A stretch of DNA of 51,691 nt, taken from the sequence record OZ346160.1. The stretch is one strand, 5' to 3'. This DNA is from a phage. The translations under genes and the position numbers were made by a program. Positions 1 to 51,691 of this stretch are shown piece after piece (within the stretch, counting starts at the first letter, position 1; every line of letters starts with the position of its first letter). The notes beneath the pieces were generated by a model that did not search any database, had not been told where the DNA came from, and worked only from the letters and a program-made list of their open reading frames with translations.

Positions 1-1569
1 ATGATCATATGGGAAGATTTGACGGCGGCGCAAAAGCGAGCCATTAAAGAAATCAGTGAGCATTCATTCGAAAAGATGATCAGAATCTGGTTCCAATTAT
101 TGCAGGGGCAGAAATTCCAGAGCAACTGGCATTTTAGCTTATTGTGCAGTGAGGTAGAGAAGATCATCAATGGAGAGTCGCAGAATGTGATTTTCAACAT
201 TACGCCAGGTAGCGGCAAGACTGAGATTTTCTCGATCCACATGTCACCCTACGCGTCATTGAAAAGCCGGAAAGTGAGAAACCTTAACCTTTCGTTTAGT
301 GATGGCCTTGTCCAGCAAAACAGCAACCGGATAAAGGAGATTATCGGTTCTCCTGAGTGGCAAGAGCTATGGCCTGGAAAACTGGCAAAGGCGAGCGCTA
401 AAGATCTGATAGTCACCGAAGGCGGCAAGGTTAAATTGCAAGTTAACTCACGTTCTATTGGCGGCCAGGTAACAGGTTTGCGTGGCGGCTATATGGATGA
501 TGGTTTTACTGGTATGCTGGTTCTTGACGATCCAGACAAGCCGGATGATATGCTTTCTAAGGTCAAGCGCGAGGCTATTCACATGCGGTTAAAAAACACA
601 GTGCGATCGCGTCGAATGAAAGACACCACGCCAATTGTTATGGTGCAACAGCGACTACACGTTAATGATTCCACCTGGTTCATGCTTAATGGCGGGATGG
701 GTGGTATTGAGTTTAAAGTCGTGAGCATTCCGGCGCTGGTTACGAAAGAATACCGCGAAACGCTTCCTGATTGGTTGAAGCCTGAATTTGATCGTGATGT
801 GCTGTCAAGTAAGCCAGTGATGATAGATGGCGTCGCTCATTATTCATTTTGGCCTGCGAAGGAAAGCGCGGAGGAGTTGCTTGCATTGCGCAATGCAGAT
901 CCTTACACGTTTGCCAGTCAATACCAACAGCAACCAATCGCGCTTGGCGGGAACGTGTTTAAAACAGAGTGGTTCCAGTATTACGGCAGCGGCGAAAAGT
1001 GCGCACTACCAAAACCGGATCGCTTTGAATACACATTTATTACTGGAGATACCGCGCAGAAGGCCGGAGAGCTTAACGACTATTCAGTTTTTTGTTATTG
1101 GGGGATGTATAAGAATCGCGTTTACTTCATTGATGGCATTCGCGGAAAGTGGGAAGCGCCGGATCTTGAATTAAATTTTATTGCCTTCGTTAACCAGTGC
1201 TGGAAGCGCAATAAGGAGTGTGGCAGCTTGCGACGTATCCACATTGAGGATAAGGCCAGCGGCACTGGTTTGATTCAGGGGGCCAAAAAGAAGATCCCGA
1301 TTGATATAAATCCCGTTCAGCGAAGCAATGACAAGGTAACGCGAGCAATGGACGCCGCGCCAGTGATGAGGGCCGGACGTGTGGCGCTGCCAGAAAATCA
1401 CCCCATGCTGCCTGAGATACTGGCAGAGGTTGCAGCATTCACTTTTGATGATTCTCATCCCCATGATGATATTGTCGATAATATAGTTGATGCTGTTAAC
1501 GTCGAAATGAACTTGGCAGATGATCCGGTGGCAAGGATGAAAAAGCTGGCTGGTCTACGCAATAAATAG
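1..1569 (+). CDS. terL: terminase large subunit
   Basis: 522-aa ORF beginning at base 1, directly upstream of portal gene; size and position fit a packaging ATPase/nuclease; family call from recall, no search. Confidence 0.75.
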   Translation: MIIWEDLTAAQKRAIKEISEHSFEKMIRIWFQLLQGQKFQSNWHFSLLCSEVEKIINGESQNVIFNITPGSGKTEIFSIHMSPYASLKSRKVRNLNLSFSDGLVQQNSNRIKEIIGSPEWQELWPGKLAKASAKDLIVTEGGKVKLQVNSRSIGGQVTGLRGGYMDDGFTGMLVLDDPDKPDDMLSKVKREAIHMRLKNTVRSRRMKDTTPIVMVQQRLHVNDSTWFMLNGGMGGIEFKVVSIPALVTKEYRETLPDWLKPEFDRDVLSSKPVMIDGVAHYSFWPAKESAEELLALRNADPYTFASQYQQQPIALGGNVFKTEWFQYYGSGEKCALPKPDRFEYTFITGDTAQKAGELNDYSVFCYWGMYKNRVYFIDGIRGKWEAPDLELNFIAFVNQCWKRNKECGSLRRIHIEDKASGTGLIQGAKKKIPIDINPVQRSNDKVTRAMDAAPVMRAGRVALPENHPMLPEILAEVAAFTFDDSHPHDDIVDNIVDAVNVEMNLADDPVARMKKLAGLRNK

Positions 1570-1595
1570 CACTAATTGCTAAAAAGTTATATAAT
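1565..1595 (+). promoter_or_regulatory. conserved intergenic cassette copy (variant AATAGCACTAATTGCTAAAAAG + TATAAT)
   Basis: Motif overlaps terL stop TAG; TATAAT at 1590..1595; followed by hairpin and T-run. Confidence 0.5.
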
Positions 1596-1596
1596 C

Positions 1597-1625
1597 AAGG
1601 CTGGATTTTTCCAGCCTTTTTTATT
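1597..1625 (+). terminator. rho-independent terminator/attenuator between terL and portal
   Basis: AAGGCTGG-attttt-CCAGCCTT followed by T-run. Confidence 0.55.
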
Positions 1626-1639
1626 ATGGAGATTTGACG

Positions 1640-2932
1640 ATGAGTGAAAAAACAAGGCTAGTTAAGGCCGATGGATACAACGAGATTTTCAAGGGCAGCA
1701 AGGGCAATGGGCGTGTGGAGTTGCCTTTCTTTATGCAAGGGTTCGAATACACCACGCACGCTGATTTTTACATTCGCGACGGCCTAGCAAAACGAATCAT
1801 CGACGTTGTTCCAGAAGAAATGGTGACGCCTGGATTTAATATTGACGGCGTGGAAGACGAGGAAAGTTTTAGATCTTTGTGGGATGAGAAGCGACTAAAC
1901 GATAAAATCATTGATGCGCTTTGCTGGTCGCGTCTTTTTGGTGGCGCTGCAATCGTGGCAATCGTTCAGGATGGCAGGGCATTAAAGTCACCTGTAGCGC
2001 CTGGTGCAATCCTTGAAGATGTTCGCGTTTACGATCGCTTTCAGGTTCGCGTAGAAAAGCGAGAAACCAATCCGCGCAAGGTGCGATATGGTGAGCCATT
2101 GATTTACACCATTACACCTGGTGCTGACCTGCCAGAATACCAGGTTCACTATTCGCGAGTCTGTATTATCGACGGTGAGCGGCTACCAAATCAGCGACGT
2201 CAGTCAAATGATGGTTGGGGTGAGTCGATCCTGAATAAGCGACTTGTTGAGGCCATTTGTGATTATAACTACTGCGAAAACTTAGCAACTCAATTGTTGC
2301 GACGTAAGCAACAGGCGGTATGGAAAGCTAAAGGTCTTGCTGATCTTTGTGATGATGATGATGGTGTTAACGCCGCACGTTTGCGCCTTGCTCAAGTTGA
2401 TGATGAGGGTGGAGTTGGCCGTGCGATCGGCATTGATGCGGAAGATGAGGAATATGATGTTTTAAATTCTGATATTTCCGGCGTCGATTCATTTCTGGAA
2501 AAGAAGATGGATCGCATTGTATCTCTTTCCGGTATCCATGAAATCATCCTCAAAAACAAGAACGTTGGCGGTGTTAGCGCGAGCCAAAACACGGCGCTTG
2601 AAACCTTCTACAAGCTGATCGACAGAAAGCGAAAGGAAGAATACAAACCAATCCTTGAATTTCTGATCCCGTTCCTGATTCAAGAACAAGAATGGAGTAT
2701 TCAGTTTGCGCCGTTAAGCGTTCCAAGCGAAAAGGACCAGGCCGAGATCTTGAACAAGAATATTGATTCTTTGAGCAAGGCTATTGACGGTCAATTCATG
2801 GATACAGAGGAGGCGCGCGACACATTGCGAGCCATTGCGCCTAACGTTAAACTAAAAGACGGCAATAACATTAAATTACCTGAGCAGGACGTAGAGCCGG
2901 AGCCAGGAGCAACCGAGGGTAGCAATCAATGA
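1640..2932 (+). CDS. portal protein
   Basis: 430-aa ORF after terL; GGAG RBS about 8 nt upstream of ATG at 1640 (track start 1634 is a TTG); stop overlaps next start (ATGA). Confidence 0.75.
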   Translation: MSEKTRLVKADGYNEIFKGSKGNGRVELPFFMQGFEYTTHADFYIRDGLAKRIIDVVPEEMVTPGFNIDGVEDEESFRSLWDEKRLNDKIIDALCWSRLFGGAAIVAIVQDGRALKSPVAPGAILEDVRVYDRFQVRVEKRETNPRKVRYGEPLIYTITPGADLPEYQVHYSRVCIIDGERLPNQRRQSNDGWGESILNKRLVEAICDYNYCENLATQLLRRKQQAVWKAKGLADLCDDDDGVNAARLRLAQVDDEGGVGRAIGIDAEDEEYDVLNSDISGVDSFLEKKMDRIVSLSGIHEIILKNKNVGGVSASQNTALETFYKLIDRKRKEEYKPILEFLIPFLIQEQEWSIQFAPLSVPSEKDQAEILNKNIDSLSKAIDGQFMDTEEARDTLRAIAPNVKLKDGNNIKLPEQDVEPEPGATEGSNQ

Positions 2933-3684
2933 TAGTGAAAGGCGTCGTTAAACAATGGCGCTTTCCTGAAGCAAGCGAGCGGCAATTGCGCCGCTCAATT
3001 CAGGAGGCGATAAGGGATCTTGTTGTGCTGATGCGCAGCAAAACAAAGGAAATGAAATTTGACGCGGACACCGAAGAAATCAACGCCGCAGAGGATGAGA
3101 TTAGTAGCTTCGCGTTAAAGCTAATAGCTGGCATCGCCGCATCACTTCCGGCTATCGGCCTTGCTGTTTATAAATTCAACGCAAAGCAATTTATTAACGT
3201 AGCGAAATCAACGGGAGGTAAGTCAAATTCCGCTGTTATCATTCTTATGGCTATTGGGGCCAATGCGAATGAGAGTTGGTATAGGACGCTATACGGTCAA
3301 TGGCATGACATGACGATCGCATCTCTTCAAAAGCTATTTGGAAACATCGTGTCTGACTGGTCAACCAATATTAGATCGGCAAACTTTCGCGGAATGAGAG
3401 ATAGTCAGGTTAATGAATTGGCTGGTAAGAGATTTGCAGTGTATAGCTCTTGGGGTAAGACAAGGGCTGAAAATATCATAGGCGCTTGGAATAGTAGACT
3501 CATGCGCCAGCGTCTTTATGATGCAAAAGTAACTCATTATTTTTGGCATGGTATGCTTGATGACAGAGAACGATTGCAGCATGTACAATGGGAGGGTAAG
3601 CGCATTGCGCTAGATTCTGAACATGATTTTCCTGGTGAGCCTTTCGGTTGTCGTTGTTGGGCCATACCAGATTGGAACAGTTAA
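2929..3684 (+). CDS. minor head / head morphogenesis protein
   Basis: 251 aa, translationally coupled to portal; position between portal and scaffold. Confidence 0.5.
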   Translation: MIVKGVVKQWRFPEASERQLRRSIQEAIRDLVVLMRSKTKEMKFDADTEEINAAEDEISSFALKLIAGIAASLPAIGLAVYKFNAKQFINVAKSTGGKSNSAVIILMAIGANANESWYRTLYGQWHDMTIASLQKLFGNIVSDWSTNIRSANFRGMRDSQVNELAGKRFAVYSSWGKTRAENIIGAWNSRLMRQRLYDAKVTHYFWHGMLDDRERLQHVQWEGKRIALDSEHDFPGEPFGCRCWAIPDWNS

Positions 3685-3694
3685 GAGGTGTTAA

Positions 3695-4810
3695 ATGAAG
3701 GCAAAACAAAGATTTGATAGCGCCAAAGTAAAGGCGCACTTTGATGATAACGGGTTTTTAGTTGATCGCCCTATCGTGGCGCGAATTGGTTTACAAGTCT
3801 ATCAGACTCCTTTCGGTGAGCGCAGAGAATTTCGTCCGGCGTCCGAAGTATTCAAGGCCGACTCGCTCGCCACCTTCGCAGGTAAGCCAGTCACGGTTGG
3901 TCACGTCACGGTAACGCCAGAAAACGCCGAAAAGGTTGTGGTTGGTTCTTGTGCTGGCGCTGGCGTGCCGAACGGGATCGGCGTAGAGGTTCCGTTAAGC
4001 ATTTACTCAAAACGAGCAATCGAAAGCGCGAAGAAGCGAGACACGGCGGAAATTTCAGTTGGTTATACATCGGTTGATATTGATAAACCAGGCTGGGGCA
4101 ATAATAAAACTGGTGAGTACGTTTTCGATGAGGATGTTAGCGAAGACTGGAAACCTGATTCTCCTGATTGGGTTAAGTTTGATGCAATCCAGACTGAAAT
4201 CAAGGTAAACCACATCGCGTTAGTTTTCCGAGGTCGAGCTGGCATTGCAAAATTAAACCTTGATAGCCAGCAAGATTTTCCGTATAGTGACGACGTTATT
4301 AACAACAAAGAGGATCAAATCATGACTGTAAAAATTAAACTGGATGGCGCTGTAGAGTTTGACGTGCCAAAAGCAGTTGCGGATCACATTGAATCACTGA
4401 AAGCTGATGCAAAAGCACAGAAAGAAAAGGCGGACGGCCTGGAAGCTGAGCGAGACGCACTGCAAACCAAAGTAGATGGCATTCAGGATCAGATTGATGC
4501 CGCAGTCAAGAAGGCCAAAGAAGATGCCGAGCAATATGCTCAATTAGTGGCAGACGCTAAAGAGTTAGGCATCAAGTGCGACGGCCTGGATGCGAAAGCA
4601 ATCAAGGTTGCATACATCAAAGAAGTTATGGGTAATGACGTTTCCGATAAAACTGATGCCTATATCGAAACAGCTTTCGACATCGCCAAAAACTCTGATA
4701 AAATGGCGGCGCAGCGTAAGAGCATTAAAGGTGACTCTTTCGCGAATGAAAAGCAGGATGACGCAGGTTCTAAGCTGAATCCTAACGCTCGTTTTGAGAA
4801 ACTGAAATAA
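3695..4810 (+). CDS. scaffolding protein (possible prohead protease-scaffold, DUF2213-like)
   Basis: 371 aa with globular N-terminal half and charged coiled-coil C-terminal half (KADAKAQKEKADGLEAERDALQTK); GAGGTG RBS; precedes decoration and capsid genes. Confidence 0.5.
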   Translation: MKAKQRFDSAKVKAHFDDNGFLVDRPIVARIGLQVYQTPFGERREFRPASEVFKADSLATFAGKPVTVGHVTVTPENAEKVVVGSCAGAGVPNGIGVEVPLSIYSKRAIESAKKRDTAEISVGYTSVDIDKPGWGNNKTGEYVFDEDVSEDWKPDSPDWVKFDAIQTEIKVNHIALVFRGRAGIAKLNLDSQQDFPYSDDVINNKEDQIMTVKIKLDGAVEFDVPKAVADHIESLKADAKAQKEKADGLEAERDALQTKVDGIQDQIDAAVKKAKEDAEQYAQLVADAKELGIKCDGLDAKAIKVAYIKEVMGNDVSDKTDAYIETAFDIAKNSDKMAAQRKSIKGDSFANEKQDDAGSKLNPNARFEKLK

Positions 4811-4822
4811 GGAGTAATTAAA

Positions 4823-5302
4823 ATGGCTAAAATTGGAGCAAGTTATTTTGACACTATGGCGATCGCACTACCTGGCATGGTTGCTGACACTTCTAAATAC
4901 AACATTGACGGCGCTTGCGTCGTTAGTGAAGGTGGAGAAATTCTTGTTGGTACTGCCGTGCAGGTTGTCGCAGTGCAAGCGGTTGAAGGTCATAAACTTA
5001 TTAAGCGCATGGAAACAGGAAAATATCCTTACGGTGTGGCAATTCGTTCTCACTGGCAAACTGTTAACTCTCAAGGACAGATGGTTTATGAAGAAGGAAG
5101 CGCAATCAACGTAATGACATCTGGCAGAGTTTGGATTCTTTCAAAGTCCAGCGCAGCACCAGTCTTCGGCACTGCGGTTAAACTTGATGTTGATGGTCAT
5201 GAAAAATCAGACGGCACAATCACTACTAACTGGACCTACGCTGGCGGATTTGTCAAATATAAAGATATTAATCTTGTAGAAGTTCAGTTGCAGCAACTGT
5301 AA
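4823..5302 (+). CDS. head decoration-like protein (DUF2190-like)
   Basis: 159 aa; paralogous to N-terminal 150 aa of next ORF (shared YNIDGACV, SHGRVW, AGGFVK motifs); AGGAG RBS; followed by terminator. Confidence 0.5.
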   Translation: MAKIGASYFDTMAIALPGMVADTSKYNIDGACVVSEGGEILVGTAVQVVAVQAVEGHKLIKRMETGKYPYGVAIRSHWQTVNSQGQMVYEEGSAINVMTSGRVWILSKSSAAPVFGTAVKLDVDGHEKSDGTITTNWTYAGGFVKYKDINLVEVQLQQL

Positions 5303-5317
5303 TTAGAGTTTAATATT

Positions 5318-5349
5318 GGGGCCATCCTTTTGGATGGTCCTTTTTTTTA
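5318..5349 (+). terminator. rho-independent terminator
   Basis: GGCCATCC-tttt-GGATGGTCC followed by T9. Confidence 0.6.
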
Positions 5350-5362
5350 TGGAGAAATTATT

Positions 5363-6376
5363 ATGGCTTATGAAAATTTAATGCTGAACTATGCATGTCC
5401 TGGCAATCTCTCTGATACTTCAACCTATAACATTGATGGCGCTTGTGTTGCTCAAGGTGATATTGAGTTTGGATCAGCGGTTCGGGTTGTCGGAATAGTG
5501 GATGGAATGAGGGTTGTGACGGCGCTTTCTGATGGTGAAACTCCTTACGGCATCGCTTTTCGTTCACAATATGAGCACCTGAGCGGTAAAATTCTCGACG
5601 GAGAGGTGTGTAACGTCGTTTCTCACGGTCGGGTGTGGGCGCTTACTTCTCTTAGTGAAGCCCCGAAATCATTCTCAAAACTAAAAATCGGTGTTGGAGG
5701 AGTAGTAACTGGCGTAGATGATTATGTTGGCTGGACCTTTGCTGGTGGCTTTGTTAAGCACGAAGACGGTCACATTATTGAGGTTCAGGTGAAGCAAAAT
5801 GCTCTCATCGTTCCACCCCCTCCGCCTCCTGTGGTGCTGGTAGAGTCTGCAACAATTAACACTGACAAGGAGAGTCCGCAGCCAAACAATGCTCCCGTAA
5901 AATGCAGTATCACAGTAGAGCCTGGCAACGCCACCGATAAAACTGGTGTTTGGTCTGTTGATGCTGTAAACATTGCGACTATTGATGCCGATACCGGTAT
6001 TCTAACTCCTGTTGGTGGTGATGCATTCGGTAGTGTAAACGTAAGTTGGACGGCTAACGATGCAAGCAAGACTAAGGCCACGATTGTTTATCAATTCGAA
6101 AAAGCTGTTGTTAGCGTCGCTAGTGCAACCGTAAGCCTTGAGAAAAATTCTGCAATTGTTGGTGAAACCGTTCAGGCGAGCGTTGTCGTTGCTCCAGAAG
6201 ATGCTACCAATAAATCCGGTTCTTGGTCTTTGTCAAGTGGTGATTTTGCATCTGTAGATCCTGGTACTGGACTAGTAACTACTATCGCCGCTGGCGAGGT
6301 TGATGTTATCTGGACCGCTGCTGATGGTTCTGGCGTTAAAGGTCAGCAAAGACTAACCATTACCGATCCTGAATAA
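5363..6376 (+). CDS. head decoration-like protein with poly-Pro linker and two Ig-like (Big_2-type) C-terminal domains
   Basis: Start taken at MAYENL (GGAG RBS 9 nt upstream); N-terminal domain paralogous to 4823..5302; PPPPPP linker; two similar repeats of about 90 aa rich in T/S/V. Confidence 0.5.
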   Translation: MAYENLMLNYACPGNLSDTSTYNIDGACVAQGDIEFGSAVRVVGIVDGMRVVTALSDGETPYGIAFRSQYEHLSGKILDGEVCNVVSHGRVWALTSLSEAPKSFSKLKIGVGGVVTGVDDYVGWTFAGGFVKHEDGHIIEVQVKQNALIVPPPPPPVVLVESATINTDKESPQPNNAPVKCSITVEPGNATDKTGVWSVDAVNIATIDADTGILTPVGGDAFGSVNVSWTANDASKTKATIVYQFEKAVVSVASATVSLEKNSAIVGETVQASVVVAPEDATNKSGSWSLSSGDFASVDPGTGLVTTIAAGEVDVIWTAADGSGVKGQQRLTITDPE

Positions 6377-6395
6377 CATAAAAACGCTTTGACGC

Positions 6396-6414
6396 TTTAA
6401 CAAAAAGTGCTATC
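6396..6414 (+). promoter_or_regulatory. conserved motif, inverted orientation, embedded in sigma70-like promoter upstream of major capsid gene
   Basis: TTTAACAAAAAGTGCTAT lies between TTGACG (6388..6393) and TATCAT (6410..6415), 16-nt spacer. Confidence 0.45.
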
Positions 6415-6457
6415 ATCTAGGCCGTTACATTTAACGGCCTTTTATGGAGGAAACAAA

Positions 6458-7429
6458 ATGGCTAAAAAATACGATGAATTAGATGCTACTATTGTAGCAA
6501 ATCATTTGCAGATTCAGGGTGTTAAGTCCGACGCTTCTGATATGGGTATTTGGACCGCTCAAGAGCTACACAAGATCCGCTCTAACGCATACGAGAAAGA
6601 GTATCCGGCAGGTTCCGCGCTTCGCGTATTCCCTGTAACAAACGAGCTTTCTGATACTGACAAGACTTTCGAATATCAGACTTTTGATAAGGTTGGCTAC
6701 GCGAAAATTATCGCCGACTACACCGATGATCTGCCAACTGTGGACGCGCTGATGACTTCTGAGTTTGGCAAAGTGTTCCGCCTGGGTAACGCTTATCTGA
6801 TCTCCATTGATGAGATTAAAGCAGGTCAGCGAACTGGCAAGAGCCTGTCAACTCGCAAGGCTAACGCTGCGCAAAATGCGCATGATCAGATGATTAACTT
6901 CCTGGTGTTCAAAGGTTCCAAGCCTCATAAGATCGTTTCCGTTTTCGATCATCCTAACCTTACGAAAATTGCATCCAAAGGCTGGATGAGCAATGACGGC
7001 AATACCAAGTTCCCACAGGTAGCAAGCGATGAACTGGAGGCTGCAATCGAAACGATCGAGGAAGTGACCAAAGGCCAGCACCGCGCGACCAACATCCTGA
7101 TCCCGCCGTCCATGCGTAAAGTCCTAACGGTTCGAATGGAAAATACCACTGAAAGTTATCTTGAATACTTTCAGAAGCAAAACGGCGGTATCACTATCGA
7201 CTCTATCGCAGAGCTTGAGGATATTGACGGCAAAGGTACGAAAGGTTGCTTGGTTTACGAAAAAGATCCAATGAACATGAGCATTGAGATTCCAGAAGCG
7301 TTTAACATGCTTCCGGCGCAGCCAAAAGACCTGCATTTCAAGGTTCCTTGCACTTCCAAGTGTACTGGCCTTACGATTTATCGTCCGTTTACGATGGTGC
7401 TTATTACTGGCTTGAAAAAAGCTGAGTAA
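6458..7429 (+). CDS. major capsid protein
   Basis: 323 aa from MAKKYDELD with GGAGG RBS; follows scaffold and decoration genes; strong terminator downstream. Confidence 0.7.
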   Translation: MAKKYDELDATIVANHLQIQGVKSDASDMGIWTAQELHKIRSNAYEKEYPAGSALRVFPVTNELSDTDKTFEYQTFDKVGYAKIIADYTDDLPTVDALMTSEFGKVFRLGNAYLISIDEIKAGQRTGKSLSTRKANAAQNAHDQMINFLVFKGSKPHKIVSVFDHPNLTKIASKGWMSNDGNTKFPQVASDELEAAIETIEEVTKGQHRATNILIPPSMRKVLTVRMENTTESYLEYFQKQNGGITIDSIAELEDIDGKGTKGCLVYEKDPMNMSIEIPEAFNMLPAQPKDLHFKVPCTSKCTGLTIYRPFTMVLITGLKKAE

Positions 7430-7440
7430 TTAGATAACAT

Positions 7441-7468
7441 GGGGAGCCTTAAGGGTTCCCCTTTTTTA
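7441..7468 (+). terminator. rho-independent terminator after major capsid gene
   Basis: GGGGAGCC-ttaa-GGGTTCCCC followed by TTTTTTA. Confidence 0.6.
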
Positions 7469-7485
7469 TTTATGGAGTACACAAA

Positions 7486-7752
7486 ATGAGCAAAAATTTA
7501 AAACTTAAAGTAACTGGCGTTTGCATGATTATTATGGACGGTAAGCGTTATCATCCTGGTGATGAAATTGAAATTGAATCTGAACGCATTAATGATTCCG
7601 CAGTTGAATACCTGATCGCTCGCGGTGATGTGGAAGTTAAAGACAATTCCGAAATTAACGAGCAAATCAAGGCGAAAGCGGAGAAGAAGCGCAAAAAAGA
7701 TCCTACCGAGGGTAAGAGCCGCAAAGAGCTAGAGGACGGCGGCGAATATTAA
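7486..7752 (+). CDS. hypothetical protein (head module)
   Basis: 88-aa ORF with GGAG RBS; lysine-rich C-terminus. Confidence 0.45.
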
Positions 7753-7798
7753 TAATTGGGGCGCTTATGCGCCCTTTGTCACATCTGGAGAAAACAAA

Positions 7799-8218
7799 AT
7801 GGTAGATGAATTTTACACAGACGCTGAAATCATGCAGCAAATCGTAAAGTTAGCGCCGCCAATGCAACAAGTTGATCCCGATTTAATTGTGGCATGGATT
7901 GAGCTTGCTAAAGAGTTTGTTTGCAAAAAGCGGTTTAAAAACTCATACCCGAAAGCGGTTGCGCTTTACACTCTTCACCTTATGACCTTAGACGGGGCAA
8001 TGAAACAGGAAGGTGAAAGCGTAGAAAGCTATTCCCGCCGCGTTGCCTCGTTCACTCTGACTGGTGAGTTTAGTCAGACGTTTGATCGAATTTCTTCCGA
8101 TACAAGCGGAAAGCAGATCCGACAAACTCCGTGGGGCAAAATGTACGAAGTGTTAAACCGTAAGCACGGTGGCGGCTTTGGCCTTGTGACTGGATTGCGC
8201 CGGAGATGCTGCCGATGA
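7799..8218 (+). CDS. head-tail connector / adaptor protein (putative)
   Basis: 139 aa; position between capsid and tail genes. Confidence 0.4.
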
Positions 8219-8586
8219 ACTACAATGAGATTGCAAGAATGGCTACGGCTGGGATTAACTTTTTCAGCGACGCTAACGGTATGTTTAAGTGCATCACGCA
8301 GCAGGGAGGGGTTGAGATTATCGGAGGAGAGGAAGTTACCAAGCCGGAGATTTCAGTGATGATAAAGGGGCTTGTTAGATCTCCGAGGACTAGAGAGGTT
8401 GACGGTGAAACAATCCGAGTAACCGACAAGTTGGGGATATTCACCAATGAAACTGAGATCAAAAATGGTTATCAGATTGAAATTGATGGCGAACGTTATG
8501 TTGTCGTTGAAGCAAGACCAGTCAGGCAGACTAACATCACGGCGGCTTATCGTCCGATATTAAGGAGGATTGCTGTGCATGGCTGA
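8206..8586 (+). CDS. head closure / head-tail joining protein (putative)
   Basis: 126 aa; overlaps neighbours in coupled arrangement. Confidence 0.4.
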
Positions 8587-9022
8587 TAATTATAAGATCA
8601 GGGAATTTCACGGTGATATAAGCAGGTGGATTGATTCAGTAAGCAGCGGCCTTGTTGATTGCGTTGAAATGTTCGCGACAAACGTCCACGAGGATCTTGT
8701 AAATCGCTCGCCAGTTGATACGGGCCGATATAAAGCCAACTGGCAGATAACAGCAAACAAGCCGCCGCTATATGCGCTCAACCAATACGATCGCGATGGT
8801 AGTAAAACCATTGCAGAAGGCAAGCGAGCAATATATGCAATCATGCGTGGCGGTGGCGCGGTGCGGTCAATCTATTTTTCAAACATGCTCATTTACGCCA
8901 ACGCGCTTGAATACGGTCATTCAAAACAAGCGCCGTCCGGCGTACTTGGAATCGTGGCGGTAAAGCTGCGATCTTATATGGCTAAGGCAATAAAGGATTC
9001 GAGGGCAAAAAATGCACTATGA
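8579..9022 (+). CDS. tail component, HK97 gp10-like (putative)
   Basis: Start taken at MADNYK; size and position typical. Confidence 0.4.
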   Translation: MADNYKIREFHGDISRWIDSVSSGLVDCVEMFATNVHEDLVNRSPVDTGRYKANWQITANKPPLYALNQYDRDGSKTIAEGKRAIYAIMRGGGAVRSIYFSNMLIYANALEYGHSKQAPSGVLGIVAVKLRSYMAKAIKDSRAKNAL

Positions 9023-9413
9023 TTTAATGTTGGCGGCAAGAAAGGCGCTGGCGGCTGAATATGAATCACGATTTAAGATAGCATATGAAAACGTTGATTT
9101 TGTGCCGCCTGGAGATGGTTCTATGTGGTTAAAATTTGACTACATGGAAGCAGACACGGATCGCATATCTCTTGATAGAAAATGTGTTTCTTATATCGGT
9201 TTGGTTCAGGTTGGAATTGTCATTCCTCCTGGCGGCGGCACTGATAAAGCGCGTTTGCTGGCTAAAGAGATTGCGAGATTTTTCTATGATGGTAGAATGA
9301 TTGAAACTGGCTATATTAGCGAGGGGGCAAACGTCCACACATTACTAAAAAGTGAAACAGGTTGGTTATTGCCGATCCGTTTCAGTGTTAGGCTTGATAC
9401 AAAGGAGGAATAA
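9012..9413 (+). CDS. tail terminator / tail completion protein (putative)
   Basis: 133 aa immediately upstream of major tail protein. Confidence 0.4.
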   Translation: MHYDLMLAARKALAAEYESRFKIAYENVDFVPPGDGSMWLKFDYMEADTDRISLDRKCVSYIGLVQVGIVIPPGGGTDKARLLAKEIARFFYDGRMIETGYISEGANVHTLLKSETGWLLPIRFSVRLDTKEE

Positions 9414-9415
9414 TC

Positions 9416-10078
9416 ATGCACTTGCCTAATGGTTCTCAAATTTTCATCGGCGTTAATATGGGTGAGCCTATTCAGGCTACGGCTATTTCAAATGCTGATG
9501 ATCCTGTTTTTACGACTGCAAACACTCAAAGCATCAAAAAAGGCGCTTATGTTCTTATTGAAACATCTTCCTGGGGCAAACTTGTTAGTCGCGTGCTTCG
9601 AGTTAAGGAGGTATCAGATGATGCAAGCGTTACTCTTGAGGGTGTAAGCACGAAAGACACCAATGTTTTTCCGGCTGGTTCTAATACAGCAACTTTCCGA
9701 GAGGTGAAATCTTGGGTAGAGATTCCTTGCGTACAGGATCTTGCGCAGGACGGCGGCGAACAACAGTATTACACTTATCAGTGTTTGGCTGATGACCAGG
9801 AGCAGCAGTTACCGACCTATAAGAGCGCCGTTTCTCTTACCTACACTTTCGCGCATGAATATGATAACCCGATTTATCCGATCTTGCGCGAGGCTGAGGA
9901 ATCCGGCGACGTAACCGCTTTGCGTATGTACGTTCCGAAAGCTAAAGAGATGCGTTGCTGGGCTGGCGTATTGTCCTTTAATGACATTCCGCAAACCACT
10001 ATGAACGAAATGGAAACTGTTTCCCTTTCCGTATCTCTGAAAGGTCGATTTACGTTCTTATCTTCCGACATCAATTAA
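9416..10078 (+). CDS. major tail protein
   Basis: 220 aa; AGGAGG RBS; followed by strong terminator; precedes chaperone and tape measure genes. Confidence 0.6.
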   Translation: MHLPNGSQIFIGVNMGEPIQATAISNADDPVFTTANTQSIKKGAYVLIETSSWGKLVSRVLRVKEVSDDASVTLEGVSTKDTNVFPAGSNTATFREVKSWVEIPCVQDLAQDGGEQQYYTYQCLADDQEQQLPTYKSAVSLTYTFAHEYDNPIYPILREAEESGDVTALRMYVPKAKEMRCWAGVLSFNDIPQTTMNEMETVSLSVSLKGRFTFLSSDIN

Positions 10079-10081
10079 AAC

Positions 10082-10106
10082 AAGGGGCGTTGCGCCCCTT
10101 TTTTCA
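10082..10106 (+). terminator. rho-independent terminator after major tail gene
   Basis: AAGGGGCG-ttg-CGCCCCTT followed by T6. Confidence 0.65.
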
Positions 10107-10145
10107 TTCCTGTAAAATCAATCTATCAAATAAATCAATTCCACT

Positions 10146-10164
10146 TTTAACAAAAAGTGCTATA
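10146..10164 (+). promoter_or_regulatory. conserved motif, inverted orientation, upstream of tail chaperone/tape measure operon
   Basis: TTTTAACAAAAAGTGCTAT immediately followed by AAGGAG RBS and ATG 10178. Confidence 0.45.
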
Positions 10165-10177
10165 AGGAGATCTTGAG

Positions 10178-10495
10178 ATGGCAAAGATGAAACTAACGTT
10201 AGGCCCACTGCCTGATTTTAAGCTACCTGTTTCTTTCGTGCTTCCAAATGGTGATGAGCAAGTTATTGTTTTTACCGTGCGCCACAAGAAGGCAAGCGAG
10301 ATTCACGAACGATACACGGCAGAAAAGCCGATGAGCGACGTAGAAATGATCACCTTCCTTGCTTCCGATTGGGATCTGGAAGATGAATTTAACGAGGAAA
10401 ACGTTGCTAAATTGCTGGATTATTACCCTTCTGCGTCATTATCGCTGACTGGTCATTATATGAAAGCACTTGCGGGGCAGCGGGTAAAAAACTAA
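10178..10495 (+). CDS. tail assembly chaperone (G-like)
   Basis: 105 aa immediately upstream of tape measure gene; ends at slippery A AAA AAC. Confidence 0.65.
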   Translation: MAKMKLTLGPLPDFKLPVSFVLPNGDEQVIVFTVRHKKASEIHERYTAEKPMSDVEMITFLASDWDLEDEFNEENVAKLLDYYPSASLSLTGHYMKALAGQRVKN

Positions 10496-10812
10496 AGCGG
10501 GCGGTTTACCTGTTTTACCTCAAGCCGCCAACTGACGCACAATTAGAGGCCGTCGGCCTATCCCGTTCAGACTACGAAGGGGAGGATCCGCCGGAGGTAA
10601 TTTTTGATGAATCAATGTTTCAATCTTGGGATCTGTTTTGCGCTATGCAGACGCAATGGAGATCGACTAGCGGCAGCGTGTATGGGTTCGACTATAACGT
10701 TTTGCCTATGCTTTTTGACATTTACAAGATTGAGGATCGGGAGATGGCGCTAAATGATTTGCGCATCATGGAACAAAAGGCGCTAGAAATGATTCATTCA
10801 AACAAAACATAA
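10178..10812 (+). CDS. tail assembly chaperone frameshift product (GT-like, -1 PRF)
   Basis: -1 frame is open from the slippery heptamer A_AAA_AAC (about 10486..10492) to the stop at 10810..10812; canonical arrangement upstream of tape measure. Confidence 0.5.
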
Positions 10813-10851
10813 GCGCCGCAAGGCGCTTTTTTAATATCTGGAGGTTTTAAA

Positions 10852-13533
10852 ATGGCTGAGAAATACGCTGGCCTAACGCTAGGCGTTGACGTGTCGCAGG
10901 TCAACAATGCTGTTAAATCATTGCAGCAATTCAAGAAGGCAAACGACGACGCAAAAAAAAGCGTTAATGAATTTGTTGATTCTGAGGTTGTGGCGCGACA
11001 GCAAGCTAAACAGTTTGCCGAAGAATTGGCGCGCCAGAAAGCAGAATTTAAGAAAATCCAGGAGTCAATTGATCCCACCGCGTCAAAGATGGATAAGCTG
11101 CGAAAGGCAGCGACACAGCTTGATGCGCTATGGAAAAAGGGTATTGTTCCTGATGAGACTTTTTTTGAGCTTGGGGCAATTCTTGAGACACAGCAAAACA
11201 AGCTGATCGCAACCAAAAAAGCGATGACAGAGGAAGGCCGCGCGGCGCTTGAGGAATCAAAGAACAAAGCGCGTGCAGCGGAAGAGGCTAAAAAATTCAT
11301 CCAGGCTTTGCGTGAGCAGGAAGAAGCAGCCGGAAAAAGCAAGTCTGAATTGCTGGAAATGAAAGCGGCACAGCTTGGAGTTAGCCAGGAGGCAGCACCT
11401 TACATCGCAAGACTGAAAGAGCAGGAAAAGCAGATCCAAAAACTTGGGATTTCTACAGGCCAATACAATCAAGCAATGAAGCTATTGCCAATGCAGATCA
11501 CAGACGTGGTGACTTCACTTGCTTCTGGTATGCCTGTTTGGTTGGTAGCAATCCAGCAGGGCGGACAGATTAAGGATTCTTTTGGTGGCGCATCCAATGC
11601 TTTAAAAGCGTTGCTATCTTTCCTTAATCCGGTAAACGTGGCGTTTGGCTTGCTTTCCGGCACGCTGGCAATTGCTGCATATAATGCCTACAAAACACAG
11701 ACAGAGTTTGAGGCAATTAAAAAAACCGTTCAGGAAACAACTGGCTTGACTGGTGATTTTGCCGAAAAGATTGCTACCGGAATACAGGAGCTTTCCGACA
11801 AGACAGGCGAAAGCGCAGAAGATCTGGCAAAGGCTTACATCACCACGAAAGACGGCGCGAGCGAGGCGATTAAAAAACTGGTTGACGTTGGCATGACTTA
11901 TGATGATGCAAAAAAGAAAGTCAACGAGTACAAAGGCGCGTCTAGCTTTGTCAGCTTGAATAACGAAATTGCAAACCACAAAAACAAAGTCCTTGAGTTG
12001 GGCGACTCGTGGTATGAAGTTTTGAAAGCGAAGCGTGATTACGCTTCCCCGTCCGGCGGCCTGTTAGGTAAAGAGCTTGGCTATGTTAATCCTATGCTTA
12101 AGTTTGCACTTAACACTTATGAAGACATTGGAAAGGTCGTAAAAGATGCGAATAAGGACATGGCTGAACGAGCGGAGAGAATCGACAAAGAAAACCTTGC
12201 CTTGAACAGAGTGAGAGCAGCGCAGGAGGCTTTAAACAAAGCCATTGAGGATCAGAAGGGCGTGGCGCGTTCGGCTGATGAAGAACTGAAAAAGCGCGCG
12301 GCTGAAAACGTGGAGTTCAGGCGCAAAGAGCTTGAGGAGATCAAGAAGCAGGAGCAGAAAAAGAAAGAGGCTAAAGGCGGAATAGTTCGCGGCCCAACTG
12401 AGCAGCTTGATAAAGAGTTGTACGTTTTAAAAGCGCAACTGGAAACGCTTAAAGAGCATCGCACTGTTAACGATGTTATTTCTCGCCAGCGTAAATCTTT
12501 ATGGAGTATCGAAAAGCAGATCGAGATCCTGGAGGATGCGCAGAGCAAGCGTAAATTGACCGGAGCGGAACAGGCGCTACTAAACGAGCAAAAAGCCGTT
12601 TTGGAAATGGCAAGGCAAAAGGCTGAATTAGGGGATCAGATTGTTTTGCAGGAGCGCAAAAACAAGCTGGAGCAAGATAGCATTAAGTTTATCCGTGAAA
12701 CGCAGGCGGCTATTGATGTGCTTGGCCTTAAGCAACTTGGCTACACTGAAAAGCAGATCGAGCGTGAGCTAGAGTTACGCAAGCTGCGCACCGACTACGA
12801 GGCGCAAGGAGGAAGCGTTAGCGATGAAGTTTTTCAGCAAATGGAGGAGAAACTTAAGCTGTATTATCAGACACAGGATGAGGTTCAAGGCAACTGGTTG
12901 GCAGGAGCAAAAAACGCATGGGAGGTGTTCGCGGAAGATGCAAACAATGCCTATGGCAATGTTCAGCAGATCGCAAGCGAGGCGTTAAACGGCCTTACAA
13001 ACCAATTAGCGAATTTTATCGCTACTGGCAAGGCAAACTTTAAAGACTTCTCGACGGCTATCATCAAAATGATTATTCAGATGATCACGAAAATGGTTGT
13101 CTTTAATGCGTTATCTGGCCTGATGGGTGGTCAAACCTGGACGATGGGGAGCTTGCTTAAGAACATTGGCGGATTTGCTGGCGGTGGATACACTGGCGAC
13201 GGCGGGAAGTATGAGCCAGCCGGAATTGTCCATAAAGGTGAATTTGTCATGACGAAGGAGGCGACGCAGCGTATCGGGGTAGGCAACTTGTACCGCATGA
13301 TGCGAGGCTATGCTAACGGCGGCGTTGTTGGTAGTTCCGGCTATACTGGCGGCGGCGCTGTCACTGGTGGAACACCTCAATTTAACATTGGTGGGATTGA
13401 TGTTAGCATCAATAACGGCAGCGATCCGAAGGGCATCGAAACTGGCGTTAAGATGATCTTTACTGATATGATTAAACGTTCCTGTATGCAGGGCGGGGAG
13501 GTTTACGAATTTGTTATGAGCAAGCGAGGTTGA
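10852..13533 (+). CDS. tail tape measure protein
   Basis: 893 aa, long coiled-coil N-terminal region, Gly-rich C-terminal region; largest tail gene after chaperone. Confidence 0.85.
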   Translation: MAEKYAGLTLGVDVSQVNNAVKSLQQFKKANDDAKKSVNEFVDSEVVARQQAKQFAEELARQKAEFKKIQESIDPTASKMDKLRKAATQLDALWKKGIVPDETFFELGAILETQQNKLIATKKAMTEEGRAALEESKNKARAAEEAKKFIQALREQEEAAGKSKSELLEMKAAQLGVSQEAAPYIARLKEQEKQIQKLGISTGQYNQAMKLLPMQITDVVTSLASGMPVWLVAIQQGGQIKDSFGGASNALKALLSFLNPVNVAFGLLSGTLAIAAYNAYKTQTEFEAIKKTVQETTGLTGDFAEKIATGIQELSDKTGESAEDLAKAYITTKDGASEAIKKLVDVGMTYDDAKKKVNEYKGASSFVSLNNEIANHKNKVLELGDSWYEVLKAKRDYASPSGGLLGKELGYVNPMLKFALNTYEDIGKVVKDANKDMAERAERIDKENLALNRVRAAQEALNKAIEDQKGVARSADEELKKRAAENVEFRRKELEEIKKQEQKKKEAKGGIVRGPTEQLDKELYVLKAQLETLKEHRTVNDVISRQRKSLWSIEKQIEILEDAQSKRKLTGAEQALLNEQKAVLEMARQKAELGDQIVLQERKNKLEQDSIKFIRETQAAIDVLGLKQLGYTEKQIERELELRKLRTDYEAQGGSVSDEVFQQMEEKLKLYYQTQDEVQGNWLAGAKNAWEVFAEDANNAYGNVQQIASEALNGLTNQLANFIATGKANFKDFSTAIIKMIIQMITKMVVFNALSGLMGGQTWTMGSLLKNIGGFAGGGYTGDGGKYEPAGIVHKGEFVMTKEATQRIGVGNLYRMMRGYANGGVVGSSGYTGGGAVTGGTPQFNIGGIDVSINNGSDPKGIETGVKMIFTDMIKRSCMQGGEVYEFVMSKRG

Positions 13534-13535
13534 TA

Positions 13536-13886
13536 ATGAAGCTGGATCAGTTTAAGTGGTGTACGCAGGTTCAGAACGGCGGCGGGTCCATGACGTCATC
13601 AAATAACGATCGAGAGATTGCATTCGGTAACGGATACACACAGGTAGCATCTGGAGGCTTTAACACAATCCGGCGAGAGTTTAGCATTGTTTACGCTGGG
13701 CTTGATTACAGAGATGTTGTCAAGTTCCTGAATGAGCACAGGCTAAAACCTTTCTTGTGGATCATGCCAGATGGAAGCCCTGGATTGTTTAGGGTGAAAA
13801 GCGGTAGCGTCGGGCTTACCCCATTGTCGCCAACCGTTCAGGAAGTAAAAGCCACTTTTACGGAACAATTTACATCAATGCAGTAA
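13536..13886 (+). CDS. distal tail protein (lambda M-like)
   Basis: About 116 aa immediately after tape measure; GAGG RBS; terminator follows. Confidence 0.55.
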   Translation: MKLDQFKWCTQVQNGGGSMTSSNNDREIAFGNGYTQVASGGFNTIRREFSIVYAGLDYRDVVKFLNEHRLKPFLWIMPDGSPGLFRVKSGSVGLTPLSPTVQEVKATFTEQFTSMQ

Positions 13887-13890
13887 TTTT

Positions 13891-13917
13891 AAAGCCGCCT
13901 TTGTGCGGCTTTTTTCT
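13891..13917 (+). terminator. rho-independent terminator
   Basis: AAGCCGC-ctttgt-GCGGCTT followed by TTTTTCTT. Confidence 0.55.
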
Positions 13918-13949
13918 TGATGTTACAATGAGCAAAAAGGAGGTAGAAA

Positions 13950-14711
13950 ATGGCTAATAAAGAATCAGGTAGAGTTGAATTTGAGAACTGCCTACAAAGT
14001 TTGTACCCAGGCGAAATTATAACGCTTGTAGAGATTGACGGGACGAAGTTCGGAGCAAATATTTACCGATTTCACAATGAAAACATCTCTTATACTGCCG
14101 AAGAATTAATGCAAGCGCAGCAAACTGGAATCTTGCCGCCGAAAGATATTATTTTCCAGGGTGAGGTTTACGGAGCGCGGCCTTTCGGTGTGAGCGGGAT
14201 TAACTTCACAAGTAACGGCAGGGCAGATAAGCCTCAGCTTATGGTGTCAAACCTTGACAGCAGGGTTAGCGCAATGATCAGAAATTACAATGGCATGATG
14301 CAAGCAAAAGTGACTTTCTGGATCACGGCAAAGGAATTTATCGGAGAAGGCGGGGCAATCAAAGATGGCGCTTACAGAAAATTGGTTTATTACATTGAGC
14401 GCCCAAGCCAGTATAATAGAGAGGTGGCGAAATTTGATCTGACATCGCCTTACGATATGGATGGAATCATGATACCGCCGCGCATCACTCAAAGCGTTTG
14501 CTATTGGGCGCAAAGGGGATGGTACAGGAGCGGAAAGGGTTGCTCTTATAACGGATCGGCAATGTTCGATAAAGACAATAAGCCAGTAACAGATCCATCA
14601 CAAGACTATTGCGCCGGAACTGTAACGGCTTGCAAATTGAGATTCGGTCAGAAAAACGAATTGGATTTCGGCGGCTGCGCGGTTGCTTCACTGCTACGGA
14701 GGAATCAATAA
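13950..14711 (+). CDS. minor tail protein (lambda L-like)
   Basis: 253 aa with C-terminal Cys cluster (CYWAQ..GKGCSYNG..CAGTVTAC..GGCAV); AGGAGG RBS. Confidence 0.65.
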   Translation: MANKESGRVEFENCLQSLYPGEIITLVEIDGTKFGANIYRFHNENISYTAEELMQAQQTGILPPKDIIFQGEVYGARPFGVSGINFTSNGRADKPQLMVSNLDSRVSAMIRNYNGMMQAKVTFWITAKEFIGEGGAIKDGAYRKLVYYIERPSQYNREVAKFDLTSPYDMDGIMIPPRITQSVCYWAQRGWYRSGKGCSYNGSAMFDKDNKPVTDPSQDYCAGTVTACKLRFGQKNELDFGGCAVASLLRRNQ

Positions 14712-15442
14712 TGATTAGTGCAAAAATTAAACTTGAAATAATGCAGCACGTTAAAGAGGAATACCCTAAAGAGGCTTGCGGCGTCATAACTCAAAAATCA
14801 CGGGTACAGAAATATCACCGCATAACCAACGTGCATGACGATCCAGAAAATCATTTTGAAATGGACGCCGTAGAATACGCTGAATCGCTCGACAAAGGCG
14901 AATTAATCGCGGTGGTGCATTCCCATTGCGGGGATGGTGCTAGTACGATACCGAGCGCGCACGACTCATGTATGTGCGATGAAATGGGTGTGTCGTGGAT
15001 TATAGTGTCATGGCCCGAAGGTGATATGAGAATTGTCGAGCCGCAGGAGAGGCCGCTTATCGGTCGCCCGTGGTCGCTTGGGTCGTTCGATTGCTGGGGT
15101 CTTATCATGGCGTGGCATAAACAGCACGGAGTAGTATTGAATGACTTCCGAAAGCCTTACGAGTGGTGGAAGTCAGAATATGGTGAAAATCTTTACCAAG
15201 ATAATTATTTGAAAGAGGGATTTGTTGAAACTAACGAGCCTCCAAAACCGGGTGATATGGTGATTATGCAACTATCATCTCCAGTCTGGAATCATGCGGG
15301 GATTTATTTGGGTAACAACCAGCTATTACATCATGCGTTTGGAAAGCTATCTCGCATCGACTTGTATTCTGGATGGTATCAGGAGCACACTGTAAAAATT
15401 TGTCGACATAAGGATCTGAAATATGACATTGAAAGTAATTAA
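14711..15442 (+). CDS. tail assembly protein (lambda K-like; JAB/MPN metalloprotease + NlpC/P60 domains)
   Basis: Start at MISAKI; JAMM-like motif HSHCGDGASTIPSAHD; C-terminal Cys/His region. Confidence 0.7.
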   Translation: MISAKIKLEIMQHVKEEYPKEACGVITQKSRVQKYHRITNVHDDPENHFEMDAVEYAESLDKGELIAVVHSHCGDGASTIPSAHDSCMCDEMGVSWIIVSWPEGDMRIVEPQERPLIGRPWSLGSFDCWGLIMAWHKQHGVVLNDFRKPYEWWKSEYGENLYQDNYLKEGFVETNEPPKPGDMVIMQLSSPVWNHAGIYLGNNQLLHHAFGKLSRIDLYSGWYQEHTVKICRHKDLKYDIESN

Positions 15443-16019
15443 GTTATCTGGTTCCCTGGGGCGTAGATTTGGCGTCTTTCACAAAATGGCGGTTGACTCA
15501 TACCCCGAAGCAATACGCGCATTATCTTCCCAGGTTGAAGGATTCAAAGACTACATGCAAAGCGAAGTAGGATCGCGAATGAAGTATGCTGTATTCGTTG
15601 ATGGAAAAAACGTTGGTCAGCATGATGAAAAATCATGGAAGTGCGCGCGAGAGGTTCGAATAGTTCCTGTTCCAACTGGTTCTAAGTCAGGCGGCCTGTT
15701 CAATGTTGTTTTTGGTGCTGTAATTATGGCTACTGCGTTCATTACTGGCGGTGCAAGCCTGGCGGCTATGGGCGCTTTTGCATCTTCCGCATTTATGATG
15801 GGTGGTGCTATCGCGCTTGGCGGTGTCATGCAAATGATCTCACCGCAGCAGGGAGGAATGAAACTGCAAAGCCAATCAGCGGAAAACAAGCCTTCTTACG
15901 CTTTCGGCGGTGCAGTAAATACCACGGCGGCAGGTTATCCGGTTCCGTTGCCATATGGATATAGGACAGTCGGCGGCGCGATCTGGTCGGCTGGCAGCTA
16001 CGCAGAGGACAAAGCATAA
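15423..16019 (+). CDS. tail assembly protein (lambda I-like)
   Basis: 198 aa, hydrophobic Gly/Ala-rich central segment; overlaps K-like gene. Confidence 0.6.
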   Translation: MTLKVIKLSGSLGRRFGVFHKMAVDSYPEAIRALSSQVEGFKDYMQSEVGSRMKYAVFVDGKNVGQHDEKSWKCAREVRIVPVPTGSKSGGLFNVVFGAVIMATAFITGGASLAAMGAFASSAFMMGGAIALGGVMQMISPQQGGMKLQSQSAENKPSYAFGGAVNTTAAGYPVPLPYGYRTVGGAIWSAGSYAEDKA

Positions 16020-16063
16020 ATAGCACAATATGTTAAAGCGAAAACGGATTTTCGCTTTACAAT
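16019..16063 (+). promoter_or_regulatory. degenerate cassette copy upstream of HNH endonuclease
   Basis: AATAGCACAATATGTTAAAGC overlapping I-like gene stop; hairpin GCGAAAA..TTTTCGC; TACAAT at 16058..16063 (motif positions 40-45). Confidence 0.45.
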
Positions 16064-16080
16064 TAATTAAGGAGGTGATC

Positions 16081-16557
16081 ATGTGGCGTGATATTTTTTA
16101 TTATAATGACGGTAAGTTATTTTGGGCTGTAGACGTAGGAAGAAGGATAAAGAAAGGAAGTGAGGCAGGAAGCGTAAGCAAAAGCAAGAAGAGTGGAGAA
16201 AGGGTTAGAATATCAATTGATGGAGAAAGATACTACAGGAGCAGGATAGTTTGGGAAATTCATAATGGAGAAATACCGCATGGAATGCAAGTTGATCACA
16301 TAGATCACAACACAATGAACGACAATATTTCAAACTTAAGACTTGTTAGAATGAGTGTTAACAACAAGAATAAGTCGCTTTACAGGAACAGCAAGACGGG
16401 AATTACTGGGGTAAACTTTAGTCGCGGAAAATGGATTGCAAGAGCAAAGATTGATGGTGTTAGGCATGAATTTTACTTTGATTCATTTCAGGATGCGGCA
16501 GAAAAGAGGATAGAGATTGAAGTTTTAAACAAATTCCACATAAACCACGGAAAGTAG
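16081..16557 (+). CDS. HNH homing endonuclease with AP2-like DNA-binding domain
   Basis: Start at MWRDIF with AAGGAGG RBS; HNH motif HGMQVDHIDHNTMNDNISNLRLV; AP2-like GITGVNFSRGKWIARAKIDG; A-rich codon usage differs from neighbours. Confidence 0.75.
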   Translation: MWRDIFYYNDGKLFWAVDVGRRIKKGSEAGSVSKSKKSGERVRISIDGERYYRSRIVWEIHNGEIPHGMQVDHIDHNTMNDNISNLRLVRMSVNNKNKSLYRNSKTGITGVNFSRGKWIARAKIDGVRHEFYFDSFQDAAEKRIEIEVLNKFHINHGK

Positions 16558-16561
16558 ATTT

Positions 16562-16586
16562 AACCAGCATTGCGCTGGTTTTTTTG
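16562..16586 (+). terminator. rho-independent terminator after HNH gene
   Basis: AACCAGC-attgc-GCTGGTT followed by T7. Confidence 0.55.
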
Positions 16587-16598
16587 TGCCTTTATAAT
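16570..16598 (+). promoter_or_regulatory. putative sigma70 promoter for J-like gene
   Basis: TTGCGC - 17 nt - TATAAT (16593..16598), overlapping the HNH terminator hairpin. Confidence 0.3.
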
Positions 16599-16634
16599 GT
16601 GCAAACCAAGAAACAGCACAAAGGGTTAAAAGTC

Positions 16635-19600
16635 ATGGCTAAATATATGATAAGCGGCAGTAAGGGCGGAAGCAAAAAGCCATACGTGCCAAAAGAGATG
16701 GAAGATAACCTGATCTCGATAAACAAGATTAAAGTTTTGCTGGCTGTATCTGATGGCGAGTGCGATCCAGATTTCACGTTGCGCGATCTTTATCTTGATG
16801 ATGTTCCGGTTATTGCCAGCGATGGCACTGTTAACTATGAGGGTGTAACGGCTGAATATAGACCGGGCACACAGACGCAAGATTACATCCAGGGGTTTAC
16901 TGACACATCAAGCGAGGTGACAGTTTCGCGAGATATTACAATAGACAATCCCTATATTATCTCTGTAACAAACAAAAATCTTTCTGCAATCAGAATCAAG
17001 ATTCTGATGCCAACTGGCATAAAGCAGGAGGATAACGGCGATCTGGTAGGTGTTAGTGTCACATATGCCGTTGATATGGCGGTTGATGGCGAATCTTACA
17101 AAGAAGTTTTGCTGGACACCATTAACGGTAAAACGAGAACAGGTTACGACCGCAGTCGCCGTATCGACTTGCCGAAGTTCAATGATCGCGTATTGTTCCG
17201 CGTTCGACGAGTTACGCCAGACAGCACATCTTCAAAGGTGACTGATAAAATCAAACTGCAAAGTTACGCTGAGGTTGTGGATGCAAAATTCCGTTATCCT
17301 CTGACTGGCCTTGTATTTGTAGAATTTGACAGCGAATTGTTTCCTACACAAATCCCTAACATTTCTATAAAAAAGAAATGGAAGATTATTAATGTGCCAA
17401 GCAACTATGATCCAATATCAAGAGAATATCATGGGTCATGGGATGGGACTTTTAAGAAAGCGTGGTCAAATAATCCTGCATGGGTTCTTTATGATCTGGT
17501 GACGAATCAGCGTTATGGACTTGACCAGCGAGAGTTAGGAATACAGATCGACAAGTGGAGCTTATACGAGGCAGGCGTTTACTGTGATCAGAAAGTTCCA
17601 GACGGTAAGGGCGGTACAGAGCCTCGCTACCTATGCGATGTGGTGATTCAGAATCAAGTTGAGGCTTATCAGCTAATCCGTGACATTTGCTCAATCTTTC
17701 GCGGAATGAGCTTTTGGAATGGTGAGAGCTTATCAATCGTGATTGATAAGCCGCGCGATCCATCATACGTGTTTACTAATGAAAACGTCATCAACGGTGA
17801 TTTTCAGTACACAACCGCAAGCGAAAAAAGCATGTACACGCAGTGTAACGTGACGTTTGACGACGAACAAAACATGTATCAGCAGGACGTAGAGGGGGTT
17901 TTTGATACTGAGGCGGCATTACGATTTGGATACAATCCAACAAGCATTACAGCGATCGGGTGTACACGCAGGAGCGAAGCGAATCGTCGCGGTCGGTGGG
18001 TTTTGAAAACAAACCTTAGAAGCACTACTGTAAACTTTGCTACCGGACTAGAGGGGATGATTCCATCAATAGGTGATGTGATTGCTATCGCTGATAATTT
18101 TCATAGCAGCAACCTAACGTTAAACCTATCGGGCCGAGTGATGGAAGTTTCAGGATTGCAGGTTTTCGTTCCGTTTAAGGTTGATGCTCGTCCTGGTGAT
18201 TTTATTATCATCAACAAGCCGGACGGCAAGCCAGTTAAGCGCACGATTTCAAAGGTGAGCGCAGACGGAAAAACCATTGAGTTAAATATTGGCTTTGGTT
18301 TTGATGTTAAGCCTGATACTGTTTTTGCGATTGACCGTACTGACCTTGCGTTGCAGCAATACGTTGTGACAACTATCAGCAAGGGTGATGATGAAAACGA
18401 GTTTACCTTTTCAATCACGGCTGTGGAGTACGATCCGAACAAATACGACGAGATTGATTACGGCGTAAACATTGATGACAGGCCAACTTCAATTGTTCAG
18501 CCTGACGTGATGGTAGCGCCTGAGAACGTGCAGATCTCATCTTATTCTCGCGTTGTGCAGGGTGTCAGCGTTGAAACTATGGTTGTGTCGTGGGAAAAAG
18601 TGCCTTATGCGTCACTGTATGAAATGCAATGGCGAAAGGGTGATGGTAACTGGCTGAATACGCCGCAGACCGCTAACAAAGAGATAGAGGTAGAAGGAAT
18701 TTATTCAGGCAACTACCAAGTAAGGGTGAGATCCGTTTCTGCAAGCGGTAACACTTCCCCGTGGTCAAAGATTGCAACCGCAACCCTGACAGGTAAAGTT
18801 GGCGAGCCAGGAGCGCCGATTAATCTTACAGCTTCTGATAATGAAGTTTTTGGCATTCGTGTCAAATGGGGTATGCCGGAAGGGTCAGGAGATACGGCTT
18901 ACATCGAGCTTCACCAATCGCCAGATGGAACGGTGGAAAACTCAAGTTTGCTTACGCTGATCCCGTATCCTCAATATGAGTATTGGCATGGCACGTTACC
19001 AGCTGGGCAAGTTGTATGGTATAGAATCCGTAGCGTTGACAGGATCGGCAATGTTTCCGGCTGGACTGACTTTGTTCGCGGCATGGCGTCAGATGATGTT
19101 GATTCTGTTTTAGGCGACATTCTGGACAAGATTTTTGATACCGAAGCTGGTCAAGAAATCAAAGAGAACGCCATAGACAGCGCCAACAAAATCAAAGACC
19201 AGGCGCAATCAATCATTCAGAACGCTTTGGCAAATGATTCTGATGTTAGAGTTATGAAAAAGGAGAATGGGAAACGGAAAGCTGAATTTAGGCAATCTAT
19301 ACAGATGATTGCTGATGAAACAGAAGCAAGGGTGACAGCGTTAACGCAATTAAAAGCAGAATTTGATGAGGAGATAACTAGCGAAGTAACAAGACTTGAT
19401 CAGGCGATCGCAACAGAATCAGAAACGCGAGCAACAGCTATAGAGGAATTAAAATCACAGATTGGTGATGATATACAGGGGCAGTTAACTAGAGTTGAGG
19501 AAGCGATTGCAAGCGAAACAGAGGCGCGCGTTTCTGCCGATACTGCATTAACGGCAAAGTTTGGTGATCTTGAGTCGGCACTTACTGAAAAACTTGATTC

Positions 19601-20060
19601 ATGGGCTGGCGTTGATGGAGTTGGCGCACAGTACGCAATGAAACTTGGATTGACATACAACGGGCAGAAGTACAGCGCTGGTATGGTGATGCAGCTTTCG
19701 CAGGGTTCATCCGGCCTTATTTCGCAGATTTTGTTTGATGCGAACAGGTTCGCTATCATGACAAGTTCGACTGGAGGGTCGTATACATTGCCTTTTGTGG
19801 TAGAAAATAACCAAGTTTTCATTAACAGTCTGTTAGTGAAAAGCGGATCAATCACAAACGCCATGATCGGTAACTTCATCCAATCAAACAATTACGTTTG
19901 GAATCAAACAGGATGGAGGCTGGATAAAAACGGCACGTTTGAAAATTATGGTTCTACTCCTGGAGAAGGGGCCATGAAAATGACAAACGAAACGATCAGC
20001 GTTAGGGATGTAAACGGAGTTTTGCGTGTTCAGATTGGTAGGCTGACTGGTACGTGGTAA
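16635..20060 (+). CDS. tail tip / host specificity protein (lambda J-like central fibre)
   Basis: 1141 aa from MAKYMISG; size, position after I-like gene, fibronectin III-like segments in middle. Confidence 0.8.
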   Translation: MAKYMISGSKGGSKKPYVPKEMEDNLISINKIKVLLAVSDGECDPDFTLRDLYLDDVPVIASDGTVNYEGVTAEYRPGTQTQDYIQGFTDTSSEVTVSRDITIDNPYIISVTNKNLSAIRIKILMPTGIKQEDNGDLVGVSVTYAVDMAVDGESYKEVLLDTINGKTRTGYDRSRRIDLPKFNDRVLFRVRRVTPDSTSSKVTDKIKLQSYAEVVDAKFRYPLTGLVFVEFDSELFPTQIPNISIKKKWKIINVPSNYDPISREYHGSWDGTFKKAWSNNPAWVLYDLVTNQRYGLDQRELGIQIDKWSLYEAGVYCDQKVPDGKGGTEPRYLCDVVIQNQVEAYQLIRDICSIFRGMSFWNGESLSIVIDKPRDPSYVFTNENVINGDFQYTTASEKSMYTQCNVTFDDEQNMYQQDVEGVFDTEAALRFGYNPTSITAIGCTRRSEANRRGRWVLKTNLRSTTVNFATGLEGMIPSIGDVIAIADNFHSSNLTLNLSGRVMEVSGLQVFVPFKVDARPGDFIIINKPDGKPVKRTISKVSADGKTIELNIGFGFDVKPDTVFAIDRTDLALQQYVVTTISKGDDENEFTFSITAVEYDPNKYDEIDYGVNIDDRPTSIVQPDVMVAPENVQISSYSRVVQGVSVETMVVSWEKVPYASLYEMQWRKGDGNWLNTPQTANKEIEVEGIYSGNYQVRVRSVSASGNTSPWSKIATATLTGKVGEPGAPINLTASDNEVFGIRVKWGMPEGSGDTAYIELHQSPDGTVENSSLLTLIPYPQYEYWHGTLPAGQVVWYRIRSVDRIGNVSGWTDFVRGMASDDVDSVLGDILDKIFDTEAGQEIKENAIDSANKIKDQAQSIIQNALANDSDVRVMKKENGKRKAEFRQSIQMIADETEARVTALTQLKAEFDEEITSEVTRLDQAIATESETRATAIEELKSQIGDDIQGQLTRVEEAIASETEARVSADTALTAKFGDLESALTEKLDSWAGVDGVGAQYAMKLGLTYNGQKYSAGMVMQLSQGSSGLISQILFDANRFAIMTSSTGGSYTLPFVVENNQVFINSLLVKSGSITNAMIGNFIQSNNYVWNQTGWRLDKNGTFENYGSTPGEGAMKMTNETISVRDVNGVLRVQIGRLTGTW

Positions 20061-20065
20061 AATCA

Positions 20066-20090
20066 AAGCGGGGCGCTTGCCCCGCATTTA
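20066..20090 (+). terminator. terminator-like hairpin after J-like gene
   Basis: GCGGGGCG-ctt-GCCCCGC with weak T-run. Confidence 0.4.
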
Positions 20091-20103
20091 TGGAGGTTTA
20101 ATA

Positions 20104-20409
20104 ATGGCTGAGTATGGAATTTCAACGTGGGATGCAAACGGTAATTATAATAACTATGGGATCAAACCTGTTTCAGTTGTTGGTGTTATAAGCCTTTCCG
20201 CTGGTCAGACAAGCGGATCGTGGAGTTTTAGCATTCCAAGTGGTTTTAAGGTTGGGTATGTTGTTTCACTTGATGAGGGCGCTAGAGGGGTTGGGAGGGA
20301 AATAGTGGCATCTGGAAACACAATAAGAATTAGTCCTACATCGTCAGTTGGTCCAAATAGGTATTCTTCCTCAAAGTGCGAGTTAGTTGTTTTTCTTGAG
20401 AGGGCTTAA
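20104..20409 (+). CDS. hypothetical tail-associated protein (MAEYG family)
   Basis: Start MAEYGISTWD with GGAGG RBS; N-terminus paralogous to next gene. Confidence 0.4.
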   Translation: MAEYGISTWDANGNYNNYGIKPVSVVGVISLSAGQTSGSWSFSIPSGFKVGYVVSLDEGARGVGREIVASGNTIRISPTSSVGPNRYSSSKCELVVFLERA

Positions 20410-20410
20410 A

Positions 20411-21049
20411 ATGGCTGAATATGGAGCAATGTTATCTTTACCAAATGGGAATCCATTTATCACACCAAAATCAACGCCATTTTGCTTATATGGCAAGTAC
20501 ACTTATTCATCTTCTGGCACTTCTGCCTATCATAGCGCAAGCGCAAATATACCATTAAATCAATCTTATCCATGTATGGCATTTATAAAAACAACAAACA
20601 CACAGCAGCCAACCGCATTAATAGCTTACAGGAACGGTGGCAACATTTATGTAAACGGAGGCAATCCATACGGGCAATCATTTACAATGACTGTTTATAT
20701 ATTTGCTATCTTCCCTCAAACTCTACCCAAATATGGTATGGCAATATGGGATGAAAGCGGAAAGTTGGTTTTAACTAATGAGAGCAGGGTACTAACAGAC
20801 CTTGTAACAATTGGTACTCCTGGATCTTCTGGTGGGACGAATATAGATCAGACATTGTCTGGTTCTTATGCTGTTTGCCCATCAAGGCTTGGTGCGGTTA
20901 TAGGTATGGGTGCGTCTGACATATACACATCGTGCAGGTATAATGGTTCAAGCACAAGGATAAGTGCGGCAAGGACAACTCCAGGAACAGGATCTATAAC
21001 AAACAACGGAAATTCAATAATTGCAATAAAGACTGATATTTACGACTAA
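20411..21049 (+). CDS. hypothetical tail-associated protein (MAEYG family)
   Basis: Start MAEYGAMLS; contains internal repeat of the MAEYG/WD..G motif (KYGMAIWDESGK); bidirectional terminator downstream. Confidence 0.45.
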   Translation: MAEYGAMLSLPNGNPFITPKSTPFCLYGKYTYSSSGTSAYHSASANIPLNQSYPCMAFIKTTNTQQPTALIAYRNGGNIYVNGGNPYGQSFTMTVYIFAIFPQTLPKYGMAIWDESGKLVLTNESRVLTDLVTIGTPGSSGGTNIDQTLSGSYAVCPSRLGAVIGMGASDIYTSCRYNGSSTRISAARTTPGTGSITNNGNSIIAIKTDIYD

Positions 21050-21051
21050 TT

Positions 21052-21083
21052 AAAAAAAGGGGCTTTTGCCCCTTTGTTTTTAT
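21052..21083. terminator. bidirectional terminator between convergent tail and lipoprotein genes
   Basis: A-run, GGGGC-tttt-GCCCC, T-run. Confidence 0.6.
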
Positions 21084-21311
21084 TTAAAGACTGCAATCAG
21101 CGTTTTTAAAGTTATCAATGCTTACCCACTGAAAATTAAATGGATAGCCAGCCTTAACAAGAGTGCGATCGCCAACTCGTTTTGCCCCAAAGATAGCAAC
21201 TGAATACTGCATTCCGCTATTTTCATAAATAGCCGTGCATTCACGTTTAGGCATATTTGCGCAACCAGTCAGCGCAACGGCTGCGATTAAAACGGCAATT
21301 AACTTTTTCAT
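21084..21311 (-). CDS. small lipoprotein, Cor-like superinfection exclusion candidate
   Basis: 75 aa; signal peptide with lipobox LTGC; convergent with tail genes, as for cor genes that follow tail fibre genes in T1/phi80-type phages; assignment by position and lipoprotein character only. Confidence 0.5.
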   Translation of the reverse strand: MKKLIAVLIAAVALTGCANMPKRECTAIYENSGMQYSVAIFGAKRVGDRTLVKAGYPFNFQWVSIDNFKNADCSL

Positions 21312-21340
21312 CTTTTCATCTCCTTTGTTGTTGTTGGTTC

Positions 21341-21385
21341 AACTATACACGATTTTAAGGCGCGCGTTTAGCAAAAAGTGCTACT
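21341..21385 (-). promoter_or_regulatory. cassette copy upstream of Cor-like lipoprotein gene
   Basis: Reverse-complement reads AGTAGCACTTTTTGCTAAACG followed by TATAGT about 39 nt downstream. Confidence 0.45.
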
Positions 21386-21489
21386 TGTTATTTTTTGTTT
21401 TCCGGTGTTATCGGATTTAAGACGGCGTAAATTTAGCGCAAATTTTAGCCAACATAAGAACAATAAATAATCAATAAAATAGATATATA

Positions 21490-21700
21490 CATATAAAATC
21501 AATAGTTTATTTATTTATGTATGTATATTTGTTTTTTCTTGTTGTCTGTGTTTCTTGTGGTTTTGGTTGTTTGTGGTGATTTTTCTTTCTGAGTATCTGT
21601 ATGTGCCATCATTCATGTGTATGTATATAATCCGGCGTATCTGAGAGAACAAGGGAACAAGAAAAATAACACATATTAATCATTGACTTACGTTTCAAAT
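21490..21700. repeat. AT/TG-rich regulatory region, paralogue A
   Basis: Shares TTATTTATTTAT(G)TATGTAT, T/G-rich TTGTNGT tracts and GGGAACAAGAAAAA with 42500..42770. Confidence 0.5.
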
Positions 21701-21753
21701 TTGTTTTCTTGCAATCTAAGAACGTTTAGAAAACAGAAAAAACAAAACAACTA

Positions 21754-21781
21754 TTGACTAAATCAACCAAATGGCTACAAT
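21754..21781 (+). promoter_or_regulatory. sigma70 promoter (recombination operon)
   Basis: TTGACT (21754..21759) - 16 nt - TACAAT (21776..21781); AAGGAG RBS and ATG 21812 follow. Confidence 0.6.
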
Positions 21782-21811
21782 GCACACACAAAGCAACAAG
21801 GAGCATCAAAG

Positions 21812-22867
21812 ATGAGTGATTTTAACGCCTACACTAGCGAAGAAATGAGCAATGAGCTTTATCATGATCCTAACGCGTGGACGGCTGAATACGTCAGCGG
21901 TTCCAGCTTGGCGGAGATTTACAGCACTTGCCCGGCGTACTGGAAGTACAAGCCTCGCCAGGAAACTAAGGCACTTGTTTTCGGTACGCAGTCGCATACC
22001 AATTTTGAAAGCAAGGAGTTATTCGAAAAAACATATCGCCGCGCACCGTCGCAGGATGACTTTAAAGATCTGATCGCAAGCCAAACGGCGTTGGCTTCAA
22101 AGCTGAAATCTTTTGGCCTGAAAGGCACGACGGGTAAGCAGTATCCAGAATTGCTGGAAATGCTGTACAAGTGCGGTGAGGATCTCAATGTATGGTGGCT
22201 TATCGAAATGATGGCAGAATGCCAGGCCGCAGCGGACGGAGTGCAGTTAATCGACGCGAAAGACTATGATGCCTGTGTAGCGATGCGGCGCGTACTTGAG
22301 GCAATACCTGAGCATAATGCTTGCATGAATAGCCCAACCGCGCAGCGTGAAATGTCAATATTCGGGATCATCAATGGCGTAAAAGTTAAAGTGCGTCTTG
22401 ATCACGTTGACGTAAACAAGGATGTAAAGGCCACAATCATTAACGGTTACGACGAAAAAGGCCGACCGATTTATGAAGAAGTCATCTATCCAGAAGCTGT
22501 GATTATCACTGACTATAAAACAACGGTTAGCGCAAATCCGGTTGACTTCCAGCGCCTGGCTTACAATCACGGCTATTATCTCAAAATGGCTTTGCAGCAT
22601 GATTTATTTAAAAAGGCGTATCCAGACGAGGAAAGGCCAGTAATTGTGAGATTGCTTGCTCAAGAGAAGAAAGAGCCTTACTTGCCGCTCGCATTCCGCA
22701 TGAACATTGAGCAATTGAAGATCGGGCGTATCCAGTACATGAGCGTGATCAACAAGTTCAACGTTTGCCAACAGTTAGATGAATGGCCTTCGTATGCAAA
22801 CGGGCAACCAGAAATTGATCTTGATACTCCTGATTGGGTGCGCGCTCAATTCAGGCAGTATCTGTGA
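21812..22867 (+). CDS. recombination exonuclease (PD-(D/E)xK, RecE/YqaJ-like)
   Basis: 351 aa; D-x-K nuclease motif VIITDYKTT; first gene after consensus sigma70 promoter; followed by annealing protein and SSB. Confidence 0.55.
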   Translation: MSDFNAYTSEEMSNELYHDPNAWTAEYVSGSSLAEIYSTCPAYWKYKPRQETKALVFGTQSHTNFESKELFEKTYRRAPSQDDFKDLIASQTALASKLKSFGLKGTTGKQYPELLEMLYKCGEDLNVWWLIEMMAECQAAADGVQLIDAKDYDACVAMRRVLEAIPEHNACMNSPTAQREMSIFGIINGVKVKVRLDHVDVNKDVKATIINGYDEKGRPIYEEVIYPEAVIITDYKTTVSANPVDFQRLAYNHGYYLKMALQHDLFKKAYPDEERPVIVRLLAQEKKEPYLPLAFRMNIEQLKIGRIQYMSVINKFNVCQQLDEWPSYANGQPEIDLDTPDWVRAQFRQYL

Positions 22868-22942
22868 CAAACTAAACAAATAGCTAAACTTTTATAATGG
22901 TTGGTGATATAATTCGCCAACCAGATAACGGGAGAATGAGAG

Positions 22943-23200
22943 ATGACAGATAAAGACAATGCCACATTATTGCATTTAGAACGATTCATTGATCGAGTAA
23001 CCATTGCAATGAAAGAATTTATTAAGCCGATGAACATTAAAGAGTCGGAAGAAATGAAGACTTACATCAAGGACGTGGTTGCATCCATTGACAACGTTAT
23101 CCTTGTTGCAACGATGAGCAAGGGAAACAAAGAGCGCGAGAGGTTGGTTGCTGAATCAACAGAAGAATTTATTAAAATGCTTGAAAGCGAGAAGGAATAA
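22943..23200 (+). CDS. hypothetical protein
   Basis: 85-aa ORF between exonuclease and Erf-like gene. Confidence 0.45.
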   Translation: MTDKDNATLLHLERFIDRVTIAMKEFIKPMNIKESEEMKTYIKDVVASIDNVILVATMSKGNKERERLVAESTEEFIKMLESEKE

Positions 23201-23857
<657 letters not shown>

Positions 23858-23860
23858 TAA

Positions 23861-23884
23861 ACGGGGCGCTTGCGCCCCTTTTGT
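23861..23884 (+). terminator. rho-independent terminator between Erf-like gene and ssb
   Basis: GGGGCGC-tt-GCGCCCC followed by TTTT. Confidence 0.55.
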
Positions 23885-23900
23885 CATAGGAGAAAACAAA

Positions 23901-24353
23901 ATGCACGTTATTACAGGTGAGATCAGAAAAGAGCCAAAAGTAAAGCAAATGCCTAACGGCAGCACGCTATATGTTGTTGAGCTTTCCGAGCGATACAAAG
24001 ACAGAGAAGGAAATTGGCAGTATACAAACTATGTGTTTTTCTTTAACGCGAAAACAGATGGCCTGAATGGTTGGTATGCTGAGGCGTTCCAGGTTGGTAA
24101 GGTTATTTCTGTTTCCTGCGATACCTTGCGGGTTGAAACGCGAGAATACAACGGAAAGATTTACAGCACCGTGCAGCCTGGCGGATTTGCAAACTTGCTA
24201 TTTAGCCAGCGAGGTGAAAGCCAGCAACAATATCAGCAGCGAACGCAAGGAGGCTGGGGGCAACCACAACAGCAACAGCAACAAAACCATCAACAGCAAC
24301 CACAGCAAAGCAATCAGCCTCCGATTGACTTTGACGACGACATACCCTTCTAA
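23901..24353 (+). CDS. ssb: single-stranded DNA-binding protein
   Basis: Start MHVITGEIRKEPK with GGAG RBS; OB-fold-like N-terminus, Gln/Gly/Pro-rich linker, acidic C-terminal tip DFDDDIPF typical of SSB. Confidence 0.8.
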   Translation: MHVITGEIRKEPKVKQMPNGSTLYVVELSERYKDREGNWQYTNYVFFFNAKTDGLNGWYAEAFQVGKVISVSCDTLRVETREYNGKIYSTVQPGGFANLLFSQRGESQQQYQQRTQGGWGQPQQQQQQNHQQQPQQSNQPPIDFDDDIPF

Positions 24354-24355
24354 TA

Positions 24356-24390
24356 ACAAAAATCCCCGCACAAGCGGGGATTTTTTTATT
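24356..24390. terminator. bidirectional terminator between ssb and tail fibre
   Basis: A-run, TCCCCGC-acaa-GCGGGGA, T7. Confidence 0.65.
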
Positions 24391-26596
24391 CTGTATCTGT
24401 TGGATTGTTGATTAATTTCGCTACCGCTTTTTTTAGATCCTCTATCTCTTTCTCCATTTTCTCAATTTTGTTTCCCATGTAGACCATAGCGCAAGCCATA
24501 TCAGCCATTATAACGTTATTGTCAAGAGCTAGTGTATCATCTGCTTTGTCAACCACAATCTGACGATCCACATATTCTTCACCTTCATCATTAACGCCTA
24601 TAACATCTGCAAAAATGTCCCCTCCAGGTATTAGCTTTACATATTCAGGATCTATTTTTAACAGATCCTGCGCTATCATCCCGAATCGCTGGATGTTGCT
24701 TCCATTGTATTTAAACATTGTCGGCAGCCACTGCATAACGCGATCATAGCTTTCCTTTCCATCTGTATAAATTATATCGTGCTTTAAATCTCTGTCAGAG
24801 TTAGCGGCCTTTTGAAAAATGAAATTTCCACTTGATGACCATGTGGTTATATCGTTTGATACTGGATTAAAATGGAAGTTACAGAAAAAATCATGATCAC
24901 CACGAAGCCTTAACGAGCAAAGAGGCCATGCATTATTACCTTGTGAGATAAGACCCCAAGTTGCACGAATCGGGTATCCACCAGTTGATTGTGTAGCCCA
25001 AGATAACCCAGGACACCAGCCGCCATCATTATTGGTTATAATTTCACCCCAAACAAGAGCATTACCCCAATAATTTGGATCGTCCCACCCCATTTGTTGA
25101 GTTTTTCCGGTGTATTGAGCAGAATGCGTTTTTCCGTCAGGGTAAAACTTGTGCATATAGCTTTGAACACCATGCTTATACAGTTCAATCCCAAAAGACT
25201 CAATTTGGGCAGCACCACCTCTGATCAAACCTGCGATAGCGTAATCATTATACCAGTGGTACTGGCTTAAACCAGTCCATGCGTTTATCTGTGGGTTCAC
25301 AACTGAAAAGAATCGTGACGGATTGTGATCATTTCCGTCAGCATAAAAACCCTCACCAGGAGCTAAAGCTACCTTTTTTGGACCAGTAAAATTACCATTT
25401 ACATCAAACTGATAATACTGTGATAACCCGTTGTGAAACACACCTATTGTATGCTTTCCTACGCCTACTTGAGTTTCAAAATAAGACTGAGAAGATCCAA
25501 TATCCTCACCTTGTGTATTCTTTAGTGTTGAATGGTATATACCTGCGTTTGCAGTAGTTGCATTTTCCGTTTCGTTTTCAACATTAAGACGCAAAAACTT
25601 TGGTGAATGTTTTTCGCCAAGTCCTATATTGTTTCTGATGCCATTTGCGTCAATAGCTCCAGTGCCACCAGAAGAAATAGCTAAAGGAACAGTTTCAAAT
25701 GACCCAGACCCTGATACGTCCCTCTGGAAAACAAGAAGACCATCATCTCTGATAACAAGCCTATATTCTCTATTTCTAGAGTACAAGATAGTATGCACGT
25801 AGTCCTGAAAAAATGAATCAATGCTAAGCGTCCGGCGAGCTTCATCAATGTCAGAAAGATATTTAAGGTTCTGATCCTTATGCACTAGATTTTCAGGATT
25901 TACCTGTTGCGCCCACTGGCGAGCTTCATCACGCGCAGTTTCAGCGCCAGCCTTTGCATTATTTGCCTCAACGGCATGATTGCCAGCAGTATCGCGCGCC
26001 AGTTCAGCCTGATCGCGAGCATCAAAAGCCTCCTGTTTAATAGCTTCCGTTTCTGCAATAGCAGAATCCTTTATCTGTTGCGTTTGAGTTTTGATTGCGT
26101 CAGTATCCGCTTTAATTTGATTTGACTCAGCGACAGCAGAATCCTTTATCTGTTGAGTGTCATTTTTTAATTGTTCAGTGGCTGCGCGATCTGTTGCTAC
26201 TTGTTGCGCAGATTCCTTAGCTTGATTCACCAGATCCTTTAAGCCATCCAAATCAAAATCTTTAAAAAACTCTATTGCTTCTGCAATTTCTGTTTCCTTG
26301 CTCTGGTAATAACGCAAAGTTTCCGCTACATCCTGCGCAAGCCCGTCAACCGTTAACGAGTCATGAAGCAAGATCAGGTAATTTGTCTTCTGGACTACCG
26401 CGCCGCCAGTAGTAATTGCGCGAATGCTTGTATCGCTAATCACTTCTGTGATCACAGCAGCTTGCAAAGGTTGAGTGAGAAAGAAAATGGTTGCACCTGG
26501 GCGAATCAATGTTAATTGCTCGCGCCATTTTGTGTCGTAACCAGTTACATAACCTTGAGCGTCCATAGACGCTTGGCCTTGTCTGTAAATCGCCAT
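24386..26596 (-). CDS. tail fibre protein with C-terminal intramolecular chaperone (S74-like autoproteolytic) domain
   Basis: Start MAIYRQ with AGGAGG RBS; coiled-coil repeats ([10 protein letters not shown] / [10 protein letters not shown]); C-terminal region has Ser/Lys pair in ANSDRDLK followed by about 120 aa. Confidence 0.7.
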
Positions 26597-26611
26597 TTGT
26601 AAAATCCTCCT

Positions 26612-26646
26612 AAATAGCACTTTTTGCTAATGACAATTCAGATAAT
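26612..26646 (+). promoter_or_regulatory. conserved motif copy adjacent to tail fibre start (inverted relative to that gene)
   Basis: AATAGCACTTTTTGCTAATGAC then GATAAT; on - strand the motif abuts AGGAGG RBS of the tail fibre gene. Confidence 0.4.
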
Positions 26647-26661
26647 AGCATTTTCAAATGC

Positions 26662-26688
26662 AAAAAAAAACCCCGCATAAGCGGGGCA
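26662..26688 (-). terminator. rho-independent terminator after primase (- strand)
   Basis: On - strand CCCCGC-ttat-GCGGGG followed by T9. Confidence 0.6.
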
Positions 26689-26702
26689 ATACTAGCGGAG
26701 TT

Positions 26703-27632
26703 TTATAGTAGTGATTCGGGCTTGTAGAGTTTTCTTTCTACGCCCTGTTTAAAATTATCGTCAACAGGCATCATTATGTCAAGACCTCTTTCCTCTGCCG
26801 CGATTATCACATCACGATCATCTTTCCGGCAGACTACTCGCATTCTTCTTTCTCCTTTATATCTATGCGCAACCATTTCAAGATTTGAAGGAGTAAAGCA
26901 AGCCCACACCTCTTGACCAGTTGATAAATGAACATGCTGGGAATCAACCCAATCAAGGCACAAATAGATCGTCTTATCTGTGCTACCTGTTTTAACAACA
27001 GATCCGCGCGTGTAGTCGCGAGCTAAAAACCAATCCTTTCCATCCTCATCAATGAAAAGCACGTTACACATTTCATCATCAAGCCCGTCATCATGCACCA
27101 AGTGACAAGGTAGCGCGTGAATGTATCGACCATCCTTGACGCCGCAATCATAATGACAACCTTCCGTCGGATATATCCCCTCATAAACGCTTAAAGGTGT
27201 GCGATCGAATTTTAATGTTTTTGCCATCACTTTTTCGCAGCATTCATGACTTGCCTGTTTCCCGAACGAGTAACCAGAAGAACGCGAAGCGCGTTTGTTT
27301 GCTCTGATCCTGTAATCCTGCGGCACTTTTCCGAGGAAGCGACCCAAAATATTGATGGCCTCGCTGTAAGGTTCGCCAGTTAATTTCATTAACCAACCGA
27401 TCCCCGTGTCGTTACCGCATACGTTGCAGATAGCGCCGCCGTCGCCCTCTTCATTTAGCTTATCAGTCCATCTAAAACGATCCTTGCCGCCGCAGTGTGG
27501 GCAAGGCTGATGCTTTTTGTTGAAAACATCGCTATGCAGTCCGCAAATGCTTTGTAGTGCTTCACGCCATAACCCCTTCATATATGGCAAAACATCTTCT
27601 TTCTGATAGGTCATAAAGTTTTCAGTATTCAT
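26703..27632 (-). CDS. DNA primase (zinc-finger type)
   Basis: Start MNTENF with GAGG RBS; Cys4 zinc motif CPHCGG..CNVCG near N-terminus; terminators on both sides; upstream of helicase region. Confidence 0.55.
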   Translation of the reverse strand: MNTENFMTYQKEDVLPYMKGLWREALQSICGLHSDVFNKKHQPCPHCGGKDRFRWTDKLNEEGDGGAICNVCGNDTGIGWLMKLTGEPYSEAINILGRFLGKVPQDYRIRANKRASRSSGYSFGKQASHECCEKVMAKTLKFDRTPLSVYEGIYPTEGCHYDCGVKDGRYIHALPCHLVHDDGLDDEMCNVLFIDEDGKDWFLARDYTRGSVVKTGSTDKTIYLCLDWVDSQHVHLSTGQEVWACFTPSNLEMVAHRYKGERRMRVVCRKDDRDVIIAAEERGLDIMMPVDDNFKQGVERKLYKPESLL

Positions 27633-27644
27633 GGCAAACCTCAA

Positions 27645-27680
27645 TAAAAAAGCCCAGCAAATATTATCATTTCGCTGGGC
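27645..27680 (-). terminator. terminator/attenuator between HTH gene and primase
   Basis: On - strand GCCCAGC-(15-nt loop)-GCTGGGC followed by TTTTTTATT. Confidence 0.45.
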
Positions 27681-27687
27681 CTTATCA

Positions 27688-28164
27688 TTAGCTATTCGTG
27701 CTGTTATCACCTTTGTAGAATCGTCCGCCTGGTTCGTAGTCTGAATTTTTGACTACGCGCAACATTTCGTATTTGTCGCAACGGGTAGTAAGAGGCTTGC
27801 CGTTAGAATCAAACCGCAGATCTGGACGACAAAACGAGGCGCGGTATCCTTTGCATCCATTATATTTGTAGTCGTTATGCACCTTTTGTGCTCCAGCGGC
27901 TGAAATCATACCACGCTTTCGCCACTGGTTAACGACTTGCTGAGATACGCGCAGACGTCGAGCCATAGCAGGAACACCGCCGTAATACTCGATCAGAATG
28001 TCAAGGCGAGATTTTAGGCTTGCTTTTACCTCATCTCGCAGGATAAGAAATCCGGTTCGGTGTTTTCGTGGCTTTTTGTCTTTACCTCGTCGCGTTCCGT
28101 TGTTACCGTTAATAGTGCGCTTGTCGATCTCACCCGTAGATACTGCAATTCGTGCATCTTTCAT
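27688..28164 (-). CDS. HTH DNA-binding protein (putative transcriptional regulator)
   Basis: 158 aa; HTH-like segment GGVPAMARRLRVSQQVVNQWRKRG; basic N-terminus; divergent from helicase gene. Confidence 0.45.
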   Translation of the reverse strand: MKDARIAVSTGEIDKRTINGNNGTRRGKDKKPRKHRTGFLILRDEVKASLKSRLDILIEYYGGVPAMARRLRVSQQVVNQWRKRGMISAAGAQKVHNDYKYNGCKGYRASFCRPDLRFDSNGKPLTTRCDKYEMLRVVKNSDYEPGGRFYKGDNSTNS

Positions 28165-28174
28165 CTAGTCACCT

Positions 28175-28219
28175 CATAGCATTTTTTGTTAAAACAGTTT
28201 ATTGTAATGAGTCTATTAT
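28175..28219 (+). promoter_or_regulatory. cassette copy upstream of helicase
   Basis: CATAGCATTTTTTGTTAAAAC; TATTAT at motif positions 40-45. Confidence 0.5.
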
Positions 28220-28251
28220 ATACTCCAAATGGCATTTTTTAAAGGTTTAAG

Positions 28252-30249
28252 ATGATTCCAAATATCGAAAAACAAATATCAGCGTTAGGCGAGGCAGTAA
28301 TAAAAAGCATCCAAGAGCGATTCACGGTTGGCAATATAGTGCCTTATCCTTATCAGTGCGTTGCGTATGCCGAGATCGCAAAGCGCATGAAAAACTATGA
28401 GCATCCTTTCTTCGTTAAGGCTTCTGTGTCGGCTGGCAAAACTTTGATGTTTGCGATGGTTGCTGCGCAATGCCGCAAAATGGGATTGAAAATGATGGTA
28501 CTTGCTCGCCAAGCTGAAATTGTTGATCAGGATTCGGAAGAGATCAGCAATCTTGGCGTGCCAAACTCAATCTATTGCGCCGGACTGAAAACAAAAAGCG
28601 CATACTTTCCGATCGTAGTCGGTTCTGAGGGCACTGTAGTAAACGGATTGTTTAAGTCGTTAGGTGATTATGTTCCGCACGTTATCGGTATTGATGAATG
28701 TCACCAGGTGGATTGGGAGGATCTCGCTGATGCGATAGAAAATAATGAATCTTACCAGCAGATGACCACTAAGAAGGATTTGCCTGTACTGATTGGAGAA
28801 GAACAGCAATTTGATTCCAATGGCGATCCAATGTTCGGAACAGGGCGCACACAGTACACCGTAATAATCATGGAAATGATGCGCAGGTGTCGCGAGGCAT
28901 ACGGGCACGAATTGCGAATATTCGGTATGACTGGATCTGAGTTTCGCGGCGTGGTTCCAATACTGGTTGAAGATAAGAACAAAAAGGGATTCTGGCGTGA
29001 GCAGGTGACTAACATAGACACAAACTACTTAATCAAATTCGGTTCGGTAGTGCCAACAAATTTCGGCGACGTAGGCGAGCTGGGGTATGACCTTTCAGAG
29101 TTCGAAGCCAGTAGCGAGGATGGCGTTTCAGACTTTGACGCTAAAACATTGCGCAAGATGGAAGAAAAAATCCATCAAGACGCAACAATGACACAGAAAA
29201 TCATGGCTAAAGTCCATGAGATATGCAAAGACAGGAACGGAGTTTTAGTTACATGCGCAGGGGAAAGACACTGCAAGGAGGCCGCCGCCGCACTGCCGCC
29301 AAGCGTTGAATACAGGATCATAACTGGCAAGACTGGAGATAATCAGCGTAAAGAGTGGCTGAGGGAGGCATACGAGGGAAAAGTAAAATACATCTTCCAG
29401 GTACAGGCGCTTACCACTGGCGTTAACGTTCCGTTTTGGGATACTTCTGTAATACTGAGAAAGATAGGATCTCTAACATTGCTTATCCAGCTTTTGGGGC
29501 GCGGTATGCGACTGCTTAAGCAATGGCACATTGAGCAGGGATTCAAGAAAAAAGACCATCTTGTATTGGATTTTGCCGGTACTATGGATGAGTTAGGGGA
29601 TTTGTATTTCGATCCAATCCTTGAGCAAGCGCAATTCCAAAAGAGATTTACAAACGGGAAAGAGCCTAAGACTTGTCCGATATGTGGAACGCTAAACAGC
29701 TTTTACGCTCGCCGATGTATGCACGTAGACGATAACGGGAAGAGATGCGAGCATTTTTGGACTTACAGAATTTGCGAGGACCAGGTAGATCCGAGAACGA
29801 AAAAGATAATCAAGCGCGGTTGCGGAACAAAAAACGACGTAGTGGCGAGAGTATGCCGTTGTTGCGATATTTCTCTTGTCGATCCTAACGAGAAGTTAAG
29901 CGGCAAGCACTACACCAAAAACGATTGGTGCAACGTTAAATCTTTCCGCGTTGATATGACGAAAAACCAGAAAGGAATTGTTTTTTGCTATGAGCTTGAG
30001 GCCAACGGCGACACGTTCAAGGCATACGAAAGATTTTTCCCTGAGTCAGAAAGCAACATTTGCCGGACGATATGGAGAAAAATAGCATTGCAGCACATAC
30101 CGGATCGCAAGATTGCTGGTATGGTGGCGAGCTATAGAAATGCGCGTAAAATAATGTCATACGCTCATCACATCATGCCTCCTGTACGCGTAACGCATCG
30201 CAAAAACGGCAAAGGTGAGGATAACATTGCAAAACGGGAGTTTGTTTAA
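28252..30249 (+). CDS. superfamily-2 DNA helicase with C-terminal zinc-ribbon region
   Basis: 665 aa; Walker A SVSAGKT; DECH box (GIDECHQ); motif VI-like LLGRGMR; C-terminal CPICG..C and CRCCD clusters. Confidence 0.75.
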   Translation: MIPNIEKQISALGEAVIKSIQERFTVGNIVPYPYQCVAYAEIAKRMKNYEHPFFVKASVSAGKTLMFAMVAAQCRKMGLKMMVLARQAEIVDQDSEEISNLGVPNSIYCAGLKTKSAYFPIVVGSEGTVVNGLFKSLGDYVPHVIGIDECHQVDWEDLADAIENNESYQQMTTKKDLPVLIGEEQQFDSNGDPMFGTGRTQYTVIIMEMMRRCREAYGHELRIFGMTGSEFRGVVPILVEDKNKKGFWREQVTNIDTNYLIKFGSVVPTNFGDVGELGYDLSEFEASSEDGVSDFDAKTLRKMEEKIHQDATMTQKIMAKVHEICKDRNGVLVTCAGERHCKEAAAALPPSVEYRIITGKTGDNQRKEWLREAYEGKVKYIFQVQALTTGVNVPFWDTSVILRKIGSLTLLIQLLGRGMRLLKQWHIEQGFKKKDHLVLDFAGTMDELGDLYFDPILEQAQFQKRFTNGKEPKTCPICGTLNSFYARRCMHVDDNGKRCEHFWTYRICEDQVDPRTKKIIKRGCGTKNDVVARVCRCCDISLVDPNEKLSGKHYTKNDWCNVKSFRVDMTKNQKGIVFCYELEANGDTFKAYERFFPESESNICRTIWRKIALQHIPDRKIAGMVASYRNARKIMSYAHHIMPPVRVTHRKNGKGEDNIAKREFV

Positions 30250-30668
30250 TGGCTATAACTGATAAAGGAGATTATCTTGAGTTTTACGAAAGGGATCCAA
30301 CCGACACGAGAAGGGAAGTTAATCACCAGATAGATAGTTTTCAGTGGTTGACTTATGCTCATCCTTATTTGCTGGCGTGGCATACGGTAAACGAGAATGA
30401 GAAGTCTAAAGCAACGGCGATGATTGATCAGCAGTCCGGCTTGGTTAAGGGAGTAAGCGATTTCATCATCCTGATTGGTTTAAACGGAAAATACCCCTTT
30501 GCAGCGATTGAGATCAAACGAGTGAATAAATCAGGCAAGGGGAAAGCATCACCAGTCAGCGATGAACAAAAGGCTTTTTTGCGTCGCGTTCGCAGCTTAG
30601 GAGGATTCGCTGCGGTAGCCTACGGATTCAATCAGTTTAAGTTGGCTATTGAATACATGCTTAAATAG
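30249..30668 (+). CDS. VRR-NUC family nuclease
   Basis: 139 aa; PD-(D/E)xK signature GVSDFIIL..AIEIKR; start overlaps helicase stop (TAATG). Confidence 0.55.
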   Translation: MAITDKGDYLEFYERDPTDTRREVNHQIDSFQWLTYAHPYLLAWHTVNENEKSKATAMIDQQSGLVKGVSDFIILIGLNGKYPFAAIEIKRVNKSGKGKASPVSDEQKAFLRRVRSLGGFAAVAYGFNQFKLAIEYMLK

Positions 30669-30708
30669 CACTTTTTGTTAAAACTGGCGCGATGGATTGC
30701 GCCATAAT
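30664..30708 (+). promoter_or_regulatory. cassette copy upstream of Dam methylase
   Basis: AATAGCACTTTTTGTTAAAAC overlapping upstream stop TAG; hairpin GGCGC..GCGCC; CATAAT at 30703..30708. Confidence 0.55.
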
Positions 30709-30748
30709 TCAATAACACGAGATGGCTTTTAATAGCGGAGAAATGAAA

Positions 30749-31474
30749 ATGGCTAAAGATATTTTAGATAAAGACACCCATGACGCATTCGTTAGCTTTG
30801 AGCAGTTGGAGAGAGAAACGTTTATAGGGAATGCCCTTGCAACTGGAGGCCATTACCAGGCAGTAAAGACAAATCAATATTATAAGGTAAGCGGAAACCG
30901 ATACGCTGGAAGCACTACGCCGGACGTTGTGCGAGATATGTGGAGCACGCCTCAAGAGATCGTGGAGTGGATGGAATCAGAATTTGGTGAATACGATCTC
31001 GATGCGGCAGCAAGCCAGGAAAACGCAGTTTGCGAGAAGTTCTATAGCAAGGAAACAAACTGCTTAAAGCGTTGGTGGGGTAGCAATAAGCACGTATGGC
31101 TTAACCCGCCGTACAGCAACCCAACTCCATTTATCAAGAAAGCAATTGAGCAAATGGAGCACAACAACCAAATTGATGTTTTGTTGCCAGCCGACAACTC
31201 TACAGCATGGTTTTATGAGGCGCAGAAAAACGCGGCTGAAATCATCTGGATCACTGGTGAGGTTTACGAAGAGGGTGGAGTAGAATACTCCCGCACCGGA
31301 AGAATTGCCTTTGTGTCTGGATTGACTGGTGAGCCTGTGCAGGGAAACAACAAGGGAAGCGTGATTTTTGTCATGCGCAAACTTAAAGAAGGCGAGGAGC
31401 AGAAAACGCGATACGTTAAGATCAGCGATATTTGCCCTTCTGTAACCGAACGTCGCGCACGCAAACGGAGCTAA
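30749..31474 (+). CDS. dam: DNA N6-adenine methyltransferase (phage Dam family)
   Basis: NPPY catalytic motif (HVWLNPPYSNP); start chosen at MAKDIL (GGAG 8 nt upstream; alternatives at 30722/30743). Confidence 0.7.
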   Translation: MAKDILDKDTHDAFVSFEQLERETFIGNALATGGHYQAVKTNQYYKVSGNRYAGSTTPDVVRDMWSTPQEIVEWMESEFGEYDLDAAASQENAVCEKFYSKETNCLKRWWGSNKHVWLNPPYSNPTPFIKKAIEQMEHNNQIDVLLPADNSTAWFYEAQKNAAEIIWITGEVYEEGGVEYSRTGRIAFVSGLTGEPVQGNNKGSVIFVMRKLKEGEEQKTRYVKISDICPSVTERRARKRS

Positions 31475-31478
31475 CACG

Positions 31479-31736
31479 ATGGAAAAAGAGAGAAGCGTTT
31501 ATTTAAATGAAACTGGCGAGTGGTTGTTATTTCGCGCTATGGTGTGCGATGCACTTGATAAAAACCCTAACGTGAAAAAGATGATTGATTGCGATCCGTG
31601 GGAATTTTCAAGCGCATTAGATATGAGCTTTGAGGAGACAAGAAAACTCCCGCTTGAAAAATGGCACGAACAAATCAGAAATGACATGCAAGAGTTTGTT
31701 GATTCGTGGAATTTTCAGCACGGAATGATCCACTAA
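31479..31736 (+). CDS. hypothetical protein
   Basis: 85-aa ORF; stop codon embedded in cassette motif. Confidence 0.45.
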   Translation: MEKERSVYLNETGEWLLFRAMVCDALDKNPNVKKMIDCDPWEFSSALDMSFEETRKLPLEKWHEQIRNDMQEFVDSWNFQHGMIH

Positions 31737-31779
31737 TAGCACTTTTTGTTAAAACGCCCGGCCTAGTGTCGGGCATAAT
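31735..31779 (+). promoter_or_regulatory. cassette copy
   Basis: Consensus motif overlapping stop; hairpin GCCCGG..CGGGC; CATAAT at 31774..31779. Confidence 0.55.
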
Positions 31780-31811
31780 TATTTCAACGAAGCAAACATG
31801 AGGAAATAAAA

Positions 31812-31991
31812 ATGGTGGTATTCGATAAACGCGCTTTTAATCTTGCTCAAGAAGTAGCAAAAGGTTCAGTAGAGGGCGGATCAAAGGAAGGATTCCAGTT
31901 TGATTGGGGAATCGCGATGTTCTTACTGAAAGTTGCATACGGTCACGCGCCAATTGAACAAGCGGAGGCATATTATAAGCATGAAGGTTGA
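31812..31991 (+). CDS. hypothetical small protein (59 aa, not in ORF track)
   Basis: ATG preceded by GAGGA; sits one cassette-to-ATG distance downstream of cassette 31735; hand-translated MVVFDKRAFNLAQEV... Confidence 0.35.
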   Translation: MVVFDKRAFNLAQEVAKGSVEGGSKEGFQFDWGIAMFLLKVAYGHAPIEQAEAYYKHEG

Positions 31992-32223
31992 GCAAGGAAG
32001 AGATGCGGTATGGAATCACGCTAAAGAATGCGGTATTGCCGACGATATAAAGAAGATCGCGCAATACTTTGATATTGCAGATGTGAGCATAATTAGCGGC
32101 GACAAGATGACTTTCCTCAAGGAAAGGCCGCGAAAAATGGTAAGAGTTCCAGCAGTTCCAACAAAAATTGATTTCAAAGAGGCAATGGCTAAAATCCGAG
32201 AGCCTCGCAAATATTATAAATGA
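31981..32223 (+). CDS. hypothetical protein
   Basis: Start MKVEQG overlapping previous stop; GGAGG 12 nt upstream. Confidence 0.4.
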   Translation: MKVEQGRDAVWNHAKECGIADDIKKIAQYFDIADVSIISGDKMTFLKERPRKMVRVPAVPTKIDFKEAMAKIREPRKYYK

Positions 32224-32317
32224 GGATAGTTATCATGTGGCGCTTGTTTGTTCTACCGTTACCCGTTATCATCGCTGTTACAGTTATGTACCATATAGTA
32301 ATGAGATAGGTAGCAGA

Positions 32318-33433
32318 ATGAAAAATGTAAAAATTACAGATGAGCAATTCAAGATCGAACGGGCGGCGGGTAAGACATATAAACAGATCGCTCAAGAGTA
32401 CGGGATGAATGTGAGAAGCGTCGAGCGTCGCGCTGCGCGTCTTGCAAAACAAGGACAGGTGTCAACCATTGGAGCGCCTGGTTTTGGTGTTCATGGTGAG
32501 TCAGTAATGACAGACAAAGAAGGCAATATAATCCTCAAGTGGACAAAAACCAGCAAGGACAAAGAGCAATTAGAAGCATTGATGCGCGCAGCAATGGAGG
32601 CGTTTAGCGAGGAAGTGCCGCGATTAGATCCAGTTCCATTGCAGGAGCGTAACTATAATGAAACGCTTTCATTGTATCCGATCTTTGACATGCACTTAGG
32701 AGCTATGGCACATAAGCACGAATGCGGAGAAAATTGGGATACAGCTACGGCTGAGCGCGTTATGAATAACTTTATCGACTATGCTTTGATGTGCGCACCG
32801 GACAGCGAAAAGGCTGTTATCCTGATTGGTGGCGATATGCTGCATAGCGACGGCCTGGAGGCGGTGACACCTGCAAGCGGTCACGTACTTGATCAAGATA
32901 GCCGATATGCAAAATTGGTTTACGTTGCAATCCGTGCAATGCGTCGCGCAATTAATAAAATGCTGTTAAAGCATAAACATGTTGAGGTGCAGATCGTAGA
33001 GGGGAATCACGACCAATCAGGAATGATTTGGCTACGCGCAGCAATGGCGGCAGCATATGAGAACGAGCCGCGCGTTTACGTTGATGTTTCTCCTCGCGTT
33101 GTTCACCACACGCAATACGGAAAAACTTTCCTTGCGTACCATCACGGGCACACAGTGCGCAAACCTGAGACTTTGCTAATGATGTGCGCGTCAGATTGGC
33201 GGGAGGACTTCGGAAACTCAAAAACGATGTATGCGCACGTAGGGCACTGGCATCACCAGACCGTGACAGAAACGTCGCTTGGCATCGTGGAAGTGCATAG
33301 CACCCTGGCGGCAAAAGACGCATACGCCGCGCGCGGTGGCTGGAGATCTCGACGCCGTGCGGCGGTTATCATTTACGACAAAGAGCATGGAGAAGTCGGG
33401 CGATTTGTTCACTATCCAGAAATGATGAATTGA
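32318..33433 (+). CDS. calcineurin-like metallophosphoesterase with N-terminal HTH domain
   Basis: Start MKNVKIT; HTH-like KTYKQIAQEYGMNVRSVERRAARL; phosphoesterase motifs DMH, GGDMLHSD, GNHD, HHGH, GHWHH. Confidence 0.65.
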   Translation: MKNVKITDEQFKIERAAGKTYKQIAQEYGMNVRSVERRAARLAKQGQVSTIGAPGFGVHGESVMTDKEGNIILKWTKTSKDKEQLEALMRAAMEAFSEEVPRLDPVPLQERNYNETLSLYPIFDMHLGAMAHKHECGENWDTATAERVMNNFIDYALMCAPDSEKAVILIGGDMLHSDGLEAVTPASGHVLDQDSRYAKLVYVAIRAMRRAINKMLLKHKHVEVQIVEGNHDQSGMIWLRAAMAAAYENEPRVYVDVSPRVVHHTQYGKTFLAYHHGHTVRKPETLLMMCASDWREDFGNSKTMYAHVGHWHHQTVTETSLGIVEVHSTLAAKDAYAARGGWRSRRRAAVIIYDKEHGEVGRFVHYPEMMN

Positions 33434-33480
33434 TGAATTTTTATTTAAATCAATGACAAATTAAATCAAAAACTTGCAAA

Positions 33481-33510
33481 GGGGCGGCGTTTGTCGCCTC
33501 TTTTTTTTGT
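33481..33510 (+). terminator. terminator-like element before lysis cassette
   Basis: GC-rich imperfect hairpin followed by T8. Confidence 0.4.
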
Positions 33511-33578
33511 TTAATTTTTTACCATGTGCGTTTATCATGCGGTCAATATATTGACTTTAATTAATATGGAGAATAAAA

Positions 33579-33794
33579 ATGAAAGATTTTATTAACGCAG
33601 CTACCGCCGGATCTGGCGGTTCATCTATCGCAAGCGCCGCTACAGGGCAGTTAACCATTGCTATTGCCAGTTTTGTTTTAATGGCTGCATTCGGTGCGTG
33701 GGGCGCTTACCTTCGCTGGCGTGATAGTAAAAAATTCCACGAGGCGATCGAAAAAGGTGATATTCAAAAAGCTATTGAGATCAGGGGCAAGTAA
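33579..33794 (+). CDS. holin (pinholin-like)
   Basis: 71 aa, Gly/Ala-rich hydrophobic segments, charged C-terminus; immediately upstream of SAR endolysin. Confidence 0.55.
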
Positions 33795-34285
33795 TGAGCA
33801 TAAAGAACAGGGTAGCGGCTGCGGCCTTTGGCGTTGCGGTTGCCTTGACTTCTCCACTTCTTGAAGAAATCGAAGGGGTAAGATACAAGCCATACAAAGA
33901 TATTGCGGGGGTATGGACGGTTTGCGCAGGAATCACCGGACCCGATGTTATCCTGGGGAAAACGTACACTAAAAAAGAGTGTGATGCTTTGTTGGCTAAG
34001 CATATCCAGGTTGCCAAAAAGGAAGTTGATAAGCAAGTTAAGGTTGACATTCCTGATAGTATGCGTGCAGCAATGTACTCATTCACTTACAATGCAGGTG
34101 TGGGAGCTTTCAGAAATTCAACAATGCTGAAACTCATCAACCAGGGGAAACTAAAAGATGCTTGCGATCAGCTTTATCGTTGGACGTATTACCACAACCC
34201 CAAAACAGGAAGGCGCGAGAAGTCTAAAGGCTTACTTAACAGGCGCAAGGTCGAATACAAATATTGCACAATGGATCTGAAATGA
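33794..34285 (+). CDS. SAR endolysin (T4-type lysozyme, GH24)
   Basis: Catalytic E-x8-D-x5-T triad ([16 protein letters not shown]); weakly hydrophobic Ala/Gly-rich N-terminal signal-arrest-release segment. Confidence 0.8.
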
Positions 34286-34677
34286 TGAAGAAATTTTTAC
34301 TTACACCAATCGCAATGGCGGTGATCTTGTCTGGATGTTCAAGCGTTACGCCACTGACCGGATTAATCGGCAGTAAGCCGGAAATCACAGCACAGGCTGG
34401 CGCGGAGAACGTGAAGCAGACAGTTGGCATTACAGCAAAGCAGGACGCCAGCACAAAACAGAAAACCACAATAAAGGAATCTTCGGTTGACAAGGTGGAT
34501 ACGTCCAGCAAGAAGGATTTCACAACATCAACCATTCAGGCCAATACCATCAAGGCAGAAAAAATTCAGGTCGTGCAGGGTAATAACGGCAGATGGTACG
34601 ATCCAATAATCATATGCGTGGTTGTGTTCATTGTGCTGATTTGTCTTTACTGGAGGGAAAAGAAAAAGGAGGCTTAA
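34282..34677 (+). CDS. unimolecular spanin (u-spanin)
   Basis: Start MMKKFLL; lipobox LSGCS at N-terminus and single C-terminal transmembrane segment ([16 protein letters not shown]); last gene of lysis cassette. Confidence 0.65.
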
Positions 34678-34693
34678 TGCCTCCTTTATTTTT
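34662..34693. terminator. bidirectional terminator after spanin gene
   Basis: AGGAGGC-ttaat-GCCTCCT followed by TTTATTTTTAT; spanin stop codon lies in loop. Confidence 0.6.
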
Positions 34694-34916
34694 ATGCGTC
34701 GGGCCACATATGAGTTTCGTTTGTTGGCTTGTTCGATTCGTCGTACTGCCTTACTTCAATGCTGCAAGTGTCGCCGTACAGTTCTGCAATCTTGCGCTCA
34801 TTTTCAACCGCCGATTGCTCACTCCATCCAAAATCCCTGTCGTAAATTGTCGGTATTTCAGCAGAAGATCCGTTGTCATGATTATATACGCGAACTACTA
34901 AAAACTTGCTGGACAT
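34692..34916 (-). CDS. hypothetical protein
   Basis: 74-aa ORF downstream of cassette 34953..34997 on - strand. Confidence 0.45.
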   Translation of the reverse strand: MSSKFLVVRVYNHDNGSSAEIPTIYDRDFGWSEQSAVENERKIAELYGDTCSIEVRQYDESNKPTNETHMWPDA

Positions 34917-34952
34917 AATTTTACCTTTTGGTTGTTTCGTTTCGATGAAACA

Positions 34953-34997
34953 AATATACCCGACACTAGGCCGGGCGTTTTAACAAAAAATGCTATT
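34953..34997 (-). promoter_or_regulatory. cassette copy (near-identical inverted copy of 31735..31779)
   Basis: Reverse-complement AATAGCATTTTTTGTTAAAACGCCCGGCCTAGTGTCGGGTATATT. Confidence 0.55.
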
Positions 34998-35113
34998 CCA
35001 TACGCTTTACCGTAACCAGTAATACACCATCATCATTGCATAAAACATGTTCAGTGGTGCTAAAAGCGCGCATATCTGAATAAAGTAGCGTAAGTAAAGC
35101 ATGAATAAAATCC

Positions 35114-35509
35114 TCATGTGATATTGAATTTACGGCGCAGTGCTTCAAGATCTTGTCTATTAGCTTTTGCCTGGAACAATTCATCATCGCCCATCTCCCC
35201 TATTCTCGCCATATCCCTGATCCAGTCGTTGCGCATACCATCCAGGCTATACAATTCGAATCCGAAAGGCCGCTTTGACGATCCTTTGGACCAGTATTTT
35301 CCGCAGACCCCATCTATATAACCAGCCGTCATCATTCTTGCGCAAAATTCCTTAGATGCAAGGCTGGCGAACATTCGCGGCGTAAGTCCGGCGGCCCGTG
35401 CGAGCCGCTCGCATTCTCTATGCTGATAGATAAATTTGGCTATGTGCTGCCTGTTAAACCAGTCGTATGACTCACACCATTTATACAGATCAAGCAAAAA
35501 CATAATCAT
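35114..35509 (-). CDS. hypothetical protein
   Basis: 131 aa, translationally coupled (ATGA) to upstream NTPase gene. Confidence 0.45.
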   Translation of the reverse strand: MIMFLLDLYKWCESYDWFNRQHIAKFIYQHRECERLARAAGLTPRMFASLASKEFCARMMTAGYIDGVCGKYWSKGSSKRPFGFELYSLDGMRNDWIRDMARIGEMGDDELFQAKANRQDLEALRRKFNIT

Positions 35510-37086
35510 CCCAGCAGTATTGGATTGACAAAAATAACACCATTAATAACACAAACATAATTTCTTTCTTCCAGCATTGGCAGCAAGTGCCCTTCTATCC
35601 TCTTCATTACTCCAGCCTGACCAACGAAAGGTTTTACCTTTCTCGCTGATTCGTACAGGGCGCGGATATTCAGAATCCCTTTATTAGCCTTGCCGTGTCT
35701 AGTGATCAATTCAATCAATTTACCCATTTCAGCATCATCACCAGCATAACCAGAAGCATTGGCGGCGCTAATGTATGTTTTGCTCAATTCCTGAAACATG
35801 ATCAGCGCCTCTTGCATTGTTTCCACGTCGATCTCTTTCGACTTCTGCGGGTATCCGGCAGGATTAAACCAGTTGCGGATAACATGCAGGACGGAAGCAA
35901 GCCTGATCACCTGTTTATCCATTTTACCCAGCGCACCGCGTAACATTGTATGAGAATACTTTCCGCCGTCTGCAAGATGCGGTTCCATATCCTGGCGAGC
36001 AATGTTGAGCACTCGCATAGCTGAACGGCTTATTTTCAGCGATATATTTGATTCGCTCATGATGTTATGCACCAATTGATAATATTGGGCCTTCAATTCA
36101 GGATCCACTGCCTCATAGGTAGAATCACCATTTTCATCAATGAATGAGCGACGGCCTAAGAATGATTCCTCACGGACCAACAAAAAGCGCTCACTCACAC
36201 CGATACCGCGCGATCCAGCGTCCATGATTCCGCTTATCGTTTCATCCTGGGCTATAACGCTCATACATCCAAGTGCGCGAAAACTCATGTTATTGTCAGC
36301 ATTAGCACGGGCAATTGATACGTGACCATTATCCCACGCCTTAAGCACTAGCTCACTGTTAGTCTTCCTTTCGCTATTGGCATAGGTCAAGCCTAACAGA
36401 CTGTTAATACTTGTTGCTTCGTCAGATATTACGGCAAAGTTACCTTGCTTGTTGTTGATTTTTGCCAAGCCTTCTGGAGTTGTATCTGAAACAGGGAAAG
36501 TTATATCACACATCTTTTCCAGCTTCTCCTCCAGATCCTCTTTTTCCTGGTATAGAGATTCCATATCAGCGCCTGATCTTTCGCTTTTCATCTCCTTTGC
36601 AAGACCTGCCAACTTTGCCTGTATTTTCTTTCTTTCCTTGCGGCGTTGCTCGTTGATCTTCTCAACTTCCGCAATCATCGGAGCAATAGCCATACTATTG
36701 ATCGCAGATTTACCAGTTGACGGCGGCTGGCTTGTAACGACGTAAAGCGCAGTCGGCTGATCGGTCCCGTGATAGTCAACCGTAAAGCGTCCAAGCATAG
36801 CGGCAGAAATGCAGCCGATAAAGTGCATGTAAGCCGATGATTCAGGGAATTGAACGGATCGCGCAATACTTCGTGATAACTTTCCGACAACATCAATATC
36901 ATTACCAAGAGAAATGACGGGGTAGCGATCGTGACCGCTATTTACATCCTTTACGTCGCCCCAAAAGCTGGACGACTGGCGATAGCCGTTAGCCTGAATT
37001 GATACGCGAACTGGCGAAAGGTTCTGGCTTTCAGCCATAGCGATTATTTGCTGTGGAGTTAATTTGTTCGTTTCTAATGAAAACAT
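35506..37086 (-). CDS. P-loop NTPase of unknown function (DUF3987-like)
   Basis: 526 aa; Walker A-like QPPSTGKS; AGGAG RBS; own cassette upstream. Confidence 0.55.
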   Translation of the reverse strand: MFSLETNKLTPQQIIAMAESQNLSPVRVSIQANGYRQSSSFWGDVKDVNSGHDRYPVISLGNDIDVVGKLSRSIARSVQFPESSAYMHFIGCISAAMLGRFTVDYHGTDQPTALYVVTSQPPSTGKSAINSMAIAPMIAEVEKINEQRRKERKKIQAKLAGLAKEMKSERSGADMESLYQEKEDLEEKLEKMCDITFPVSDTTPEGLAKINNKQGNFAVISDEATSINSLLGLTYANSERKTNSELVLKAWDNGHVSIARANADNNMSFRALGCMSVIAQDETISGIMDAGSRGIGVSERFLLVREESFLGRRSFIDENGDSTYEAVDPELKAQYYQLVHNIMSESNISLKISRSAMRVLNIARQDMEPHLADGGKYSHTMLRGALGKMDKQVIRLASVLHVIRNWFNPAGYPQKSKEIDVETMQEALIMFQELSKTYISAANASGYAGDDAEMGKLIELITRHGKANKGILNIRALYESARKVKPFVGQAGVMKRIEGHLLPMLEERNYVCVINGVIFVNPILLG

Positions 37087-37114
37087 TCGTTAGCTTCTCC
37101 TTTGTGGGCCGTAA

Positions 37115-37159
37115 ATTTTAACGGCCCAATACTACCCCGTTTTGTCAAAAAGTGCTATT
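37115..37159 (-). promoter_or_regulatory. cassette copy (TTGACA variant) upstream of P-loop NTPase gene
   Basis: AATAGCACTTTTTGACAAAAC; hairpin GGGCCG..CGGCCC; TAAAAT at positions 40-45. Confidence 0.5.
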
Positions 37160-37376
37160 TGATCCGCTCTATTGCAACCAGAAGTCGATCAGGCTGGCGG
37201 TCGCTGTAGCATTCTCCTGTAATCCCATCCTTAAACGTAAAGTAAAGCGCCTTATGATATGAAAAACCAATCAGCCAACCTACCGCCGTTTTTTTGATGG
37301 GCCTGACTATATCGCCAGGCTTGAAAGTCTTTGTGGTAGAATGCGTTACTTTGTAACGGTTTTCACTGTTTATCAC
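37155..37376 (-). CDS. hypothetical protein
   Basis: 73-aa ORF coupled to upstream gene; stop inside cassette motif. Confidence 0.45.
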   Translation of the reverse strand: MINSENRYKVTHSTTKTFKPGDIVRPIKKTAVGWLIGFSYHKALYFTFKDGITGECYSDRQPDRLLVAIERIK

Positions 37377-37759
37377 AGATATTTGCCCTCAAACAGATAA
37401 CAGCCGCCAGCAGAGAATCCGACCTCTTCACGGTACAGGTTCCAGCGATCGCCGCACTCATCAAAAACATAACCCGCAACGCTTCCAAGCGGTCGCCCTT
37501 TCTCGATCTGGTATCGCTTGCCCTGCTTAAAGTGCTTTTTGCACGGCATGTTATGATCTACAAACGTGCAAAGAACGGTTTTTGTGTTAATGGCGCGGTA
37601 ATCATCTCGGTTTGCTGGAAGCCAGCGGCTACCCTTAACAAGCGTCTTAACCTGGAACTCTTCCACCTCGATCACATCATCACTTCCTGCAATCTTCTGA
37701 TAAACCGTTTTAAAACGTCCTTTCATCAATACGTTGGTTTCATTACAGATAACATTCAT
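37373..37759 (-). CDS. hypothetical protein (Cys/His-containing)
   Basis: 128 aa; cassette 37789..37833 upstream. Confidence 0.5.
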   Translation of the reverse strand: MNVICNETNVLMKGRFKTVYQKIAGSDDVIEVEEFQVKTLVKGSRWLPANRDDYRAINTKTVLCTFVDHNMPCKKHFKQGKRYQIEKGRPLGSVAGYVFDECGDRWNLYREEVGFSAGGCYLFEGKYL

Positions 37760-37788
37760 GATCAGATCTCCTTTGTTTGTTCGGTGTG

Positions 37789-37833
37789 ATTATGCCAGGT
37801 TTTTACACCTGGCTTTTAACAAAAAGTGCTATT
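37789..37833 (-). promoter_or_regulatory. cassette copy
   Basis: Consensus motif overlapping methyltransferase stop; hairpin CCAGG..CCTGG; CATAAT at 40-45. Confidence 0.55.
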
Positions 37834-38539
37834 TTGAGTTTGACTCAAAGACGGCGCGAGCAAATCCGCGCGGAGTGAGGGAGCGGATCATCTTTGTGCG
37901 CGATGACTTACCGCCAGTTTTGGCCCAGCCTGGATTATCTTTGTCTTCCTCTTTCGGCAGGATTAAAGCGCGCGGAGGAATAACAAAGCCGTTGCCAGTC
38001 CAGAGGCACGTTTTCTTAAAATAGCGATCCCGTGCCGGAATAATATCAGGGAAGTCGGGATGTTTATCATCTTCCGGCAGATAGCCAGCGTAATCGCACG
38101 GATGGAACGTATAATCAGGCTTTCGCCATAACGTTGACAACTTGCCAACCGGATTTTCGATCATGTAAGGAACACCGAAATAATCAGCTATATCAGCCGC
38201 GATTCTGCAAGTGTCGGCGGCCTCATCCTGGAAAGATGGATTCTCAAGGCGTTTTTTGGCCCAATGGCGAGATCCGCTATTTGCAAGGTCGGTGCATGGT
38301 GGGAAGGCCATAATAAAATCAGGATTGCCCCACTCATTATTGATTGCCTTAACATAAAAAGCATCGTCAATCCAGACGTTAACGTATTCGATATTCTCAT
38401 GCTGTATGCGCACTGACTGGTAATCACCGTGATCGCCGCCGTCAGCATTAAAGCAAATGCACTTATAGCCATTATCAGCCCAATCTTTAACGGCTTTACC
38501 AGATCCATCAAATAGGGAGAATATTAAACCTTTATACAT
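37829..38539 (-). CDS. DNA (cytosine-5)-methyltransferase
   Basis: Start at MYKGLIFSLFDGSG (motif I FxGxG); PC motif FPPCTDLA (catalytic Cys); ENV motif MIENPVG. Confidence 0.75.
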   Translation of the reverse strand: MYKGLIFSLFDGSGKAVKDWADNGYKCICFNADGGDHGDYQSVRIQHENIEYVNVWIDDAFYVKAINNEWGNPDFIMAFPPCTDLANSGSRHWAKKRLENPSFQDEAADTCRIAADIADYFGVPYMIENPVGKLSTLWRKPDYTFHPCDYAGYLPEDDKHPDFPDIIPARDRYFKKTCLWTGNGFVIPPRALILPKEEDKDNPGWAKTGGKSSRTKMIRSLTPRGFARAVFESNSK

Positions 38540-38549
38540 CGTAATTACC

Positions 38550-38774
38550 TCAAAACGGAAAACAGCGCGCACAACCAGGATCGAAATCGCATCCACAATC
38601 ATTAACAATCATAGTGGGATCTGCAAATATTGCGCTTGATTCAAGATCCATATCCATATCACCTAAAGCCTCATCAAGAGTCTTAATTTTATATGCCACT
38701 TCAAGCGCCGCCTCTTTATTTAGTCCGGCATCTTCTGCCATTTGAAGGCGTTCAAAAAATCCGTCTTGACTCAT
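38550..38774 (-). CDS. hypothetical acidic protein
   Basis: 74-aa ORF; C-terminal Cys cluster CGCDFDPGCARC. Confidence 0.45.
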   Translation of the reverse strand: MSQDGFFERLQMAEDAGLNKEAALEVAYKIKTLDEALGDMDMDLESSAIFADPTMIVNDCGCDFDPGCARCFPF

Positions 38775-38887
38775 CGCATAATCTCCTTAATAACAACCAA
38801 GATAATAGCCAGGCCAGCAGCAGTAACCAAAAAGCCAGCCGCGCCAATAATCGAATAAAAAAAGAAATCAATAGCTTTATCCATCAT
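38771..38887 (-). CDS. small single-pass membrane protein (38 aa, not in ORF track)
   Basis: Hand-translated MMDKAIDFFFYSIIGAAGFLVTAAGLAIILVVIKEIMR; GAGGTG RBS; stop overlaps next start (ATGA); coordinates approximate. Confidence 0.35.
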   Translation of the reverse strand: MMDKAIDFFFYSIIGAAGFLVTAAGLAIILVVIKEIMR

Positions 38888-38904
38888 TTTTCACCTCATT
38901 TAAA

Positions 38905-38930
38905 AGGCGGCAAAACGCCGCCAGATTAAT
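38905..38930 (-). terminator. terminator-like hairpin (- strand)
   Basis: On - strand GGCGGCG-ttttg-CCGCC followed by TTTTAAAT. Confidence 0.35.
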
Positions 38931-39157
38931 TAAAGAGCGCGCCAACTTTGAATATAGAAAGCGTTTTCTTCCAGTAATTCTTTTACCTGATCTTTATTGT
39001 ATTTGCGCACCTTACCGCCTGGATGGATACCAATAAGATAGCCGCCTTTGCCCTCGGTGATAGTGATTTGGCTAATTCCGCAGGACTTATCAAGTTTTAC
39101 AGCCACGCGGTGATGAGCGTCAATAGTTGCCATAATGTTTAAAACTTTTGCTTTCAT
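38930..39157 (-). CDS. hypothetical protein
   Basis: 75-aa ORF with GAGGA RBS. Confidence 0.45.
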   Translation of the reverse strand: MKAKVLNIMATIDAHHRVAVKLDKSCGISQITITEGKGGYLIGIHPGGKVRKYNKDQVKELLEENAFYIQSWRAL

Positions 39158-39265
39158 TTAAATATCCTCAATTGAAATATGAATGACGTGGCGCTCTTTT
39201 TCCGTCGCCGCCGTAATGGTCATTTGCAACCGCCACCATCCAAGCGTTTTTGAAAATAAATAGCC

Positions 39266-39478
39266 TCATTTCTTATTTTTCAGCTTAAATTTATGACCTG
39301 GAACACCAGCGCCAATATACCCATCGTTGTATTCCATTAAATAAAGGTGAAGACCATTATCTGAAATTACATGAGGATCTTCTTTGAGATTTCCCATTAG
39401 TGGATATTCTTTTCCGCGCGTAAATTTCCAAATTGAGTTATAAGTTTCTACGCATTTAAGTTTTAATTGCTTTGCCAT
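39266..39478 (-). CDS. hypothetical protein
   Basis: 70-aa ORF from track. Confidence 0.45.
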   Translation of the reverse strand: MAKQLKLKCVETYNSIWKFTRGKEYPLMGNLKEDPHVISDNGLHLYLMEYNDGYIGAGVPGHKFKLKNKK

Positions 39479-39759
39479 TATGCGATCCCAGTTACGTTAA
39501 AACTTACAGCCCTTGTTGCGCTAAATACATAAGCATCAACAGCGCCGCCAAATACACGAATTTTACCCTGGCCGTACTGCGCATTCATATTTCGCCAAAC
39601 CGTTCTATTAGAGCAGAATGCGCTACCAGTCTTAATAAGCGTATCCATCTCTTTTCTTAGATCGCGATAGTCAAGCCAGAATCTAAAGGCGCGCTGTTTA
39701 ATTCGCGCCGCCTTGATTTTTTCTCTTGCGCTATTGAAATCATTCTTTTCGTATGCCAT
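39478..39759 (-). CDS. hypothetical protein
   Basis: 93-aa ORF, coupled to neighbours. Confidence 0.45.
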   Translation of the reverse strand: MAYEKNDFNSAREKIKAARIKQRAFRFWLDYRDLRKEMDTLIKTGSAFCSNRTVWRNMNAQYGQGKIRVFGGAVDAYVFSATRAVSFNVTGIA

Positions 39760-39956
39760 TAAATGATCTCCATGTATGTTTCAAAGCCATTTAACTTGAA
39801 CAGGCCGTTTTCACATTTGCGCACGTTCCAAGTTAGCCCTGAGTGGTACGCCTCCATATCATCAAGGTCAATGGTGATTTCAGCACCTTTCTTAAACAAA
39901 CCTTTTTCGTGAGACTTGTCACGCTGTACAACTTTAACATCAACTTGATTTTCCAT
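39759..39956 (-). CDS. hypothetical protein
   Basis: 65-aa ORF directly downstream of cassette 39988..40032 with GAGGA RBS. Confidence 0.45.
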   Translation of the reverse strand: MENQVDVKVVQRDKSHEKGLFKKGAEITIDLDDMEAYHSGLTWNVRKCENGLFKLNGFETYMEII

Positions 39957-39987
39957 TTTTAAATCCTCGTTCGTTGTCGATGCGCTT

Positions 39988-40032
39988 AATATACCAATCA
40001 GAGGCGCATCGGTTTTAACAAAAAGTGCTATT
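39988..40032 (-). promoter_or_regulatory. cassette copy
   Basis: Consensus motif; hairpin CGATGCGC..GCGCATCG with TATATT in loop. Confidence 0.5.
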
Positions 40033-40309
40033 CAACAACAGATCCAGTTAAAGAGATAAGCCGTCTTGTGATCTTTCGTCTACGATACTTACGCGCAACA
40101 ACCGGAAGATTTTCACCGCTTTGATGCCCAAAAGTGATCGGCAACTCTTCTCCTCCAGACATACCGAACTCAGTGTGTGTTGGTTTGTTCCGCCACCCCT
40201 GGATAAAGCCGAAACGGTCACGAGTTATGTACCTGTAGTTGTTAGGTAGGGGCAATTGTATCCCCTCAAAATCCACTGTGTCGGTGTAGCTGTAAAACTT
40301 AGAACTCAT
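40028..40309 (-). CDS. hypothetical protein
   Basis: Start taken at MSSKFYSY (track gives longer 40028..40360 ORF); the shorter start avoids overlap with the cassette-driven small ORF upstream. Confidence 0.4.
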   Translation of the reverse strand: MSSKFYSYTDTVDFEGIQLPLPNNYRYITRDRFGFIQGWRNKPTHTEFGMSGGEELPITFGHQSGENLPVVARKYRRRKITRRLISLTGSVVE

Positions 40310-40451
40310 AGTCAACAACTCCAAACTCGTTAACGATTTGCGCCTTGTAGAATCCGCCATTTTTCGCCAGGTTGTAACAAGCGGCTACGGTTTCAAATTC
40401 GCGCGCTTCCGGCTGGCTGTTTTCGTGTTCCCAGGTAATCAGAGTAACCAT
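40299..40451 (-). CDS. hypothetical small protein (50 aa, not in ORF track)
   Basis: Hand-translated MVTLITWEHENSQPEAREFE...; GAGGA RBS and leader nearly identical to cassette 40015 leader; coordinates approximate. Confidence 0.35.
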   Translation of the reverse strand: MVTLITWEHENSQPEAREFETVAACYNLAKNGGFYKAQIVNEFGVVDYEF

Positions 40452-40484
40452 TTTCAAATCCTCGCATTCGTTGTCGATGCGTGT

Positions 40485-40529
40485 AATGTACAGGAATACG
40501 AGGATTTAGTTTTAACAAAAAGTGCTATT
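40485..40529 (-). promoter_or_regulatory. cassette copy
   Basis: Consensus motif overlapping stop of 40529..40792; leader nearly identical to 39988..40032 copy. Confidence 0.5.
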
Positions 40530-40792
40530 TAGTCCAGGAATTCGATTTCACGCTCTCCAGTTAACGGATCCACAAGCCAGAATCCGAGCGCTTCGCCGTG
40601 AACACCGCCATAGAATCCAAGCGCAGTCAGATCTTCACCTTTAACGAATACCAGATTCCCGCTACGGCTTACGTGAGAAACGTTAACGATAACCGGAAAT
40701 GTGCGATCCTTAAATGCAGGCCGCAGGGCGTAACATCCGTTATTGAGCAAACGTGCTTTGCGCTTAACTGGAATAGGTGCATTAATTTTCAT
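40529..40792 (-). CDS. hypothetical protein
   Basis: 87-aa ORF with AAGGAG RBS. Confidence 0.45.
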   Translation of the reverse strand: MKINAPIPVKRKARLLNNGCYALRPAFKDRTFPVIVNVSHVSRSGNLVFVKGEDLTALGFYGGVHGEALGFWLVDPLTGEREIEFLD

Positions 40793-40799
40793 GGTTATT

Positions 40800-40880
40800 A
40801 CTCCTTATCGTAAAGATTTAAAGACGTATAGTTTATTGCGGTAACTATATATCCGCATTGTTATTTCTCGCAGTGCAATA
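40800..40880 (-). promoter_or_regulatory. degenerate cassette-like element
   Basis: ATTGCACTGCGAGAAATAACAATGC followed by hairpin GCGG..CCGC with TATATAGT in loop; upstream of gene 40529..40792. Confidence 0.3.
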
Positions 40881-41018
40881 TATTCCTTCCTGTTTTCCGG
40901 CAGACTGGCGAGCAATAACAGGCAGTATTTATAAGCGCGGTCAAGATTCCTTTCCGTGCCCCTGCAGTATCCCTTGTTGCGCCTGGAGCGGTACAGCCAT
41001 AACAATTTCTTTAACATT

Positions 41019-41228
41019 TCAGATACGCCCATACAGATCACAGACTTCATTGATAAAACAGCGTTGAGACTCTTTATCCTGCTTCTCAAACATCGCACGG
41101 CACTCATAGCGGTGATTATGCACGATGACAACAACCATATTTTCAGGCGCTGACGGGTGACGCGCGGAAGCATCGCAGATTGAAACATCCATACCCATCT
41201 CATGTGCTTTCTTGATCACATCCAACAT
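41019..41228 (-). CDS. hypothetical protein
   Basis: Start taken at MLDVIKK with AGGAG RBS (track 41019..41252). Confidence 0.4.
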   Translation of the reverse strand: MLDVIKKAHEMGMDVSICDASARHPSAPENMVVVIVHNHRYECRAMFEKQDKESQRCFINEVCDLYGRI

Positions 41229-41482
41229 TTTTTCTTCTCCTGCAATAAGCAAACATCATTGATAAAATCAGCGCGGCCCTTAATGTTGCTGATGTGGAAC
41301 GTCTTTTCAGCGTACAGGCCATCACCTTCAATCACGATCATTACGCGAGTCGGTTTATTCACGGGCGCACACGAAAAGAGTGGTCGCACCGGAAGAAATT
41401 TAGTAGCCACATCCAGGTTAGCCCTGGCGGCCCTGCAAAATGCCTCCGCCAGATCCAAATCATTTTCGGTAATCACCGCCAT
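41216..41482 (-). CDS. hypothetical protein
   Basis: 88-aa ORF; start overlaps upstream stop (TAATG). Confidence 0.45.
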   Translation of the reverse strand: MAVITENDLDLAEAFCRAARANLDVATKFLPVRPLFSCAPVNKPTRVMIVIEGDGLYAEKTFHISNIKGRADFINDVCLLQEKKKCWM

Positions 41483-41754
41483 TACTTCTTGATCTCCTCA
41501 CTGATAAATTTCAGCACCTGACGCAAGAAAACCTCGTTGTTGATAGTAGCTGGCAATTCTTCTTTCACTTCTTGCGGCAGATAGATATTGCCGTGCCAGG
41601 TCAAGCAATCGTAGTTGATACGATAAGAGCAAAGCCACTCGCAATCGTTATCTGCTTCCCAAATGCAGAGTTGCAGAACATCGCCAAAATCTTCAACAGT
41701 CAGATCCAGACCGTGACGCTTAGCGAAATTGAAAGTGGTTTTGCTGATGTTCAT
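41482..41754 (-). CDS. hypothetical protein
   Basis: 90-aa ORF downstream of cassette 41790..41834. Confidence 0.45.
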   Translation of the reverse strand: MNISKTTFNFAKRHGLDLTVEDFGDVLQLCIWEADNDCEWLCSYRINYDCLTWHGNIYLPQEVKEELPATINNEVFLRQVLKFISEEIKK

Positions 41755-41789
41755 TTACTATCTCCTGAGCGGTTCGTTTTGATGGGATA

Positions 41790-41834
41790 ACTATACCAGG
41801 TTATCCCGATCAGCTTTTAACAAAAAGTGCTATT
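41790..41834 (-). promoter_or_regulatory. cassette copy
   Basis: Consensus motif overlapping stop; hairpin GGGATAAC..GTTATCCC; TATAGT at 40-45. Confidence 0.55.
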
Positions 41835-42136
41835 TATTGTTTTGCGTGGCGCTCAATGTAAGCGCGGATAGTTTCAGCGGTGTCTTTCGCAGATCCAAAC
41901 GTGCCCTTTACATGGCGAGCGTCGCGGTAAGCCTGGAAGAATTTACGCGCGATATTTGCAAACATTGCACCAGTAACGCGAGCGTCGCCAAAATTTGTTT
42001 CAATGGCATTGCTGATGCCGTCCTGGAATTCATGCTCAGTCATGAACAGTTCAGCCATTTCTGCGGTTTCGAACAGGTCAGCCAGTGCTGCCATATTCTC
42101 GTGGTCTTTAGCGGTGAACAGGTTCATGTTAATCAT
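41834..42136 (-). CDS. hypothetical protein
   Basis: 100-aa ORF; first gene of - strand array, downstream of cassette 42177..42221. Confidence 0.5.
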   Translation of the reverse strand: MINMNLFTAKDHENMAALADLFETAEMAELFMTEHEFQDGISNAIETNFGDARVTGAMFANIARKFFQAYRDARHVKGTFGSAKDTAETIRAYIERHAKQ

Positions 42137-42176
42137 TGTTTGGTCCTCAGTAAGTGCGGTTCGTTTCGATGTGTGT

Positions 42177-42221
42177 AATGTACCCGATCAGGTGGCCTGA
42201 GTTTTAACAAAAAGTGCTATT
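42177..42221 (-). promoter_or_regulatory. cassette copy (first of - strand array)
   Basis: Consensus motif; TACATT at 40-45. Confidence 0.5.
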
Positions 42222-42251
42222 TGACGGTTATCGCCAGGATTGCGATCGAAA

Positions 42252-42339
42252 TAATCAAAAGCAATCATTCGTAATCAAATCACGTCAAAATGATGATTGC
42301 CTTTGCAAATTTGATGAGAAAAGTAATCACGCTTAATCA
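42252..42339. repeat. TAATCA iteron array with 10-bp periodicity
   Basis: TAATCA/CAATCA at 42252, 42262, 42272, inverted TGATTG at 42294, TAATCA at 42324 and 42334. Confidence 0.45.
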
Positions 42340-42499
42340 TTGGTTGCAGGGGAGATAGTGAAACCCTCCCCTCTTGCCTCACTTTTCCGCCTGGCTGTCA
42401 GTGGTTGTTATGTTACGTTCCCGCGTGTTCTTTTGTTGACCTTCCGCAAAATACGATAACAAAAAATAACAAACAATACCTATATAATACATTGAAAAA

Positions 42500-42770
42500 T
42501 AAGGATTATTTATTTATATGTATCTATATATTCTCTTTTGTTATCTTGGTTATTGTGGTATTTGGTGGGGGTATATAGTTTTTGTGTATCTATATGTGTG
42601 TATGGGTATGTAGGGGCATATATATCTATATGGCACTTTCCGCGAGAAAACTTCGATAACAAGCAATGATAACATTGATTTATAAGGAAAAATAACGCCC
42701 ATATTGTTATTGTGCCACCATATAAAATTGATAAAACACGCGGGAACAAGAAAAAACAGTTGACACATTA
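42500..42770. repeat. AT/TG-rich regulatory region, paralogue B
   Basis: Diverged direct repeat of 21490..21700; internal direct repeat TTCCGC..GATAACAA (about 42450..42680). Confidence 0.5.
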
Positions 42771-42788
42771 AATAGCATTATTGATAAT
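42760..42788 (+). promoter_or_regulatory. sigma70 promoter (start of + strand small-gene array)
   Basis: TTGACA (42760..42765) - 17 nt - GATAAT (42783..42788); AGGAGG RBS and ATG 42817 follow. Confidence 0.6.
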
Positions 42789-42816
42789 GCCCACACCTAA
42801 CAACCAGGAGGAAGAA

Positions 42817-43281
42817 ATGAGCGAGCAATCATTCACTGACACGCTGCGCCGTGCCGCTATTATGCTGGCTAATGGCGAGGAAGAGACGATCAAGATTCCT
42901 GACGCGTATTTGCAGGTCCACATGTTCGGCAAGAAGTCGGCAAGCAATCCGGCGGCCTACATTCGCCAGATCATGAGTCGAGTGCCAGAAGTCGCCGAGC
43001 GGGGGCGCGTATCCGTTACCCGTGGCGTTTACGGGCCGGAAGATGAAAACTTCGGTAGCACTTTCTACGAGGTAAGGATTGTTGAAGGCCGTCGCAAGGT
43101 TTACAACAAAGAGGCACTGGAAAGGGCAGTACGCCAGGCTAAGCGCAAGGTTGCAGAGGCGATCATTGATATGTCACCCAACCTGGCAAACTATGCGCCG
43201 GAAGAGTATGAAACATTATCAAAGGCCGTCGCTGACTTTCACGCGATGATCAAAAAAACTTTCCTGGAGGATGAGCAATGA
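42817..43281 (+). CDS. hypothetical protein
   Basis: Start MSEQSF with AGGAGG RBS; first gene after consensus sigma70 promoter. Confidence 0.5.
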   Translation: MSEQSFTDTLRRAAIMLANGEEETIKIPDAYLQVHMFGKKSASNPAAYIRQIMSRVPEVAERGRVSVTRGVYGPEDENFGSTFYEVRIVEGRRKVYNKEALERAVRQAKRKVAEAIIDMSPNLANYAPEEYETLSKAVADFHAMIKKTFLEDEQ

Positions 43282-43550
43282 AAAAGGCGTTAATCGGCGT
43301 TTTGGCGGCAATGGCATTCCTGACCGGATGCAAAGAAGATGGCGCGCATGTTGGCAATGTGCAGATGGCTAACCCTGGCGATGACTACAGCGTAAGGGAG
43401 CTATTCACCGCCGATGGTTGCACTGTTTACCGATTCTATGACGGTCGCACTGTTTACTTCACCAACTGCAAGGGCACTACTAGCTGGGAAGTGTCGAAAA
43501 GCAATGGCAAAGGCACGAAGACAGAACATATGACCGTCGAGACAAAATAG
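43278..43550 (+). CDS. small lipoprotein
   Basis: 90 aa; signal peptide with lipobox FLTGC; coupled (ATGA) to upstream gene. Confidence 0.55.
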   Translation: MKKALIGVLAAMAFLTGCKEDGAHVGNVQMANPGDDYSVRELFTADGCTVYRFYDGRTVYFTNCKGTTSWEVSKSNGKGTKTEHMTVETK

Positions 43551-43590
43551 CACTTTTTGTTAAAACGCCAGGCGCAAAGCCTGGCATAAT
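43546..43590 (+). promoter_or_regulatory. cassette copy
   Basis: Consensus motif overlapping stop; perfect hairpin GCCAGGC-gcaaa-GCCTGGC; CATAAT 43585..43590. Confidence 0.55.
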
Positions 43591-43622
43591 AGCCTCATCG
43601 AAACGAGATTGAGGAAACAAAA

Positions 43623-43808
43623 ATGGCACGTCGCATCACCAAAGACCTTAAAGTCCTGAACAAAGAAAACGTAGTTAAAATCCTGGTTATCTGGGGCTAC
43701 AACGAAGAAACAGCAAAGCAGAAGGTAGAGGCAGGTTATGACCTGGCTGTGAAAGCAATGCCAAACGACGACGCCAAAGGCATTGCAAACTATGTAGCTT
43801 TCTTTTAA
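43623..43808 (+). CDS. hypothetical protein
   Basis: 61-aa ORF about 75 nt downstream of cassette. Confidence 0.45.
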   Translation: MARRITKDLKVLNKENVVKILVIWGYNEETAKQKVEAGYDLAVKAMPNDDAKGIANYVAFF

Positions 43809-43823
43809 TTAGCAGGTGAATAA

Positions 43824-44009
43824 ATGAAAACGAAATTAGTCCATAAGTCAGAAATCAAGATCGGCGATACTGTGATTCACAACGGAGAGCTTAGAACGGT
43901 TGGCAAAGAGTCAATAAGCCACGATGAATTTATGGGGATCTTGTTGTTCGGTGACTCTTATCGTCTTGGTTACAAGATGGTTGAGCTTGTGGAAGAAGTG
44001 AAATTCTAA
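43824..44009 (+). CDS. hypothetical protein
   Basis: 61-aa ORF. Confidence 0.45.
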   Translation: MKTKLVHKSEIKIGDTVIHNGELRTVGKESISHDEFMGILLFGDSYRLGYKMVELVEEVKF

Positions 44010-44053
44010 ATAGCACTTTTTGTTAAAACTCAAAAACGATAACCAGGCATAAT
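44009..44053 (+). promoter_or_regulatory. cassette copy
   Basis: Consensus motif after stop TAA; CATAAT 44048..44053; hairpin GGGCG..CGCCC downstream. Confidence 0.5.
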
Positions 44054-44108
44054 AAATCACATAGGGCGGCACGGGGTCGCCCAGTTAAACCAATCAGGAG
44101 AAAGCACC

Positions 44109-45002
44109 ATGTTAAAACTTGCTGACATTAAATTCCCGATCACCTTCGAATCTCGCGGCATTGGTCATTACATTTTTACCGATGAAAAAACATGCCATAA
44201 GGTTGATATGAATAGCGACAAACTAAGCCCATCAACAATGGAGATTGAACACTTTATTGATGCACACAATACGCACTACCACGCCCTTAAAGACTATGGC
44301 TATGCAATGCCAGGCTACACATGTTTGCACTACAAGCCATATAAGGGCCAGGTGTTACCAGTGCGCTCACCGGAACGCGCAGAGATTCCGATGGTCCACA
44401 TGAAAACCTGCGACTACAAAAAGCTGTGGTGCTTAAGCGTGGATAATATCAAGTATCCGATCACGTTCCACACGACTGGTAAGTCAACGATTCGCTACAC
44501 ATCGCGCGACAATGGCGTTTATAGCGATGGCACGAAATCAGAGTTGAAAGTTGATTTCTTTGTCAACGGTCACAACAAATTCAATCCGCACAACGAAGAG
44601 GATAAAGTGTACTACGTGGAAGACATTACAAAACACTTGTTTGGAGAAACTCCATTCGGCGGCGGAAAGACGTCAATTCAAAAAATCATTGGCGAGGAGA
44701 TCCACAAAGCGGCTGCCGAAATGAAAGCGCCTGGAGGATGGCGTATTGATAAGAGCGCCTTTGCAAATCAAGAAATCGTAACGCAGGGCGCGATTGAAGA
44801 TATGCCAGTTGCAGCCACGCTAAAAGGAGTCCGGCTTGATGACGGCACCTGGTATGAATTAACGGCTACACCAAAGACGATCGAGATTCATGATGATGTT
44901 GTTATTCTCCTGCTTCACTATGGCGGCACTAAAAACCGGACTGTTGCGGGTGAGATCAGCATCAAGCGCGGAACGATGGTTAAGTGGAAGGTCAAAGTGT
45001 AA
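44109..45002 (+). CDS. hypothetical protein with internal tandem duplication
   Basis: 297 aa; repeated segment (LADIKFPITFESRG.. and VDNIKYPITFHTTG..). Confidence 0.5.
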   Translation: MLKLADIKFPITFESRGIGHYIFTDEKTCHKVDMNSDKLSPSTMEIEHFIDAHNTHYHALKDYGYAMPGYTCLHYKPYKGQVLPVRSPERAEIPMVHMKTCDYKKLWCLSVDNIKYPITFHTTGKSTIRYTSRDNGVYSDGTKSELKVDFFVNGHNKFNPHNEEDKVYYVEDITKHLFGETPFGGGKTSIQKIIGEEIHKAAAEMKAPGGWRIDKSAFANQEIVTQGAIEDMPVAATLKGVRLDDGTWYELTATPKTIEIHDDVVILLLHYGGTKNRTVAGEISIKRGTMVKWKVKV

Positions 45003-45045
45003 ATAGCACGAATTGTTAAAACTCAAATGTGGGGCCAGGTATAAT
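45002..45045 (+). promoter_or_regulatory. cassette copy (GAATTG variant)
   Basis: AATAGCACGAATTGTTAAAAC; hairpin GGGCC..GGCCC with TATAAT in loop (45040..45045). Confidence 0.5.
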
Positions 45046-45075
45046 GGCCCTACTTTCAACGAGAGGGGAAACGCG

Positions 45076-45303
45076 ATGGAAAGTTTAATCATCCAGAAAA
45101 AAATGAAGTGTGTCAGTGTAGCGCCAGGTTGCGGTTTTATGTTCACAGTGGGGCATATCTACTCCGCGCAGAAAATGAGAACATCAACCGGATCGTTTTA
45201 CGTCAATAACAATCAAGGATTCCGCATGTTCCTGAACGGTCAAAACGGCAACGAAATTTGCGCTTACGCAGACATTATCGCAACCTTTGAGGAAGTGAAA
45301 TAA
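45076..45303 (+). CDS. hypothetical protein (paralogue pair A)
   Basis: Start MESLII with RBS; C-terminal half similar to next gene (FLNGQNGNEI.. vs YLNGENGTEI..). Confidence 0.45.
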   Translation: MESLIIQKKMKCVSVAPGCGFMFTVGHIYSAQKMRTSTGSFYVNNNQGFRMFLNGQNGNEICAYADIIATFEEVK

Positions 45304-45539
45304 TGATCATCGAAAACAACTTTCTTTGCGTTAAGAGCAATCGACCATTCTTCACGCCTGGCAAGGTGTACCAGGGCAAGAAGGACACAAGAGATGGTCA
45401 CTCTTATCATGTTCACTGCAACAACGGATACAAGTTTTACCTTAACGGCGAGAATGGAACTGAGATTGTTGCTTTTGAAAACGTAGTTGCTGAGTTTGAG
45501 CAGCTTACAGACGCTGAATTTGAGGAAGTGAAAGAATGA
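45303..45539 (+). CDS. hypothetical protein (paralogue pair B)
   Basis: 78 aa; similar to preceding gene; coupled starts. Confidence 0.45.
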   Translation: MIIENNFLCVKSNRPFFTPGKVYQGKKDTRDGHSYHVHCNNGYKFYLNGENGTEIVAFENVVAEFEQLTDAEFEEVKE

Positions 45540-45721
45540 TTGTCTACGTTGTGCATGGTGATATTTACTACGACGGAGAATACTTTGAGGGAGCTTTCAG
45601 CGAATTTGATAAGGCAGAACAGCACGCTGAGACGCTTACGGATTGTTACGACGAAGTAACAATACGCGAGATAAAACTTGATGATCCAACATATGATGGC
45701 GACAAATGGAACGTAAAATGA
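45536..45721 (+). CDS. hypothetical acidic protein
   Basis: 61-aa ORF coupled to neighbours. Confidence 0.4.
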   Translation: MIVYVVHGDIYYDGEYFEGAFSEFDKAEQHAETLTDCYDEVTIREIKLDDPTYDGDKWNVK

Positions 45722-46428
45722 AAAAATACACTTTCGAACTGTGGGGCAAAAAGTACGAATTAATCACCAGCAAGCCGATTGTTATCGTTGACCTGGACGG
45801 CACATTATCGGACGGATCGCATCGTTTGCATTTGCTGCCAACTGAAAACTTGCACCTTACGGAATCGTGGCGCGAGTTTAACAGGGCCGCCGCCGGAGAT
45901 TCACCGATTAAAAGCACTATCGCGGTTATTAACGGTTTATGGGTGTCGGGATTTGCCATCGTCATCTTGACCGGACGCAGCGACGAGGTTCGCTATGAAA
46001 CCTGCAAATGGTTGAATGAGAACGGCGTGAAGTTTGACGAAATCATCATGCGCCGCCAGGAGGACAACCGAAAGGATACGGTTATTAAAGAAGAAGCCTT
46101 GCGCGCTATTGGCCTGGACAACATTGTTTGCGCCTTTGACGATTCGCCTAACGTGGTTAAGCACTTCCGCAGCTTGGGGATCACAACCTATCAGGTCACG
46201 GAATACGACAAGCCACACGCTCACATACAATCTCACGGCGTGGAATCAATCAAGATCACGAAGCGCGCCCGATTCGTCGGCAGCAAAGACAGCCTGGTCA
46301 ATGCCAGTTTTACCAGAGGAATAGCCTATGACGTTGTTTCTTATCATGACAAGAGTTTTATAGTTCATGATGATTCTGGATGCGCCTGGTCATTCAATCA
46401 TAGTGACGGCGATTTTGTTAATGCGTAA
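45718..46428 (+). CDS. HAD-superfamily phosphatase (polynucleotide 3'-phosphatase-like)
   Basis: Start MKKYTF; HAD motif I VIVDLDGTL near N-terminus. Confidence 0.6.
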   Translation: MKKYTFELWGKKYELITSKPIVIVDLDGTLSDGSHRLHLLPTENLHLTESWREFNRAAAGDSPIKSTIAVINGLWVSGFAIVILTGRSDEVRYETCKWLNENGVKFDEIIMRRQEDNRKDTVIKEEALRAIGLDNIVCAFDDSPNVVKHFRSLGITTYQVTEYDKPHAHIQSHGVESIKITKRARFVGSKDSLVNASFTRGIAYDVVSYHDKSFIVHDDSGCAWSFNHSDGDFVNA

Positions 46429-46471
46429 TAGCACTTTTTGTTAAAACATCTCAACGGGCTTGCGGTATAGT
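46427..46471 (+). promoter_or_regulatory. cassette copy
   Basis: Consensus motif after stop; hairpin GGGCTT..AAGCCC with TATAGT in loop (46466..46471). Confidence 0.5.
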
Positions 46472-46502
46472 AAGCCCATCAACAACAAACGAGGATTAAA
46501 TC

Positions 46503-46766
46503 ATGGCTAACAAGATCGAGTTTTTTAAAGCGGTAGACATTATTGATGGCGCGCCTAGCTTCTTTGCGATCCATTCTATTGACGGCAAGGATATTGGGTA
46601 CAACGTTATCCGTCGAGATGGAATATCAAAACTTAGTGACCTGGTAGGCCATATTGTGTCAATCGGGAAATGCGCATGGCCCGATTCGCCACGAGAGCCG
46701 CGCCGCCGCGACATGATTAATCCTGAATTGCTTTACACGCTGGTAGTAGAGGGAGAAAATAAATGA
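46503..46766 (+). CDS. hypothetical protein
   Basis: 87-aa ORF downstream of cassette. Confidence 0.45.
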   Translation: MANKIEFFKAVDIIDGAPSFFAIHSIDGKDIGYNVIRRDGISKLSDLVGHIVSIGKCAWPDSPREPRRRDMINPELLYTLVVEGENK

Positions 46767-46948
46767 TTTGGTTACTTGCTTTTTTGGTTGTTTTTCTTTA
46801 CATTTCAGGCTTGTTTACGTTCCGCGCGTTGGTGAAATATTCTGACGCGACAGACAAAGACGATAAAATCGTTCTCGCTTTCTGGTTTGTTTGGGTGTGG
46901 TTAGCAATTTACGAGATCATCAGAGACAAACAGAAATTTGAGTGGTGA
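46763..46948 (+). CDS. small membrane protein (two predicted TM segments)
   Basis: 61 aa, hydrophobic stretches LLAFLVVFLYISGLF and IVLAFWFVWVWLAIY. Confidence 0.4.
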   Translation: MIWLLAFLVVFLYISGLFTFRALVKYSDATDKDDKIVLAFWFVWVWLAIYEIIRDKQKFEW

Positions 46949-47158
46949 TTCTTGCTATGGCGCATTCATGCAGTGCGCCATGTTGAGAAAACCTAAAGGG
47001 GGAAATGATGCGTAACTTTGAAAAATCATTACCAAAAAGAAGCGTCGCGGATACGATGAGCATGTAGAGTTTGTGAACAAGCAACGCAAGAAGCGCAACG
47101 AAGACAAGAAGCGTGGGAAAAAATTTAATGCGATTTTTCGCTATGGAGATCATTAATC

Positions 47159-47749
47159 ATGAAACGAGACATTATCATCCTTAATGGGCCGCCAGGTTGC
47201 GGGAAGGACACTATTGCAGCTTACCTAACTGGCCATCGTTACCCTGCCGTCAAGGCGTCATTCAAACAGCCGATGTTCGATATTGCTTTTTCTATGCTGG
47301 GCGTGTACCGATACGATGAATTTATGGACCTGTACAACGACCGAGAGCAAAAAGAAAAGCCTCAAGTTATCTTGGGCGGCAAGTCACCTCGACAATTCAT
47401 GATCTGGATTAGCGAGGACGTAATGAAGCCAGTTTTTGGGGATCACTATTTCGGGCGTCGAATGGTTGAAGAGATTCACGAGATGTACCGAGATTTGGCG
47501 GTTGTGATCAGTGATGGCGGATTCCCCGAAGAAATCAAGCCGCTGGTTAAGGCAGGGCATGAAGTGCATATTTGCCGATTGCATCGCGACGGCTTCACGT
47601 TTGCTGGCGATTCGAGAGACTACATTGACCTGAGCGGTTATCACTATCGAATCCACCACTATGATTTCCACTTGCAGGACGGCAAGCCAGATCTGGCTGT
47701 AAACGAGATCGTCAATACGGTCAAATGGAAGCACACACAGATTAAATAG
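47159..47749 (+). CDS. P-loop nucleotide/polynucleotide kinase (putative)
   Basis: 196 aa; Walker A ILNGPPGCGKDT at N-terminus; same array as HAD phosphatase. Confidence 0.55.
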   Translation: MKRDIIILNGPPGCGKDTIAAYLTGHRYPAVKASFKQPMFDIAFSMLGVYRYDEFMDLYNDREQKEKPQVILGGKSPRQFMIWISEDVMKPVFGDHYFGRRMVEEIHEMYRDLAVVISDGGFPEEIKPLVKAGHEVHICRLHRDGFTFAGDSRDYIDLSGYHYRIHHYDFHLQDGKPDLAVNEIVNTVKWKHTQIK

Positions 47750-47789
47750 CACGAATTGCTAAACGCGGGGTTATCGGCCCCGCTATAAT
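47745..47789 (+). promoter_or_regulatory. cassette copy (GAATTGCTAAAC variant)
   Basis: Motif overlapping stop TAG; hairpin GCGGGG..CCCCGC; TATAAT 47784..47789. Confidence 0.55.
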
Positions 47790-47819
47790 GCTCACATCAA
47801 CAATCAAGAGGAAATCACA

Positions 47820-48200
47820 ATGGTTAACATTCGAAAAATCCGCGTCGGCACTAAATTCTTAGTTACTTACGCAATTCCAGATAGCGGAATGAAGAAGGGC
47901 CAGATTGTTAAGGTTGATAGCAAAAGGTTCGGAATCCCTGGTATCAATGGCTATCTAATCAATAGAGATCTTGGATTCGACGGCTTCGCTATCCGTGCGC
48001 TTGAGGGTATTGTTGCCACTCTTAAACGAATCACTAATCATCGCGGCTGCCCAATCAAGACGATTAAAGCGCCAGTAAATTACGGCAAACTGGATAATCG
48101 TCGAATCCGCCGCCTGGCGCGTAACGCGTTAAAATTCCGTGGCGTAGGCGATGATTTCTACTATGGATACAAGAGGATTGCGCGCAATGCTGGGAAATAA
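47820..48200 (+). CDS. hypothetical basic protein
   Basis: 126-aa ORF downstream of cassette. Confidence 0.45.
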   Translation: MVNIRKIRVGTKFLVTYAIPDSGMKKGQIVKVDSKRFGIPGINGYLINRDLGFDGFAIRALEGIVATLKRITNHRGCPIKTIKAPVNYGKLDNRRIRRLARNALKFRGVGDDFYYGYKRIARNAGK

Positions 48201-48299
48201 CAATAACGCAACGAATCCTAAGCCACCTTTTGATTTTCATTCCGCAATGATTGCGGTATTATCAATGCTACTTTTTCTTTATAGCATGAGGGCGCTACT

Positions 48300-48548
48300 A
48301 TGGTTTTTAACGCATTGAAACGAATGTTTAAGCCGGAATACCGGATCGTATTTTGCCGCGACTGTTCTACTTATCATGTGCAGCGACGCAGCTTAGGCGG
48401 CAATTGGCACTATGTTACAGACGACTTTTTCGGCATCATTGCCACTGAATTTAAGTATTACAGTGATGCTTATATGTACGTGAAGAAGCGCCACCGCTTA
48501 CGCAAGTGTCGTTTTTCCGTGCTGATTCACGTTAATGATTGTTACTGA
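48300..48548 (+). CDS. hypothetical protein (Cys-containing)
   Basis: 82-aa ORF. Confidence 0.4.
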   Translation: MVFNALKRMFKPEYRIVFCRDCSTYHVQRRSLGGNWHYVTDDFFGIIATEFKYYSDAYMYVKKRHRLRKCRFSVLIHVNDCY

Positions 48549-48738
48549 GGTGAAAATGAAAACTGGTATTATTATTCTTTTCCTGATCCTTTTCGGTAGC
48601 CATTTAACCATTAACTATGAGGGCATTATGGCCTTTTGGGGCAACTTGATGATTTTTGCCGCTGGTTCAATTACTGGCTACTCTGACGGGAAAAAGGACG
48701 GCGTTCGCAAGATGCTGATGGGACTTAAACAAAAATAA
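48535..48738 (+). CDS. small membrane protein
   Basis: 67 aa with hydrophobic segments; true start may be the internal MKTG. Confidence 0.35.
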   Translation: MIVTEVKMKTGIIILFLILFGSHLTINYEGIMAFWGNLMIFAAGSITGYSDGKKDGVRKMLMGLKQK

Positions 48739-48749
48739 GGGGATCTGAA

Positions 48750-49040
48750 ATGGCAAACAAAACTTACCGCAAACTACTGGTTAACGCTTTTGAAAACATC
48801 GCGCAGTCTAACAAGTGGAACGACTCTAAACACTCGCCAGTCACAATGAAGCGCGCCGGATTCAAAAATGCTCGTTCATGGGCGCGAGCTTTCGCAGCTT
48901 GCTATATGCCGGATGGTGGGCTAGGAACGATGAACGATTTTTTGATCAACATGATAGAGGAAGCGGCGCGAGAGGATCGACCGCTGACACAGCGAGATTT
49001 TGACGACTTCGCGCGCGATGAGCTTTACTATCTGAGCTAA
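48750..49040 (+). CDS. hypothetical protein
   Basis: 96-aa ORF; stop embedded in cassette motif. Confidence 0.45.
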   Translation: MANKTYRKLLVNAFENIAQSNKWNDSKHSPVTMKRAGFKNARSWARAFAACYMPDGGLGTMNDFLINMIEEAAREDRPLTQRDFDDFARDELYYLS

Positions 49041-49083
49041 TAGCACTTTTTGTTAAAACTTCCGCAAGGGCATTTGATAAAGT
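49039..49083 (+). promoter_or_regulatory. cassette copy
   Basis: Consensus motif after stop TAA; hairpin AAGGGCA..TGCCCTT with GATAAA in loop. Confidence 0.5.
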
Positions 49084-49115
49084 GCCCTTATTGAAGCGAA
49101 ACAGAGGAAAGCGCA

Positions 49116-49328
49116 ATGAAAATCAAAATCACCAAAATCGACACCATCAACGGCGACGGATCAATCACTCTTGAGCAATGCGGTTTGGTTGTTGGTGATG
49201 TGCTGGAGGTTGACGGTCATTTCAGCGACGGATCTTATTGTGTTATTGCGCCGCGTAACAGCGAGTTTATCAAGGCTGGCGACAATATTAGTGTTAACCA
49301 TGACGAATGCGAGGTAGTAGAAGAATGA
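49116..49328 (+). CDS. hypothetical protein
   Basis: 70-aa ORF downstream of cassette. Confidence 0.4.
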   Translation: MKIKITKIDTINGDGSITLEQCGLVVGDVLEVDGHFSDGSYCVIAPRNSEFIKAGDNISVNHDECEVVEE

Positions 49329-49588
49329 TCACGATTAACCTGTCAGAGCAGCAAGCGCGCATTATGTTAGCGGCCTTTGGCTGGCGAGATGATGACGGCA
49401 TCCAGGCAACGGTTAAAATTCCTGAGCAAGTGGCGCGTGAAGTTTTCAGCCAGCTAGAACACGCATTTGATCCTGCTGGGACTGAGCAAGCGGAAACTGC
49501 CGCATGGTTCGGAGAGAACGGATACAGAGATCAGCAAGTCGAAAACTGGAAGCGCATAAACGAGACTATGGAGGAATCAGGTTTATGA
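49325..49588 (+). CDS. hypothetical protein
   Basis: Start MITINL overlapping previous stop (ATGA). Confidence 0.4.
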   Translation: MITINLSEQQARIMLAAFGWRDDDGIQATVKIPEQVAREVFSQLEHAFDPAGTEQAETAAWFGENGYRDQQVENWKRINETMEESGL

Positions 49589-49899
49589 TTTACATTCACT
49601 ACTACCAAATCGGAACTAACGAGAACAAAAAAGAGCATCGTTTCATCCACGATGATTTGGACAAGGCAAAGGCCCAGCAACAGGTTTTAGGCGGCGTCAT
49701 TCAGGCTTTTGAGCCTGTAGAAGATATTGAGTACCGCGAGCATTTAAAAGATGTTGTTATTGATGAGATCTCTTGCTTGATTGATGATATGACAAATCAC
49801 GGCCCTGGTTCCCCGTGGGAAGACGCAGGATCTGTAACGTGGGACAAGGCCAAAATTAAGACGCTAAACAACTTTCGAGAGATTCTCGACGGTTTTTAA
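49585..49899 (+). CDS. hypothetical protein
   Basis: Start MIYIHYY with GAGGA RBS, coupled to previous gene. Confidence 0.4.
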   Translation: MIYIHYYQIGTNENKKEHRFIHDDLDKAKAQQQVLGGVIQAFEPVEDIEYREHLKDVVIDEISCLIDDMTNHGPGSPWEDAGSVTWDKAKIKTLNNFREILDGF

Positions 49900-49969
49900 T
49901 TAAAAACTCATAGCCGTTAGAGCGCCTCAATCGCATTCTAACGAGCTATTTTTCTGGTAAGGTGATTTA

Positions 49970-50098
49970 ATGGATGAGTACAAACAACCTTCGCAGTGGT
50001 GCAAAGAGAAGCAAGAAGAGGCACTGGAGCGCGGAGATGTGGAAGAAGCTATGAACTATTTCAAACTTGCGGAAGAATGGAAGGGGAGAGGATACTGA
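49970..50098 (+). CDS. hypothetical small protein (42 aa, not in ORF track)
   Basis: Hand-translated MDEYKQPSQWCKEKQEEALERGD...; AAGGTGA RBS; stop overlaps next start. Confidence 0.3.
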   Translation: MDEYKQPSQWCKEKQEEALERGDVEEAMNYFKLAEEWKGRGY

Positions 50099-50328
50099 TG
50101 TTCGGCATGAATGAGGCGCAATTCAACGCAGCTAAACGCCAGGCTAAAAAGTGCGGCGAGGCGATGAAAGCGGATGTGGAAAAGCGCGGGAAGTATGTTG
50201 ATGAAGTAATGAAGGGCATCATTGCAGAACACTACCAGCCAATCGCGCCAATGTTGACGATCACTCAATTCATTTGGCTGTGTGGTTACTTGCGCGGACG
50301 TTGGGGGAACGCTTTCGACAGGGAATGA
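50098..50328 (+). CDS. hypothetical protein
   Basis: Start MFGMNEAQ with GGGGAGAGG RBS (track 49996..50328). Confidence 0.4.
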   Translation: MFGMNEAQFNAAKRQAKKCGEAMKADVEKRGKYVDEVMKGIIAEHYQPIAPMLTITQFIWLCGYLRGRWGNAFDRE

Positions 50329-50489
50329 TTGACAACTCTTTCCTGATTGGTTAGCATGGCGTCGTTTACATAAGAGCGGCTTAGTCCGAACGCGTGACGC
50401 GATAGTCACACAACAACGGCGATATGCAGGAGGTTTTTGCATTGCAAAATAATCCGTAAGACGTATCGCCTTTTTAATGGGGATCCAAA

Positions 50490-50723
50490 ATGATTAAATA
50501 CAAATTAACCGTTTCTTTCCGTGATACCGTTATTCATCCTTTCCTCAAGAGCTTTGTTAAATGCTTTACGGTAGAAGTTACAGAGGATCAGCTAGACGGT
50601 GACGAAACTTGCATTTCTATCGGCAATGTTGCTTATCCGATTCACAACATTACCAGCATTAAGCGTGAGGTTGTCGCTGATGAATTACAAAGTAAAGATG
50701 ACGATCCGGCGAATGGGGCGTAA
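50490..50723 (+). CDS. hypothetical protein
   Basis: 77-aa ORF. Confidence 0.4.
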   Translation: MIKYKLTVSFRDTVIHPFLKSFVKCFTVEVTEDQLDGDETCISIGNVAYPIHNITSIKREVVADELQSKDDDPANGA

Positions 50724-50865
50724 TTGCCAATCATGCAAACAGGAATATGAATGCGTAGTTGATGCTCTTGATGAACTGGAAGCAGTAGCAAAAGCAAAAG
50801 AGCAATCGGGCGCTAATCCTGAAACACATCAATTTTCAATTAACCTTGTGAGGGCTTTACAATGA
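50680..50865 (+). CDS. hypothetical protein (Cys-containing)
   Basis: Start ambiguous (50680/50698/50713) within track ORF 50599..50865; overlaps previous gene. Confidence 0.3.
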   Translation: MNYKVKMTIRRMGRNCQSCKQEYECVVDALDELEAVAKAKEQSGANPETHQFSINLVRALQ

Positions 50866-51086
50866 TCGCATTATCTTTCTGCATTGGTTTTATCATGGCT
50901 ATCATTATCTTTTCCGTTGTCATGCGCTTTGCTTATAAGTTCGTGATTAATAAAGGTTGGTACGCTTCTGCCATCTGGAGCGAAAAACAAAAGAAATGGC
51001 TTGTCCGTGGTCAATACCTGATGATCGGTAGCAAGATCCTAAATTCCATTCGAGCCAAAGATGGGAAAGTAAAATATACAGCTTAA
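50862..51086 (+). CDS. small membrane protein
   Basis: 74 aa with N-terminal TM segment; strong terminator downstream. Confidence 0.4.
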   Translation: MIALSFCIGFIMAIIIFSVVMRFAYKFVINKGWYASAIWSEKQKKWLVRGQYLMIGSKILNSIRAKDGKVKYTA

Positions 51087-51118
51087 AAATCACCCGCCGC
51101 ACGGCGGGTTTTTTATTG
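51087..51118 (+). terminator. rho-independent terminator before terS promoter
   Basis: ACCCGCCG-cac-GGCGGGT followed by TTTTTTATT. Confidence 0.65.
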
Positions 51119-51127
51119 CCCGTTGTT

Positions 51128-51136
51128 TGGTATAAT
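51128..51136 (+). promoter_or_regulatory. extended -10 promoter upstream of terS
   Basis: TGgTATAAT immediately downstream of strong terminator, 30 nt upstream of ATG 51165. Confidence 0.45.
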
Positions 51137-51164
51137 CAGGCATCTAACCAAAGGAGGATTAACA

Positions 51165-51691
51165 ATGGCTAAAAACGTTGAGCCTGCTGTAAAGGCATTA
51201 AATTTCAAAGAGTTATATAATAAAACCTATGGCGATATTGTTACGCTAAACAACCGCCACAAGTACACGCCGGAACAGGTTTTTGATATGGCGATCCGCT
51301 ATTTTACGTGGGCCGAAGAGAATCACATCCAGGCGGCTGAAACAGCTTCCTTTCAGGGTGACGTGTACGAGAGCAGAGTTTACAAGCCTCGCGTTTTCAC
51401 GGTTAACGGATTCAGCTTGTATCTCGGCGTTACTGAGGCGGCTGTAAGCAAATGGCGTAAAGAGCCTGGATTCTGCGATGTGATGGAGTTTGTTGATAAA
51501 GTAATTTACGAGCAAAAATTCCAGCTTGCGGCAAATAACATGATTAACGCTGGATTTATCGGTAAAGAGATCGGAGTAGAGAAGCCAGCAACAGTGAGCG
51601 TTGAAGCGAGCGCGGCAGCTAATGCAAGCATTGACGCAGTAACTGCCGATGAGGTGAAAGAGGCTGTGATTGATATTCTGGAGCAACTTTA
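51165..51691 (+). CDS. terS: terminase small subunit (3'-partial in linear window; completes with base 1)
   Basis: ATG with AAGGAGG RBS; not in ORF track because no stop inside window; final TA plus base 1 A gives TAA overlapping terL ATG; precedes terL. Confidence 0.6.
   Translation, partial: MAKNVEPAVKALNFKELYNKTYGDIVTLNNRHKYTPEQVFDMAIRYFTWAEENHIQAAETASFQGDVYESRVYKPRVFTVNGFSLYLGVTEAAVSKWRKEPGFCDVMEFVDKVIYEQKFQLAANNMINAGFIGKEIGVEKPATVSVEASAAANASIDAVTADEVKEAVIDILEQL

What the first reader, a model, noticed from the sequence alone, without database searches (positions are those of the whole stretch)
42245..42375. Iteron-like TAATCA array with 10-bp phasing next to a GC-rich hairpin: candidate origin or operator
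Six TAATCA/CAATCA/TGATTG hexamers occur at 42252, 42262, 42272, 42294 (inverted), 42324 and 42334, on the same helical face. They are followed by a 7-bp-stem hairpin (AGGGGAG..CTCCCCT, about 42338..42370) and the AT-rich region. This architecture is typical of iteron-type origins or cooperative regulator binding sites, and no gene is predicted here.
Basis: seen in the sequence. Interest (0 to 1): 0.6.

Follow-up and report, generated by a model that had tools for sequence, protein, structure and literature searches.

The report
Likely packaging-start (pac) site of T1-like phage
The TAATCA repeat cluster is real and non-random, but it most likely marks where this T1-like phage's terminase starts cutting and packaging DNA (the pac site), not a replication origin or operator; that is useful but not surprising.

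Summary
The window is a complete T1-like coliphage genome (Drexlerviridae, Warwickvirus type). The finding lies in the 680-bp divergent intergenic region between the last leftward gene and the first rightward gene.

All six hexamers are exactly where stated. Six YAATCA in 90 bp is the densest such cluster in the genome, and 400 simulated genomes never exceeded four. The hairpin exists but is unremarkable: its fold z-score is -0.96, and its 3' arm mutates in relatives without compensation.

The array belongs to a 183-bp block (42227-42409) that is 93-98% identical in 61 phage records. Those records are the ones with a near-identical small terminase, although both flanks are mosaic. Other Drexlerviridae genera have a TGATT-rich cluster, a G-rich element and an AT-rich zone at the same place.

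Independent termini fall in or just right of this cluster:
- T1 base 1 and TLS base 1 (pac mapped by restriction digests).
- The PhageTerm peak of MSK and base 1 of SU57.
- Records XY3 and PHB17, which both open at ...|GTGAAACC (window 42358), and haarsle, 9 nt upstream.

Best reading: a pac region, with the hexamers as terminase recognition repeats and the cut in the G-rich element. An origin or operator is not excluded, but no test supported either. This is a new member of a known kind, of modest interest.

The parts
42227..42409 (.). Conserved 'A block': hexamer array, G-rich element and the CTTGCC...TTTTCCGCCTGGC tail. This is the proposed pac region.
   Evidence: It is 93-98% identical in 61 phage records, although both flanks diverge. 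The named records match those whose TerS is at least 98% identical.
42252..42277 (-). Left hexamer group: TAATCA 42252, CAATCA 42262, TAATCA 42272, spaced 10 bp. They read TGATTR on the minus strand.
   Evidence: In relatives, site 2 is TAATCA, and site 3 is TAATCG in tonnikala.
42294..42299 (+). TGATTG in the orientation that predominates in most other genera examined (T1, TLS-like, MSK, JohannLBurckhardt, RCIP0096). It overlaps a near-consensus IHF core on the minus strand (AATCATCATTTTG, 42286-42298, one mismatch).
42324..42339 (-). Right hexamer group: TAATCA 42324 and 42334, spaced 10 bp, ending 18 bp before the inferred cut.
42347..42373 (+). G-rich element CAGGGGAGATAGTGAAACCCTCCCCTC, which contains the 7-bp-stem hairpin. 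The inferred first packaging cut lies at about 42349-42358.
   Evidence: Records XY3 and PHB17 open at ...ATA/ATC|GTGAAACC, which is window 42358. haarsle opens 9 nt upstream at |GAGGGGATAG. Homologous elements occur in T1, Hanrivervirus and Changchunvirus. The hairpin itself is not significant or conserved.
42202..42220 (-). Outermost leftward copy of the T1-like 21-nt direct repeat (ATAGCACTTTTTGTTAAAA), a promoter-associated element that bounds the block on the left.
   Evidence: There are 24 copies in the window against 2.7 expected. The element was described for TLS in PMC11447400.
42410..42757 (.). 'B region': an AT-rich core (15% GC at 42460-42519) flanked by six RATAACA/TGTTATY sites. 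It is a separate module, possibly the encapsidated half of pac or an origin.
   Evidence: It varies with the DUF7174 allele rather than with the A block.
42760..42788 (+). Strong sigma-70 promoter (TTGACA, 17 nt, GATAAT) for the first rightward gene (ATG at 42817).
51165..51689 (+). Small terminase subunit gene, the proposed trans-acting reader of the array. Its stop codon spans the window junction.
   Evidence: PF16677 GP3_package at 3.8e-11 and phrog_606 'terminase small subunit' at 2e-53.

Best explanation
The array is the recognition half of the phage's pac site, where headful DNA packaging starts.

Proposed mechanism: the small terminase (a P22 gp3-like protein encoded about 9 kb downstream) binds the phased TGATTR/TAATCA hexamers on concatemeric DNA. 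The A-tract phasing probably helps by curving the DNA. The bound complex positions the large terminase to make the first cut 10-20 bp to the right, inside the G-rich element at about 42349-42358. Packaging then proceeds rightward, so the hexamers lie on the non-encapsidated side of the first cut, like pacL of SPP1.

Shown here:
- the cluster is non-random;
- it lies in a conserved block;
- the block is inherited with the genus core, including TerS;
- termini of relatives map here.

Inferred:
- that the hexamers are what TerS reads;
- the exact cut position in this phage;
- the role of DNA curvature.
For: 1. Position. The window is a Warwickvirus-type Drexlerviridae genome. The array lies in the divergent intergenic region. 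The SU57 paper places the T1 pac site in the corresponding UTR at the genome start (PMC7718038). The T1 record annotates 1..2800 as the terminal repeat.

2. Termini of relatives fall in or just right of the homologous cluster.
- T1 base 1 lies inside its TGATTG cluster.
- The TLS pac was mapped by restriction digests, and the TLS record opens inside its cluster.
- The MSK PhageTerm peak at 36,862 (p = 1.6e-9, PMC8421802) lies about 25 nt past its cluster, 222 nt from the leftward gene. Window 42358 is the same distance from its leftward gene.
- SU57 base 1, set from PhageTerm and a coverage step, lies about 20 nt from the MSK position.
- XY3 (Warwickvirus) and PHB17 (Changchunvirus) both open at |GTGAAACC.
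- haarsle (Hanrivervirus) opens 9 nt upstream.

3. The same architecture and motif recur across the genera examined. TGATT occurs 24 times against 3.1 expected, and TGATTG 13 times against 0.75, in the 170 bp after the leftward repeat element in 7 representative phages (per phage).

4. Modularity. The A block is 95-98% identical within Warwickvirus whatever the type of the AT-rich region (69% or 97-99% identical). It is 92-96% identical within Hanrivervirus. It occurs in 61 records, and 61 records have TerS at least 95% identical, with a gap down to 72% or less. The 60 records listed for TerS (all at least 98% identical) are the same named phages. The adjacent DUF7174 gene is at least 95% identical in only 16 records. 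The left neighbour gene matched in only 5 of the records listed.

5. No sigma-70-type promoter, terminator or known RNA family was found inside 42227-42757, which suits a cis-acting DNA site.
Against: - No reads or virion-end data exist for this phage, so the cut site is transferred from relatives.
- How the XY3, PHB17 and haarsle records were opened is undocumented. XY3 and PHB17 could share a convention rather than a measurement.
- The T1 and TLS starts have low resolution. The final TLS base was chosen by resemblance to the P22 pac site.
- Co-inheritance with TerS cannot be separated from co-inheritance with any other genus-core gene, such as the primase or helicase.
- Within the 61-record family the hexamers are no better conserved than the spacers: 2 of 6 variable columns fall in the 36 of 101 hexamer positions.
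- TGATT enrichment is weak in Hanrivervirus and in the Klebsiella phage (3 sites, P = 0.055 each).
- The 10-bp phasing is seen only in the Warwickvirus block.
- Known gp3-family TerS proteins (P22, Sf6) read a single site of about 22 bp inside their own gene, not a repeat array.
Confidence: 0.55

Rival explanations
1. The array is an upstream regulatory region for the divergent early promoters. It would serve as binding sites for a phage or host regulator, or as curved UP-like DNA acting on the outermost leftward repeat-element promoter at 42202-42220.
For: The array starts 32 bp upstream of that promoter element. It shows A-tract periodicity of 10.2 bp. It contains a 20-nt imperfect inverted repeat, 42249-42268 with 42293-42312. 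It has an IHF-like core at 42286-42298. The TLS authors also raise enhancer or operator roles for elements near these repeats.
Against: There are 24 copies of the repeat element in the genome, and only this one has the array. No regulator gene co-varies with the block, and both neighbouring genes are mosaic while the block is fixed. This reading does not explain why genome termini of six relatives map here.
Confidence: 0.18
2. The array is the replication origin, or part of it. The hexamers would be initiator binding sites, and the AT-rich stretch at 42460-42520 would be the unwinding element.
For: Phased short repeats lie next to a 15% GC stretch. A second repeat family, RATAACA with six sites, flanks the AT-rich core. 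The origin of T1-like phages is unidentified; the TLS paper reports no iterons anywhere in that genome, so this large conserved non-coding zone is a natural candidate.
Against: The repeat unit is only 6 bp and there is no tandem array. DnaA boxes are not above chance (1 with one mismatch against 1.24 expected, and it lies in the leader). No Rep-, O- or DnaA-like gene is adjacent. The hexamer block and the AT-rich region reassort independently, which is unexpected for a single origin. The termini data are explained by pac, not by an origin.
Confidence: 0.12
3. The array has no sequence-specific function. The cluster would be a by-product of local composition, or a relic of duplications in a non-coding recombination hot spot.
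For: The hexamers are not more conserved than the spacers. YAATCA is somewhat over-represented genome-wide, 118 against 81 expected. The region is AT-rich, 30-37% GC.
Against: The cluster is the genome maximum and was never approached in 400 simulations. The whole block is held at 93-98% identity across 61 mosaic genomes. The same 5-mer is enriched at the homologous site in genera whose sequences no longer align.
Confidence: 0.1
4. The block encodes a small RNA or micro-protein, with the hairpin as its terminator.
For: A few GenBank records call ORFs of 29-48 codons on the minus strand here. A hairpin is present.
Against: No promoter or terminator consensus was found on either strand. There is no U-tract after the stem. 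No Rfam family scores above noise. No frame is open for more than about 35 codons. The hairpin arm mutates without compensation. Most annotators call nothing here.
Confidence: 0.05

Closest known systems
pac site of coliphage T1 and TLS (Drexlerviridae)
   Same: It occupies the same genomic position: the divergent intergenic region upstream of the DUF7174-type first gene. It shares the family-wide architecture and a G-rich element homologous to T1 GGGGGGATCTAGTGTTACC. The packaging mode of the family is the same, pac-initiated headful packaging.
   Different: The sequence is not alignable by BLAST outside the genus. The hexamers are mostly in the opposite orientation (TAATCA on the + strand) and are 10-bp phased, which T1 and TLS do not show. 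The papers read here do not define recognition elements for T1 or TLS pac at the sequence level. Proposals quoted there are 'ATATA repeats' for T1 and AGATTT for TLS, by analogy with P22.
Bacillus phage SPP1 pac (pacL-pacC-pacR) - from my own knowledge, not tested here
   Same: It works alike in principle. Short repeated TerS boxes lie on intrinsically bent DNA on the non-encapsidated side, the cut is made a short distance away, and a second region lies on the encapsidated side.
   Different: SPP1 TerS (G1P) belongs to a different family, and its pac site lies at or in the terS gene. Here pac lies about 9 kb upstream of a gp3-like terS.
Phage P1 pac (TGATCA/G hexamers flanking the cut, IHF site between) - from my own knowledge, not tested here
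   Same: Both have two groups of phased hexamers. The T1-like core TGATTR differs from the P1 hexamer TGATCR by one base. An IHF-like core lies between the groups. Drexlerviridae also encode a Dam methylase, and relatives carry GATC sites in their clusters.
   Different: The window hexamers contain no GATC, and only one GATC lies in the block, so Dam control of the P1 type cannot act on them. P1 PacA is unrelated to gp3-like TerS. The inferred cut lies to one side of the array, not between the groups.
P22/Sf6 pac (gp3-family TerS)
   Same: The trans factor belongs to the same protein family, PF16677. P22 gp3 is about 30% identical over residues 35-140.
   Different: From my own knowledge, P22 pac is a single asymmetric element of about 22 bp inside gene 3. 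Here the candidate is a multi-hexamer array in a distant intergenic region.
Iteron-type plasmid or lambdoid origins
   Same: Both have helically phased direct repeats beside an AT-rich stretch.
   Different: There are no 17-22-bp iterons, no adjacent initiator gene and no DnaA boxes above chance.

Membership tests
pac site of a headful-packaging phage | It coincides with the physical end of the first chromosome packaged in a series. | tested here: inconclusive
   No reads are available for this phage. In relatives, termini or record openings map in or up to 25 bp right of the homologous cluster: T1, TLS, MSK (PhageTerm), SU57, XY3, PHB17 and haarsle. The basis of three of these openings is undocumented.
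pac site of a headful-packaging phage | The phage uses pac-initiated headful packaging and encodes a small terminase. | tested here: met
   TerS (PF16677, phrog_606) lies at 51165-51689, followed by a 522-aa ORF at the window start, presumably the large terminase. Pac-initiated headful packaging is reported for T1, TLS, Rtp and MSK.
pac site of a headful-packaging phage | The site co-varies with the specificity of the small terminase. | tested here: inconclusive
   There is perfect co-occurrence: 61 records carry the block and 61 have TerS at least 95% identical, and the 60 records listed for TerS are the same named phages. The flanks are mosaic. This cannot be separated from genus membership.
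pac site of a headful-packaging phage | It is sufficient in cis (a plasmid carrying it is packaged or transduced) and is bound by TerS. | not testable with these tools
   This needs a transduction assay and EMSA or footprinting.
Iteron-type replication origin | Three or more direct repeats of about 17-22 bp with conserved flanks. | tested here: not met
   Only a 6-bp core recurs. TRF finds no array. The best extended pair is 24 nt at 71% identity (family D7).
Iteron-type replication origin | An adjacent or overlapping initiator (Rep/O) gene. | tested here: not met
   The neighbours are DUF7174, DUF4884 and two PHROG families of unknown function. The block does not co-vary with them.
Iteron-type replication origin | DnaA boxes and/or an AT-rich unwinding element nearby. 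| tested here: inconclusive
   An AT-rich stretch is present (15% GC, 42460-42519). DnaA boxes are not above chance.
Iteron-type replication origin | Replication initiates here. | not testable with these tools
   This needs marker-frequency analysis or an origin-function assay.
Operator array of a transcription regulator | The sites overlap or closely flank a promoter, and a cognate regulator is encoded. | tested here: inconclusive
   The array lies 32-137 bp upstream of the leftward repeat-element promoter. No regulator was identified, and the neighbouring genes do not co-vary.
Structured RNA or intrinsic terminator (the hairpin) | A stable stem maintained by compensatory change, followed by a U-tract. 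| tested here: not met
   The fold z-score is -0.96. No terminator was called. Positions 42366, 42367 and 42369 vary while the 5' arm is invariant. No Rfam family scores above noise.

The most novel reading that the evidence does not exclude
The 680-bp divergent zone could be a combined pac-plus-origin control region. The hexamer block would be read by terminase. The adjacent AT-rich, RATAACA-flanked module would be the long-sought replication origin of T1-like phages, read by the co-varying DUF7174 protein. Alternatively, the hexamer array itself could be the initiator-binding part of that origin.
Probability: 0.15. Interest if true: 0.6.

Novelty: new member of a known kind. Interest (0 to 1): 0.35.

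Why it matters
T1-like phages are common laboratory and fermentation contaminants, generalized transducers and phage-therapy candidates. Their pac site has been placed only roughly and has no agreed sequence definition, and their origin is unknown.

A defined recognition block and cut position would help in three ways:
- genomes of this family could be opened consistently;
- transduction hot spots could be predicted;
- packaging signals for phage-based delivery vectors could be designed or removed.

The modular split may also matter. The A block follows the terminase and genus core, while the AT-rich B region follows the DUF7174 allele. This gives a concrete handle for separating packaging and replication signals experimentally.

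Tried and rejected
- Rfam scan at a permissive E-value returned only noise, such as snoRNA and Plasmodium RNase P hits at E of 0.2 or more.
- The sigma-70 promoter and terminator scan found nothing inside the block.
- Tandem Repeats Finder found no array at the hexamers.
- The hairpin is not above shuffles as a DNA fold and shows no compensatory changes. I rejected it as a structural element.
- Footprinting within the 61-record family is uninformative. Only 6 variable columns lie in the array, and 2 of them are in hexamers.
- DnaA-box and IHF consensus scans gave no enrichment. There is one IHF-like site with one mismatch inside the array.
- GATC/Dam control of the P1 type is rejected for this phage, which has only one GATC in the block. 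T1, TLS and Hanrivervirus have 2-3 each.
- A search for the block in 5,426 complete E. coli genomes, looking for satellites or islands that mimic pac, found no match.
- An IMG/VR scan for the block's right half returned two contigs, neither informative about ends.
- Literature searches for a sequence-level T1 pac site or origin found only indirect statements. The Rtp paper was not held. One search on phage names returned irrelevant papers.
- The small minus-strand ORFs annotated in a few records are judged spurious. They are short, and most records annotate nothing there.

Full report
**Context**

Megablast of 41800-43300 against phage records hits 84 records. The best are Escherichia phages of the genus Warwickvirus (Drexlerviridae, Tempevirinae), at 98% identity over the right 76% of the query. 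The window is a whole genome opened at the first ATG of a 522-aa ORF, presumably the large terminase. The small terminase gene (51165-51689) ends with a stop codon that spans the junction. It matches PF16677 GP3_package and phrog_606.

The finding lies in the 680-bp gap between the last leftward gene (41834-42136, minus strand) and the first rightward gene (ATG at 42817, DUF7174).

**Check of the observation**

All six hexamers are at the stated coordinates. YAATCA occurs 118 times in the genome on both strands. Six within 90 bp is the genome maximum, and 400 first-order Markov genomes gave maxima of 2-4. The 5-mer AATCA/TGATT also peaks here, with 7 in 100 bp.

Spacings are 10, 10, 52 and 10 bp. 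AAA tracts across 42227-42346 show a 10.2-bp periodicity that 5 of 1000 shuffles reach. The 'same helical face' description is therefore fair.

Only a 6-bp core recurs, and Tandem Repeats Finder reports nothing here. These are not iterons in the usual sense.

The hairpin (42348-42354 paired with 42366-42372) is present. As DNA it folds at -6.1 kcal/mol with z = -0.96.

**The conserved block**

BLAST shows that 42227-42409 is 93-98% identical in 61 records. The left flank (gene 41834-42136) matched in only 5 of the listed records. The right flank exists in two forms only about 69% identical to each other.

In a 7-genome alignment, 6 columns vary within 42245-42345, and 2 of them lie inside hexamers. 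Site 2 is TAATCA in the relatives, and site 3 is TAATCG in tonnikala. The hexamers are therefore no better conserved than the spacers at this depth.

Three of the 16 variable columns of the block fall in the 3' arm of the hairpin, while the 5' arm is invariant. The pairing is not being maintained.

**What surrounds it**

The known T1-like 21-nt direct repeat (aaATAGCACnnnTTGnTAAAA, described for TLS in PMC11447400) occurs 24 times in the window against 2.7 expected. The outermost leftward copy is at 42202-42220. A strong sigma-70 promoter is at 42760-42788.

Between them I found no consensus promoter, terminator or Rfam family. No frame is open for more than about 35 codons. The ORFs of 29-48 codons annotated in a few records are absent from most. 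The zone therefore looks transcriptionally silent, which suits a cis-acting DNA site.

**Comparison across the family**

The DUF7174 gene marks the homologous position throughout Drexlerviridae. I extracted the upstream intergenic region from these phages:
- T1;
- TLS, Mishu and SorkZaugg;
- MSK and SU57;
- damhaus, aalborv, herni and haarsle;
- JohannLBurckhardt;
- RCIP0096;
- PHB17.

Most of them share the following order, left to right; not every element is recognizable in every phage:
1. The leftward direct-repeat element.
2. A zone of 100-150 bp rich in TGATT(G/A)/TAATCA.
3. A purine- or G-rich element. This is GGGGAGATAGTGAAACC in the window, GGAGGGGATAGAGAAAC in Hanrivervirus, GAGGGGAATCGTGAAACC in PHB17 and GGGGGGATCTAGTGTTACC in T1.
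4. TGTTAT/GTTCC repeats.
5. An ATATA-rich core.
6. More ATAACA-type repeats.
7. A sigma-70 promoter.

In the 170 bp after the repeat element of seven representative phages, TGATT occurs 24 times against 3.1 expected and TGATTG 13 times against 0.75. Per phage the count is 3-7 against 0.85 expected. It is strongest in the window and weakest (3 sites) in Hanrivervirus and the Klebsiella phage.

**Where genome ends map**

The SU57 paper places the T1 pac site in the corresponding UTR at the genome start (PMC7718038). The individual termini are as follows.
- T1: the record annotates 1..2800 as the terminal repeat, and base 1 lies inside the TGATTG cluster.
- TLS: pac was mapped by restriction digests, and the record opens inside its cluster (...GATGATTGATGTGTG|AGATTTTGTGATTG...).
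- MSK: PhageTerm put the terminus at 36,862 with p = 1.6e-9 (PMC8421802). That is about 25 nt past its cluster and 222 nt from the leftward gene. Window 42358 is also 222 nt from its leftward gene.
- SU57: base 1 was set from PhageTerm and an abrupt coverage change. It aligns about 20 nt from the MSK position.
- XY3 (Warwickvirus): the record ends ...GCAGGGGAGATA and begins GTGAAACC....
- PHB17 (Changchunvirus): the record ends ...GAGGGGAATC and begins GTGAAACC.... This is the same homologous base as in XY3, equal to window 42358.
- haarsle (Hanrivervirus): the record opens 9 nt upstream, at |GAGGGGATAG.

How the last three records were opened is not documented. Even so, three records from three genera break within 10 nt of one another in a homologous element, which is hard to ascribe to chance.

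**Modularity**

Pairwise identities show two independent modules. The A block (from the repeat element to CCTGGC) is 95-98% identical within Warwickvirus and 92-96% within Hanrivervirus, whichever right-hand type a phage carries. The AT-rich B region follows the DUF7174 allele.

TerS is at least 95% identical in exactly 61 records and then drops to 72% or less. The 60 listed records are the same named phages that carry the A block. DUF7174 is at least 95% identical in only 16 records.

The block is therefore part of the genus core together with TerS, and it is independent of both neighbouring genes. This fits a terminase site but does not exclude another core factor.

**Interpretation**

The best-supported reading is that 42227-42409 is the pac region. 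The hexamers, probably on curved DNA, would be the recognition repeats for the gp3-like TerS. The first cut would fall in the G-rich element at about 42349-42358, and packaging would proceed rightward. The array would then sit on the non-encapsidated side, as pacL does in SPP1.

The position, the conservation pattern and the termini of relatives are shown here. TerS binding, the exact cut site and the role of bending are inferred. I give this reading 0.55.

Rivals:
- An upstream regulatory or curved-DNA element for the early promoters (0.18).
- A replication origin (0.12).
- No specific function (0.10).
- A small RNA or micro-ORF (0.05).

The origin reading lacks long iterons, DnaA boxes above chance (1 against 1.24 expected) and an initiator gene. 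It cannot be dismissed, because the papers I found identify no origin for T1-like phages and the adjacent AT-rich region has its own repeat family.

**Comparison with known systems**

Functionally the arrangement resembles SPP1 pacL/pacC and P1 pac. The P1 hexamer TGATCR differs from TGATTR by one base. These two comparisons rest on my own knowledge and were not tested here.

The window hexamers lack GATC, so Dam control of the P1 type cannot apply to them. The TerS family is that of P22 and Sf6, whose pac is a single site inside the terS gene.

Relative to T1 and TLS, this is the homologous site in another genus with a diverged sequence. The papers available to me define no recognition elements for the family.

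**Verdict**

The array is a real, non-random and probably functional feature. Its most likely role is packaging initiation rather than replication or transcription control. It is a new member of a known kind, of modest interest (0.35).

Noticed in passing
window 42410-42757: There is a second repeat family in the same intergenic zone. Six RATAACA/TGTTATY sites lie within 257 bp (about 0.2 expected), flanking a 15% GC core with TATCTATAT repeats. Hanrivervirus has four TGTTAT copies spaced 10-11 bp at the same place. This region co-varies with the DUF7174 allele, not with the hexamer block. It is a candidate origin or the encapsidated half of pac.
   Followed up: partly
window, 24 sites, e.g. 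42202-42220 (-), 41815-41833 (-), 43547-43565 (+): The T1-like 21-nt direct repeat ATAGCACTTTTTGTTAAAA occurs 24 times against 2.7 expected, most copies oriented with the surrounding genes. It was described for TLS, and its function is still unsettled (promoter, enhancer or stoperator).
   Followed up: partly
window 41769-41838 and 42156-42225: A repeat-plus-leader segment of about 70 bp is duplicated 387 bp apart, once in front of each of two leftward genes. The gene between them (41834-42136, phrog_12926) matched in only 5 of the listed records (SLUR29, tunus, XY3). It looks like a cassette inserted together with its own promoter element.
   Followed up: no
window 42286-42298 (-): AATCATCATTTTG matches the IHF core consensus WATCAANNNNTTR with one mismatch. 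It lies between the two hexamer groups and overlaps the inverted hexamer. There are 81 such near-matches genome-wide, so this is weak on its own.
   Followed up: partly
window 51690-51691 and base 1: The small terminase stop codon TAA spans the end and start of the window. The window is therefore a circular permutation opened at the ATG of the 522-aa ORF, not at a physical end.
   Followed up: yes
L009 101-120 (T1 record bases 101-120) and L010 1437-1456: T1 has a second leftward copy of the direct repeat to the right of its TGATTG cluster and G-rich element. In T1 the pac cluster may therefore be transcribed leftward, unlike in the window, which has only one copy. A perfect hairpin (ACCAGG ttcg CCTGGT) lies between them.
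   Followed up: no
L001 6120-6337, L002 6120-6337, L003 1188-1464, L006 1320-1466 (equivalent to window about 42275-42490): Several GenBank records annotate minus-strand 'hypothetical proteins' of 29-48 codons across the pac block. They are probably gene-caller artefacts.
   Followed up: partly
(hit tables): Some 20 records named 'Campylobacter phage' (host given as C. jejuni) are T1-like Drexlerviridae with coliphage-type sequences. One 'Microviridae sp.' record (MG883728) matches 54 nt of the PHB17 AT-rich region at 85% identity. These may be host or label errors, or chimeric assemblies.
   Followed up: no

What the first reader, a model, noticed from the sequence alone, without database searches (positions are those of the whole stretch)
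43546..43590. Cassette spacers form GC-rich hairpins with compensatory changes, and the motif overlaps the upstream stop codon
Between motif and hexamer each copy carries a different but self-complementary stem (GCCAGGC/GCCTGGC, GGCGC/GCGCC, GCGGGG/CCCCGC, GGGCTT/AAGCCC, AAGGGCA/TGCCCTT, GGGATAAC/GTTATCCC). Covariation implies selection for structure, not sequence. The motif routinely begins inside the TAA or TAG of the upstream gene (A-TAG-CAC), so it is transcribed as a 3' UTR. This suggests a dual element: an RNA stem-loop (stability, processing or attenuation of upstream transcripts) fused to a downstream promoter.
Basis: partly seen in the sequence, partly recalled or inferred. Interest (0 to 1): 0.7.

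Follow-up and report, generated by a model that had tools for sequence, protein, structure and literature searches.

The report
Promoter-embedded RNA hairpin cassettes in T1-like phage
Between many genes of this T1-like coliphage sits a repeated unit: a 20-base motif holding the upstream stop codon, an RNA hairpin, and a promoter for the next gene. This resembles the "PeSL" cassettes of T4-like phages and offers a testable answer to the open question of what the T1-group 21-base repeat does.

Summary
The window is a complete T1-like (Drexlerviridae) phage with 22 copies of ATAGCACTTTTTGTTAAAAC-N18-TAtAaT-N6-CA(+1)TCGAAAC-SD-ATG. In 15 of 22 copies the 40 nt after the motif fold far better than shuffles.

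Only about 7 stems lie between motif and hexamer. Six enclose the hexamer and end near -1, and about 7 copies have no local stem.

Across about 400 copies from related phages:
- Stems covary within families.
- G:T mismatches outnumber A:C 83 to 4.
- Tetraloops are GNRA or UNCG on the sense strand only.
- Hairpins go with a co-oriented upstream ORF that ends at the motif. Its stop is the motif's own TAG in 183 of 268 cases.

Most stems lack a U-tract, so they are not canonical terminators.

The motif is the known 21-nt repeat of TLS, T1 and Rtp, whose function is listed as unknown. The whole architecture matches PeSL cassettes of T4-type phages, including recombination junctions at the motif. 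The same motif and leader also occur in 174-180 kb T4-like phages, there around canonical terminators.

Verdict: a new variant of a known kind. Function is untested.

The parts
43278..43550 (+). Upstream ORF (90 aa, PHROG 6360, unknown function). Its stop codon TAG 43548-43550 lies inside the motif.
43547..43566 (+). Focal 20-nt motif ATAGCACTTTTTGTTAAAAC, at -50 to -31 relative to the predicted start. It equals the 21-nt direct repeat of TLS, T1 and Rtp.
   Evidence: PMC11447400
43567..43585 (+). Focal type-1 hairpin GCCAGGC-GCAAA-GCCTGGC, filling the N18 spacer. Its last C is the -12 base of the hexamer.
   Evidence: (-15.7 kcal/mol, z -3.7)
43582..43590 (+). Extended -10-like TGgCATAAT (T-15, G-14, hexamer 43585-43590).
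43597..43622 (+). Predicted +1 (the A of CA) and conserved leader ATCGAAACGAG...GAGGAA (SD).
   Evidence: the same leader occurs in an RB49 PeSL
43623..43808 (+). Downstream ORF (61 aa, PHROG 7717). It has a 77% nt homologue in RB49 ORF117c.
1566..1618 (+). Copy after the large-terminase gene. The motif is followed by a canonical terminator hairpin 1597-1618 with a T-run. There is no -10 at N18.
6363..6413 (-). Copy antisense to the late genes. No hairpin and a poor -10 (TATTCA).
10112..10163 (-). Copy antisense to the late genes. It has an AT-rich 15-bp hairpin and faces the bidirectional terminator at 10073-10107.
16020..16070 (+). Copy with a type-1 hairpin at 16036-16057 and -10 TACAAT.
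21334..21384 (-). Copy heading a lone minus-strand gene. No significant hairpin and no upstream co-oriented ORF.
26614..26664 (+). Copy antisense to the tail-fibre gene start. No hairpin, a poor -10, and it faces a terminator.
28176..28226 (+). Copy at the head of the rightward helicase operon, in a divergent region. No hairpin.
30665..30715 (+). Copy with a type-1 hairpin at 30685-30704 (TGGCGCGA/TTGCGCCA). It precedes the DNA methyltransferase gene.
31736..31786 (+). Copy with a type-1 hairpin at 31756-31774 containing a G.U pair.
34946..34996 (-). Copy with a type-1 hairpin at 34958-34976. Its spacer is identical to that of copy 31736 on the other strand.
37105..37158 (-). Copy with a type-2 hairpin at 37105-37128 enclosing TAAAAT. 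It precedes a helicase gene.
37782..37832 (-). Copy with a type-1 hairpin at 37794-37813.
39978..40031 (-). Copy with a type-2 hairpin at 39978-40011 (CGATGCGC/GCGCATCG) enclosing the -10.
40455..40528 (-). Copy with no local hairpin. A 15-bp long-range stem at 40455-40508 pairs the spacer with the leader and SD of the downstream gene.
41780..41833 (-). Copy with a type-2 hairpin at 41780-41812 (GGGATAAC/GTTATCCC).
42166..42220 (-). First copy of the leftward operon. Only a weak, non-significant stem, and no upstream co-oriented ORF.
44010..44060 (+). Copy with no hairpin. Its spacer is the one joined directly to the focal upstream gene in phage JK16.
45003..45053 (+). Copy with a type-2 hairpin at 45029-45053 enclosing TATAAT.
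46428..46478 (+). Copy with a type-2 hairpin at 46456-46477 (GGGCTT/AAGCCC).
47746..47796 (+). Copy with a type-1 hairpin at 47765-47783 (GCGGGG/CCCCGC).
49040..49090 (+). Copy with a type-2 hairpin at 49066-49089 (AAGGGCA/TGCCCTT). This family shows the strongest covariation.

Best explanation
Each element is a compact intergenic expression cassette of the PeSL (promoter-early stem-loop) type. It has four parts.

1. A 20-nt motif at -50 to -31. It terminates the upstream reading frame through its own TAG, or its TAA at +14. It probably also gives host sigma70 RNA polymerase an upstream, UP-like contact in place of a -35 hexamer.
2. An extended -10 promoter that starts transcription at a conserved CA seven bases downstream.
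3. A conserved A-rich leader with a Shine-Dalgarno sequence.
4. A GC-rich hairpin squeezed into the sequence-free parts of the promoter. Type 1 has both arms in the N18 spacer. Type 2 has the 5' arm in the spacer and the 3' arm in the discriminator, with the -10 in the loop.

The 5' arm is always upstream of +1. The hairpin therefore forms only in sense RNA that reads in from the upstream gene, and there it is the 3'-UTR structure of that gene. I commit to this mechanism: it insulates the cassettes from one another by attenuating or pausing read-through transcription and by marking and protecting the 3' end of the upstream message. Each small gene is then expressed mainly from its own promoter.

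The repeated motif and leader also serve as homology for recombination that swaps, deletes or inserts gene cassettes.

Shown: the anatomy, selection for sense-strand pairing, linkage to upstream ORFs, and mosaic junctions at the motif. Inferred: promoter activity, the RNA effect, and the motif's partner.
For: - Repeats and promoter signals. G-14 is at 86%, A-11 at 91%, T-7 at 89%, C-1 at 79% and A+1 at 89%, across 321 unique copies.
- Hairpin excess: (15/22 copies with z below -2.4).
- Covariation: (8/9 pairs change on both sides; score 0.542 against 0.178; 0 of 500 shuffles reach it). (17 families, 97% of cells paired against 37-44% with slid partners).
- Sense-RNA signature: G:T 83 against A:C 4; GNRA or UNCG 18/31 on the sense strand against 2/31 on the antisense strand.
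- Link to the upstream gene: window 14/16 against 1/6. Wide sample 215/241 against 25/52, p = 3e-10. By family 41/53 against 5/16, p = 0.0016.
- Stop codon inside the motif.
- Recombination at the motif: BLAST hits split at query positions 289 and 268, the motif edges. In JK16 the upstream gene and motif are fused to the spacer of copy 44010, with two genes absent. Breakpoints are enriched: 13/126 against 4% expected, p = 0.002.
- Known analogue: PMC2839356. PeSLs start at the upstream stop codon and carry a stem-loop between -35 and -10 or overlapping -10, with G-T pairs. One stem-loop terminated as well as rrnB T1 in a lacZ assay, and recombination between PeSLs shuffles ORFans.
- Direct sequence link: an RB49 PeSL shares the -10 and the ACACCCATCGAAACGAA leader. 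T4-like 174-180 kb phages carry the same ATAGCACTTTTTG(T/C)T motif around canonical terminators.
- No phage RNA polymerase was found: the largest uncharacterised ORF is a tail fibre, and the TLS paper finds no RNAP or sigma gene in TLS.
Against: - Most stems have no U-tract. T content after type-1 stems is no higher than in hairpin-less copies (0.32 against 0.29, p = 0.73). Only 6/26 type-1 families and 0/21 type-2 families have 5 or more T in the 8-nt tail. Efficient intrinsic termination by the canonical mechanism is therefore unlikely here.
- About a third of window copies lack a local hairpin, including two with upstream genes (44010 and 40528).
- The motif does not fit a standard -35. TTGTTA would need a 22-bp spacer. 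It also sits closer to the core than a canonical UP element, so promoter activity is inferred only from the -10, +1 and leader conservation.
- The wide sample is not phylogenetically independent.
- ORF calling there used an open-frame length rule only.
- No transcript data exist.
Confidence: 0.55

Rival explanations
1. The hairpin is only a 3'-end stabiliser or processing landmark. After endonucleolytic cleavage in the A-rich leader, it blocks 3'-to-5' exonucleases and prolongs the life of the upstream cistron. It has no effect on transcription elongation.
For: - No U-tract is needed, and none is enriched.
- The position is free (type 1, 2 or 3) so long as the stem follows the stop codon.
- Stable GNRA and UNCG loops occur.
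- Hairpins are linked to upstream ORFs.
Against: - The homologous slot in T4-like phages holds canonical terminators with U-tracts.
- One RB49 stem-loop terminated strongly (PMC2839356).
- 6/26 type-1 families do have U-rich tails.
Confidence: 0.28
2. The inverted repeat acts at the DNA level, as a cruciform or single-strand hairpin that is part of promoter recognition. Possible modes are N4-like recognition, shortening of the 22-bp TTGTTA-to-hexamer spacer, or presenting the -10 in a loop.
For: - The stems lie inside the promoter.
- Type-2 stems put the -10 in the loop.
- TTGnTA resembles a -35 at the wrong distance.
Against: - A cruciform needs both strands, yet mismatches are 83 G:T against 4 A:C.
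- Hairpins track upstream ORFs, not promoters. Operon-head promoters lack them.
- Extruding a 19-nt hairpin would leave a 3-bp spacer.
- In T4-like copies a separate TTGC.. -35 sits at 17 bp, so TTGTTA is not the -35.
- No virion or phage RNA polymerase gene was found.
- The stems are short (6-9 bp) and type-2 loops long, which by established knowledge disfavours extrusion.
Confidence: 0.05
3. The hairpin is a terminator for antisense transcription. On the opposite strand the stem is followed by GUUUUAAC from the motif.
For: On the reverse strand, type-1 stems are followed directly by GTTTTAAC. The A-tract and stem geometry resembles half of a bidirectional terminator.
Against: - Pairing is selected on the sense strand. 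Mean MFE is -11.2 for the sense strand against -9.5 for the antisense strand.
- Type-2 stems end 6-12 nt from the T-run on the reverse strand.
- The T-run is only four bases.
Confidence: 0.04
4. The stems have no function. They are by-products of GC-rich spacers, or scars of recombination between repeats.
For: - Spacers are GC-rich, up to 78% against a 44-47% genome.
- Several copies lack stems.
- Copies are exchanged by recombination.
Against: - Dinucleotide shuffles of the same segments fold at about half the energy.
- Compensatory double changes occur.
- Strand-specific wobble and tetraloop bias are present.
Confidence: 0.03

Closest known systems
PeSL (promoter-early stem-loop) cassettes of T4-type phages RB49, phi1, T4/PST and KVP40/nt-1 (Arbiol et al. 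2010, PMC2839356; Comeau et al. 2014, PMC4122927)
   Same: [quoted passage not shown]
- An early-type promoter.
- A stem-loop placed between -35 and -10 or overlapping the -10, with G-T pairs.
- Many copies among small ORFans.
- Recombination between copies deletes or inserts genes.
- One RB49 PeSL even shares the -10, discriminator and CATCGAAACGAA leader, and the downstream gene.
   Different: - The host is a T1-like siphovirus; PeSLs are described only in T4-like myoviruses.
- There is no consensus -35. A nearly invariant 20-nt motif occupies -50 to -31 and itself carries the stop codon.
- The promoter is of the extended -10 type.
- Most stems lack a U-tract.
- Terminator and promoter activity are untested here.
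21-nt direct repeat aaATAGCACnnnTTGnTAAAA of phage TLS, also noted in T1, Rtp and Rogue1 (PMC11447400)
   Same: The sequence, the orientation with transcription, and the distance to the start codon (76 nt; focal 43547 to 43623) are all the same. The window motif is this repeat.
   Different: That paper describes only the 21-mer and leaves its function open, suggesting stoperator, enhancer site or UP-like element. In the main text and in the passages of Supplementary Table S1 that I retrieved, it does not report the -10 at N18, the conserved start and leader, the hairpins, the stop-codon overlap or the link to PeSLs.
Rho-independent (intrinsic) terminators
   Same: A GC-rich 6-10 bp stem, GNRA or UUCG tetraloops, and a position a ribosome footprint (about 16 nt) after the stop codon. 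In T4-like copies of the same element the slot holds full terminators.
   Different: There is no U-tract in 41 of 47 hairpin families, and no enrichment of T after the stem. The phage uses canonical terminators elsewhere, at 10073-10107, 21048-21082, 23853-23887 and 33478-33503.
UP elements of strong sigma70 promoters (rrnB P1, T5 and T4 early promoters)
   Same: A T-tract and an A-tract separated by three bases (TTTTTGTTAAAA). In the T4-like copies the tracts fall at about -52 and -43, where alpha-CTD subsites lie. The two spacing classes, 38 and 49, differ by one helical turn.
   Different: In this phage the tracts sit at -43 to -32, overlapping the -35 position. The invariant ATAGCAC part is not A/T-tract-like. 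Binding by alpha-CTD is not tested.
Intercistronic mRNA stabiliser hairpins (for example REP in malE-malF, or the puf operon stem-loops)
   Same: A stable stem-loop just 3' of a cistron, lacking a U-tract, in polycistronic RNA. This comparison rests on my own knowledge of these systems, not on a tool result.
   Different: Here the hairpin is embedded in a promoter and tied to a fixed motif and a leader.

Membership tests
PeSL cassette | Intergenic unit bounded by the upstream stop codon and the downstream SD/ATG | tested here: met
   The stop lies in or abuts the motif in all 16 window copies that have an upstream co-oriented ORF. The SD and ATG lie about 76 nt from the motif start.
PeSL cassette | Sigma70-like early promoter with both -35 and -10 boxes | tested here: inconclusive
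   The -10, G-14 and CA start are strongly conserved. However, no -35 hexamer lies at 16-18 bp, and the consensus scan finds only 1 of the copies. Activity is not testable here.
PeSL cassette | Stable stem-loop between -35 and -10, or overlapping the -10 | tested here: met
   Type 1 stems end at -12 and type 2 at -1. G-T pairs are as described for PeSLs.
PeSL cassette | Many copies clustered among small non-essential ORFs | tested here: met
   16 of 22 copies lie in 28-50 kb among ORFans and replication genes.
PeSL cassette | Recombination between copies creates indels and replacements | tested here: met
   (JK16, FritzSarasin, herni).
PeSL cassette | Stem-loop terminates or attenuates transcription, and the promoter drives expression | not testable with these tools
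   Reporter or transcript mapping is needed. No T1-like transcriptome was found.
T1-group 21-nt direct repeat (TLS DR) | Consensus aaATAGCACnnnTTGnTAAAA, intergenic, oriented with transcription, about 76 nt before the start codon | tested here: met
   The exact 20-mer occurs in contigs with the genome lengths of TLS (49,902 bp, given in the paper) and, from my own knowledge, of T1 and Rtp.
Intrinsic terminator | GC-rich stem with a short loop | tested here: met
Intrinsic terminator | U-rich tract immediately 3' of the stem | tested here: not met
   It is met only in 6/26 type-1 families and in copies 31756 and 34976 by the scan.
UP element | A/T tracts at about -59 to -38, upstream of a -35 hexamer | tested here: not met
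   In this window the tracts are at -43 to -32 with no -35. The position is met only in the T4-like 49-spacing copies.
N4-type hairpin promoter | DNA hairpin recognised by a phage-encoded virion RNA polymerase | tested here: not met
   No RNAP gene was found: the 744-aa ORF is a tail fibre, and the TLS paper finds no RNAP or sigma gene in TLS. Hairpins track upstream ORFs, not promoters.
Sigma54 promoter | GG-N10-GC (TGGCAC-N5-TTGC) | tested here: not met
   Read directly from the sequence: TAGCAC has A in place of the invariant G, and in the TTGCTA variants the GC dinucleotide lies two bases short of the GG-N10-GC spacing.
Any Rfam family | Covariance-model match at gathering score | tested here: not met
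   0 matches in the whole window.

The most novel reading that the evidence does not exclude
The motif, hairpin and leader form a mobile expression cassette shared across unrelated phage families: T1-like siphoviruses and Karamvirus/RB49-type T4-like myoviruses of enterobacteria. Host RNA polymerase reads it directly through an UP-like contact that works at two helically equivalent distances (38 and 49 bp from the -10), which allows -35-independent early transcription. The embedded hairpin, including variants that sequester the downstream SD only in read-through RNA, makes each cassette transcriptionally and translationally autonomous. Any ORF dropped between two motifs is then correctly stopped, insulated and expressed.
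Probability: 0.3. Interest if true: 0.7.

Novelty: new variant of a known kind. Interest (0 to 1): 0.55.

Why it matters
[quoted passage not shown] This analysis turns that into a concrete, testable model.

- The repeat is the upstream half of a -35-less extended -10 promoter.
- It doubles as the stop codon of the preceding gene.
- It is followed by a sense-RNA hairpin belonging to that gene's transcript.

The model extends the PeSL concept, so far confined to T4-like myoviruses, to Drexlerviridae. The same motif and leader circulate between the two families, which bears on how ORFan genes move between phages.

The elements are also compact (about 76 nt), modular promoter, insulator and RBS parts. 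That is of practical interest for annotating and engineering the many therapeutic T1-like phages.

Tried and rejected
- **TTGTTA as the -35.** Rejected. The spacer would be 22 bp. In T4-like copies a separate TTGC.. hexamer sits at 17 bp while the motif is 11 bp further upstream.
- **Sigma54 reading of TAGCAC-N5-GTT.** Rejected on the invariant GG and on spacing.
- **Motif as an extended -10 (TGnTAAAAC).** Rejected because the last base is C, A or G and never T.
- **Phage RNA polymerase.** The 744-aa ORF is a tail fibre.
- **Canonical terminator reading.** I tested for T enrichment after the stems and found none.
- **Antisense-terminator and cruciform readings.** Rejected by the G:T versus A:C asymmetry and by tetraloop strandedness.
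- **Rfam.** No hits.
- **Ortholog search in IMG/VR loci using both flanks.** Only 0-2 orthologs per window copy were found, too few for per-copy covariation. I therefore used sequence-family clusters instead.
- **Largest cluster (84 sequences, the family of copy 41833).** It is heterogeneous in register. A fixed-register count gave only 74% paired against about 50% with slid partners, and no excess of double changes. I treat it as uninformative.
- **Alignment A3.** It mixed two registers, so I did not score it.
- **Literature searches** for the motif string and for T1-like transcriptomes. Apart from the TLS paper, nothing was found. A TTGTTAAAAC hit in the KlebPhaCol paper was an unrelated primer.
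Full report
**What the window is.** The 51,691-bp window is a complete T1-like siphophage genome. It is 95-98% identical over long stretches to Escherichia phages NorthRox, tunus, vB_EcoS-95 and swan01. Relatives fetched later are classified as Drexlerviridae, Tempevirinae, Warwickvirus or Hanrivervirus. Late genes run rightward from 1 to about 24 kb. The early and replication region (28-51 kb) is organised in short divergent operons full of small ORFs. No RNA polymerase gene was found: the largest uncharacterised ORF (744 aa) is a tail fibre.

**The repeated element.** The core GCACTTTTTGTTAAAAC occurs 19 times at 3 or fewer mismatches, against 0.34 expected. A wider search gives 22 true copies, always oriented with a downstream gene except three.

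In register the copies read ATAGCAC-TTTTT-GTTAAAAC, then N18, then a -10-like hexamer, N6 ending in CA, ATCGAAACGA, SD and ATG.

In 321 unique copies from related phages:
- The hexamer has A at its second position in 91% and T at its last in 89%.
- The base two before the hexamer is G in 86%, preceded by T in 42% (an extended -10 TGn).
- A C-A pair (79% and 89%) sits exactly seven bases after the hexamer, the canonical start position.
- A conserved ATCGAAAC leader follows.

The motif therefore occupies -50 to -31. Its TTGTTA would be 22 bp from the hexamer, so it is not a usable -35, and the sigma70 consensus scan misses all but one copy.

**Checking the hairpins.** The focal copy is as described: GCCAGGC-GCAAA-GCCTGGC at 43567-43585, scoring -15.7 kcal/mol against -7.4 for dinucleotide shuffles. 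Of the 22 copies, 15 fold with z below -2.4. The summed energy is twice that of the shuffles.

- Seven stems lie wholly within N18 and end at the first base of the hexamer (type 1: 43547, 30665, 31736, 34996, 37832, 47746, 16020).
- Six have their 3' arm in the discriminator, so the hexamer is in the loop and the stem ends near -1 (type 2: 49040, 41833, 46428, 40031, 45003, 37158).
- Five copies have no stem, one is weak, and 40528 has only a long-range stem.

In the wider sample the 3' end of the stem is sharply bimodal at -12 and -1.

**Is the pairing selected, and in which molecule?** Different stems in paralogous copies are not covariation proper, so I grouped about 400 copies from 120 IMG/VR loci of T1-like phages into sequence families.
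- In the family of copy 49040 (27 sequences), 8 of 9 pairs show changes on both sides. For example, AAGG[C/G/T]CA pairs with TG[G/C/A]CCTT.
- In that family 91.8% of cells pair, against 71% after shuffling and 32-48% after sliding the partner. No shuffle of 500 reaches the covariation score.
- Pooled over 17 families, 97% of cells pair against 37-44% with slid partners. Double-sided changes occur at 13 pairs against 1-8.
- Using stems defined strand-neutrally, internal mismatches are G:T 83 times (16 families) and A:C 4 times (2 families).
- Tetraloops are GNRA or UNCG in 18 of 31 cases on the sense strand, against 2 of 31 on the antisense strand.

The structure is therefore selected on the sense strand. 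This excludes a two-strand cruciform and an antisense terminator. Because the 5' arm always precedes the predicted +1, the hairpin can exist only in RNA entering from upstream.

**Link to the upstream gene.**
- In the window, 14 of 16 copies with a co-oriented upstream ORF ending at the motif have a hairpin, against 1 of 6 without one. Operon-head promoters 28176, 42220 and 21384 lack it.
- In the wide sample the figures are 215/241 against 25/52 (p = 3e-10). By family they are 41/53 against 5/16 (p = 0.0016).
- With a more inclusive ORF rule the association persists: 227/268 against 9/18, p = 0.001.
- The upstream ORF stops at the TAG of ATAGCAC in 183 of 268 cases, at the TAA of GTTAAAAC in 22, and at a TAA or TGA just before the motif in 42.
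- ATAG is conserved even where no ORF ends there, so it is part of the recognition sequence and not merely a stop codon.
- The hairpin begins about 16 nt after the TAG, roughly one ribosome footprint.

**Not a canonical terminator.**
- T content after type-1 stems equals that of hairpin-less copies (0.32 against 0.29, p = 0.73).
- Only 6 of 26 type-1 families and none of 21 type-2 families have 5 or more T in the next 8 nt.
- The phage does use textbook terminators elsewhere.

**What is known.** The motif is the 21-nt direct repeat aaATAGCACnnnTTGnTAAAA reported for TLS. That paper counts 18 intergenic copies about 76 nt before start codons and notes the repeat in T1, Rtp and Rogue1. The authors leave its function open and list it among unanswered questions. 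In the text and supplement passages I retrieved, they report neither the downstream -10 nor the hairpins (PMC11447400).

The whole architecture matches the PeSLs of T4-type phages RB49 and phi1:
- The upstream stop codon, an AT-rich tract and a sigma70 promoter.
- An SD and ATG.
- One stem-loop terminated as well as rrnB T1 in a lacZ assay.
- Recombination between PeSLs shuffles ORFans (PMC2839356; PMC4122927).

PeSLs have been described only in T4-like myoviruses.

**Cassette behaviour here.** BLAST of the focal locus against 50,697 phage records gives partial hits that end at query base 289 (the motif's last base) or begin at base 268 (one base before the motif).
- In JK16 the identical upstream gene and motif join directly to the spacer of window copy 44010, and the two genes at 43623-44009 are absent.
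- In FritzSarasin and herni the upstream gene is visibly divergent, while everything from the motif onward is identical (FritzSarasin) or nearly identical (herni).
- Homology breakpoints against the IMG/VR loci are enriched in the elements: 13/126 against 4% expected, p = 0.002. They cluster at the motif's two edges.

**Cross-family link.**
- The gene downstream of the focal element has a 77% nt homologue in RB49. The RB49 PeSL in front of it shares CATAAT-ACACC-CATCGAAACGAA but has TTGACA at 17 bp instead of the motif.
- In 174-180 kb T4-like phages (relatives of Cronobacter GAP161 and Enterobacter EC-W1), the same ATAGCACTTTTTG(T/C)T motif precedes a full terminator. That terminator has an A-tract, a 9-13 bp stem and a U-tract, and it contains a TTGC.. 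-35. It is followed by TATATT and the same leader.
- The distance from motif start to -10 is 49 in those copies and 38 in T1-likes, one helical turn apart.
- In the 49 class the T- and A-tracts fall where UP-element subsites lie.

This supports two inferences, neither tested: the hairpin slot derives from a terminator, and the motif is read by the host polymerase rather than by a phage-specific factor.

**Conclusion.** The element is a PeSL-type promoter and stem-loop cassette built on the T1-group repeat. Anatomy, selection on sense-RNA pairing, linkage to the upstream gene and recombination at the motif are shown. Promoter activity, the motif's binding partner, and whether the hairpin attenuates read-through or stabilises 3' ends are inferred. 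No transcript data for T1-like phages were found.

Noticed in passing
window 43623-43808; L124 711-896 (RB49 ORF117c): This 61-aa ORFan has a 77% nt homologue in T4-like RB49, kvi and related Krischvirus phages. The RB49 PeSL upstream of it shares the -10, discriminator and CATCGAAACGAA leader with the window elements. This suggests cassette exchange between sipho- and myoviruses.
   Followed up: partly
L141, L142, L162-L164, L184-L186, L209-L211, L226-L231 (174-180 kb T4-like contigs): The T1-group motif ATAGCACTTTTTG(T/C)T occurs in Karamvirus-type T4-like phages. There it is followed by a canonical terminator that contains a TTGC.. -35, then TATATT and the same leader. Spacing to the -10 is 49 against 38 in T1-likes, 11 bp or one helical turn. 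These genomes also hold a few T1-type (39-spacing) type-2 copies.
   Followed up: partly
window 40455-40508 (- strand): In copy 40528 a 15-bp stem (-19.8 kcal/mol, z -3.6) pairs the promoter spacer with the leader and Shine-Dalgarno sequence of the downstream gene. It cannot form in RNA started at the element's own +1. Read-through transcripts would therefore be translationally masked. Several other families show similar spacer-to-SD pairing.
   Followed up: partly
window 10112-10163 (-), 26614-26664 (+), 6363-6413 (-): Three motif copies point against the surrounding genes, have poor -10 hexamers and AT-rich spacers, and two face a bidirectional terminator about 30-50 nt away. They could make very short antisense RNAs, or act in the other orientation next to the RBS of genes 10178 and about 26594. 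Unexplained.
   Followed up: no
window 31756-31773 (+) and 34959-34976 (-): Two elements on opposite strands, 3 kb apart, carry the identical 18-nt spacer and hairpin GCCCGGCCTAGTGTCGGG. Their flanking genes differ. This is consistent with gene conversion between elements.
   Followed up: no
window 43548-43562 and all other copies: The motif contains an internal dyad TAGCA-N5-TG(C/T)TA. It is perfect in the TTGCTA variant and has a G.U-type wobble in the TTGTTA variant (69% T, 29% C). It folds as a weak 5-bp stem in sense RNA. It could instead mark a dimeric protein site.
   Followed up: no
window motif copies; offsets +1 and +14 from motif start: The motif closes two reading frames by itself (TAG at +1, TAA at +14). 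A TAA is often placed just upstream, so all three frames are closed by offset +16 in 100 of 337 copies. It acts as a built-in universal translational stop for whatever ORF lies upstream.
   Followed up: yes
window 42760-42788 (+) and 28215-28243 (-): Two of the best consensus sigma70 promoter matches in the early region sit in the two divergent regions: TTGACA-17-GATAAT (the top match, 11/12) and TTTAAA-17-TATAAT (10/12). They are candidates for immediate-early promoters, distinct from the motif-type promoters.
   Followed up: no
L179, L180 (147-148 kb contigs): The CATCGAAACG leader also follows a consensus TTGACA promoter directly upstream of what reads by eye like a tRNA gene, in about 148 kb myovirus contigs. 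The leader and start module therefore travels independently of the ATAGCAC motif.
   Followed up: no

What the first reader, a model, noticed from the sequence alone, without database searches (positions are those of the whole stretch)
45718..47749. Separate HAD phosphatase and P-loop kinase genes: possible split polynucleotide kinase/phosphatase
ORF 45718..46428 begins with the HAD motif DLDGTL; ORF 47159..47749 begins with Walker A GPPGCGKDT. Together they provide the two activities of T4-type Pnk, which heals tRNA or DNA ends cut by host anticodon nucleases, but here as separate genes with two small genes between them.
Basis: partly seen in the sequence, partly recalled or inferred. Interest (0 to 1): 0.5.

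Follow-up and report, generated by a model that had tools for sequence, protein, structure and literature searches.

The report
Phage dNMP kinase plus Pnkp-type phosphatase
The two genes are real and functionally linked, but the kinase is an ordinary phage deoxynucleotide (dNMP) kinase rather than a polynucleotide kinase, so this is a nucleotide-recycling gene pair common to T1-like phages and not a split RNA/DNA end-repair enzyme.

Summary
The window is a near-complete T1-like coliphage genome (Drexlerviridae, about 96-97% identical to phages Poky and NorthRox).

The HAD protein (45718..46428) belongs to the T4 Pnkp phosphatase clade. It scores 75 bits against Pfam HAD_PNKP, keeps all T4 catalytic residues, and its best fold matches are Pnkp1 and T4 Pnkp.

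The window has no RNA ligase, DNA ligase or tRNA gene.

The two genes are nevertheless linked. In 46 of 80 related viral loci the HAD lies upstream of the kinase on the same strand, and in 11 of these the genes abut or overlap. In some phages they are fused into one HAD-then-kinase polypeptide.

Best reading: a host-DNA nucleotide-salvage pair. The split-Pnkp idea fails for the kinase. The substrate of the phosphatase remains untested. Interest is low to moderate.

The parts
45718..46428 (+). Stand-alone HAD (DxDxT) phosphatase of the Pnkp-phosphatase/Dmp clade. HAD core is about residues 19-175. A ~50-residue C-terminal beta-rich extension (residues 187-236) is absent from most homologues. 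Alternative start at 45706.
46503..46766 (+). Small intervening ORF (87 aa), function unknown.
   Evidence: Weak phrog_25318 hit (E 4.7e-5), no Pfam hit. Conserved at this position in NorthRox. Absent in phages where HAD and kinase abut.
46763..46948 (+). Small intervening ORF (61 aa, hydrophobic), function unknown.
   Evidence: phrog_9755 E 1.2e-22. Overlaps the preceding ORF by 4 nt.
47159..47749 (+). dNMP kinase (DNK) of the T4 gp1 / T5 Dnk superfamily, 'DGGF' subfamily.
32168..33433 (+). HTH plus calcineurin-like metallophosphoesterase ('DNA repair exonuclease' in relatives' annotation). It is a third gene that sits directly beside HAD and DNK in many relatives but lies 12 kb away here. 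Membership of the module is inferred.
   Evidence: E 9.8e-101 to K1ind3 ORF20. Homologues directly flank HAD-DNK in K1ind3, KpS2, VAC2 and Rao1, and flank the HAD-DNK fusion in L005.

Best explanation
The pair is the nucleotide-salvage module of T1-like phages, not a split polynucleotide kinase/phosphatase.

Kinase. The gene at 47159..47749 encodes a broad-specificity deoxynucleoside monophosphate kinase (DNK). It converts dNMPs released from the degraded host chromosome into dNDPs, which host Ndk then turns into dNTPs for phage DNA synthesis. This step is supported by homology, by fold and by published assays on homologues.

Phosphatase. The gene at 45718..46428 encodes a Mg-dependent HAD phosphomonoesterase of the T4 Pnkp-phosphatase clade with an intact active site (shown by sequence). 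It most likely works in the same pathway as the kinase. My inference is that it removes 3'-phosphates from DNA breakdown products or DNA ends, so that they can be degraded to, or already are, 5'-dNMP substrates for the kinase. An alternative inference is that it trims the dNMP pool. The substrate is not shown.

That the two proteins act together is inferred from conserved HAD-then-kinase order, overlapping reading frames and natural fusions.
For: Kinase:
- It shares PHROG 139 with T4 gp1 over the same profile region, whereas the T4 Pnkp kinase domain hits other PHROGs.
- hhalign against T4 Pnkp aligns only the P-loop region (36 columns). Against T4 gp1 and T5 Dnk it aligns 61-74 columns.
- Residues conserved in both characterised enzymes are kept: T4 R68, R132, D175 and E181 map to window R62, R78, D119 and E125 (residue list from PMC10653934).
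- Rao1 R1DNK is 45% identical and has the same DGGF motif. It phosphorylates dAMP, dGMP, dCMP and dTMP in vitro. The DNKs of KarlJaspers (82% identical) and VAC2 (42% identical) trigger Kongming, which depends on dNMP kinase activity.

Genomic context:
- In other phage groups the kinase lies beside dUTPase, ThyA/NrdA, an NT5C-type nucleotidase or a DNA ligase.
- T1 and TLS degrade and reuse host DNA (PMC11447400).

Linkage:
- 46 of 80 IMG/VR kinase loci carry the HAD upstream on the same strand, and 11 of these abut or overlap.
- The fusions P0258 and P0265 exist, and P0258 is a single ORF in contigs from two samples.

Absences:
- No ligase or Pnk-kinase homologue and no tRNA gene were found in the window.
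Against: - No member of this HAD subfamily has been assayed.
- The HAD is closer to the T4 Pnkp phosphatase than to the 5'-dNMPase T5 Dmp: 41 against 16 bits with a family HMM, with T4 R246, a proposed phosphodiester contact, conserved. A polynucleotide 3'-end substrate therefore remains possible.
- The kinase lacks the Arg equivalent to T4 R177 / T5 R172 (Gly in 35 of 35 family members) and does not reach Pfam DNMK. R1DNK shares this feature and is active.
- Nobody has tested these kinases on 5'-OH polynucleotides.
- Deleting dnk cost Rao1 no measurable fitness in the laboratory, so the salvage role may be conditional.
- E. coli and phage DNases usually leave 5'-phosphates, so a source of 3'-phosphorylated products is not established.
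Confidence: 0.7

Rival explanations
1. Split Pnkp. The HAD removes 3'-phosphates and the P-loop protein phosphorylates 5'-OH ends of tRNA or DNA cut by host nucleases. The healed ends are then sealed by a host ligase.
For: - The HAD is a genuine Pnkp-phosphatase homologue with every catalytic residue.
- Phosphatase and P-loop kinase are coupled or fused, as in Pnkp enzymes.
- In some relatives the kinase abuts an ATP-dependent DNA ligase.
- Host LigA could seal healed DNA nicks (established knowledge).
Against: - The kinase is homologous to dNMP kinases and not to Pnk kinases.
- Homologues are demonstrated dNMP kinases.
- dNMP kinases phosphorylate a phosphate group, not a hydroxyl, which is a different chemistry.
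- The window has no RNA ligase and no tRNA genes.
- E. coli RtcB joins 3'-P/5'-OH RNA ends directly, so healing them would not be needed (established knowledge).
Confidence: 0.06
2. Dmp-like counter-defence. The HAD is a 5'-deoxynucleotidase like T5 Dmp. It depletes dAMP or other dNMPs to blunt defences, such as Kongming, that exploit the phage's own DNK. That would explain why it travels with DNK.
For: - T5 Dmp's only PHROG hit is phrog_415 (E 3.6e-57), the same family as the window HAD.
- The two share the DLDGT-x5-HR motif and an insertion after motif I that T4 Pnkp lacks.
- Zeng et al. report that Dmp homologues co-occur with DNKs and block Kongming.
- In Vequintavirus the DNK overlaps an NT5C-type nucleotidase.
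Against: - A Dmp-only HMM scores the window HAD at only 5.8 bits.
- Rao1 carries the orthologous HAD (gp57, 57% identical) next to DNK, yet it is strongly restricted by Kongming.
- dAMP rises 2-3 fold during Rao1 infection, and Rao1 is rescued by T5 Dmp supplied in trans.
- A 5'-dNMPase co-expressed with, or fused to, a dNMP kinase would form a futile cycle.
Confidence: 0.2
3. No functional link. These are two independent early genes that merely lie in the same early-gene block of this phage.
For: - Here they are 730 nt apart with two unrelated small ORFs between them.
- 34 of 80 kinase loci have no HAD within 6 kb.
- The HAD family also occurs widely without this kinase, for example in T4-like phages and mycobacteriophages.
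Against: - The order is always HAD then kinase on the same strand in all 46 loci with both.
- The genes overlap by 4 nt in Webervirus and Kagunavirus.
- Natural single-ORF fusions occur in two independent samples.
Confidence: 0.05

Closest known systems
Phage deoxynucleotide monophosphate kinases: Rao1 R1DNK, KarlJaspers and VAC2 DNKs (Zeng et al., bioRxiv 10.1101/2024.12.20.629578), T5 Dnk, T4 gp1 (PDB 1DEK)
   Same: P-loop GxGKDT. The gp1-like two-domain fold. Colinear motifs SFKxPMF, DRxxKE, SPRxxM, D-x-x-FPxE and GDS/T. 82% identity to KarlJaspers DNK, 45% to R1DNK and 42% to VAC2 DNK. Same PHROG as T4 gp1.
   Different: Like R1DNK, it has DGGF where T4 and T5 have D-T/V-R, so the Arg177/172 equivalent is lost. 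It has an invariant Arg153 where T4 has His206. It is shorter than T4 gp1 and T5 Dnk (196 against 241 and 250 aa). It does not reach Pfam DNMK PF21448.
T4 polynucleotide kinase/phosphatase (Pnkp, PseT; PDB 1LTQ, 5UJ0) and Capnocytophaga Pnkp1 (4XRP)
   Different: No Pnk-type kinase domain is attached or encoded nearby. Arg279 is Ser. A conserved insertion of roughly 16-18 residues follows motif I. The associated kinase belongs to the dNMP-kinase family, and in fused relatives the order is phosphatase then kinase, the reverse of T4. There is no partner RNA ligase.
T5 Dmp deoxynucleoside 5'-monophosphatase (anti-Kongming factor)
   Same: Same PHROG (415). It shares DLDGT-x5-HR and the insertion after motif I. 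It co-occurs with a DNK in the same genome.
   Different: Very low pairwise similarity (BLASTP aligns only motif I). Motifs III-IV of the window protein resemble T4 Pnkp and not Dmp. The Rao1 orthologue does not protect against Kongming in vivo. T5 separates Dmp and Dnk in time, whereas here they lie in one gene block.

Membership tests
T4-type bifunctional Pnkp (5'-kinase/3'-phosphatase end-healing enzyme) | C-terminal DxDxT HAD phosphatase with the T4 essential residues | tested here: met
T4-type bifunctional Pnkp (5'-kinase/3'-phosphatase end-healing enzyme) | P-loop kinase domain of the Pnk clade (homologous to T4 Pnkp residues 1-150) | tested here: not met
T4-type bifunctional Pnkp (5'-kinase/3'-phosphatase end-healing enzyme) | Kinase and phosphatase on one polypeptide, kinase N-terminal | tested here: not met
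   They are separate genes 730 nt apart. In the fused relatives P0258 and P0265 the order is HAD N-terminal and kinase C-terminal.
T4-type bifunctional Pnkp (5'-kinase/3'-phosphatase end-healing enzyme) | Partner RNA (or DNA) ligase to seal the healed ends | tested here: not met
   phmmer with T4 RnlA, an ATP-dependent DNA ligase and a ligase OB fragment against the six-frame translation of the window gave no hit at E <= 10. No ligase is annotated in NorthRox. This was a single-sequence search, so very remote ligases could be missed.
T4-type bifunctional Pnkp (5'-kinase/3'-phosphatase end-healing enzyme) | 5'-OH polynucleotide kinase and 3'-phosphatase activities | not testable with these tools
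   Needs enzyme assays.
Phage dNMP kinase (DNK: T4 gp1, T5 Dnk, Rao1 R1DNK) | P-loop GxxGxGKD(T/S) and the gp1-like two-domain fold | tested here: met
Phage dNMP kinase (DNK: T4 gp1, T5 Dnk, Rao1 R1DNK) | Profile membership | tested here: inconclusive
   phrog_139 E 5.5e-51, the same family and profile span as T4 gp1. However, there is no hit to Pfam PF21448 DNMK at E <= 0.1, while T4 gp1 and T5 Dnk do hit it.
Phage dNMP kinase (DNK: T4 gp1, T5 Dnk, Rao1 R1DNK) | dNMP-binding residues conserved in both T4 gp1 and T5 Dnk (R68, R132, D175, R177, E181) | tested here: inconclusive
   Four of five are kept (R62, R78, D119, E125). R177 is Gly in 35 of 35 subfamily members. R1DNK has the same DGGF motif and is catalytically active.
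Phage dNMP kinase (DNK: T4 gp1, T5 Dnk, Rao1 R1DNK) | ATP-dependent phosphorylation of dNMPs | not testable with these tools
   Published for R1DNK (45% identical) in vitro. Implied by Kongming triggering for the KarlJaspers DNK (82% identical) and the VAC2 DNK (42% identical).
T5 Dmp-type deoxynucleoside 5'-monophosphatase | Sequence membership | tested here: inconclusive
   Same PHROG 415, with a shared HR motif and insertion after motif I. However, a Dmp-only HMM gives 5.8 bits and BLASTP aligns only motif I.
T5 Dmp-type deoxynucleoside 5'-monophosphatase | Depletes dAMP in vivo and blocks Kongming | not testable with these tools
   Published data on Rao1, whose gp57 is 57% identical to the window HAD, point the other way. 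dAMP rises, the phage is restricted, and it is rescued by T5 Dmp in trans.

The most novel reading that the evidence does not exclude
The HAD phosphatase, the DNK and the neighbouring metallophosphoesterase may form a dedicated host-DNA recycling machine, fused in some phages. In this reading the Pnkp-type phosphatase acts as a 3'-phosphatase on DNA breakdown products and hands 5'-dNMPs to the kinase. That would identify the long-unknown genes behind host-chromosome reuse by T1-like phages. It would also show that a Pnkp-type phosphatase has been re-partnered with a different kinase family.
Probability: 0.2. Interest if true: 0.5.

Novelty: new member of a known kind. Interest (0 to 1): 0.25.

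Why it matters
The main value is corrective. Databases label this HAD family 'polynucleotide kinase' or '3'-phosphatase, 5'-polynucleotide kinase' although it has no kinase domain. PHROG 415 carries that label even though it contains the 5'-dNMPase T5 Dmp. The adjacent kinase is often left as 'hypothetical' or 'ATP-binding', although close homologues are proven dNMP kinases and the trigger of the Kongming defence.

The conserved HAD-then-DNK coupling and the natural fusions give a testable lead on how T1-like phages recycle host DNA. They also raise the question of why an uncharacterised phosphatase travels with a kinase that exposes the phage to Kongming.

Tried and rejected
- Sequence searches of the kinase, alone and as a profile, against PDB chains gave only P-loop matches. 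Pfam and NCBIfam gave nothing above cut-off. The family was resolved only by PHROG, fold search and literature.
- A MAFFT alignment that included T4 gp1 without a bridging sequence misaligned it. Redoing it with T5 Dnk as a bridge worked.
- I suspected that DGGF replacing DTR meant a changed acceptor. I dropped this once R1DNK, which has the same motif, proved to be an active dNMP kinase.
- I read the 403-aa protein upstream of the kinase in HAD-less loci (L051:4719-5930) by eye as a metallophosphatase. Pfam gave no hit, and it is not homologous to the K1ind3, Rao1 or VAC2 phosphoesterase. That reading is unconfirmed.
- In the HAD structure model the family-specific insertion (residues 29-62) has pLDDT below 50. 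Whether it forms a cap that would exclude polynucleotides could therefore not be judged.
- Zeng et al. mark which phages carry Dmp homologues only in figures S3 and S17. These are not held as text. I could not tell whether they counted the T1-like HADs as Dmps.
- The 297-aa ORF 44109..45002 was considered as a possible ligase. It has no Pfam hit, no ligase match and no KxDG motif.
Full report
**What the window is.** The region 45000-48500 matches 119 phage records. The best are Escherichia phages Poky and NorthRox at about 96-97% identity. NorthRox is classified as Drexlerviridae, Tempevirinae, Warwickvirus, and its 51-kb genome is colinear with the window. The window is therefore a near-complete T1-like coliphage genome. 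Relatives annotate the two genes of the finding as 'polynucleotide kinase' or '3'-phosphatase, 5'-polynucleotide kinase', and as 'dNMP kinase', 'ATP-binding protein' or 'hypothetical'.

**Observation.** Both ORFs exist as described.
- The HAD ORF can start at 45706 or at 45718. The 45718 ATG overlaps the upstream stop codon as ATGA.
- DLDGTL is at residues 25-30.
- The kinase ORF has a GGAG 10 nt upstream of its ATG, and GPPGCGKDT is at residues 10-18.
- Two small + strand ORFs (87 and 61 aa) lie between them, followed by 210 nt without a sizeable ORF.
- All genes from about 43.3 to 51 kb are on the + strand, and no + strand terminator-like site separates the two genes.

**The phosphatase.**
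- It passes Pfam's threshold for PF25109, the Pnkp phosphatase domain (75 bits, E 8.8e-21). It passes more weakly for class B acid phosphatase. It hits phrog_415 at E 9.8e-67.
- PDB sequence search finds Pnkp1 and T4 Pnkp.
- In an alignment with T4 Pnkp, nearly every residue known from Shuman-lab mutagenesis to be essential for the T4 3'-phosphatase is kept. Columns invariant across all 12 aligned sequences match T4 D165, D167, R176, D187, R213, K258, D277 and D278. D254 is conserved in the window and nearly invariant in the alignment, and S211 is Thr. The list of essential residues comes from my own knowledge of Zhu et al. 2007.
- T4 R246, one of two arginines proposed to hold a penultimate phosphodiester, is also conserved. 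R279 is Ser.
- A conserved insertion of roughly 16-18 residues follows motif I (HRLHLLPTxDLHLTESWxEFN). It is absent from T4 and is modelled with low confidence.
- Most homologues are about 180 aa long. The window protein carries an extra ~50-residue C-terminal beta domain.

**The kinase.**
- Pfam, NCBIfam and PDB sequence searches give only P-loop noise.
- PHROG 139, 'deoxynucleoside monophosphate kinase', matches at E 5.5e-51. T4 gp1, the crystallised dNMP kinase, hits the same PHROG over the same profile span. The T4 Pnkp kinase domain hits other PHROGs.
- Profile comparison with T4 Pnkp aligns only the P-loop region. With T4 gp1 and T5 Dnk it extends through the NMP-binding helices.
- I mapped the 1DEK functional residues tabulated in PMC10653934 using an alignment bridged by T5 Dnk. 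The residues shared by the two characterised enzymes are kept (R62, R78, D119, E125, and M81 for T4 M135), with one exception. T4 R177 / T5 R172 is Gly in all 35 subfamily members, giving the motif DGGFPxE against T5's DVRFPNE.

**Experimental anchor from the literature.** Zeng et al. (bioRxiv 10.1101/2024.12.20.629578) showed that phage DNKs trigger the Kongming (KomABC) defence by supplying dNMP kinase activity for dITP synthesis.
- Their supplementary table gives the protein sequences.
- Rao1 R1DNK has the DGGF motif and is 45% identical to the window kinase. In vitro it phosphorylates dAMP, dGMP and dCMP efficiently, and dTMP as well.
- KarlJaspers DNK is 82% identical to the window protein and triggers Kongming.
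- VAC2 DNK (QZE50419.1) is the P-loop gene immediately after the HAD in that Webervirus. It is 42% identical to the window kinase.
- The kinase is therefore a dNMP kinase, and the missing arginine does not abolish that activity.

**Are the two genes linked? Yes.**
- In Webervirus KpS2 and VAC2 and in Kagunavirus K1ind3, the HAD and kinase genes overlap by a few bases. In Rao1 they are gp57 and gp58.
- Of 80 IMG/VR loci encoding the kinase, 46 have the HAD within 2.1 kb upstream on the same strand, always in the order HAD then kinase. Eleven of these abut or overlap.
- Two proteins from the 1.8-billion-representative search are fusions of an N-terminal HAD_PNKP domain and a C-terminal kinase of this family (P0258 and P0265). 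P0258 is a single ORF on contigs from two different samples.
- A gene for an HTH plus calcineurin-like phosphoesterase flanks the pair or the fusion in Rao1, VAC2, KpS2, K1ind3 and L005. In the window its orthologue is 12 kb away, at 32168..33433.

**What the context says about function.** Where the HAD is absent, the kinase sits among replication and nucleotide-metabolism genes.
- A 5'-3' exonuclease and endonuclease VII lie upstream, and an ATP-dependent DNA ligase or a dUTPase lies downstream.
- In Chaseviridae DE15 it lies between a ligase OB fragment and a dUTPase.
- In Vequintavirus AlexBoehm it overlaps a different HAD, of the NT5C deoxynucleotidase type, next to ThyA and NrdA.
- T1 and TLS degrade host DNA and reuse the nucleotides, and the responsible genes are unknown (PMC11447400). 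The KanT1 paper also regards the PNK/dNMP-kinase pair as extending nucleotide supply (PMC13164509).
- The window has no tRNA gene and no homologue of T4 RnlA, of an ATP-dependent DNA ligase or of the Pnk kinase domain.

**What the phosphatase does is not settled.**
- T5 Dmp is the 5'-dNMPase that counters Kongming, and its only PHROG hit is phrog_415, the family of the window HAD. It shares the HR motif and the insertion after motif I.
- Even so, a family HMM scores T4 Pnkp at 41 bits and T5 Dmp at 16 bits. A Dmp-only HMM scores the window HAD at only 5.8 bits. tblastn reaches many bona fide Pnkps.
- Rao1 carries the orthologous HAD (57% identical) but remains sensitive to Kongming. It shows rising dAMP and is rescued by T5 Dmp in trans. 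This argues against an efficient 5'-dAMPase.
- T4 Pnkp's phosphatase also hydrolyses deoxynucleoside 3'-monophosphates (my knowledge of the T4 literature). Membership of this clade therefore does not by itself imply a polynucleotide substrate.
- I favour a 3'-phosphatase acting on DNA breakdown products or ends upstream of the kinase. This is inference.

**Verdict.** The split-Pnkp interpretation fails for the kinase and lacks any supporting ligase or tRNA context. The phosphatase homology and the functional pairing are real. The kinase is a known kind of enzyme with close, experimentally studied homologues. The phosphatase is an uncharacterised member of a known clade and is widely mislabelled as a kinase. 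The conserved coupling and the fusions are a modest new observation worth a biochemical test.

Noticed in passing
window 46276-46428 (HAD residues 187-236): The window HAD carries a ~50-residue C-terminal beta-rich extension (pLDDT about 80) joined by a disordered linker. Most homologues (~180 aa) lack it. The only hit is a weak one to phrog_14592, 'virion structural protein'.
   Followed up: partly
window 32168-33433; L096:36693-37826; L095:5744-6874; L008:2380-3510; L005:9340-10500: A gene for an HTH plus calcineurin-like phosphoesterase ('DNA repair exonuclease') lies directly beside HAD-DNK, or beside the HAD-DNK fusion, in several phage lineages. In the window it is 12 kb away. It may be a third member of the module.
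   Followed up: partly
L005:8001-9212, L006:3908-5119 (protein P0258); P0265: These are natural fusion proteins with an N-terminal Pnkp-type HAD and a C-terminal DGGF-type dNMP kinase, joined by a conserved linker containing GPELHG. The domain order is the reverse of T4 Pnkp.
   Followed up: partly
L009:3998-5199 (Escherichia phage AlexBoehm): In this Vequintavirus the same kinase subfamily overlaps a different HAD phosphatase (Pfam NT5C, phrog_420), followed by thymidylate synthase and NrdA. This is an independent kinase-phosphatase pairing.
   Followed up: partly
L071:6807-7832; L086:6627-7214; L007:4541-5005: In relatives without the HAD, the kinase gene is followed by an ATP-dependent DNA ligase or a dUTPase. 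In Chaseviridae DE15 the ORF before it has only the ligase OB domain (154 aa), which may be a split or truncated ligase.
   Followed up: no
PHROG 415 (database label), seen via L093:124-858 and window 45718-46428: phrog_415 is labelled 'polynucleotide kinase', yet it contains T5 Dmp (a 5'-deoxynucleotidase) and kinase-less HAD proteins. The label, and the GenBank product names derived from it, are misnomers.
   Followed up: yes
window 46949-47158: This 210-nt stretch before the kinase gene has no + strand ORF of at least 40 aa. NorthRox has two extra small ORFs at the equivalent place, so the spacer between HAD and kinase is an indel hotspot among close relatives.
   Followed up: no
window 44109-45002: This 297-aa ORF of unknown function matches phrog_7116 in two stretches, which suggests an internal duplication. 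It has no Pfam hit.
   Followed up: no

What the first reader, a model, noticed from the sequence alone, without database searches (positions are those of the whole stretch)
51165..51691. Window ends join into a TAATG stop-start overlap: closed genome linearised at terS/terL
The terS reading frame runs to the last base with two leftover nucleotides TA; adding base 1 (A of the terL ATG) creates TAA. This overlap is the hallmark of translationally coupled terminase genes. The window is therefore one complete genome permutation, and features near either end should be read as contiguous.
Basis: seen in the sequence. Interest (0 to 1): 0.5.

Follow-up and report, generated by a model that had tools for sequence, protein, structure and literature searches.

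The report
Phage genome cut at terminase genes
The window is the complete genome of a T1-like E. coli phage written out so that it starts at the first base of the large terminase gene; this cuts the last base off the small terminase gene's stop codon, an ordinary bookkeeping artefact rather than a biological end.

Summary
An ORF from 51165 runs 175 codons to the last base and leaves TA. Base 1, the A of an ATG, completes TAA, giving ...CAACTTTAATGATC.

The two genes are a P22-gp3-type small terminase (terS) and a large terminase (terL). The joined junction occurs uninterrupted, at the same length, inside at least 110 independently deposited phage genomes and several metagenome contigs. So nothing is missing between base 51691 and base 1.

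The window is a Warwickvirus (Drexlerviridae, T1-like) unit genome rotated to start at terL. That is the Pharokka/Dnaapler convention, and several Citizen Phage Library records are cut identically. In NorthRox, terS is annotated only as a misc_feature.

Two caveats apply:
- **The overlap is not terminase-specific.** This genome has about 17 other stop-start overlaps. Relatives range from a 4-nt overlap to a 27-nt gap (T1 +24, TLS +11), or carry an HNH endonuclease gene between terS and terL. terL also has its own GGAG ribosome-binding site, so translational coupling is plausible but unproven.
- **The physical ends lie elsewhere.** T1 and TLS package by headful from a pac site 8.4–8.8 kb upstream of terS. 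The syntenic region here is about 42.15–42.41 kb.

Ordinary and already known.

The parts
51092..51115 (+). Intrinsic terminator ending the upstream early-gene unit (stem ACCCGCCG/CGGCGGGT followed by a T run)
   Evidence: 7 pairs, 6 of them G-C, loop of 4, T-rich tail. T1 has a terminator in the same position, 8322-8344.
51128..51136 (+). Extended -10-like element TGgTATAAT ahead of terS (read by eye; no good -35)
   Evidence: Sequence. The two-hexamer scan did not call a promoter here, so this part is inferred only.
51151..51157 (+). Shine-Dalgarno AAGGAGG for terS, 7 nt before the ATG
   Evidence: Sequence.
51165..51691 (+). terS (small terminase, 175 aa): 175 codons plus the TA of its stop codon. 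The final A of the stop is window base 1.
   Evidence: Pfam PF16677 GP3_package scores 43.5 bits against a cut-off of 29.4. phrog_606 'terminase small subunit' at 2e-53. PDB 3P9A, P22 gp3, at 1.7e-15.
51680..51683 (+). GGAG Shine-Dalgarno for terL, inside the 3' end of terS, 8 nt before ATG(1)
   Evidence: Sequence. It is conserved as GGAG in the relatives that have the TAATG junction.
1..3 (+). ATG of terL. Its A is shared with the terS stop (TA|A), giving TAATG across the window ends.
1..1569 (+). terL (large terminase, 522 aa). Walker A is P69-GSGKT74, Walker B is M172-LVLDD177, and the C-terminal domain is an RNaseH-like nuclease.
   Evidence: translation. Pfam Terminase_6C at 7e-11. phrog_38 at 5e-107.
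1597..1626 (+). Intrinsic terminator closing the terS-terL unit
   Evidence: 9 pairs plus a T run. T1 has one at 10545-10573, after its terL.
42156..42409 (.). Conserved non-coding block in the divergent intergenic region (42137-42817). This is the candidate location of the real packaging start (pac). It lies outside the finding's coordinates.
   Evidence: It is syntenic with position 1 of the T1 and TLS records. It is 95.7-98.8% conserved in the Warwickvirus records listed, even where the flanks diverge. It holds the genome-wide densest AATCA/TGATT cluster, at 42252-42371. This is an inference, not a demonstration.

Best explanation
The window is the complete, non-redundant unit genome (51,691 bp) of a virulent T1-like coliphage of the genus Warwickvirus (Drexlerviridae, Tempevirinae). 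A circularly closing assembly was rotated so that base 1 is the A of the terL start codon.

In this phage the terS stop and the terL start share that A (TAATG). The rotation therefore leaves terS open at the 3' end of the record, one base short of its stop codon.

Biologically, terS and terL form a two-gene unit between two intrinsic terminators. A ribosome finishing terS at UAA sits on the terL AUG, and a GGAG lies 8 nt upstream. terL can therefore be translated by re-initiation, by direct initiation, or by both; this step is inferred, not shown.

The virion DNA does not end here. By homology with T1 and TLS, packaging starts at a pac site in the large divergent intergenic region about 8.8 kb upstream of terS (about 42.15-42.41 kb). 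It then proceeds rightwards through terS/terL by headfuls, giving terminally redundant and partially permuted molecules. This step is also inferred.
For: Junction:
- The ORF geometry is as described.
- Both proteins are terminase subunits.
- The joined junction is contiguous with no indel in at least 110 phage records and in IMG/VR contigs L006-L008.
- tiwna annotates terS 5633..6160 and terL 6160..7728, a 1-nt overlap.

Completeness:
- The window is collinear with all of T1 around the circle.
- It is collinear with NorthRox from base 1 to the last base.

Convention:
- NorthRox, MikeNSara, ExeQuayColi, MartyMcPhage, Tuinin and tunus OR912983 align from record position 1 and/or to their last base in the same way. 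In NorthRox terS is annotated as a misc_feature.
- Pharokka and Dnaapler reorient phage genomes to start at terL.

Operon: terminators at 51092-51109 and 1597-1618 flank the pair, as in T1.

Packaging:
- The TerS is of the P22 gp3 type.
- The T1 record starts at the terminal repeat (repeat_region 1..2800) with terS at 8396.
- The TLS record starts at its assigned pac with terS at 8792, and headful packaging was shown experimentally.
- The SU57 and KanT1 papers state that T1-like phages are headful packagers without fixed ends.
Against: - No reads are available, so circular closure, terminal redundancy and the pac position are not shown for this phage itself.
- No record in the collection is 99% or more identical over its full length, so the depositor's method is unknown.
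- The pac motif cluster (AATCA/TGATT) was chosen after looking at the sequences. It is not the top-ranked cluster in most of 14 more distant loci.
- The T1 headful (48.8+2.8 kb) is no larger than this unit genome, so the amount of redundancy here is uncertain.
- Translational coupling is untested. The junction RNA shows no structure that would make terL depend on terS translation (z = -0.06).
Confidence: 0.93

Rival explanations
1. The window ends are true physical ends of the virion DNA (a cos or exact-terminal-repeat genome whose ends happen to fall between terS and terL).
For: Some phages do have cos or pac sites in or next to terS. A P22-pac-like octamer, GAAGATTT, lies at window 13-20.
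Against: - A natural end exactly one base inside a stop codon and at the first base of a start codon is what a reorientation tool produces, and sister records share it.
- The octamer occurs 3 times against 3.56 expected.
- T1 and TLS, the two experimentally mapped relatives, have their pac 8.4-8.8 kb upstream of terS.
- Other assemblies of relatives break at unrelated places.
- SU57 showed no cos ends.
Confidence: 0.02
2. The match of the ends is coincidental or the assembly is incomplete: some sequence is missing between 51691 and 1, or the contig is a fragment.
For: No reads are available. The exact record is not in the collection searched.
Against: - The junction string is identical, and the 1400-nt alignment has equal length, in many independent isolates and metagenome contigs.
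- TerS ends at its natural C-terminus and TerL starts at residue 1 in all relatives.
- The gene order is the full T1 gene order.
Confidence: 0.01
3. On the mechanism only: the TAATG overlap is plain genome compaction. terL is translated independently from its own GGAG site, and no functional coupling to terS exists.
For: - GGAG lies 8 nt before the ATG.
- No RNA structure sequesters it.
- There are at least 8 other credible 1-nt overlaps and at least 9 four-nt overlaps elsewhere in the genome.
- Relatives tolerate gaps of +1 to +27 nt, and even an HNH_3/AP2 endonuclease gene between the two. T1 has +24 and TLS +11.
Against: - The overlap and the GGAG are conserved across Warwickvirus and a group with about 72% TerS identity.
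- Most relatives keep the genes within -4 to +27 nt.
- From general knowledge, termination-reinitiation at such overlaps is common in phage operons.
Confidence: 0.45

Closest known systems
Warwickvirus genomes (tiwna MN850643, tonijn, NorthRox OR896823, MikeNSara OR896827 and others)
   Same: Identity is 96-99% across the junction, with the same TAATG terS/terL overlap and the same gene order. The Citizen Phage Library records are linearised at exactly the same base.
   Different: No record is 99% or more identical over its full length. Coverage-times-identity of about 0.9 suggests a distinct strain or species within the genus. Most other records are linearised at arbitrary positions.
Coliphage T1 (NC_005833), ST54 terS / ST53 terL and pac
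   Same: The same terminator-terS-terL-terminator unit, followed by portal. TerS is 54% and TerL 65% identical. The whole genome is collinear.
   Different: In T1 the two genes are separated by 24 nt with no overlap. The T1 record starts at the terminal repeat and pac, 8.4 kb upstream of terS, not at terL.
Phage TLS (AY308796), Tempevirinae
   Same: The same subfamily. Pac-initiated headful packaging of 3-4 headfuls was shown by restriction analysis. pac lies 8.8 kb upstream of terS in the divergent intergenic region.
   Different: There is an 11-nt gap between terS and terL. TerS is only about 51% identical.
Salmonella phage P22 gp3/gp2 terminase (PDB 3P9A)
   Same: The TerS belongs to the gp3 family (Pfam PF16677; PDB hit 1.7e-15). 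P22 is the archetype of pac/headful packaging.
   Different: In P22 the pac site lies inside gene 3 (general knowledge; also referred to). In T1 and TLS, and by inference here, it is kilobases away. No P22-like pac sequence is enriched here. The TerL has no sequence match to any solved structure.
Pharokka/Dnaapler 'start at terL' reorientation
   Same: It produces records whose first base is the terL start codon, exactly as in the window.
   Different: It is a software convention, not a biological feature. Where the upstream gene overlaps terL, it truncates that gene, as seen in NorthRox.

Membership tests
Small terminase, P22 gp3 family (PF16677) | Sequence match above the curated Pfam threshold | tested here: met
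   43.5 bits against a cut-off of 29.4, residues 33-132. phrog_606 at 2e-53. PDB 3P9A at 1.7e-15.
Small terminase, P22 gp3 family (PF16677) | Oligomeric ring that binds pac DNA | not testable with these tools
   No structure prediction or binding assay was run. This is inferred from homology only.
Large terminase (ATPase + RNaseH-like nuclease) | Walker A and Walker B motifs in the N-terminal domain, and a Terminase_6C nuclease domain | tested here: met
   P69-GSGKT74 and M172-LVLDD177 are seen in the translation. PF17289 scores 42.8 bits against a cut-off of 22.6. phrog_38 at 5e-107.
Genus Warwickvirus (Drexlerviridae, Tempevirinae) | High nucleotide identity over most of the genome to recognised members (the ICTV genus level of about 70% or more is from general knowledge) | tested here: met
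   86-97% of each 25-kb half is covered at 95.6-98.3% identity by Warwickvirus records.
Circularly closing (complete) unit genome | The end-to-start junction is contiguous in independent assemblies, with no indel | tested here: met
Circularly closing (complete) unit genome | Reads span the junction at even coverage | not testable with these tools
   No reads are available.
pac-type headful packaging (T1/TLS/P22 style) | Terminal redundancy, partial circular permutation and a sub-molar pac fragment | not testable with these tools
   Shown only for the relatives TLS and T1. SU57 also shows permutation and no cos ends.
pac-type headful packaging (T1/TLS/P22 style) | An identifiable pac region syntenic with that of T1 and TLS | tested here: inconclusive
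   The syntenic 680-nt intergenic region is 42137-42817, with a conserved 254-nt core. The AATCA/TGATT cluster is the genome-wide maximum here, in T1 and in TLS at their position 1. It is not top-ranked in most of the more distant loci.
Translationally coupled gene pair | The stop codon of the upstream gene overlaps or abuts the start codon of the downstream gene | tested here: met
   TAATG. It is conserved in the genus and in a sister group.
Translationally coupled gene pair | The downstream start lacks an independent or accessible ribosome-binding site (dependence on upstream translation) | tested here: not met
   GGAG lies 8 nt upstream. No significant local RNA structure, z = -0.06.
Translationally coupled gene pair | Downstream expression falls when upstream translation is blocked | not testable with these tools
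   This needs reporter experiments.

The most novel reading that the evidence does not exclude
The conserved non-coding block at about 42.16-42.41 kb could be the pac site of Warwickvirus. It carries 7 AATCA/TGATT copies and an ATGATGATTG motif that also lies a few bases from position 1 of the TLS record, with ATGATGAGAT at the matching spot in T1. On this reading a P22-gp3-type TerS recognises a repeat array 8.8 kb away from its own gene. That would give T1-family pac sites, so far only roughly mapped, a sequence definition. The terS/terL junction itself holds nothing new.
Probability: 0.35. Interest if true: 0.25.

Novelty: already known. Interest (0 to 1): 0.07.

Why it matters
The value is mainly practical.
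- **Annotation loss.** Anyone annotating or scanning this record as a linear molecule will lose terS. In the sister record NorthRox it is annotated only as a misc_feature. The terminase operon, with its terminator, promoter-like element and ribosome-binding sites, will also be split across the two ends.
- **Not virion termini.** The record ends must not be taken as physical ends. For a T1-like headful packager the real first cut is expected about 8.8 kb upstream of terS, and transduction or packaging analyses should use that position.
- **No new biology.** Nothing here changes what is known about terminases.

Tried and rejected
- **P22-like pac sequence at the start of terL.** GAAGATTT at 13-20 occurs 3 times in the window against 3.56 expected. 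This is chance.
- **RNA structure at the junction that would enforce coupling.** MFE -23.6 against a shuffle mean of -23.4, z = -0.06. None found.
- **Known RNA families around the junction.** In the contiguous relative L035, only sub-threshold hits with E of 0.2 or more. None found.
- **The 146-aa antisense ORF 51246..51686 inside terS.** It is open only in near-identical relatives and broken in most others, at 59-109 aa. Spurious.
- **Nucleotide similarity between the window's intergenic region and the T1/TLS pac regions.** Only short matches of 9-19 nt. Synteny and motif content had to be used instead.
- **AATCA/TGATT clustering as a family-wide pac signature.** Across 14 loci with about 8-10 kb of upstream sequence it is top-ranked only in the two close relatives and roughly placed in two more. 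It is therefore kept only as a lead.
- **TerL against solved structures by sequence.** No hit, so there is no terminase-phylogeny argument beyond family membership.
- **Publication for phage XY3.** Its circular record is cut inside the candidate pac block. No paper describing its termini was found.

Full report
**Observation.** The last 527 bases of the window (51165-51691) are an ATG-initiated frame of 175 sense codons followed by the two bases TA. Base 1 is the A of an ATG that opens a 522-codon ORF, 1-1569. Joined, the sequence reads ...GGAGCAACTTTAATGATC. In the upstream frame the first codon after residue 175 is TAA, followed by TGA. The other two frames of the last 600 nt are full of stops. 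In the downstream frame the nearest stop is 6 codons before base 1 with no alternative start in between, so ATG(1) is the first possible start. No terminal duplication is left in the window, since the longest prefix equal to a suffix is 1 nt.

**Identity of the two genes.**
- The 175-aa protein matches Pfam PF16677 (DNA-packaging protein gp3) at 43.5 bits against a cut-off of 29.4, and phrog_606 'terminase small subunit' at 2e-53.
- It also matches the solved P22 gp3 small terminase, 3P9A, at 1.7e-15.
- The 522-aa protein matches the Terminase_6C nuclease domain and phrog_38 'terminase large subunit' at 5e-107. It shows Walker A (PGSGKT, 69-74) and Walker B (MLVLDD, 172-177) in its translation. 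It has no sequence match among solved structures.
- The next gene, 1640-2932, is a portal.

**Are the ends really contiguous?** I joined the last 700 and first 700 bases and searched the phage collection.
- 126 records match. In 110 of them one place covers at least 80% of the query, and each of the 40 rows listed covers all 1400 nt in a single piece.
- The matches lie at internal and mutually unrelated positions of the records. An example is tiwna 5460-6859, 1400 nt for 1400 nt at 99.0%.
- tiwna annotates terS 5633..6160 and terL 6160..7728, the same one-base overlap.
- Three IMG/VR contigs cross the junction at 95-98.5% identity.
- The 32-nt junction string is identical in L006, L007 and tiwna.
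- T1 TerS aligns to the very last residue of the window's TerS. TerL alignments start at residue 1, or 2 in a few distant loci, in every relative whose terL start could be read cleanly.

Nothing is therefore missing or duplicated between 51691 and 1.

**What the window is.** The best matches are Warwickvirus genomes (Drexlerviridae, Tempevirinae), T1-like virulent coliphages. Each 25-kb half is covered 86-97% at 95.6-98.3% identity, with no record 99% or more identical over its full length. The window is collinear with the whole T1 genome around the circle. It is thus a complete unit-length genome.

**Why it is cut here.** Several Citizen Phage Library records (NorthRox, MikeNSara, ExeQuayColi, MartyMcPhage, Tuinin, tunus OR912983) align to the window from their base 1 and/or to their last base, so they are linearised in the same way. 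In NorthRox the small terminase is not a CDS but a 'misc_feature similar to terminase small subunit' at 50612..51136 of a 51138-nt record. That is consistent with the missing stop-codon base. Pharokka's terL mode and Dnaapler reorient phage genomes so that terL is the first CDS. The window's ends are the expected product of that convention applied to a phage whose terS stop overlaps the terL start.

**Is the overlap a terminase hallmark?** Not specifically.
- Between credible neighbouring genes on the coding strand, this genome has at least 8 other one-base overlaps. Examples are 14711, 30249, 33794, 39478, 39759, 41482 and 45303.
- It also has at least 9 ATGA-type four-base overlaps, among roughly 85-95 genes.
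- Cutting at the first base of a randomly chosen gene would therefore clip the neighbour's stop codon in about one case in five.

Across 30 T1-like loci the terS/terL geometry varies:

| Geometry | Where it occurs |
|---|---|
| TAATG, 1-nt overlap | Warwickvirus, a group with about 72% TerS identity, and L015/L016 |
| ATGA, 4-nt overlap | L018, L028, L029 |
| Gaps of 1-2 nt | six loci |
| Gap of 11 nt | TLS |
| Gap of 24 nt | T1 |
| Gap of 27 nt | L031 |
| 535-558-nt spacers carrying a 162-180-aa HNH_3+AP2 homing-endonuclease ORF | L021, L026, L027 |

Close juxtaposition is therefore usual, but the overlap is not required.

**Mechanism at the junction.**
- terS-terL is a two-gene unit between an intrinsic terminator at 51092-51109 and another at 1597-1618. 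T1 has the same layout.
- Ahead of terS lie a TGgTATAAT element (51128-51136, read by eye and not called by the scan) and an AAGGAGG site.
- terL has GGAG 8 nt before its ATG, inside terS.
- The junction RNA folds no better than shuffles (z = -0.06), so nothing suggests that the terL site is masked until terS is translated.

The most likely picture is that terL is translated both by ribosomes that terminate at the terS UAA and re-initiate on the overlapping AUG, and by direct initiation at its own site. This is an inference. Dependence on terS translation was not tested, and one defining feature of strict coupling, the absence of an independent ribosome-binding site, is not met.

**Where the real ends probably are.**
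- T1-like phages package by headful from a pac site, giving terminally redundant and partly permuted DNA. This was shown for TLS and is stated for T1-like phages in general.
- The T1 record begins with its 2.8-kb terminal repeat and has terS at 8396.
- The TLS record begins at its assigned pac and has terS at 8792.
- In both, position 1 lies in the large intergenic region between the leftward and rightward early operons.
- By protein-level synteny the equivalent region here is 42137-42817. It lies between the minus-strand gene 41834-42136 and the plus-strand gene 42818-43281, which is 8.3-9.0 kb upstream of terS.
- Its core, 42156-42409, is conserved at 95.7-98.8% in the Warwickvirus records listed, even where both flanks differ. 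The circular XY3 record is cut inside it.
- The densest 120-nt cluster of AATCA/TGATT in the whole window is at 42252-42371, with 7 copies against a mean of 0.64. The corresponding genome-wide maxima in T1 and TLS straddle their position 1.
- ATGATGATTG (42290-42299) also lies a few bases before TLS position 1, and ATGATGAGAT lies at the equivalent spot in T1.

I picked this motif after seeing the sequences, and it is not the top cluster in most of 14 more distant loci. The synteny argument is therefore the solid one and the motif is only a lead.

**Other checks.** The P22-pac-like octamer at window 13-20 is at chance frequency. The 146-aa antisense ORF inside terS is not conserved. No Rfam family matches around the junction.

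**Verdict.** The feature is an ordinary consequence of rotating a closed T1-like phage genome to start at terL. It is already known in kind and of low interest, beyond the practical warnings about the truncated terS and about not treating the record ends as virion ends.

Noticed in passing
L021 2996-3557, L026 2987-3543, L027 514-1052 (IMG/VR T1-like contigs): In three relatives a 162-180-aa ORF with HNH_3 and AP2 domains (a homing-endonuclease type) is inserted between the terS stop and the terL start. The terS/terL junction therefore looks like an insertion hotspot for mobile endonucleases in this family.
   Followed up: partly
window, 20 sites, e.g. 1566-1584, 10145-10163, 30665-30683, 31736-31754, 41815-41833, 42202-42220, 43547-43565, 49040-49058: The 19-mer ATAGCACTTTTTGTTAAAA occurs 20 times with 3 or fewer mismatches, against 0.04 expected. 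It is almost always intergenic, and its TAG often serves as the stop codon of the upstream gene, including terL at 1567-1569. T1 and TLS carry the related TTAGCAAAAAATGCTAT. The TLS paper mentions 18 intergenic 21-mers. Its function was not examined here.
   Followed up: partly
window 42137-42817, core 42156-42409: A 680-nt non-coding, partly AT-rich divergent region has a 254-nt core conserved at 95.7-98.8% across Warwickvirus and the genome's densest AATCA/TGATT cluster. It is the candidate pac and early-promoter region, syntenic with position 1 of the T1 and TLS records.
   Followed up: partly
phage collection hits: Between 7 and 21 records named 'Campylobacter phage', with host given as Campylobacter jejuni, match this T1-like coliphage genome. 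Identity bands per organism were not shown. This is an unexpected host label for Drexlerviridae and possibly reflects coliphages isolated from Campylobacter-related samples.
   Followed up: no
whole window (unit length 51,691 bp) compared with T1 (L004) and TLS: T1 packages about 48.8+2.8 = 51.6 kb, and TLS about 49.9 kb plus roughly 1 kb. This unit genome is already as long as the T1 headful, and some relatives reach 52.7 kb. Either the Warwickvirus head holds more DNA or the terminal redundancy is small.
   Followed up: no
L014 (IMGVR_UViG_2974632794_000001), terS region about 2501-3036: The terS reading frame appears interrupted near its 5' end by an in-frame stop or a small insertion, while the 3' end and the TAATG junction are intact. 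This could be a sequencing error, a pseudogene or a small insertion.
   Followed up: no
OR896823.1 (NorthRox) 50612-51136 = L001 313-837: In this public record, which is cut like the window, terS is annotated as a misc_feature rather than a CDS. The small terminase is therefore missing from the record's protein set.
   Followed up: yes
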